Shown here: positions 1-26,450 of the stretch, one piece after another | How the letters are laid out: every line of letters starts with the position of its first letter | Numbering within the stretch: the first letter of the stretch is position 1 | DNA from: a virus | Lineage: Duplodnaviria; Caudoviricetes | Length of the DNA: 26,450 bases | Virus record (IMG/VR): IMGVR_UViG_3300034283_000651 | Span: 1 to 26,450 of that record | Direction: 5' to 3' (one strand) | Position numbers and translations under genes: made by a program | Notes under the pieces: model-generated | What the model was told of the DNA's origin: nothing | Databases searched by the model: none | Seen by the model: the letters and a program-made list of their open reading frames with translations, nothing else

Positions 1-1
1 A

Positions 2-118
2 CCAGTTCTTTCAATAGAAGAAAAAAATATTGAGCCGTCAGTTAATGACACTCAAAAAAATGAGCCGTCAATCGTTGACACTCAAAAACCAAATAGTTTA
101 TTTATTAATTTACTCTAA
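2..118 (+). CDS. 3' end of upstream gene, probable prohead protease (partial)
   Basis: Frame 2 is open from the window start: PVLSIEEKNIEPSVNDTQKNEPSIVDTQKPNSLFINLL*, TAA at 116-118. Identity is inferred only from its position directly before the capsid gene and the EPS..DTQ tail. Confidence 0.55.
   Translation, partial: PVLSIEEKNIEPSVNDTQKNEPSIVDTQKPNSLFINLL
30..85 (+). repeat. Tandem 30-nt-period repeat forming two hairpins TGAG-CC-GTCA-N5-TGAC-A-CTCA
   Basis: Copies at 31-54 and 61-84 have identical stems and different loops (GTTAA vs ATCGT). Confidence 0.85.
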
Positions 119-131
119 AAACAAAAACAAA

Positions 132-1352
132 ATGTTTGTAGAAAAAACAATTGAAGAAGTAAGCGCAATGTCAATGACTGAACAAGCGACTTACCTTACG
201 GAAAAAAAAGCAAACGAACTGAACGTTCGTAAAGCTGAAATCGAAGCGGCTATTTCTGACGCTAAAAAAGAAACGTCAAGCGAACTTGAAGTTTTGAAAG
301 CTGAATTGAACAGCGTTGCTGTTGATTTGAAAGGATTGAAAGAAGCACCAGCGAAAGTTGAAGGTTCTAAAACAATTGGTCAAGCTTTGGCTGTTGCATT
401 GAAAGCCGCTGAAGGTGACATTCAAAAAGCAATTAACGGAAAACAAGAAACAGCAATCAAAGTTGCGGTTACAATGTCAGTTGACGACACAATCGGTGCT
501 GGACCAACGCAAGTAACAATTACTGACAACACTGGAATCATTTCACCAATAAGAAAACGCGAATTGCGTTATTTGGCGAATGTTTCTGTTGGATCAACAA
601 TTGGAAACCGCGCTTTGTGGATTGAAGAACTTGACGAACAAGGAAATCCAATAATGTTAGCTGAAGGCGCTGAAAAACCACAAGCTTCAGTTCGTTACGA
701 AGAAAGAACAGCAAACGTTAAGAAAATAGCTGTTTACGGAAAAGTAACGACTGAAATGATGGCTGACTTGCCACAATTGATTTCTTACATTCAGAACAAC
801 TTAATGAAGCGTTTGGACATCGTTCTTGAAGATAATTTCTTCAATGGTGACAACCTTGGTGACAACTTGAACGGCGCTTTCAACCTTGCAACGCCTTGGG
901 CGGCTGGTGTTTTAGCTGGAACAATCGTTTCACCTTCAGATTACGACGTTGTTGAATCAGTAGCACTTCAAACTGAACTTGCTTTCGGTATGCCAACAGC
1001 AATTTTCGTAAACCCAGCGGTTGTTGCAAGAATGAGGTTAACAAAAGATTCAGTTGGTCAATATGTTTTGCCAGTTTTCGCAACGGCTAACGGACTTGAA
1101 GTTTCAGGTATGCGAGTAATTCCAACGACGGCGGTTACTGGTGAGAATTTTATCGGTGGCGATATGTCAATTCTTCATGTACTTGTTCGCGAAGAACTTG
1201 GAATTCAAATCGGTCTTGACGGAAATGACTTCATTAACAACAAAAAAACAATGCTTCTTGAAAAAAGAATCGTTCAATTCGCTTCAGCTAACGACGTTGG
1301 TTGTTTAATCAAAGGTGAATTTGACGTTGCAAAAGCGGCACTTGCTGTTTAA
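132..1352 (+). CDS. Major capsid protein, HK97 fold, with N-terminal coiled-coil (delta-like) region
   Basis: AEGAEKP motif, VKKIAVYGKVTTEMMAD, FFNGD...NLNG, KDSVGQYV and a C-terminal F.NNK.T...E.R segment are typical of HK97-family capsids. ATG 132 after an A-rich leader is preferred over the TTG at 30. Confidence 0.93.
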   Translation: MFVEKTIEEVSAMSMTEQATYLTEKKANELNVRKAEIEAAISDAKKETSSELEVLKAELNSVAVDLKGLKEAPAKVEGSKTIGQALAVALKAAEGDIQKAINGKQETAIKVAVTMSVDDTIGAGPTQVTITDNTGIISPIRKRELRYLANVSVGSTIGNRALWIEELDEQGNPIMLAEGAEKPQASVRYEERTANVKKIAVYGKVTTEMMADLPQLISYIQNNLMKRLDIVLEDNFFNGDNLGDNLNGAFNLATPWAAGVLAGTIVSPSDYDVVESVALQTELAFGMPTAIFVNPAVVARMRLTKDSVGQYVLPVFATANGLEVSGMRVIPTTAVTGENFIGGDMSILHVLVREELGIQIGLDGNDFINNKKTMLLEKRIVQFASANDVGCLIKGEFDVAKAALAV

Positions 1353-1367
1353 TCATTGAATAAAAAC

Positions 1368-1392
1368 AAGGGGGTGCAATTCCCCCTTATTT
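1368..1392 (+). terminator. Hairpin after capsid gene (leaky terminator or stabiliser)
   Basis: AAGGGGG-tgcaatt-CCCCCTT followed by a weak U tract (ATTT). Confidence 0.6.
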
Positions 1393-1405
1393 AAAACTTT
1401 TCAAA

Positions 1406-1627
1406 ATGGCAACAGCAAAAACAACAGAAGCAACAGCAACAGCGGTAAAAGAAAACCTTCAAGTTACTGAAAGCGCACAAGCTGAAATTTCTAACGTAAG
1501 ACCTAAACCAGTAAAAGGTAAGTTTTACGAATTTGAATCAAAAGGAAAGTCGAAGTATTTGAAAAAAGGAAAGCGTTATTTATTGACCGCTGAACTTTTT
1601 GATTTGTTTACTAAAAAAGGTTATTAA
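1406..1627 (+). CDS. Small hypothetical protein downstream of capsid gene
   Basis: 73-aa ORF with A-rich leader, basic C-terminus and tight packing. Confidence 0.75.
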   Translation: MATAKTTEATATAVKENLQVTESAQAEISNVRPKPVKGKFYEFESKGKSKYLKKGKRYLLTAELFDLFTKKGY

Positions 1628-1628
1628 T

Positions 1629-2132
1629 ATGTCTTTAATCATTGCTGACGATTTTACTGGTAAATACGAAGTTCATATCAGTCAATTTACCGCTGACAAA
1701 CTTCAAGAATATATTGACAGATACGAAACAAGTATTTTGAATAAATTACTTGGTGTCGAACTTTACAATCTATTTATTACCGATATTGTTTTGCCAGTTC
1801 CGTCACCGATTTATGAAAAGATTTTCTTGCCATTTATCGAACAAACGGATCGCGGCGACATTTTAGAATCGAAAGGAATGAAAGACTTGCTGACTGGAAT
1901 GATTTATTTTTATTACGTTCGTGACCAATATACTCAAATGAGTACGTTGGGCGCGGTAAAAAATAAAGGTGAAAATTCAGAAAGCACAACTTTTGTAATG
2001 TCAGGTTTGAACGCGCGTTGGAATGAAGCGGTTGAAACATACAATTCAATTCAGCATTACGTCGAACTGAACAAAGAAGTTGATTATCCAACCTTTAAAG
2101 GTTTAAGAGAATTTCCAGCGTTATCAATGTAA
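1629..2132 (+). CDS. Probable head-tail adaptor/connector protein
   Basis: Helical ~167-aa protein (YIDRYE...LLGVELY...YFYYVRD) in the post-capsid position. ATG 1629 follows the upstream stop. Confidence 0.65.
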   Translation: MSLIIADDFTGKYEVHISQFTADKLQEYIDRYETSILNKLLGVELYNLFITDIVLPVPSPIYEKIFLPFIEQTDRGDILESKGMKDLLTGMIYFYYVRDQYTQMSTLGAVKNKGENSESTTFVMSGLNARWNEAVETYNSIQHYVELNKEVDYPTFKGLREFPALSM

Positions 2133-2135
2133 GGA

Positions 2136-2828
2136 ATGAAAGATATTTATCAAATAGTAAAAGACGAAATTCACGCAAAAATGAATTTAACAATCAACGT
2201 TGAAAGCGTTACTTTGGTGTCACCTGACACTTACGCTTTAGTTGTTTGTTCTTTAAAGTGGGCGCGAAAAGGTTTAACTATTGTTGACGAATTGAATCAT
2301 TCTTTTGTTATAAGCGAAGTTGATCCAACGACGAACACAATTATTGTTGTTGGTTCGTTTGAATGGTCAGGAAACGGAATTATTCAAGCTTACAAGTTTT
2401 TTGTCGGAACACCTATTTCAACTAACGAAGAATGGAAGGTTTTCAACAGCGACGAAAGAAAAAAAGTTCCGTTTATTTGGCTGGTCGAACCAACGTCTGA
2501 AAGATTTGCAACGTCAGAAAATTCACTTGAAAGAACAAGTGATTTGCGTTTAATTTTTCTTGACGACAATTTCGCGCGTAAATGGTTAACGACTGAAGTT
2601 CACGAAAACAGACTTCAGTCAGTTTATAATTGCGTTGAACAATTTATTTTAACTATTCAGAATAATCCGATTTTCGGAAATTTGCCTGAATACGATTTAA
2701 AAAACTTTACGCGATTTGGGACTGAATCAACGAACGGCTTTACAGCAAATATTATTGACGCCGATTTAACTGGTGTCGAATTGCGGTTGTCACTACCGAT
2801 TTATAAATTAAGTGAATGTAATTGTTAA
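2136..2828 (+). CDS. Probable tail-completion/terminator-type structural protein
   Basis: 230 aa, directly before the tail tube gene, with a P.IWL motif and a C-terminal ..GVELRL.. strand. Function inferred from synteny. Confidence 0.5.
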   Translation: MKDIYQIVKDEIHAKMNLTINVESVTLVSPDTYALVVCSLKWARKGLTIVDELNHSFVISEVDPTTNTIIVVGSFEWSGNGIIQAYKFFVGTPISTNEEWKVFNSDERKKVPFIWLVEPTSERFATSENSLERTSDLRLIFLDDNFARKWLTTEVHENRLQSVYNCVEQFILTIQNNPIFGNLPEYDLKNFTRFGTESTNGFTANIIDADLTGVELRLSLPIYKLSECNC

Positions 2829-2856
2829 TTTTAAACAACTTTAAAAACTAAAAAAA

Positions 2857-3789
2857 ATGGCAGAATTTTGCACTTGTGGCGTTTCTTATGGTGAAACTGG
2901 TCTTGACGGCTGTCCAGTAATAGGAAGAACACCGCACAATGTTATTATCGTTCCGCGTTATGCTGAAGACGGAACACTAAACAAAATTGACTTGACTTCA
3001 CCAACAATTGGTGCTGACATTCAAGCTTTAACACAATTTTCAACACCAGCGCAAGAAAGACTTTATCCTTTGCCATTTGGTGAGAACTTTGTAATTACAA
3101 AAAGCGACACAATTTACGAAACTGGACCTTCAGGGAACAAGTACAAAATCAAAGAAGGAATTCGTACAATTGCTTTCGAACTTTGGGACAAAGCGTCTTC
3201 GGTTCGTATGTTAGCGGAATTGAAAAAATTCGGTTGTTCACAACTTTCTTATTTCATTGTTGACATTGAAGGAAAACTTGAAGGTTACAAAGACAACGTT
3301 GAAGACACTGAATTTTATCCTTATCCAATGGAAACTTCAACTTACAACACAATTTTAATGTATGCGACTGATTCAGCGGTTCAAAAAATTATGTTGTCTT
3401 TCGACCAAACGCAATATTTCAACGACGGAAAAATCTATTATTTGACACCTTCAGATTTAGGTTATTCAGCGACAGAATTGAAAGGTCTTGTTCCAATTAA
3501 CAGCGTTGTGTCAAACATTACAACAACTGGTGTTGAAGTTGCTTTGTCGAAACCAGCTTATTCAGCAATTTTCGGAAATGCGACACCGCTTACTGGTTTA
3601 GTTTTGGCTAACTTTGCATTGTTCGACGTTACTGGTGGCGCACCAGTTGCAATTACTGGCGTGACTGAAGGTCCTGACGGAACTTACACTTTGGTTTATT
3701 CAGCGGTTGCTGGTCAAAATGACTTTGAGTTAACAATTACAGCGAATAGTTACGCGATTCCAGTAATAAGCTACGTTGATCCAGCTTAA
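2857..3789 (+). CDS. Probable major tail tube protein with C-terminal Ig-like extension
   Basis: 310 aa, beta-rich, strong leader, position upstream of the tape measure. C-terminal ~100 aa are T/V/G-rich (VTEGPDGTYTL). Confidence 0.65.
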   Translation: MAEFCTCGVSYGETGLDGCPVIGRTPHNVIIVPRYAEDGTLNKIDLTSPTIGADIQALTQFSTPAQERLYPLPFGENFVITKSDTIYETGPSGNKYKIKEGIRTIAFELWDKASSVRMLAELKKFGCSQLSYFIVDIEGKLEGYKDNVEDTEFYPYPMETSTYNTILMYATDSAVQKIMLSFDQTQYFNDGKIYYLTPSDLGYSATELKGLVPINSVVSNITTTGVEVALSKPAYSAIFGNATPLTGLVLANFALFDVTGGAPVAITGVTEGPDGTYTLVYSAVAGQNDFELTITANSYAIPVISYVDPA

Positions 3790-3791
3790 TA

Positions 3792-3953
3792 ATGAACAAA
3801 CCAGTTTTAACAATTAAACTTGGTCGCTCTGAATATAGTGTCGAATTCTTAAAAAGCGTAACTTTGAAAGAAGCGATTGAACATTTCGAACGGCTTGGTG
3901 TTCACGAAGGACAAATCCGAAACGCTTGGAAACGAGCAAACGGAAAAAAATAA
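3792..3953 (+). CDS. Small hypothetical protein (53 aa; not in ORF track)
   Basis: MNKPVLTIKLGRSEYSVEFLKSVTLKEAIEHFERLGVHEGQIRNAWKRANGKK*; fills the gap between the tail tube gene and a terminator. Confidence 0.75.
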   Translation: MNKPVLTIKLGRSEYSVEFLKSVTLKEAIEHFERLGVHEGQIRNAWKRANGKK

Positions 3954-3973
3954 AACAAATAGTGTTTAATGGC

Positions 3974-4005
3974 AAAAGGGGTGTTTAAAAGCACCCTTTT
4001 TTTTT
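3974..4005 (+). terminator. Intrinsic terminator
   Basis: GGGTGT-ttaaaa-GCACCC followed by T9. Confidence 0.8.
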
Positions 4006-4018
4006 AACCAAAAATTGA

Positions 4019-4477
4019 ATGATTGTTGACTTTACAAGACTGGACCGCTTATTTTCAGCTTTGGACAATTTGTCTGAAGATAAAATTTGGTTGTTTGCTG
4101 TCGACAAAGACGTTCAAGACGAAATTATTCGAATCAATACTGAAGACCAGCTTGAAGAAGAAGGAATTGATTCACTCGGTCGTAAATTAGGCGATTACGC
4201 GCCTTCAACGATTGCATACAAAAGGCGAAAAGGTCAACGTTACGACCATGTAACTTTGAAAGACGAAGGTGACTTTTATAATTCCTTCAATGTGAAAGTA
4301 AACGTCAACGAAATAATTATTGACGCTGACGATTCAAGCAAATATAACAAACCGCTTTTCGAAGTTTGGGGTGTTGACGTTCTTGGATTGACTGACGACA
4401 ATATGAACTACATTAAAGAAATGATTCTTGAAAACTATATTAAATTTGTGCTGAATGAATTACTTTCTTACAATTGA
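4019..4477 (+). CDS. Virion morphogenesis / tail-completion (neck) family-like protein
   Basis: LGDYAPSTIAYKRRKG...TLKDEGDFYNSF...LGLT pattern, typical of phage virion morphogenesis proteins. Confidence 0.65.
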   Translation: MIVDFTRLDRLFSALDNLSEDKIWLFAVDKDVQDEIIRINTEDQLEEEGIDSLGRKLGDYAPSTIAYKRRKGQRYDHVTLKDEGDFYNSFNVKVNVNEIIIDADDSSKYNKPLFEVWGVDVLGLTDDNMNYIKEMILENYIKFVLNELLSYN

Positions 4478-4889
4478 CAAGTTAACAATGGATCGCTGGT
4501 TGAGGTGTCAAGACGGCGATTTAACCGCTTTACGAATTGACGCTGAAGTCGGAAGTGAAGAAATGGATTTTTCCGCGTGGGAACTTGTGAATCAAAACTA
4601 CATTGAAACTTTTGGTGTCAGTCGTAAACACGTCAGATATTTACAGCTTCAAAAAGAACTTTTACTTGCAAGAATGGATTTATTAATAACTGGTGACAAA
4701 TTCATTTTAAATAAAATTGACGACATTGAAAAAGAAATGTCCAGTGTATTTGTTTCGGACCAACCGAACGCGAAAATATCAACGACATTCATTCATTTAT
4801 CCAAATTCATGGGTTACAGAATAACCCCTGAAACGATTTCAGTTCTTGAATTTTTTACAATGGTCGAAGAATACGGAAAAAATAATTAG
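4455..4889 (+). CDS. Hypothetical protein, possible tail assembly chaperone
   Basis: 144-aa helical protein immediately before the tape measure; assignment by synteny only. Confidence 0.55.
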   Translation: MNYFLTIDKLTMDRWLRCQDGDLTALRIDAEVGSEEMDFSAWELVNQNYIETFGVSRKHVRYLQLQKELLLARMDLLITGDKFILNKIDDIEKEMSSVFVSDQPNAKISTTFIHLSKFMGYRITPETISVLEFFTMVEEYGKNN

Positions 4890-4891
4890 AA

Positions 4892-7800
4892 ATGGCAAAG
4901 AAAATTTCAAAAATAGATATTGTTCAAGGTGACGTTTTAGCTGACTTGCGTTCGTCGCTTGAAAAAACAAAGGCACAAGGTGACCTTTTAAAAGCTTCTT
5001 TAATTGCCATTGACGAAGCAATGAAAAAACTGAAAGCTGACGCGAAAAGCTTGAAAGTTGACATTCAGAAAGTTGATCCGTCTGACACGAAACAACTGAA
5101 TGACTTAAACAACAAGCAACGCGAGGCAAATAAATTGTTGCTTGAACAAGAAAAAATTCGTCAGGCACAATTGAAAACCGAATTACAGATTGAACGCAAT
5201 AAACAAGCGCAAATTCGAACTGAAAAGTTGTTGAACAATGAAACGCAAAGAACAACTTCAGCTTACAAAGAACAATCAAAACTTTTAAATAAACTTCGTA
5301 ACGATTATAAAGACCTTGCTGTTCAAGAAAAAACGAACACAAAAGAGGCAAAGGATTTACTCGCGCAAATTACAAAGCTTGACGCTAAATTAAAAAACGT
5401 TGACGCTTCAGTCGGACAATACCAGCGAAATGTTGGAAACTATGGTTCGGCGTGGGAAGGTCTTAAAGGCAAATGGAAAAGTTTGGTTTCTGTTGCTGGT
5501 CAGCTTGGTCTTGCTGTCGGTGGCGCTCAAATTCTTCGAAGTTCAATTGACACAATAAAAGAATTCGGTCAATCAATCGCTGACCTTTCGGCAATTACTG
5601 GCGCTTCAGGTCCAGACCTTGAAAAATACAAGAAATCCGCAATTGAACTTGGAAAATCAACACAAGGCGGCGCAAAAGCTGTTGTTGAAGCGTTTAAACT
5701 TATTGGTTCGGCTAAACCTGAACTTCTTGAAAATGCTGACGCGTTAATTAAAGTTACTGAAGCGGCAAGAACATTGTCAAAAGCTTCAGGAAAGGAATTG
5801 CCTGACGCGGCAACGGCTTTAACTGACGCAATGAATCAGTTCGGCGCGTCGTCTGACGAAGCGGCTAAATTTATCAACGTTCTTGCCGCTGGTTCAAAAT
5901 TCGGCGCCGCTGAAATTCCGCAAGTAACGGAAGCATTGTTGAAATTTGGCGCTGTTTCAAAGGCGGCGAACGTAAGTATTGAAGAATCGACAGCTTTAAT
6001 TGAAGCACTCGCCGAACGCGGTTTAAAAGGTGCTGAAGCTGGAACGGCTTTGCGTAATGTCATGTTAAAACTTTCCGCACCTGACGCCTTGCCTAAAGAA
6101 GCAAAAGAACGTCTTGACGGACTTGGAATTTCATTTGCTGACCTTCAAGACAAAAGCAAACCATTTTCTGAACGCCTTAATGCCTTAAAACCATTACTAA
6201 ACGACAACGCCGCGCTTGTAAAGGTGTTTGGAATGGAAAACGCTGTTGCCGCAAGAAATTTAATTGATTCAACCGCAAGAATACAAGAATTAAATAAACA
6301 AGTAACTGGAACAGATACGGCTTTCAAACAAGCTGAAATTCGTTCAAAAACACTTGCTGAATCATTCAACACTTTAAAAGAAACTTGGAACGCTTACGTT
6401 TTAGGCGGTTCGGAAGGTCTTGACATGAATAACAGATTGATTTCTTCGTTAGATTTTCTTTCGAAAAATCTCGATACAATTGTAAATGCTTTAATTCGTG
6501 TCATTCGTTTATACATTGAATTTAAAGCGGTTCAACAAGCGTTAAAATTAAAGGAAAATTACGACGCTTGGAAGGCGCAAAAACAAGCAATCAAAGAAAC
6601 TGGTGAGGCTTTAGAAAAAGGTTCGGACAAAGCAAAAGCTTTTGGTACAGCTTTAAAATCAATCGGTTTTGCTATTGCAATTGATTTAGCTATTGAACTG
6701 GCGACTTCACTTGTAAAAGTTGCAAATGGTCACGCGTTCGCTGAAAATGCAATGATTTCTTACGAAAACACAAGAAAAGAAATTGCATTAAAAGTTAAAG
6801 CTGACAACGCTGAAACAAGTAAACAATTACTTGCTGAAAAAGAAAGAGTTGACAATCAAATAACATTATTGGAACGTGAAAGAACGCAACGAATAAAGAA
6901 CGGCGAAAGCGCAAAACAAGTAAACAAAGAAATTGATTCAAGTATTAAAAATTTGAATGAATCATTAAAGAAACAAGTTGTTGCGCGTGATCCTTTAGGA
7001 CTGACGGCTTTTGAAAGAAATAAAAACACAATATCAAACTACAAAAGTCAAATTTCACTTTTAAGAAATGAAATCAATCAACTTCAAGAAATTGAAAAGA
7101 AAGAAGGTACAAGTCGAAAAGCTGGAATTGCGGCGGCAAGGGAAAAAATAATTGTTCTTCAAGAAAACATAAAAGGTGTAATTGCTGACAATAAATTTAG
7201 ATTTGAATTACTTGAAAATTTGAATGAGGAAAATAATTTGACTGAAGCGAACACTTACGCACTTGAAGAAAATACAGACGAAGAAAAGAAAAATAAAAAA
7301 GCGAAAGAAGAAAAGGTTAAAACCATGAAAGACGCGAACGACGAAATAGAACGCATGGTTGACTTAATGAAACAGACGCAAGAATTAACAGACGAAATCG
7401 CACTTTATGAAGCTGAAGCCGACGTTCAAAGCGCGATTCAATCGCAACTGGATTCAATAAACGAAAGCGGTCAGTATTCAATTGATTTAATCAATCAAAG
7501 GATTGACGCTGAATATGAATTGAAGAAAGCAATCATTGAAAGAAACTTTCTTGAAGAAGTCGATTCAGCAACTACCGAAGACGAAGTTATTAACGCTGGA
7601 AAACGACGTTCTTTCGAACTTGGTAAACTTGAAAAGGAACGTGTTGACCTTAAAAAAGACGTGTACAAACAACTTGAAACAGCGCAAGAAGAACACGCCG
7701 ACAAAACGTTTCAACTGGATCAACAAGAAACTGAAGCACAAAAAGACGAATTAAAAAAACGCGCTGAAAATCAACAAAAATATATTGATTTCACGACGAA

Positions 7801-8506
7801 ATACCTTGAAAAAAACATTGACGCAAGAATCGCTTTGCTTGAAAAAGAAATTGAAGCCAGTCAAAAGCAACAACAAATTCTTCAAGAACTTGCCGCGAAC
7901 GGAAACATTCAAGCGTCACAATCTTTAGCCGAACAAGAAAAGATTGAAGTTGAAGCGTTGCGTCGTAAAGAAAAACTTGAACGCAAGAAAGCACAATTAC
8001 AATCTATAACGGCTTTTTTAAATGCTTACACAAATGCGAGAGCCGAAGGTAAAACACTTGGTGAATCGCTTACAATTGCACTCGGTGACAAAGCTGTTCT
8101 TGACGCAATTATTGAAACGCTTCCGACATTCTTGGAAGGAACTGAAGACACTGGTCGCGGTGGCAATTTAGACGCTGACGGCGGTTTTCTTTCAGTATTG
8201 CACCCTAACGAACGCGTAATGACAAAAGAACAAAACGCCGCGTTAATGGGAATGTCAAATGATGAGGTTGTGAAAATTGTTCAAGGTGCAAAAATGAATG
8301 AAATTCAACCAAAAGGTTGGGAAAATTTGGGTGTGTTAACTGAACTGAACGGATTGAAAGACGAACTTCAAGACATTAAAAAAGCTATTTTAAGCAAACC
8401 TGAAACGAACATTGAACTTGGTGAAATAGTTGGTGCTACAATGTCAATTGTAAAGTCGGTTAAAAAAGGTAATTCAGTGACATACAACAAATATAAAATT
8501 AAGTAA
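4892..8506 (+). CDS. Tail tape measure protein (TP901-like core)
   Basis: 1204 aa, long coiled coils, YQRNVGNY motif, core with ALIEALAERGLKGAEAGTALRNVM, C-terminal LHPNERVM motif. Confidence 0.93.
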   Translation: MAKKISKIDIVQGDVLADLRSSLEKTKAQGDLLKASLIAIDEAMKKLKADAKSLKVDIQKVDPSDTKQLNDLNNKQREANKLLLEQEKIRQAQLKTELQIERNKQAQIRTEKLLNNETQRTTSAYKEQSKLLNKLRNDYKDLAVQEKTNTKEAKDLLAQITKLDAKLKNVDASVGQYQRNVGNYGSAWEGLKGKWKSLVSVAGQLGLAVGGAQILRSSIDTIKEFGQSIADLSAITGASGPDLEKYKKSAIELGKSTQGGAKAVVEAFKLIGSAKPELLENADALIKVTEAARTLSKASGKELPDAATALTDAMNQFGASSDEAAKFINVLAAGSKFGAAEIPQVTEALLKFGAVSKAANVSIEESTALIEALAERGLKGAEAGTALRNVMLKLSAPDALPKEAKERLDGLGISFADLQDKSKPFSERLNALKPLLNDNAALVKVFGMENAVAARNLIDSTARIQELNKQVTGTDTAFKQAEIRSKTLAESFNTLKETWNAYVLGGSEGLDMNNRLISSLDFLSKNLDTIVNALIRVIRLYIEFKAVQQALKLKENYDAWKAQKQAIKETGEALEKGSDKAKAFGTALKSIGFAIAIDLAIELATSLVKVANGHAFAENAMISYENTRKEIALKVKADNAETSKQLLAEKERVDNQITLLERERTQRIKNGESAKQVNKEIDSSIKNLNESLKKQVVARDPLGLTAFERNKNTISNYKSQISLLRNEINQLQEIEKKEGTSRKAGIAAAREKIIVLQENIKGVIADNKFRFELLENLNEENNLTEANTYALEENTDEEKKNKKAKEEKVKTMKDANDEIERMVDLMKQTQELTDEIALYEAEADVQSAIQSQLDSINESGQYSIDLINQRIDAEYELKKAIIERNFLEEVDSATTEDEVINAGKRRSFELGKLEKERVDLKKDVYKQLETAQEEHADKTFQLDQQETEAQKDELKKRAENQQKYIDFTTKYLEKNIDARIALLEKEIEASQKQQQILQELAANGNIQASQSLAEQEKIEVEALRRKEKLERKKAQLQSITAFLNAYTNARAEGKTLGESLTIALGDKAVLDAIIETLPTFLEGTEDTGRGGNLDADGGFLSVLHPNERVMTKEQNAALMGMSNDEVVKIVQGAKMNEIQPKGWENLGVLTELNGLKDELQDIKKAILSKPETNIELGEIVGATMSIVKSVKKGNSVTYNKYKIK

Positions 8507-10212
8507 TGCGACACTTTTTAAATGATATTGAAATCGCACCGCGCAATTTGCTTGACATTGGTGTTGTTTCTGACTTTACAAATCGACCTGACGAACTTTC
8601 ATTGAACGTTGACAAATTAATTTTACCGCGTGAGGCGTTGGACATTATTCAAAACCATTTACAAACGCAAGGTGTCTTTGAAGGTATTCCTTACCGCGTT
8701 GAAATGGCGCAAGGCGTTGTTCTTCAGTATTACGTTGATTTAACTGAAAATGCAATATTTCGTGACTTTGAAATAGAAGTGACTATTAAAAGACGGATCG
8801 CAAAGGATTCATTCTTTGACCAAGCTGACGGAACTTCATTTGAATTACTTGCCGCAAAAGGTGTTCAGTTTCAATTTATCGACGTTCCTTTTTTAATTGT
8901 TCGTGACAACCTTGAAGAATCATTTGTTCAGTTGGCAATTTCGACGTATGTCATGACTAAAGAATTGATTCAAGCTGCAAAAGATTTAGGAACAGCAATA
9001 ACAGATTTTATTCAAGCAACGGTTGGTTCGCCAATACCGCCTTTAGGTGCTATTATTTCACTCGGAATTAAAGTAATTATTCAAGCCGCTTACACCGCCG
9101 CCGTATTAATTGCCGTTGGTGAACTTGCGACACAATTGATTCAGGTTTATTTTCCAAACGTTCGATATTTGAAAGCGTGTAAAGTCAAAGAACTTATTTC
9201 AAAAGGCTGTCAATATTTAGGTTATCAATTCCAGTCAAATTTGCTTGACAATTTTTCAGGCGCAACGATTTTGCCAGTTCCATTGACAAAAGAAAAGGTT
9301 TCAATCTTTGACAATCTTTCAAATTCATTAAGCGGTACAGCTTTTACAAAAGGTTATCCGACAGCGCAAGACAGCACACCGACACTTGGTTCATTAATTT
9401 CAGCAATTGAAACGCAATGCAACGCTGAAACAAAAGTTGTGAACGGAATTGTTCAACTTGAACGCCGCGATTACTGGCAAAACTTGACACCAAACGCAAT
9501 CATTCCAGCTTTGGTCCTTCAAGCTGAACGTCAAGACGAATATACACTGAACACTTCCGACATTTGGAAACGATACTACATTCATTATCAATATGACTTG
9601 TCAGATATTCACACAATGGATTTCTTTGATCCAACTGACGCGGAATTTTCAACCGAACCAGCGAACGTTGTAAATGCTGACCTTGTTTCAATTAAAGGTT
9701 TACAAGACGTGAACATCCCTTTCGCTTTGGGTGTTCGAAAAAACAATCTAAATTTCATTGAAAAAACAGCAAAAGTTTTCTTTGTTATTATTGACGAGGT
9801 TTCGACTCTTTTCGGAAGCGGAACAAATTTTGCTGGAAGTATTGACGACAGAATCGGAATGTTACAAATCAGTCAACAATTCTTTACACAAACAAAATTT
9901 TTGTATTTAATTGGTAATAAACAACCAGCAAATTACACTTCATTTGTCAGCGCTTCGGCACTTTGGAACAAATTTCACTTCATTAATCAAATCCAATTGT
10001 ATCAATTTCAAGTTCGAAGTGACGTTCGAACGCGAATTTCAGAAAGCGATTTTGTAGATTTGTTAAATAATAACTACGCGACAATTAACGGCGTTCGTTG
10101 TGAAATTTTACGAATTGAATATATTGACGAAAAAAGTTATGCAACGATAAATTATCGACAACCTGACATTTACGCAACTGGTAAGGTCACAACACTAACG
10201 ATAAATGAATAA
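8506..10212 (+). CDS. Tail-tip/hub structural protein
   Basis: 568 aa, coupled to the tape-measure stop (TAATG), with an internal hydrophobic helical segment. Confidence 0.6.
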   Translation: MRHFLNDIEIAPRNLLDIGVVSDFTNRPDELSLNVDKLILPREALDIIQNHLQTQGVFEGIPYRVEMAQGVVLQYYVDLTENAIFRDFEIEVTIKRRIAKDSFFDQADGTSFELLAAKGVQFQFIDVPFLIVRDNLEESFVQLAISTYVMTKELIQAAKDLGTAITDFIQATVGSPIPPLGAIISLGIKVIIQAAYTAAVLIAVGELATQLIQVYFPNVRYLKACKVKELISKGCQYLGYQFQSNLLDNFSGATILPVPLTKEKVSIFDNLSNSLSGTAFTKGYPTAQDSTPTLGSLISAIETQCNAETKVVNGIVQLERRDYWQNLTPNAIIPALVLQAERQDEYTLNTSDIWKRYYIHYQYDLSDIHTMDFFDPTDAEFSTEPANVVNADLVSIKGLQDVNIPFALGVRKNNLNFIEKTAKVFFVIIDEVSTLFGSGTNFAGSIDDRIGMLQISQQFFTQTKFLYLIGNKQPANYTSFVSASALWNKFHFINQIQLYQFQVRSDVRTRISESDFVDLLNNNYATINGVRCEILRIEYIDEKSYATINYRQPDIYATGKVTTLTINE

Positions 10213-10438
10213 CCAAGCAAAAAATGCGCTGGAAACAGCCGAAGCACTTAAAAAGAACCTTGACAAGTTGTTAAAAATACAACGTCAAACGATTAATTCT
10301 TTGCCTGAAGCCGAACGCGCAAAGCTTCAGTTCGTGAACAGCGAAATCAATCAAATAATGAAAGCCGCGAAAGAAGGCGATTTTAATAAACTTCAAGAAA
10401 TTTCACAAAAATATGCCAGTTCAACTGATAAAAACTGA
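10205..10438 (+). CDS. Small coiled-coil hypothetical protein
   Basis: 77-aa helical ORF overlapping both neighbours. Confidence 0.7.
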   Translation: MNNQAKNALETAEALKKNLDKLLKIQRQTINSLPEAERAKLQFVNSEINQIMKAAKEGDFNKLQEISQKYASSTDKN

Positions 10439-12680
10439 ATTTTACGATAACTTCGGCAATGGTCCTTTTACGTCGTATGTTTCAAATGCTGGTGACCAGT
10501 TCAGCGTTGTTCACACCTTGCACACGAATATTCGAATATCGAGTTTAACAAATCCATTGTTTCTCGATCCGTCAATTAATACAATTCAAAGTTCTTCGAT
10601 TTCATGGTTAACTGAAGGTTTTCGAGTTGACGATTTAGTTCGATTGACAATTTATGAATCAACTGGAACAATCGCCCACCAATGGACAACGGCTGTCACT
10701 TACGTTGACGATTTCATTCTTGACGTGAATTCCGTTCCTTATTGGTACAATTTAACCGCTGGTGAATTTATTGTTATTGAAGTAACGAATAGAAACCGCG
10801 ACGACCTTGACGTTTTATTTAACCATGTTCAAAACGCAACGACTGGAAATCAATTTTCGATTATTGACGGCGAAGCAACACGCGCGGTTTTCGTTGGTGT
10901 TGACGCTTTAGCCGTTAGCGCTAATTTACTTGGTTCGTTGGTTGGCAATCAGTCAGGTCAATTTCTTATTTCGGTTGAACTTGAACGACTTGCAAATCCG
11001 TTGACATATCAAAAAGCTTACGAAATAACGATTCAATTTGTTAATTCGGGAATATATTCACAAAGTTCATTTGACACGTCAGGCTGTCTTAAAACATACA
11101 CGCAAATACTTTGGTCCGCTTCAACTGGTGAACTTTCAAATCGTTTTTCTTTGGTCATTAATCCTGACGCAAATACTGGCTGGTTTAATCAACCGAACAA
11201 CACTTCAATTTTAGATTCTTCGCTTGTTCAAGGTATTTCAGAAATGGATTATTGCACAACAAAGCGTTACAAAGTTATCGTTGACGGACCTTTAACAGAT
11301 TTATCAATCGGTTCAGCTTACGTTTCACTTGACGAAACTTATTACAAAAACCAGCTTTCAAGTCAAAATAATTTGACAATGATTGTGCCGTCTGAAGACA
11401 TTCTTTCAGGTGATAAAACAAGTTACTCAAACAACAGCGGCGCACAATACGAAATTCAAAACATAACAATTGTAACGGCTGGAACTGAACACACAATCGA
11501 ATTCGATTTTGTGCCAAATGCACAATTCGACGCGTTTATGTCAGCGCGTGAAGTTGGCGACAGATTGTTTTATTTGTGGATAAAATGCGGCAATAGCAAT
11601 TTACTTGCATACGCTGACCAATTAACTTGTGAACCGCCAGTCGGTGCGCCTTTGTCAATGATTGATAAAACAGCTTATTTTGACCATTCAGAAAATATAA
11701 CAAGTCAAAGCGGCGTTCAAGAACAATTTGAATTTAATACTGAAGACGACCTTTCGTTTTATGGCACTTTCTTGTTGACAAAAGGCAATATTTACCAAAG
11801 CGTTCAAGCTGTCATTGAAGCTTACAATTCGACAACTGAAGACGCGTTTACTCTTTTGGAAGTAAACTTTAATTTTTCAGCGGCGCAAATTTCAGGCGAC
11901 GGAAGGTATTTGTTAAACGAAACGCAAAACGTTATTTCTTCATTACCGAACACTTCAGTAAAAAGAAACGCAACGCTTCAACTTGCGCCTTCGCTTGACA
12001 CAATGACCGATTACGGCGTTTCGGTTTATTTACCTTTTCTTTTGCGTTGGGAATATTGGTTGCAACAATTAAACGCCTCAACTGATTTTTACCCAAATCA
12101 AAATAAAAACTGGACACCTTACGACAATACTGGTGACTGGTCAACACGTCTTCGAATTACTTTAACTGACGATTTAACACATGACTTTGTTGAAGAAATA
12201 ACAATTAAAGATTACGACAGCGAACCAATAATTGACCAAACAATTGAACTTTACGTTGATTCAACAAACCAAAACGTTGGAATAGTTACCGAAGGTCAAT
12301 TAATGCGAGTTGTTGCGACACACACGCTTAACAACGCGACAGCTTGGAATCAATCGGAAATTTGGGGAATGATTACAATTGAACCTTTTGAAAGCGGTCA
12401 ACGTTGGATTCTTTCGTCGGTTGTTCCTTACGATAACAACGTAAATAACCCGCTTTATCCGTTGTCAGGTTCATTGATAAATATCAGTTATCCAACTAAT
12501 AACGTTGCGGTAATGGAATGTTTTTTTGATCCAACACGAATAAATTTAGAAAATGGTGTTAAATTTACTACAAAAATAAAAGGTTGCAACGACGCGCCTT
12601 TTATTATAATTGAAAAAACGACGACTGACGGCGACACAAAAACGACGACTGACGGCGACATTAAAACTTTAGCTTTGTAA
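10413..12680 (+). CDS. Large acidic beta-rich virion (tail-tip/baseplate) protein with C-terminal KTTTDG repeat
   Basis: 755 aa in the tail module, ending EKTTTDGDTKTTTDGDIKTLAL. Confidence 0.6.
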   Translation: MPVQLIKTEFYDNFGNGPFTSYVSNAGDQFSVVHTLHTNIRISSLTNPLFLDPSINTIQSSSISWLTEGFRVDDLVRLTIYESTGTIAHQWTTAVTYVDDFILDVNSVPYWYNLTAGEFIVIEVTNRNRDDLDVLFNHVQNATTGNQFSIIDGEATRAVFVGVDALAVSANLLGSLVGNQSGQFLISVELERLANPLTYQKAYEITIQFVNSGIYSQSSFDTSGCLKTYTQILWSASTGELSNRFSLVINPDANTGWFNQPNNTSILDSSLVQGISEMDYCTTKRYKVIVDGPLTDLSIGSAYVSLDETYYKNQLSSQNNLTMIVPSEDILSGDKTSYSNNSGAQYEIQNITIVTAGTEHTIEFDFVPNAQFDAFMSAREVGDRLFYLWIKCGNSNLLAYADQLTCEPPVGAPLSMIDKTAYFDHSENITSQSGVQEQFEFNTEDDLSFYGTFLLTKGNIYQSVQAVIEAYNSTTEDAFTLLEVNFNFSAAQISGDGRYLLNETQNVISSLPNTSVKRNATLQLAPSLDTMTDYGVSVYLPFLLRWEYWLQQLNASTDFYPNQNKNWTPYDNTGDWSTRLRITLTDDLTHDFVEEITIKDYDSEPIIDQTIELYVDSTNQNVGIVTEGQLMRVVATHTLNNATAWNQSEIWGMITIEPFESGQRWILSSVVPYDNNVNNPLYPLSGSLINISYPTNNVAVMECFFDPTRINLENGVKFTTKIKGCNDAPFIIIEKTTTDGDTKTTTDGDIKTLAL
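12614..12660 (+). repeat. 24-nt-period tandem duplication
   Basis: AAAAACGACGACTGACGGCGACA at 12614-12636 and 12638-12660; encodes KTTTDGD twice. Confidence 0.9.
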
Positions 12681-12681
12681 A

Positions 12682-12966
12682 ATGGAGAATGATTTAAGAA
12701 TTATTTCGGGCGGTGCTGGTTCATTTGTTTTAAATGACACGTCTGAATTTACTGGAAACTTTGACGCAATTGTTGTTCTTGAAGACACAATTATTGATTC
12801 AATAAAAATTGACGAAGTTGACGTAACTTCAGAATACATTTCAAACGCTTCAACGGCTGTTAAACTTGGTGCTATTATTCGACCAAAGAACCCGAATTCG
12901 TTCGATGTTCCGAACAAATTTAGTTCGGTTCAATTGTCTTCAGGTAGCGTTGTAATAGTTTTGTAA
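12682..12966 (+). CDS. Small beta-sandwich virion protein (possible fibre adaptor)
   Basis: 94 aa, alternating hydrophobic strands, ending FSSVQLSSGSVVIVL. Confidence 0.65.
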   Translation: MENDLRIISGGAGSFVLNDTSEFTGNFDAIVVLEDTIIDSIKIDEVDVTSEYISNASTAVKLGAIIRPKNPNSFDVPNKFSSVQLSSGSVVIVL

Positions 12967-12967
12967 T

Positions 12968-13114
12968 ATGTTTGGATTTTTTTACTCGGTTTTATATCCA
13001 ATTAAGTTTTTCGGCGGCGGTTCGACACCAGTCAATCCATTTGCCAAAACAACAACAACTGGTGAAAACAAAACCACAACTGACGGAATATTAAAAACAA
13101 GAACTTTAATTTAA
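12968..13114 (+). CDS. 48-aa micro-protein with aromatic N-terminus and KTTT(T/D)G repeats (not in ORF track)
   Basis: MFGFFYSVLYPIKFFGGGSTPVNPFAKTTTTGENKTTTDGILKTRTLI*; fills the gap exactly and shares a motif with the 755-aa protein. Confidence 0.75.
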   Translation: MFGFFYSVLYPIKFFGGGSTPVNPFAKTTTTGENKTTTDGILKTRTLI

Positions 13115-13120
13115 AAAAAA

Positions 13121-15385
13121 ATGGAAATTAACCAATACCCCCTCGAAAGTTTCGCGTTTCAAGACGAAGATTTTTATGACATTGATTTTTGGACTGGAAG
13201 CGGTTATCAAACGAAAAAAATACTTGGTTCAGTTATCAAAGCTGGAATTTTAGCGGCTGTTGAAAACATTTACAACGCTGACGGAAGTTTGAACGGAAAC
13301 AGAAGCGTTGATTTAGACGGAAATATTATTTCTTTTAATTCAATAAATGCTGGTGAATTTAACGCGCTTATTTCTGATTCAACAACTTCAACAAGTACGT
13401 TTAATCAAAGTATAGCACAAATTTATTTGTCTATTGTGGATATTTTGTCGCCTGACAAAGACGTTCAATTTGACATTAATACCACTAACACACAATTGGT
13501 ATTAAACGACGGATTAAATTCAACTTCGCTTCAAATAACAAACGTCGGTTCGGCTTTAAATTTTACTGATGGAATAACAAATTACCGAGTTGAAGCAAAT
13601 GAAAACGGCGTTATCATAAATACTTCGTACACATTACCAAATACCGACGGAACAGCTGGTCAAGTTTTAACAACTGACGGCGCTGGTGTCACTTCATGGC
13701 AAGACGGCGTAACGACGATTGTTTCTTGGGGTGACATTGTTGGAACACTTGCGGACCAAACTGACCTTCAAGCGGCACTTGACGCAAAATTAAATGATCC
13801 TGAAGGTATCGCGTCACAATACATTCGAGGCGACGGAACACTTGCTGACTTTCCAACTTTAACTGGTGGCGGTTCGGCTGTTTCACTTTATTTGAATGGC
13901 GGCGTTTCACAAGGCACAATTTTAGGCGGTCAATATTATCAACTTTCTAATATTGCAAATCTTGGACCGAGCGCTGACTTTATTCTAAATGCTGACGGAT
14001 TGATTGCACAATTCATTACTGACGTCAATGAACCGAATGTTATTAATATTCCAGCAGGAAACTGGCATACTGAATTTTATTTTAGCGCGTCTTCGGGCGG
14101 CGGTGTTCCGAACTTTTATTGTGAAATTTACAAATACGACGGAACAGCTTTCACGCTTCTTGGTAGCAATTCAACAAACCCGGAAAACATTGTTGGTTCG
14201 GCTGTTGATTTATATTATACCGCTGTTGCAATTCCTGAAACAACTTTAACACCAACGGACAGAATCGCAATTCGTGTTTTTATTTCACACGCTGGTCGAA
14301 CGATAACGTTACACACGCAAGACAATAACCTTTCTGAAGTTATAACAACAATTTCAACTGGTTTAACGGCTTTGAATGGTTTAACTGACCAAGTTCAATA
14401 TTTTCAAACTGGAACTTCAGGAACAAATTTCAATATCAGTTCTTCAGGTGACACGCATACGTTCAATGTTCCAACAGCTTCAGCGGCAAATACTGGAAAA
14501 TTAAGTAATTCAGACTGGTCAAATTTTGACGGAAAACAAGAACCAATTACTTTAACGACAACTGGAACTTCAGGCGCGGCAACTTTTGACGGAACGACGT
14601 TGAATGTACCTAACTATTCAACAACTGACACGAATATTTACAATACAAACGGAACGCTAACAGCAGACAGAACCGTCACAATGGATAATTTTTCATTGAC
14701 TTTTGACGGACTTGCTGGTGCTAACGGTACACAATTGAATTTAACAGCACCAAACCCAAACAGAAGCAAGGCGCTCAACTTTAAAGTAGGAACTCAACTT
14801 CGTTGGAAGCAACAAGTTTTAGGTTCTGAAATAGGCGGCGACAATGGAAGTCAGTTGTCAATGTCTTATTACGACGACGCTGGTGTTTTAAAAGGAACGG
14901 CATTTTCAATTTCAAGAACAAACGGCGCATTTAGATTAAACAACGCGTATAGTTTGCCAACGTCAGGTGGAACAACTGGACAAGTTCTAACAAGCACAAC
15001 TTTAGGTTTAACTGAATTTCAAGCATTGCCAGTTGAAATTCAAGCGGCGGCTTCAGACGAAACAACCAATTTAACTATTGGAACTTCAAAAGTTACTTTT
15101 CGTATGCCTCACGCGATGACATTGACGGCTGTTCGCGCTTCATTGTCAACGGCACAAGCCGCTGGTACTATTTTCACAATTGATATTAATCAAAACGGCG
15201 TTTCAGTTTTAGGTACTAAATTAACAATTGACAACAATGAAAAGACAAGTACAACCGCCGCAACACCAGCGACGATTGTTACAAGTTCTTTAACTGACGA
15301 CGCTGAAATAACTATTGACATTGACCAAGTTGGTACAGCTTTGGCAAAAGGTTTAAAAATTACTTTAATTGGAACAAGAGCATGA
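13121..15385 (+). CDS. Tail fibre protein, mosaic
   Basis: 754 aa, T/G/N-rich. Fibre motifs YTLPNTDGTAGQVLTTDG, WGDIVGTLADQTDLQAALDAK and SQYIRGDG; C-terminal beta-sandwich (SDETT...VTFRMP...IDIDQVG...GLKITLIG). Confidence 0.8.
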   Translation: MEINQYPLESFAFQDEDFYDIDFWTGSGYQTKKILGSVIKAGILAAVENIYNADGSLNGNRSVDLDGNIISFNSINAGEFNALISDSTTSTSTFNQSIAQIYLSIVDILSPDKDVQFDINTTNTQLVLNDGLNSTSLQITNVGSALNFTDGITNYRVEANENGVIINTSYTLPNTDGTAGQVLTTDGAGVTSWQDGVTTIVSWGDIVGTLADQTDLQAALDAKLNDPEGIASQYIRGDGTLADFPTLTGGGSAVSLYLNGGVSQGTILGGQYYQLSNIANLGPSADFILNADGLIAQFITDVNEPNVINIPAGNWHTEFYFSASSGGGVPNFYCEIYKYDGTAFTLLGSNSTNPENIVGSAVDLYYTAVAIPETTLTPTDRIAIRVFISHAGRTITLHTQDNNLSEVITTISTGLTALNGLTDQVQYFQTGTSGTNFNISSSGDTHTFNVPTASAANTGKLSNSDWSNFDGKQEPITLTTTGTSGAATFDGTTLNVPNYSTTDTNIYNTNGTLTADRTVTMDNFSLTFDGLAGANGTQLNLTAPNPNRSKALNFKVGTQLRWKQQVLGSEIGGDNGSQLSMSYYDDAGVLKGTAFSISRTNGAFRLNNAYSLPTSGGTTGQVLTSTTLGLTEFQALPVEIQAAASDETTNLTIGTSKVTFRMPHAMTLTAVRASLSTAQAAGTIFTIDINQNGVSVLGTKLTIDNNEKTSTTAATPATIVTSSLTDDAEITIDIDQVGTALAKGLKITLIGTRA

Positions 15386-15969
15386 TAATTAATCCTTATG
15401 TTTTTCAAGGTTCGTCGTGTGCGACACCAATTACGAATGGTTCTTCGTTGATTGCAAACGGAACAAATAACGTTTTCGAAGCACCAGTTTACGGATTTTA
15501 CGATTTTACTTGGTCATCTTTTATTTATACGGCTGGTTTAATAGGTGCGGCGCGTCAAATTAGAGGTATCGAAGTTCAATTAGGCGGTTACACAACGCCT
15601 TACACGTTTAACAATCAAACCATAAAAATGGCGCATTTAGCACCAGCGACGACACAATTCGACAACGCACCAGCGATTGATTGGTCAGATATGCCAGTTT
15701 CAGACGTGACTATTGTAAAAAGTTTCAATTGGATCATTTCAGCGAATGGTTTTGTTCAAATTTTATTTGACACTAATTTTTGTTATAATGGAACTTCGAA
15801 TTTGATTATTGGTTGGGAAAATCGCGACGGAAGCTGGACTTCGGGTTATGGTTGGGGTGAATCACTTTCTTCATTAAATTCGGGTGCGATAGCTGGACAA
15901 GACAATAGTTATCCGACTGGAAACGGAACACGAATAAGTCAAAGAATGAATTTAAGAATTTTATATTAA
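15382..15969 (+). CDS. Putative receptor-binding / fibre-tip protein
   Basis: Coupled to the fibre gene (ATGA). N-terminal MIINPYVF peptide followed by an aromatic-rich beta domain. Confidence 0.55.
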   Translation: MIINPYVFQGSSCATPITNGSSLIANGTNNVFEAPVYGFYDFTWSSFIYTAGLIGAARQIRGIEVQLGGYTTPYTFNNQTIKMAHLAPATTQFDNAPAIDWSDMPVSDVTIVKSFNWIISANGFVQILFDTNFCYNGTSNLIIGWENRDGSWTSGYGWGESLSSLNSGAIAGQDNSYPTGNGTRISQRMNLRILY

Positions 15970-15973
15970 AACA

Positions 15974-16204
15974 ATGGTTGACAGAGAAGCATTAATTACT
16001 GATTTAGAAAATTTCGGAAACGTTGTTTTTTGTGACCAAAATAACGAAATTTCGTATTTGGTTGTAATGTCAGACTGGACAGAAAACGAAGCTACATTCG
16101 AAGCAATAGCGAATATTTATATTGTTCCTGATTTCCCTTATTTATCAAATTTGACACTTGTTAATGGTGTTTTAAAAGCACAATATAATTCAGAAACACT
16201 TTAA
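15974..16204 (+). CDS. Small acidic hypothetical protein (possible fibre chaperone)
   Basis: 76-aa ORF packed tightly after the tip protein. Confidence 0.6.
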   Translation: MVDREALITDLENFGNVVFCDQNNEISYLVVMSDWTENEATFEAIANIYIVPDFPYLSNLTLVNGVLKAQYNSETL

Positions 16205-16207
16205 AAA

Positions 16208-17383
16208 ATGGCGTGTGATTGTATAAAAGTAACTTTTCGCGAAAGCGGTGGATCGACACAAGTTTATGAATTAACGCCAGTCGGTGAATATTTAGGTATT
16301 AATTACTTTGAATTTCCTTATTTTGGAAGTGGTGGCGGTATTATAACAATTTGGTTTACATCTTCGTCGGGTGGCGGTTGGATTGCTACAATTGACGGCG
16401 TTGGCGCTGAAACTGGTGTTGTTGCAACAGCTGAAGCAATAATTAAACCGCCTTGTCCAATAGAAATTTGGACAATTATTTCACCAAAGATTGAAGAATT
16501 TCTTGTTGAAGAATGTTCCGAAGGTTGCACACCAGTTGAAGACAGAATTTTTAGACAATACGATTCAATTCGTTTGCCGCGAGTTTTTGAAGAAGAAGAC
16601 CGCGGTTTTGCGCGTTGCTGTTGTGTTGTTCCAGTTCTTGCGTCAAGTTCTTCTGACACTTGGAAAAACGATAAAACTTCAGCATGGATCAAATTGTCTT
16701 CACTTACTGACATTGCCGAAGCTAAACTTTACAAAGACGGAATTGAAACAGCTTATTCACCGACGGCGGTTTCATTTGTGAATGAACCTTTTGCTTTTTA
16801 CTGGACAATTAACTGGAACGACGTATTAAATTCTGACGGCGCTGGTTGCTATACTCTAAAAATTAGTTATGACATTTCAGGCGTTGAACTTACGTTTACT
16901 TGGGGAATTTATGACCTGAAACCATTCACAACAGAAACGGCAAACTTTACAGCGCGAGTTCGAGCAATTTATAACGATTACAACGAGGTCGAACAAATTG
17001 ATTTCACAAATTCAATGGTTGAAGATAGTTGCCGTTTCAACGGCTTTATTGGTAATCGACAACCGAATATGTCAACTGATAATTTGATTTATCAAAACCG
17101 CGAAATGAAGAAAGTAATTCGTGAAAATTTGAATACTTACGAAATTATAACTGATCCAACTTGCGAAGGAATCATTCGAAAATTGACTGACAACTTGCTT
17201 TTAAGTGAAAATGATTTATTTTTGTCTGATTATAACGCGCACAACCATTCGTATCGTTTCAACGACCTTCCAGCAATAGTTGAAAGTTCACCTGAAATAA
17301 CATATTACGAAGGCTCACGCGAAGCAAGTTTAAAGTGTGTCGCTGGTGACAAATTTAAAGACCAACGAACTTATTATAAATAA
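16208..17383 (+). CDS. Cys-rich hypothetical virion protein
   Basis: 391 aa, beta-rich, last gene before the lysis cassette. Confidence 0.6.
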   Translation: MACDCIKVTFRESGGSTQVYELTPVGEYLGINYFEFPYFGSGGGIITIWFTSSSGGGWIATIDGVGAETGVVATAEAIIKPPCPIEIWTIISPKIEEFLVEECSEGCTPVEDRIFRQYDSIRLPRVFEEEDRGFARCCCVVPVLASSSSDTWKNDKTSAWIKLSSLTDIAEAKLYKDGIETAYSPTAVSFVNEPFAFYWTINWNDVLNSDGAGCYTLKISYDISGVELTFTWGIYDLKPFTTETANFTARVRAIYNDYNEVEQIDFTNSMVEDSCRFNGFIGNRQPNMSTDNLIYQNREMKKVIRENLNTYEIITDPTCEGIIRKLTDNLLLSENDLFLSDYNAHNHSYRFNDLPAIVESSPEITYYEGSREASLKCVAGDKFKDQRTYYK

Positions 17384-17391
17384 TTTGACGA

Positions 17392-17679
17392 ATGGACCAG
17401 TTAATTATTCCAATTTTTTCGATTGTTTTTTCAATAATCGGTTATTTTTTAAAGCAAGTTCACAGCGATTTAAAAAAGGTTCGTGAAGACATTCAGAAAG
17501 TAGTTACTGAAAACGGAAAAAATCGAGGTCGAATTGAACTTGTTGAACAAGAAAATCGATTGAAGCTTCAAAGAATTGAAGAATTAACACAAACTGAAAT
17601 TAAACATTTGGCTGAACAAGTGACTGAACTTACGCAACAAGTAAGGCGTTTGATTGACGAAACGACACGAAGACAATGA
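17392..17679 (+). CDS. Membrane-anchored coiled-coil protein (lysis accessory / holin-like)
   Basis: N-terminal hydrophobic helix LIIPIFSIVFSIIGYFL followed by a coiled coil. Confidence 0.65.
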   Translation: MDQLIIPIFSIVFSIIGYFLKQVHSDLKKVREDIQKVVTENGKNRGRIELVEQENRLKLQRIEELTQTEIKHLAEQVTELTQQVRRLIDETTRRQ

Positions 17680-17762
17680 AACTGAACAGCGAAGAATTTT
17701 TATTGTTTATACTAAGTTTATTTGTAACCGCATTTATTATTTATCAATTATGCTTGAATTAA
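17676..17762 (+). CDS. 28-aa single-TM micro-protein (not in ORF track)
   Basis: MKLNSEEFLLFILSLFVTAFIIYQLCLN*; ATGA overlap with the upstream stop, and overlaps the holin start. Confidence 0.55.
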   Translation: MKLNSEEFLLFILSLFVTAFIIYQLCLN

Positions 17763-17959
17763 AAGAACGCTGGAACGGAAAAACACCAAAATTTTGGAAA
17801 AAAATTCAAAGAATCGGTGTTGCTTGTGGTATTGTTGGCGCGGCAATTGTCAGCGCACCAATTGCGTTACCAGCCGCGATTGTTTCAGTTAGCGGTTATT
17901 TAATTGTCGCTGGATCGTTGACAGCCGCACTTTCACAATTAACAAAGGAAGACAAATGA
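17750..17959 (+). CDS. Probable holin (two TM segments)
   Basis: MLELKERWNGKTPKFWKK basic N-terminus, two hydrophobic segments, coupled to the endolysin. ATG 17750 is preferred over the TTG at 17654. Confidence 0.7.
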   Translation: MLELKERWNGKTPKFWKKIQRIGVACGIVGAAIVSAPIALPAAIVSVSGYLIVAGSLTAALSQLTKEDK

Positions 17960-18405
17960 ATTTAAGCGCACACGTTACAATTGCCGAATTCGAAAGAAGT
18001 GACATTGCAACGAAACATGGAATTTCTAACAAAATGAATTCAAGTCAAATTCAATTTGCTAAAGACTTGTGTGAAAATGTATTTGAAAAGATACGCGCAC
18101 ACGTTGGCGGTCCAATAAGAATTAACAGCGGTTATCGTTCACCAGCTGTCAACAGACGCGCGGGGGGTTCGGCTTCGAGTCAGCATTGTGCTTTAAATGG
18201 CGCGGCAATGGATTTAGACCTACATGACCGAGAACTTTTTAAATGGATTATTGCGAACGTTGAATTCGACCAAGCAATTTATGAGTTTGGAAACGATTCC
18301 AAAGCGCTTTGGTTTCATTTAAGCTACCGAAAAGGCAACAATCGATGTCAGGCATTACGCGCAATTAAAAAAGCTGGTAAAACGTCGTATATTCCATTTG
18401 TTTAA
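17956..18405 (+). CDS. Endolysin, peptidase M15A family (Zn D-Ala-D-Ala peptidase fold)
   Basis: INSGYRSPAVN..GGS..SQH, AMD and WFHLSY supply the H/D/H zinc ligands. Confidence 0.88.
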   Translation: MNLSAHVTIAEFERSDIATKHGISNKMNSSQIQFAKDLCENVFEKIRAHVGGPIRINSGYRSPAVNRRAGGSASSQHCALNGAAMDLDLHDRELFKWIIANVEFDQAIYEFGNDSKALWFHLSYRKGNNRCQALRAIKKAGKTSYIPFV

Positions 18406-18406
18406 T

Positions 18407-18481
18407 TACATTTGTTCAAGTCTTGCCAAGGACCTTACTAAAATGACCTAAAGAACCAACTTCAAAAGAGTTGGTTTTTTT
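18407..18481 (+). ncRNA. Candidate small RNA unit 1 (-7 box, GCCA hairpin, terminator)
   Basis: TACATTTG 18407-14; GTCTT-GCCA-AGGAC 18420-33; terminator 18450-81; no ORF. Confidence 0.45.
18450..18481 (+). terminator. Intrinsic terminator (also ends the late/lysis transcript)
   Basis: AACCAACT-tcaaaag-AGTTGGTT followed by a T run. Confidence 0.8.
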
Positions 18482-18484
18482 ATT

Positions 18485-18585
18485 TACCTTTGAATCGTTT
18501 TGTTTATAGTTTGAACGCCAGTTCGAATTGTGTTTAATTGTTAGATAAAAGAAAGTCGATTGAATTAATTTCAGTCGGCTTTTTT
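18485..18585 (+). ncRNA. Candidate small RNA unit 2 (-7 box, U/G-rich arms around a GCCA hairpin, terminator)
   Basis: TACCTTTG 18485-92; TAGTTTGAAC-GCCA-GTTCGAATTG 18507-30; terminator 18552-85; no ORF. Confidence 0.55.
18552..18585 (+). terminator. Intrinsic terminator
   Basis: AAAGTCGATTGAA / TTCAGTCGGCTTT stem with G-U pairs, running into a T6 tract (18580-85). Confidence 0.8.
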
Positions 18586-18625
18586 ATTGACCGAAAAAAA
18601 AATTAAAAAAAATTGTGCAAAAGTG

Positions 18626-18667
18626 TTGTTAATTAAAAAACTTGCATATCTTTGTAAGGTCAATAAG
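18626..18667 (+). promoter_or_regulatory. Bacteroidota-type early promoter with downstream conserved box
   Basis: TTG(18626-28)-N18-TATCTTTG(18647-54), then TAAGGTCAATAAG. Confidence 0.75.
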
Positions 18668-18691
18668 GCACAAAACAAAAACAAAACAACA

Positions 18692-18781
18692 ATGAAACAA
18701 AATCAACACTTCGAAATGACAGCGGCTTTTTTAATGGGCGCGTCAATTATTTTATCAATCATTTATTTAGCAACAATTTAA
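18692..18781 (+). CDS. 29-aa single-TM micro-protein, first early gene
   Basis: MKQNQHFEMTAAFLMGASIILSIIYLATI*; ATG after an A/C-rich leader. The ORF-track start at 18587 runs through the promoter. Confidence 0.6.
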   Translation: MKQNQHFEMTAAFLMGASIILSIIYLATI

Positions 18782-18791
18782 TTTAAACACC

Positions 18792-19124
18792 ATGACAACA
18801 AAACACCAAGTGATCCAGTTAATCGTTGACCTTTCACAAGACAACGAACAAATGACAAAAAGTATTTTAGGCAAAGCGGTTGTTGACGGCGCAAAAGAAG
18901 CTTTAAATTCAACGCCTGACATTAAAACTTTGAAAATCATTACTGAAACAATTACGTTTTTAGTAAAATGTATTGAAGACCTTCAGCAAGAACTTCGCGA
19001 AATGAAAGCGCACAACGAAAAAGCTGGTGTTATGTTCGTTCACCGCGACCAAGACATTCAAGGCGTTGAACGATTAATCAACAAATACTACGAAAGTTTA
19101 AATAAAGTAATTCGTGAAATATGA
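18792..19124 (+). CDS. Hypothetical helical protein
   Basis: 110-aa ORF with a good leader. Confidence 0.75.
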   Translation: MTTKHQVIQLIVDLSQDNEQMTKSILGKAVVDGAKEALNSTPDIKTLKIITETITFLVKCIEDLQQELREMKAHNEKAGVMFVHRDQDIQGVERLINKYYESLNKVIREI

Positions 19125-19279
19125 AAACCAAAACCAAAAAACAAAACAGCTTTTTTCCTCTTCCGATTCCAGTTTTAAGAATGGCGCGTTGGTGGAAGGA
19201 AAAAAGCTTTTCACACGACAAAGGCGGTTCGTTTAATGTCGAACACTATTTAAAAGTACAAAACGCACGATTTGAATAA
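19121..19279 (+). CDS. Small hypothetical protein (52 aa; not in ORF track)
   Basis: MKTKTKKQNSFFPLPIPVLRMARWWKEKSFSHDKGGSFNVEHYLKVQNARFE*; ATGA-coupled and fills the gap. Confidence 0.7.
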   Translation: MKTKTKKQNSFFPLPIPVLRMARWWKEKSFSHDKGGSFNVEHYLKVQNARFE

Positions 19280-19280
19280 T

Positions 19281-19913
19281 ATGCAAATAAATAATTTAAC
19301 AATCACTAACGAAGACAATATGCTTTTAATGGCTCGTTATCCTGACAAATATTTTGATTTGGCTATTGTTGACCCGCCTTATGGAATTAATATTGCAAAA
19401 TGGGATAGTATTGATTTAAAACCAAGTCAAAAATATTTTAAAGAATTATTTAGAGTTTCAAAATATCAAATCATTTGGGGAGGTAACTATTTTAATTTAC
19501 CTCATTCAGAGGCTTGGATATGTTGGGATAAAACAATGAAAAGCGGTAAAATGGCACTTGGAAAAGGTTTTAAAAGTGAATTTGAATTAGCTTGGACTAA
19601 TACAGACAATAAAGCTACAATGGTTCATTTAACACACGATGGTAATATACAAGGTTTTAACGGTGGCACCGTAAATTACAAATATAAATCAATACACCCA
19701 ACACAAAAGCCAGTTGCACTTTACAAATGGCTTTTAAACAAATACGCTAAACAAGGTTACAAAATACTTGACACCCATTTAGGTAGCGGAAGCATTGCAA
19801 TAGCTTGTCACGATTACGGATTTGAATTAACAGCTTGTGAGTTAGATACGGATTATTACAAAAAAGCGATTGAAAGAATTAAAAACCACGTTGCACAACA
19901 AAAACTATTTTAA
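19281..19913 (+). CDS. DNA N6-adenine/N4-cytosine methyltransferase, beta class, orphan
   Basis: Catalytic DPPY near the N-terminus, HPTQKP, and SAM-binding LDTHLGSGS near the C-terminus. Confidence 0.92.
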   Translation: MQINNLTITNEDNMLLMARYPDKYFDLAIVDPPYGINIAKWDSIDLKPSQKYFKELFRVSKYQIIWGGNYFNLPHSEAWICWDKTMKSGKMALGKGFKSEFELAWTNTDNKATMVHLTHDGNIQGFNGGTVNYKYKSIHPTQKPVALYKWLLNKYAKQGYKILDTHLGSGSIAIACHDYGFELTACELDTDYYKKAIERIKNHVAQQKLF

Positions 19914-19914
19914 T

Positions 19915-20406
19915 ATGAACACTAAAGAAAAACAAGACCTTCGCACAATTTTAAACGCTGACAGATTGCGTTCATTTTTTCCTGACGGATATTATTTCGA
20001 CGTTGAAGAAGTTTTGACGGCGTGTCCTTACACCTTTGCCGAATTACAGCAAAAGACGCGTAAAAAAGATTTCGTTCACTGGCGACAGATTTTAATCGCG
20101 TACAAATACGCTTCAGGATCAACTTTCGAACAAGTTGGTGACTATATTGGAAAAGACCATTCGACTTGCGTGTATGCGCTTAAAAACGTTATGAACGCGC
20201 TTCAAGGTTTTGACTGGTTACTCAAAGAAAAAATTGACCGAGTTGTCGCATTATCTGACGTTATCATTTACGCAACTGAAGACCATTCAAAGAACCAAAT
20301 TCTTGCATTGCGTTATTTAGAACATAACTACGTTGAAAAATTCGTAAATTCAACTTTTCGTAATTCCATTAAAGTAGGTAAGAAGGTCATTCGTTGCGGC
20401 GTGTGA
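19915..20406 (+). CDS. DNA-binding protein with DnaA C-terminal (domain IV)-like HTH
   Basis: KTRKKDFVHWRQI...TFEQVGDYIGKDHSTCVYA matches the DnaA domain IV pattern R..V..RQI...IG..F..DHSTV. No AAA+ domain. Confidence 0.78.
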   Translation: MNTKEKQDLRTILNADRLRSFFPDGYYFDVEEVLTACPYTFAELQQKTRKKDFVHWRQILIAYKYASGSTFEQVGDYIGKDHSTCVYALKNVMNALQGFDWLLKEKIDRVVALSDVIIYATEDHSKNQILALRYLEHNYVEKFVNSTFRNSIKVGKKVIRCGV

Positions 20407-20418
20407 CCTTGTTTTTTT
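20383..20418 (+). terminator. Terminator-like hairpin overlapping the stop codon
   Basis: AAGGTCA(20383-89)...TGACCTT(20404-10), then G and T7. Confidence 0.65.
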
Positions 20419-20430
20419 AAAAAAAATCAA

Positions 20431-20679
20431 ATGAAAAAACCAACAAGAAAAAAAGTAACGCTTGAAATTGAATTCAATTCTTTTAATGAACTGGAATTCG
20501 TATTGAATAAAGTTTTTGGAATGGCGAAACAGCACCAGCGACACGAACGTCAATCAATAGCTGGTTCTATTTATGAATATTCATTTGAAGTTCTTGAAAG
20601 TGAATCTGATTTTCGCGAGGAAATTATAAACGGACAGCGTTGTTTAATTATCAAATCGAAAATGAATGAAAAAAAATAA
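20431..20679 (+). CDS. Hypothetical protein
   Basis: 82-aa ORF with A-rich leader. Confidence 0.7.
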   Translation: MKKPTRKKVTLEIEFNSFNELEFVLNKVFGMAKQHQRHERQSIAGSIYEYSFEVLESESDFREEIINGQRCLIIKSKMNEKK

Positions 20680-20684
20680 AAATC

Positions 20685-20727
20685 TTTGTTTGTAATTAAA
20701 TTTAATTACATTTGTAAGGTCAATAAG
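20685..20727 (+). promoter_or_regulatory. Bacteroidota-type promoter with the same downstream box
   Basis: TTTG(20685-88)-N18-TACATTTG(20707-14), then TAAGGTCAATAAG. Confidence 0.78.
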
Positions 20728-20751
20728 ACGCGAAACACAAAACGAAACGAT

Positions 20752-20892
20752 ATGAAAACAATTGAAGAATTAAACGCTAAAATGGTTCTAATTGCTAAAG
20801 CAAACGGATTGACTTACGAGCAATTCAGAAAATTACCAAGAAAAAAGTTTATCCAAATGTGCAATATTTACAATCAAAAAAAAGAATTATGA
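20752..20892 (+). CDS. Small basic hypothetical protein (46 aa)
   Basis: MKTIEELNAKMVLIAKANGLTYEQFRKLPRKKFIQMCNIYNQKKEL; ATG downstream of the promoter. Confidence 0.65.
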   Translation: MKTIEELNAKMVLIAKANGLTYEQFRKLPRKKFIQMCNIYNQKKEL

Positions 20893-21173
20893 AAAAAATA
20901 ACATTCACCGAACCAAAACAAGAACGCTTCAGAACAATTCCTGAAGCTGTTCATTATTTACCGACTGGAATGAATTTGAACGATTACAAAATCGTTGGTT
21001 ATTTAAACGGCGAACGCCTTGACAAATGCGCGACATTAACTATTGAACAATTCGGAACAATTCAACACGTTACAGCCAGTGAAAACGCAATCAATGGCAA
21101 AAAGTTTGAACACTTCATTTGTCACAATCCAGCGAACAATAAATTCACCATTTTAGTAATGCAAAAAAAATGA
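20889..21173 (+). CDS. Hypothetical protein
   Basis: 94 aa, ATGA-coupled on both sides. Confidence 0.7.
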   Translation: MKKITFTEPKQERFRTIPEAVHYLPTGMNLNDYKIVGYLNGERLDKCATLTIEQFGTIQHVTASENAINGKKFEHFICHNPANNKFTILVMQKK

Positions 21174-22435
21174 AAGATCCAGGGACAAAATTGAAAGTTG
21201 GTTCAGATTTCAGCGGCGTTGGCGCGTTCAACCAAGCTTTAATGCGTTTGGGCGTTAATTACGAGGAAATTTTCGCTTGTGACCGGGACAAATACGCGCG
21301 TCAAACGTTTATTCACAATTACGGCGAACCGAAATATTACCCGGTCGACGTTTATGAACGTGAAATTCCAACAGAATCGCTTGACATTTATATGACGTCA
21401 CCGCCTTGTCAGGCTTTTTCAATGGCTGGTCGTCGTTTGGGAAAAGAAGACAAACGCGGAATTTTATTTTTTAATTCGCTTGAATTCATTCAACAGAATA
21501 AACCGCGCTTTTTTATTTTTGAAAACGTCAAAGGTTTATTGTCAGATGACAGCGGAAAAACTTTTCAAGAATGGATCAACTTTCTTGGTGGCAAATCGGT
21601 TAATGGTTTGCCAGTTCTTTTTCCTGAAGACGATTCTATTCCTTATCATTTATATTGGAAGGTTTTAAATGCGAAAGAACACGGAATTCCTCAAAACCGC
21701 GAACGCGTTTTTTTAATTGGTATTCGTGACGACAAAGACAACAATTTCAGATTTCCAATTGAAGAACATTTGACAAAAAGACTTCAAGACATTCTTGAAG
21801 AAAACGTTGATAAAAAGTATTTTTTAAGTGAAAAATTAATAAATGGTTTTTTGTTTAAAGAAACACATTCTTCTTGGAAATTTGAACCAAAAGACGGAAA
21901 CGAAATTTCTAATTGCTTAACGGCACAATATGCGAAAATGGCAATTACAGCGACCTATATTAAAGTAAAATCAAACAATTCAAAAGGTTACGAAGTTGCT
22001 GAAATTGGTGACACAATAAGACTGGCGCACCCAAACAGCGAAACAAGTCGCGGACGGATTTCAAAAGAGGTTTCACATACAATCGATTGTTCAGGTCAAG
22101 AAGGTGTTTTTGTCGACGTTACAACCGAATCAAATGCAAATCAAAACAGCCATAAATATCAAAAAGAAATTGAAGAATCAATAAGTCAAAATGTCGCGAC
22201 GACAATCGACGCGAGTTATTACAAGGGATTTGGTGTTCGATCCGGAAAATGCCGTCAGTTAGTACAAAATGATTTTAAAATTCGCCGTTTAACACCGCGT
22301 GAATGTTTCCGTTTAATGGATTTCGATGACACGTTTGACTTTTCAGTTGTTAGTGAATCACAAGCTTATAAACAAGCTGGTAATTCAATCGTTGTCAATG
22401 TACTTTACAAAATACTTAAAAATTTAAATTTATGA
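21170..22435 (+). CDS. DNA (cytosine-5)-methyltransferase, orphan, with long variable region
   Basis: Motif I FSGVGA, IV SPPCQ, VI ENV, VIII QNRER, IX RRLTPRE, X YKQAGNS. Confidence 0.95.
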   Translation: MKDPGTKLKVGSDFSGVGAFNQALMRLGVNYEEIFACDRDKYARQTFIHNYGEPKYYPVDVYEREIPTESLDIYMTSPPCQAFSMAGRRLGKEDKRGILFFNSLEFIQQNKPRFFIFENVKGLLSDDSGKTFQEWINFLGGKSVNGLPVLFPEDDSIPYHLYWKVLNAKEHGIPQNRERVFLIGIRDDKDNNFRFPIEEHLTKRLQDILEENVDKKYFLSEKLINGFLFKETHSSWKFEPKDGNEISNCLTAQYAKMAITATYIKVKSNNSKGYEVAEIGDTIRLAHPNSETSRGRISKEVSHTIDCSGQEGVFVDVTTESNANQNSHKYQKEIEESISQNVATTIDASYYKGFGVRSGKCRQLVQNDFKIRRLTPRECFRLMDFDDTFDFSVVSESQAYKQAGNSIVVNVLYKILKNLNL

Positions 22436-22818
22436 AAAATCAACCTGAATTTCAACTTCAAAAGCAAGTGTGTAACTATCTAAATTTAAAATACAAAGAC
22501 GTTTTATTTTTAAGCGACACAATCGCATTTTTACATTTGACAATTCCGCAACGCGTTAGAAATTCAACGATCCAAAAGCGCGGTTTTCATTGTCCTGACA
22601 TTATAATTTTCAAACCAAATTCAAAATTCAATGGATTGTTCCTTGAATTAAAAGCAAAGTCACCATTTAAGAAAGACGGCTGTCTTTTGAAATCTGAACA
22701 TTTGGCAAATCAACAGCAAACAATTGACCAGTTAAACGAAATGAATTATTTCGCAACGTTCGCGGTTGGTTTTGAGGAAACAAAAACATTCATTGACTGG
22801 TACATGACTTTGAAATAA
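22432..22818 (+). CDS. VRR-NUC-like PD-(D/E)xK nuclease
   Basis: E..LQ, PDIII, GLFLELK and Q...I..L pattern. Confidence 0.8.
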   Translation: MKNQPEFQLQKQVCNYLNLKYKDVLFLSDTIAFLHLTIPQRVRNSTIQKRGFHCPDIIIFKPNSKFNGLFLELKAKSPFKKDGCLLKSEHLANQQQTIDQLNEMNYFATFAVGFEETKTFIDWYMTLK

Positions 22819-22822
22819 TTTT

Positions 22823-22830
22823 TATATTTG
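22823..22830 (+). promoter_or_regulatory. -7 promoter element upstream of the replication-gene leader
   Basis: TATATTTG matches TAnnTTTG; no well-spaced -33 TTG seen. Confidence 0.55.
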
Positions 22831-22834
22831 CAAA

Positions 22835-22928
22835 AGTTACGCTTCGACAATATAGTAACTGAAAATATTATTGCCTGATTAATTGAACGCGAAGTCGAAG
22901 CCGCAAGTAAATTGGTCAGGCTTTTTTT
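22835..22928 (+). ncRNA. Structured leader RNA: two hairpins with complementary loops, ending in a U tract
   Basis: P1 AGTTAC/GTAACT with loop containing GCTTCGAC; P2 GCCTGATTAATT/AATTGGTCAGGC with apical GTCGAAGC; T7 at 22922-28. Confidence 0.7.
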
Positions 22929-22945
22929 ATTTAATTTTTTAACAA

Positions 22946-23755
22946 ATGGCAAACCGAATATTACGCGACTGGACATTTTCTGAAAACGTTGACGCGCTGA
23001 ATTTTGAAGCTGAAGTTTTCTTTACGCGTTTGATAATGAAAGCTGACGATTTTGGTTGTTTTCATGGAAACCCAAAACTTTTAAAAGCGGCGTTATTTCC
23101 GCTGAAAGAAATTAAACAATCAATTGTTGAAAAAATGCTGAACGATTGCGTCGAAGCTGGAATAATTATTTTATACGAAGTTGATTCAAAAAAATATTTA
23201 AAGATTGTCGACTTTGGTCAACGTTTGCGCACAATGAACAGCAAATTTCCGCAACTTGACAGCAACGCGCGGACAATTGTCAGCAATGCGCCGCTTGAAG
23301 TAGAAAGAAACGAAGTAGAAGTAGAAGAAGAAACGAAGAAGAATAAAGTCGCTTCGCTTCAAAAATCTTTTTCTTTTAAAAATGAACTTTTGAATTTAAA
23401 CTTTGACGAACAACTTGTTGACGAATGGCTGTCAATCCGTAAATCAAAAAAAGCAAAGAATACTGAAACCGCTTTGAAAGCTTTTATTCGTGAAATAAAA
23501 AAATCAAATTTACCAGCAAATGAAATTTTGCAAATTTGCGTCGAAAGAAGCTGGTCAGGTTTCGACGCGTCTTGGATCAATAATTTAAACACAAACAAAA
23601 ATGGAAACACACAACAACCAATTAACAACGAAGAACGAAAGCGAAGCTATATTGAAAGAGTTCTTTACGGAAATAATGAACCAGTTGACAGCCAAAGGTC
23701 ACACAATGGCGAAGATAACAGCACCTTTGATGCTGTCGAAATCGTCGAAAGTTGA
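22946..23755 (+). CDS. Phage replication initiator / replisome-organiser-like protein
   Basis: N-terminal wHTH-like L..EAEVFFTRLIMKADDFG...LFP segment, charged linker EVEVEEE, and C-terminal EWLSIRK.KKA...ERSWSGF domain typical of phage initiators. Confidence 0.7.
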   Translation: MANRILRDWTFSENVDALNFEAEVFFTRLIMKADDFGCFHGNPKLLKAALFPLKEIKQSIVEKMLNDCVEAGIIILYEVDSKKYLKIVDFGQRLRTMNSKFPQLDSNARTIVSNAPLEVERNEVEVEEETKKNKVASLQKSFSFKNELLNLNFDEQLVDEWLSIRKSKKAKNTETALKAFIREIKKSNLPANEILQICVERSWSGFDASWINNLNTNKNGNTQQPINNEERKRSYIERVLYGNNEPVDSQRSHNGEDNSTFDAVEIVES

Positions 23756-24359
23756 GGAATCGCGTGAAGAATGTATTCGAATTTTGATTTCAAGCTGTGA
23801 AGTTTTGTTTGGTCTTCGCGCTGAAAATCTTTCACCTGAACTTTGGAATATTTCATTTGCTTCGATTTGCGAACGTTTTAATGGTATAACCATATCAGAC
23901 ATTCAAAATTCATTTAGATACGCTGTAATCGAAAAAAAAGCGTATCAAACGTTAACACGCGACGAATTACTCGAACCAATTTCGCAATATTGGAAGAACA
24001 AAGTCATTTTATTGAACGAAATTGATTTAATTCGACAGAAAAACGAAAAGGAAATTCAGTCAATTCGTCAGGAACATTTGTTCAGACAAGAAGCAAAAGA
24101 AATTTATTTGAAATCGCTTGAAGCTGGTCACTGGATCGGTGACGAATTTCACGCTGACGCAATCGCGAGAAACTTTTCTGAATGTTTTATTCAAGAAGAC
24201 AAGAATGAATTTATGCGTTGCGCCAAAATTGAATTTTATCAAAGACAAAAAGCCGCTGAAAAGAATCAATTTGAACTTGTTCCGAGTTGGCAAAAGATTT
24301 TTTCGCGCATTTACGTTGACCATTGCGTCAAAAAACAATTCAAGTTTATTTCGGTCTGA
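23601..24359 (+). CDS. Hypothetical protein, possible helicase-loader-like partner of the initiator
   Basis: 252 aa, helical, strong A-rich leader, O/P-like synteny. No Walker motifs seen. Confidence 0.55.
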   Translation: METHNNQLTTKNESEAILKEFFTEIMNQLTAKGHTMAKITAPLMLSKSSKVEESREECIRILISSCEVLFGLRAENLSPELWNISFASICERFNGITISDIQNSFRYAVIEKKAYQTLTRDELLEPISQYWKNKVILLNEIDLIRQKNEKEIQSIRQEHLFRQEAKEIYLKSLEAGHWIGDEFHADAIARNFSECFIQEDKNEFMRCAKIEFYQRQKAAEKNQFELVPSWQKIFSRIYVDHCVKKQFKFISV

Positions 24360-24378
24360 AAAAAAATTAAAAAAAATG

Positions 24379-24408
24379 TTTGATATTAATTAAGTTTAAT
24401 TATCTTTG
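24379..24408 (+). promoter_or_regulatory. Bacteroidota-type promoter for the recombination operon
   Basis: TTTG(24379-82)-N18-TATCTTTG(24401-08). Confidence 0.75.
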
Positions 24409-24431
24409 CTGAAACAATTAAACAAAACGAC

Positions 24432-24779
24432 ATGAATTCAATGACAATTTCCGAACTGAAAAACTGGTTGAAAGCAAACAAATCAGTTATTACTAACAAA
24501 TCGCTAAAGGTTCAAACGCCTTTAGTGTCGCAATCGTTCAACACGTTGAAAGCTTTCGGTGAATTTATTCTTTCAATCGAAAACAAATGTACTTCAGCGT
24601 CAATTTATTCTTATTCAACGAATGGCGTGACTTTTTCAAGTGTTAATGATTTATCAGTCCTTGAAAATGAAAACGTCAAAGCGATCCAGTTTACTTTTGG
24701 CGGTATGCTGAACGAAAAAAGAATTCAGAACATTGCGAGTTTAAAAACTTTACGCTTGAAAAACCCACGAAAATACTAA
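24432..24779 (+). CDS. Hypothetical protein
   Basis: 115-aa ORF directly after the promoter. Confidence 0.7.
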   Translation: MNSMTISELKNWLKANKSVITNKSLKVQTPLVSQSFNTLKAFGEFILSIENKCTSASIYSYSTNGVTFSSVNDLSVLENENVKAIQFTFGGMLNEKRIQNIASLKTLRLKNPRKY

Positions 24780-24809
24780 AAATTTTTATTAACCAAAAAT
24801 CACAAACAA

Positions 24810-25634
24810 ATGTCAAATTTAACCTTGAAGTCAATCTTCGAAAAAGACGCGGTAAAATCCAAAATGAACGAACTACTTGGAAGCCGTGCAACTGGTTTTG
24901 TTACTTCAGTTTTACAAGTAACTTCAAACAACGCGCTTTTATCAAAAGCCGAACCGATGTCAGTTTATAACGCCGCAATGACAGCCGCCGCGCTTGACCT
25001 TCCAATAAACCAAAATTTGGGTTTTGCTTGGATCGTTCCGTACAAAGGTCACGCACAATTTCAAATGGGTTGGAAAGGTTACGTTCAACTGGCACAACGC
25101 ACTGGTCAATACAGCAAAATTAACGTCGTGAAAGTTTACGAAAACCAGTTCAAAAGATTTAGCGCATTACACGAAGAACTTGACGCTGACTTTAACCTTG
25201 AACCTGAAGGTCAGGTTATCGGTTACGCGGCGTATTTCAAACTGATTAACGGATTTGAAAAAACGACTTATTGGACAAAAGACCAAGCCGCCGAACATGG
25301 AAAACGTTTTTCGCAAACGTTCAACAATGGACCATGGAAATCAGACTTTGACGCAATGGCAATGAAAGCACTATTGAAGAACACGCTTTCAAAATGGGGA
25401 ATTCTTTCAATTGAAATTCAGAAAGCAAATATTGCGGATCAAGCTGTTGTTACAGATTTTGAAACAAATGACGTTGATTACGTTGACGCTGGTGAAGCTT
25501 TACCGACAATATCAGACACCGAACTATTGAAAGCAAAAGCCGAAATAAAAGCTGGAAACACAACAGCCGAAAACGTTTCAAACCTATTTGATTTAACTGA
25601 CGAACAACTTAATGAACTTACAAATGAAGACTAA
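24810..25634 (+). CDS. recT: RecT-family single-strand annealing recombinase
   Basis: AAALDLPINQNLGFAWIVPY, AQFQMGWKGYVQLAQRTGQY and PWKSDFDAMAMK are characteristic RecT blocks. Confidence 0.92.
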   Translation: MSNLTLKSIFEKDAVKSKMNELLGSRATGFVTSVLQVTSNNALLSKAEPMSVYNAAMTAAALDLPINQNLGFAWIVPYKGHAQFQMGWKGYVQLAQRTGQYSKINVVKVYENQFKRFSALHEELDADFNLEPEGQVIGYAAYFKLINGFEKTTYWTKDQAAEHGKRFSQTFNNGPWKSDFDAMAMKALLKNTLSKWGILSIEIQKANIADQAVVTDFETNDVDYVDAGEALPTISDTELLKAKAEIKAGNTTAENVSNLFDLTDEQLNELTNED

Positions 25635-26450
25635 AAAATTTCGTTGTTCTTCTTTTGGTCGTTTAATGACTGGCGCGGTACTTCCAACCGCGTCACGTCT
25701 GACCGAAGCGCAACAAAAAGAACTTTCAACACTATTGGAAAAAGTAAAGCTGACAGATATTCAAGCAAAAAAACGCGACGAATTAATTTCAAAGCGTGAC
25801 ACGCCAGTCGAACCGAAACTTTCTGAAGGTGCGAAAACGTACATTGAAGAAGAATTTTTGAAAGAACGTTTTGATTACGGCTTTCGTTTCACAAATCGTT
25901 TCATTGAAAAAGGCAAAGAGGTTGAAGAACGTTCGATTCGTCAGGTTGGTGCGTTACTTGGTTATCCATTCGCAACGAAAGCACCTGAAAACTACCTTGA
26001 AAACGATTTCATTTGTTCGTCAGGTTATGACTGGAAAGTAAAGAATTTTGTCTTTGACCAAAAAAACGTTTGGTCGCCTTCAGGCTTGAAACTTTTCGAC
26101 AATGACAAAGACCTTTCAGTTTATGAATGGCAAATTCGCGGTTACGCAATGCTAATCAATGAACTTGAAAACGGATCAATTGAAGCTGGTGCGGTCATTC
26201 GTTCGTTAATGAATCCTTCAGCGGAACTAATCTTTAAACAAGCGCGTCTTTTATGGGTTGAAGCTGGAAACAATTACAGCGACGAAATACCTGAATCGTT
26301 TCTTCTTGAGGTCGAAAAAGAATTTGATTTTGAAGGCAAGTTTCCAAATATTGCCGACCGAGTAAGAATTCACCGCGTCGAATGTACACAAGAACATTTT
26401 GAATTGATTCGAATTTACGTCAAACTGGCGCAAGAATATTATAATTCACT
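25624..26450 (+). CDS. YqaJ/lambda-exonuclease-like PD-(D/E)xK nuclease (runs off the window; not in ORF track)
   Basis: MKTKKFRCSSFGRLMT...KG.EVEE...SGYD...FDQK...YEWQIRGY; open to the window end and paired with RecT. Confidence 0.8.
   Translation, partial: MKTKKFRCSSFGRLMTGAVLPTASRLTEAQQKELSTLLEKVKLTDIQAKKRDELISKRDTPVEPKLSEGAKTYIEEEFLKERFDYGFRFTNRFIEKGKEVEERSIRQVGALLGYPFATKAPENYLENDFICSSGYDWKVKNFVFDQKNVWSPSGLKLFDNDKDLSVYEWQIRGYAMLINELENGSIEAGAVIRSLMNPSAELIFKQARLLWVEAGNNYSDEIPESFLLEVEKEFDFEGKFPNIADRVRIHRVECTQEHFELIRIYVKLAQEYYNS

Follow-up and report, generated by a model that had tools for sequence, protein, structure and literature searches.

A conserved candidate small RNA at the late/early gene junction of a tailed phage with predicted pairing to early translation starts of its own genome

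The window analyzed here, a stretch of 26,450 nucleotides, is a tailed-phage fragment in which every called gene lies on the plus strand. A late block comprising the capsid, tape measure and endolysin genes is followed by an early block coding for methylases, a replication initiator, RecT and an exonuclease. The endolysin (17956 to 18405, plus strand), a peptidase M15 (Pfam PF08291, E = 2e-16; phrog_894, E = 9e-36), is the final gene of the late block. We found no similar DNA in annotated phages, among which the closest capsids were those of Flavobacterium phages (34% identity), with the cultured Flavobacterium phage snusmum6-1 as the nearest capsid relative (34%). Intergenic TAnnTTTG boxes sit ahead of A-rich leaders throughout the window and, together with the capsid matches, suggest that the host is likely a Bacteroidota bacterium. 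In this phylum, translation begins on A-rich leaders and does without Shine-Dalgarno pairing, which means that a single U/G-rich RNA can in principle reach many genes.

The 290-base gap between the endolysin and the first early gene contains three TAnnTTTG boxes, at positions 18407, 18485 and 18647, the last of which (18647 to 18654, plus strand) belongs to the first early operon. The second one, TACCTTTG (18485 to 18492, plus strand), is the -7 box of the small RNA unit that the initial annotation had placed here. It matches the motif by sequence and is identical in relatives L001 to L004 and in five metagenome relatives. The box alone is weak evidence, with 20 copies on the plus strand and 19 on the minus strand of the window, and the reported lack of a clear -33 element was borne out, as no TTTG occurs 19 to 21 bases upstream. 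According to supplement file 4 of PMC11697453, the Bacteroides RNA FopS-10 begins four bases past its box, and the +1 of the window RNA was therefore put at G18497. This inferred start receives some support from the four spacer bases, which differ between relatives (AATC, ATTC, AAAC), while G18497 and the following bases are kept. The predicted RNA of approximately 90 nt (18497 to 18588, plus strand) would consist of arm 1 (GUUUUGUUUAUAG, 18497 to 18509), a seed resembling that of FopS and the R1 region of GibS, an internal hairpin with a GCCA loop (18508 to 18529), arm 2 (starting with GUGUUUAAUUGUUAGAUA, 18530 to 18550), and an intrinsic-terminator-like hairpin followed by a U run (18549 to 18588), the stem of which is kept in L004 with an altered loop. 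Both the internal hairpin and the terminator (18549 to 18585) folded as described in the initial annotation. Hairpin and terminator together gave a z-score of -6.0 (none of 200 shuffles as good; -1.7 for the minus strand), a signal coming mostly from the terminator. At the DNA level, the unit is a genuine feature. A small minus-strand ORF starting from the mirrored AUG was also considered and rejected: the window has ATA at this position, and in true relatives the length ranges from 4 to 37 codons, in differing frames.

Directly upstream lies another small unit (18407 to 18484, plus strand), made of a TACATTTG box, a short hairpin also carrying a GCCA loop and a terminator (18450 to 18480), and its 5' part is kept in L003 and L004. 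This terminator would in addition stop transcription coming from the late genes and shield the RNA gene. No convincing target was found for the upstream unit in its own genome (best own start, -11.2), and a role as antisense to GTAAGGTC at early promoters was rejected, since the motif is mostly located before the inferred +1 and L003 has no mirror copy. Units of this second type (18407 to 18484 in the window, about 7680 to 7755 in L169, 3175 to 3200 in L014) consist of a terminator preceded by a short hairpin whose loop varies. In L169 to L172 such a unit occurs by itself; in the window clade it precedes the RNA, and in clade B it is joined to the 5' end of the anti-start RNA. No own-genome target was found for the loops. 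The early promoters at 18654 to 18667 and 20714 to 20727 share GTAAGGTCAATAAG around +1, which also heads early operons in L007, L026 and L169 to L172 and is possibly an operator or an initiation signal.

The complete arrangement of box, two arms, hairpin and terminator was found in nine relatives, namely L001 to L004 (4 of 80 endolysin loci) and L157, L159, L163, L164 and L165, the last five coming from 10 metagenome pattern matches. Variation is confined to the four-base spacer and the loops, with the stems kept, and the arms are better conserved than loops and spacer. Between the window and L004, one of the 13 bases of arm 1 differs (UAU versus CAU, either of which can pair with AUG), and arm 2 shows no difference over its first 18 bases. 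The hairpin of L003 and L004 has one compensatory U-A to C-G change and one U-G to U-A change; because the hairpin form is known in two sequence types only, these changes are given as an observation with no statistic. The loop reads CCAGUU in L003 and L004, which rules out GCCA as a conserved signal and answers in the negative the loop conservation check put forward in the initial annotation. As to its second comparative check, arm/leader covariation, no two-sided arm/target change was seen among relatives, the arms being invariant. More distant homologues of gene 18792, the target discussed below, are present in L169 to L173 (32 to 38% identity); they lack the matching leader, and the four with a readable junction carry another small-unit type, hence they provide no covariation test. 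Pattern scans for further hairpin forms (7, 18, and 10 matches) returned nothing but chance matches outside the known clade.

In distant phages, units lacking the internal hairpin are placed downstream of the endolysin and immediately ahead of the first early promoter; each runs from a box through a U/G-rich body, containing TTTTCATAG or a variant of it, to a terminator. A sequence-only family model from 15 of these hairpin-less units matched 43 of 80 endolysin-related loci, once each and on the same strand, although 13 of these matches are training sequences and many others near-duplicates. In whole genomes, the model found one copy in each of the six matching genomes and no match in nine others, including one with the hairpin form. 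Overall, six clades keep the box, an unstructured U/G-rich body and the terminator at the junction, with differing sequences. Read in reverse complement, the family body corresponds to a Bacteroidota start region with its AUG. When the family core was scanned over GTDB, the three matches obtained were all real Bacteroidota gene starts on the opposite strand (142, 106, and 505 aa). The window RNA is tied to the hairpin-less family by its position, by TTYATAG and by a shared 14-mer (18532 to 18545), which across 546 kb from 18 phage genomes is confined to clade A and clade B junction RNAs and was absent from 400 kb of host DNA. Family model R1, representing the hairpin-less units, matched neither the window RNA nor phage snusmum6-1, and a seed profile of the hairpin-less relatives missed the window RNA even after in silico removal of its hairpin. 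Judging from these sequence features, common ancestry of the window RNA and the family is likely, with convergence as the possible alternative. In L127 (about 5835 to 5960, minus strand), a family anti-start unit without TAnnTTTG box lies directly behind a tRNA-like sequence, so it may be excised from the tRNA transcript.

To rank the predicted targets, the RNA body (18497 to 18550) was cofolded with positions -35 to +20 of 35 starts in the window, taking the ViennaRNA dimer energy minus both monomer energies. Gene 18792 reached -17.0 kcal/mol, followed by 24432 (-11.1), 23601 (-10.6), 18692 (-10.2), 20752 (-9.5), and recT (-4.2), while the best of the 20 late starts was at -7.3. With mononucleotide shuffles, the best site was equaled in 1 of 200 cases and the early-minus-late difference in none of 200, in line with the preference for early starts that the initial annotation had implied for the predicted RNA. 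Dinucleotide shuffles reached the -17.0 of the 18792 site in 3 of 600 cases, 14 of 600 being as good when the best of 15 starts was taken, and 83 of 600 matched the five best window targets jointly. Without 18792, the remaining targets were equal to dinucleotide shuffles (248/600), and individually their energies were reached in 156 (23601), 70 (24432), 130 (20752), 168 (18692), and 531 (recT) of 600 shuffles. The ranking in the initial annotation, which had put 23601 and 24432 first and also listed 20752, 18692 and recT, was consequently overturned: these hybrids are no better than dinucleotide shuffles, and gene 18792, listed there as a minor target, alone stands apart from them.

The exact matches behind that ranking are nevertheless real. 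Joined together, TTTTGTTT (18498 to 18505) and GTGTTTAA (18530 to 18537) are the exact complement of the 16 nt leader of ORF 23601 (23585 to 23600, plus strand). Likewise, 18495 to 18506 complements 24419 to 24430 and 18531 to 18542 complements 24413 to 24424, both in the leader of gene 24432 (24413 to 24430, plus strand; own box at 24401 to 24408), which also has an exact 16-nt two-arm match; with +1 at G18497, the first two bases of the match to 24419 to 24430 would be untranscribed. Dinucleotide-shuffled arms gave one such 16-mer in 37 of 1,000 cases and two in none of 1,000. However, when the same arms were compared with 15 phage genomes of other clades, G005 gave two 16-mers and G162 and G163 one each, so that the exact matches exceed shuffled arms but not these natural controls. 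The 23601 match is retained in nine other loci and absent in L094 and in the L004 group (L004, L095, L096); the arms of the L004 RNA are nearly unchanged although the match is gone, and we consider ORF 23601 a weak candidate. The 24432 leader is mostly retained in relatives, and this gene is a possible, if generic, secondary target. ORF 23601 itself overlaps the end of the replication-initiator gene by 155 bases (23601 to 23755) in another frame, an overlap kept in L001, L002 and L004.

A separate conserved element was observed in the leader of the replication-initiator gene 22946 (22823 to 22932), where the CTTCGAC loop of a 5' hairpin is complementary to part of the loop of a terminator-like hairpin. 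Across five aligned copies, four of the eight pairs show two-sided changes. Variants of this leader are present in L018, L021, L030, L037 and L040, and a similar one in Flavobacterium phage snusmum6-1. It has no Rfam match and looks like a conserved kissing-loop or attenuator element.

The best predicted target site (18762 to 18804, plus strand) covers the end of a 29-aa hydrophobic ORF (18692 to 18781, plus strand), the leader TTAAACAC (18783 to 18790), the start at 18792 and the first codons. It was the best of 1,760 plus-strand windows, with a non-start site near 3871 (-15.8) close to its energy. In the predicted duplex, arm 2 pairs with 18762 to 18773 and 18783 to 18790 and arm 1 with 18797 to 18804, within codons 2 to 5, with the hairpin between the arms looped out. 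With full-length RNA and longer native targets the gain fell to -11.2 and -14.6, the geometry being unchanged. The 110-aa gene (18792 to 19124, plus strand), likely the main target, starts 200 bases downstream of the RNA unit and has 14 homologues; no Pfam family over cut-off, PHROG family or Atlas match was found for its product. TTAAACAC, to which the arm-2 core is complementary, has two plus-strand copies in the window and two copies in the complete relative G002, always before an early start codon. It was counted at 7 of 64 clade-A early starts, versus 3 of 434 early starts in the other tabulated groups and 1 of 312 host starts, counts in which homologous starts are included repeatedly.

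The predicted target takes in the final 20 bases of the 29-aa ORF, all of which agree between the window and L004 (20/20), compared with 19 of 40 bases in the middle of the ORF. In L006 and L008, the same YLATI end is written with different codons beside a different junction RNA, a single contrast. An inserted 70-aa gene follows the small ORF in L003 and L004, and the start of this gene is the best site (-13.9), while the 110-aa gene retains a weaker two-arm site over its AUG (-11.2). Type I toxins are small and hydrophobic, as is the 29-aa peptide, and what is conserved in the paired region is the end of the small ORF, even if another gene follows, as with the 70-aa gene of L003 and L004. One might thus propose that the RNA is a type I antitoxin-like partner that pairs with the 3' end of this ORF and limits a membrane-active product. 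We find this reading very improbable indeed: pairing at the start of the peptide itself is not above shuffles (168/600), the duplex is centered on the next start codon, L006 and L008 carry the peptide beside a different RNA, and the peptide has no family match. Small hydrophobic ORFs of 29 to 34 aa take first or second place among the early genes of three clades, as seen in the window, L006, L008 and the L024-L058 group. They have no family match and are candidates for membrane-active exclusion peptides. The slot behind the first early promoter (18655 to 18692) is occupied by a differing, unrelated gene in six relatives (L002, L003, L157, L159, L163, and L165), behind which the 29-aa ORF and the 110-aa gene are constant, indicating a gene-swap hot spot.

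Ten junction RNAs from six clades were compared with the starts in 18 genomes, 452 of them early and 392 late; gene starts were taken by a simple rule, early ones being those from the junction to the terminase, or within the first 8 kb if no terminase was found. By the mean of the three best sites, the own genome ranked 1, 5, 1, 3, 1, 4, 1, 3, 5, and 1 among 16 to 18 genomes. Taking the worst member per clade, own early starts ranked high in five of six statistics (p = 0.002 to 0.02; p = 0.087 for the sixth, the raw mean), whereas own late starts were not preferred (p = 0.36 to 0.99). Self-preference was weak for G159 and G005, with ranks of up to 9 and 14. The best site of the window RNA in 15 other-clade genomes was at -13.2, and the top four of 878 start regions from 40 loci were the 18792 junction in its own clade. 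The L004 RNA reached -13.9 in its own genome (rank 4 of 16), less favorable than in three genomes of other clades (-14.2 to -14.3 in two, -16.2 in the third), and it has no exact match longer than 12 nt in its own early starts. All ten RNAs favor early over late starts whatever the phage, therefore a good part of the pairing is generic. Clades with different hosts could also differ in leader style, which would be an alternative source of self-preference.

Such generic pairing brings up the question of whether the RNA is rather a broad anti-start damper of host mRNAs, for example of surface transporters as FopS is, or of co-infecting phages, with the fit to own genes being a by-product of shared leader style. 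FopS targets SusC-type mRNAs, the GTDB matches of the family core are all opposite-strand Bacteroidota gene starts, and predicted pairing with early starts of unrelated phages is seen for every RNA. On the other hand, self-preference holds for early and not for late starts, and among 312 starts in 400 kb of a 6.2-Mb Aquimarina genome, a stand-in from which the true host may differ, none reached the best own site for four of five RNAs and one did for the fifth. For the window RNA the minimum was -12.8. A few equally good sites could be present in the whole genome of the true host; as the main role of the RNA, we regard this broader action as unlikely.

Self-preference would also be accounted for by an inverted copy of the nearby start region, and the unit might then be a second late/early terminator or insulator derived from such a copy, kept for termination only and without any role in trans. 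The dominance of the terminator in the fold signal is compatible with this proposal, as is the chance frequency of TAnnTTTG boxes (39 in the window). Nevertheless, another terminator (18450 to 18480) is already present directly upstream, the arms are conserved above loops and spacer, the internal hairpin is kept through compensatory change, and six clades keep box, unstructured U/G-rich body and terminator in spite of differing sequences. A purely terminating role thus appears quite unlikely. The claim of the initial annotation that this is a stand-alone small RNA gene stood up to these comparisons: the unit is conserved, with arms that flank a looped-out hairpin and are predicted to be antisense to early start regions.

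The CI RNA of P4 is a small phage antisense RNA that blocks translation of its own gene, and the c4 and CI RNAs are processed out of the leader of the operon that they control. The window RNA has its own predicted promoter and terminator ahead of an early promoter, which sets it apart from c4. Moreover, the pairing elements of c4 and P4 CI are in loops, whereas those of the window RNA flank a hairpin with a varying loop, and c4 and CI lie in the immunity region of a temperate phage (antirepressor or kil operon), whereas no antirepressor, repressor or integrase family was found among the 36 window proteins. No match to the Rfam C4 families was obtained in the whole window (E ≤ 5) or in a local search (E ≤ 10). 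As described in PMC12197685, c4 of P1/P7 blocks translation of its own ant mRNA near the ribosome-binding site, and its phage-specific pairing leads to heteroimmunity. The P1 C4/P4 CI model offered in the initial annotation has in common with the window unit a small phage RNA, here predicted to pair at a start region of its own genome, but the host RNAs FopS and GibS, which are anti-start-codon RNAs, are closer.

GibS and FopS repress by start-codon pairing in Bacteroides without Shine-Dalgarno pairing (PMC7366714; PMC11697453; bioRxiv 10.1101/2023.12.22.572801), and a FopS copy in one Caudovirales phage has already been published (PMC11697453). As reported there for B. thetaiotaomicron, FopS (Rfam RF04319) has a TAnnTTTG (sigma-ABfr) promoter, with which the box at 18485 to 18492 agrees by sequence, and an equally long U/G-rich 5' seed ending in YAUAG, then UUUAA...UUA...UAAAA and a terminator, with pairing around the start codon. 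The 5' end of the window RNA shares 10 of 13 bases with the start of FopS-10 and GibS (11 of 13 in L004, with CAU), a low-complexity likeness for which convergence on the anti-start consensus is possible. GibS, as described in PMC7366714, resembles the window RNA in having two seed regions (R1 and R2) that act at the translation-initiation region without Shine-Dalgarno pairing and a long AU-rich single-stranded seed. It differs in being a host metabolic regulator with another promoter type, and no Rfam or sequence match extends past the R1-like start. The terminator is the only structure of FopS, whereas the window and L004 RNAs have an internal hairpin in the seed (clades C, D and G have none), and the window RNA has UAU in place of the CAU of FopS. 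FopS is present in 12 to 15 copies per Bacteroidaceae genome by the published account, unlike the single-copy junction RNA (6/6 matching genomes), and targets host SusC mRNAs rather than, as predicted here, own early genes from a late/early junction.

The Rfam check advised in the initial annotation returned no meaningful family for the window RNA, which was not among the 21 matches at E ≤ 10 (18390 to 18700). Against the FopS cut-off of 56 bits, the best scores were those of the hairpin-less relatives L014 (28.1) and G003 (30.3), which are not members; none of five records exceeded the cut-off in the G003 search, five further loci had no FopS match at E ≤ 0.5, and a strict FopS-like pattern was found in 1 of 151 Flavobacteriales genomes. 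The similar 5' ends of the window RNA and FopS/GibS, which bind RbpB via a like 5' region, are compatible with a decoy for a host RNA-binding protein (an RbpB-like RRM protein or ribosomal protein bS1) or a competitor of host FopS-like RNAs. We judge this very unlikely, as it leaves the clade-specific fit to own early starts unexplained, anti-AUG register would not be needed, and no FopS match over cut-off was found in three non-gut Bacteroidota genomes. The candidate would work like FopS and GibS and serve a c4-like purpose, yet it falls outside both families.

Taken together, layout, conservation and complementarity that tracks the early starts of the same phage are supported by the data. 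The reading we prefer, to which we give about an even chance, is that of a trans-acting antisense damper of early-gene translation, acting chiefly on gene 18792. A stable 90-nt RNA would be made from its own host-type promoter, and its two arms would pair over the translation start of own early genes, chiefly 18792, thereby blocking ribosome loading. In this duplex, arm 2 would lie on the leader and the preceding end of the 29-aa ORF, with the hairpin standing out beside the AUG and arm 1 covering the first codons. Weaker pairing might damp other A/C-rich early leaders (24432, 18692), and a block at the second gene of the first early operon may be polar on the genes behind it. As the RNA unit and the early genes share one promoter type, the RNA would accumulate with time and genome copy number and exert a delayed negative feedback on early expression; incoming close relatives would be damped as well. 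The initial annotation had also considered RNA-based immunity, for which gene content gives no support: integrase, repressor and antirepressor families had no match among the 36 window proteins, where divergent ones could escape, or among 25 proteins of the complete relative G002, the structural half of which was not separately scanned. On these grounds lysogenic immunity is unsupported, and a timer or kin-exclusion role would fit better. In G002 (L181), the portal gene (12252 to 13457) is on the minus strand of an otherwise one-stranded genome, reflecting an inversion or an assembly artefact.

Our literature search found no self-targeting RNA like this one for Bacteroidota phages, most subscription journals being beyond its reach, and many-gene anti-start RNAs have so far been documented for host RNAs (GibS, FopS). 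More speculatively, and with considerable doubt, a widespread group of small Bacteroidota phages lacking a protein repressor might combine early shut-off and kin exclusion in one FopS-like RNA at the late/early junction, its seed retuned in each clade and, here, split into two arms by a hairpin. A phage-borne family at a fixed position, with seeds following the leaders of each clade, would, if true, amount to a protein-free timer or exclusion system and hint at the transfer of FopS-like RNAs between phages and hosts. The junction RNAs are also natural seed/target pairs on which the rules of antisense pairing in Bacteroidota may be tested.
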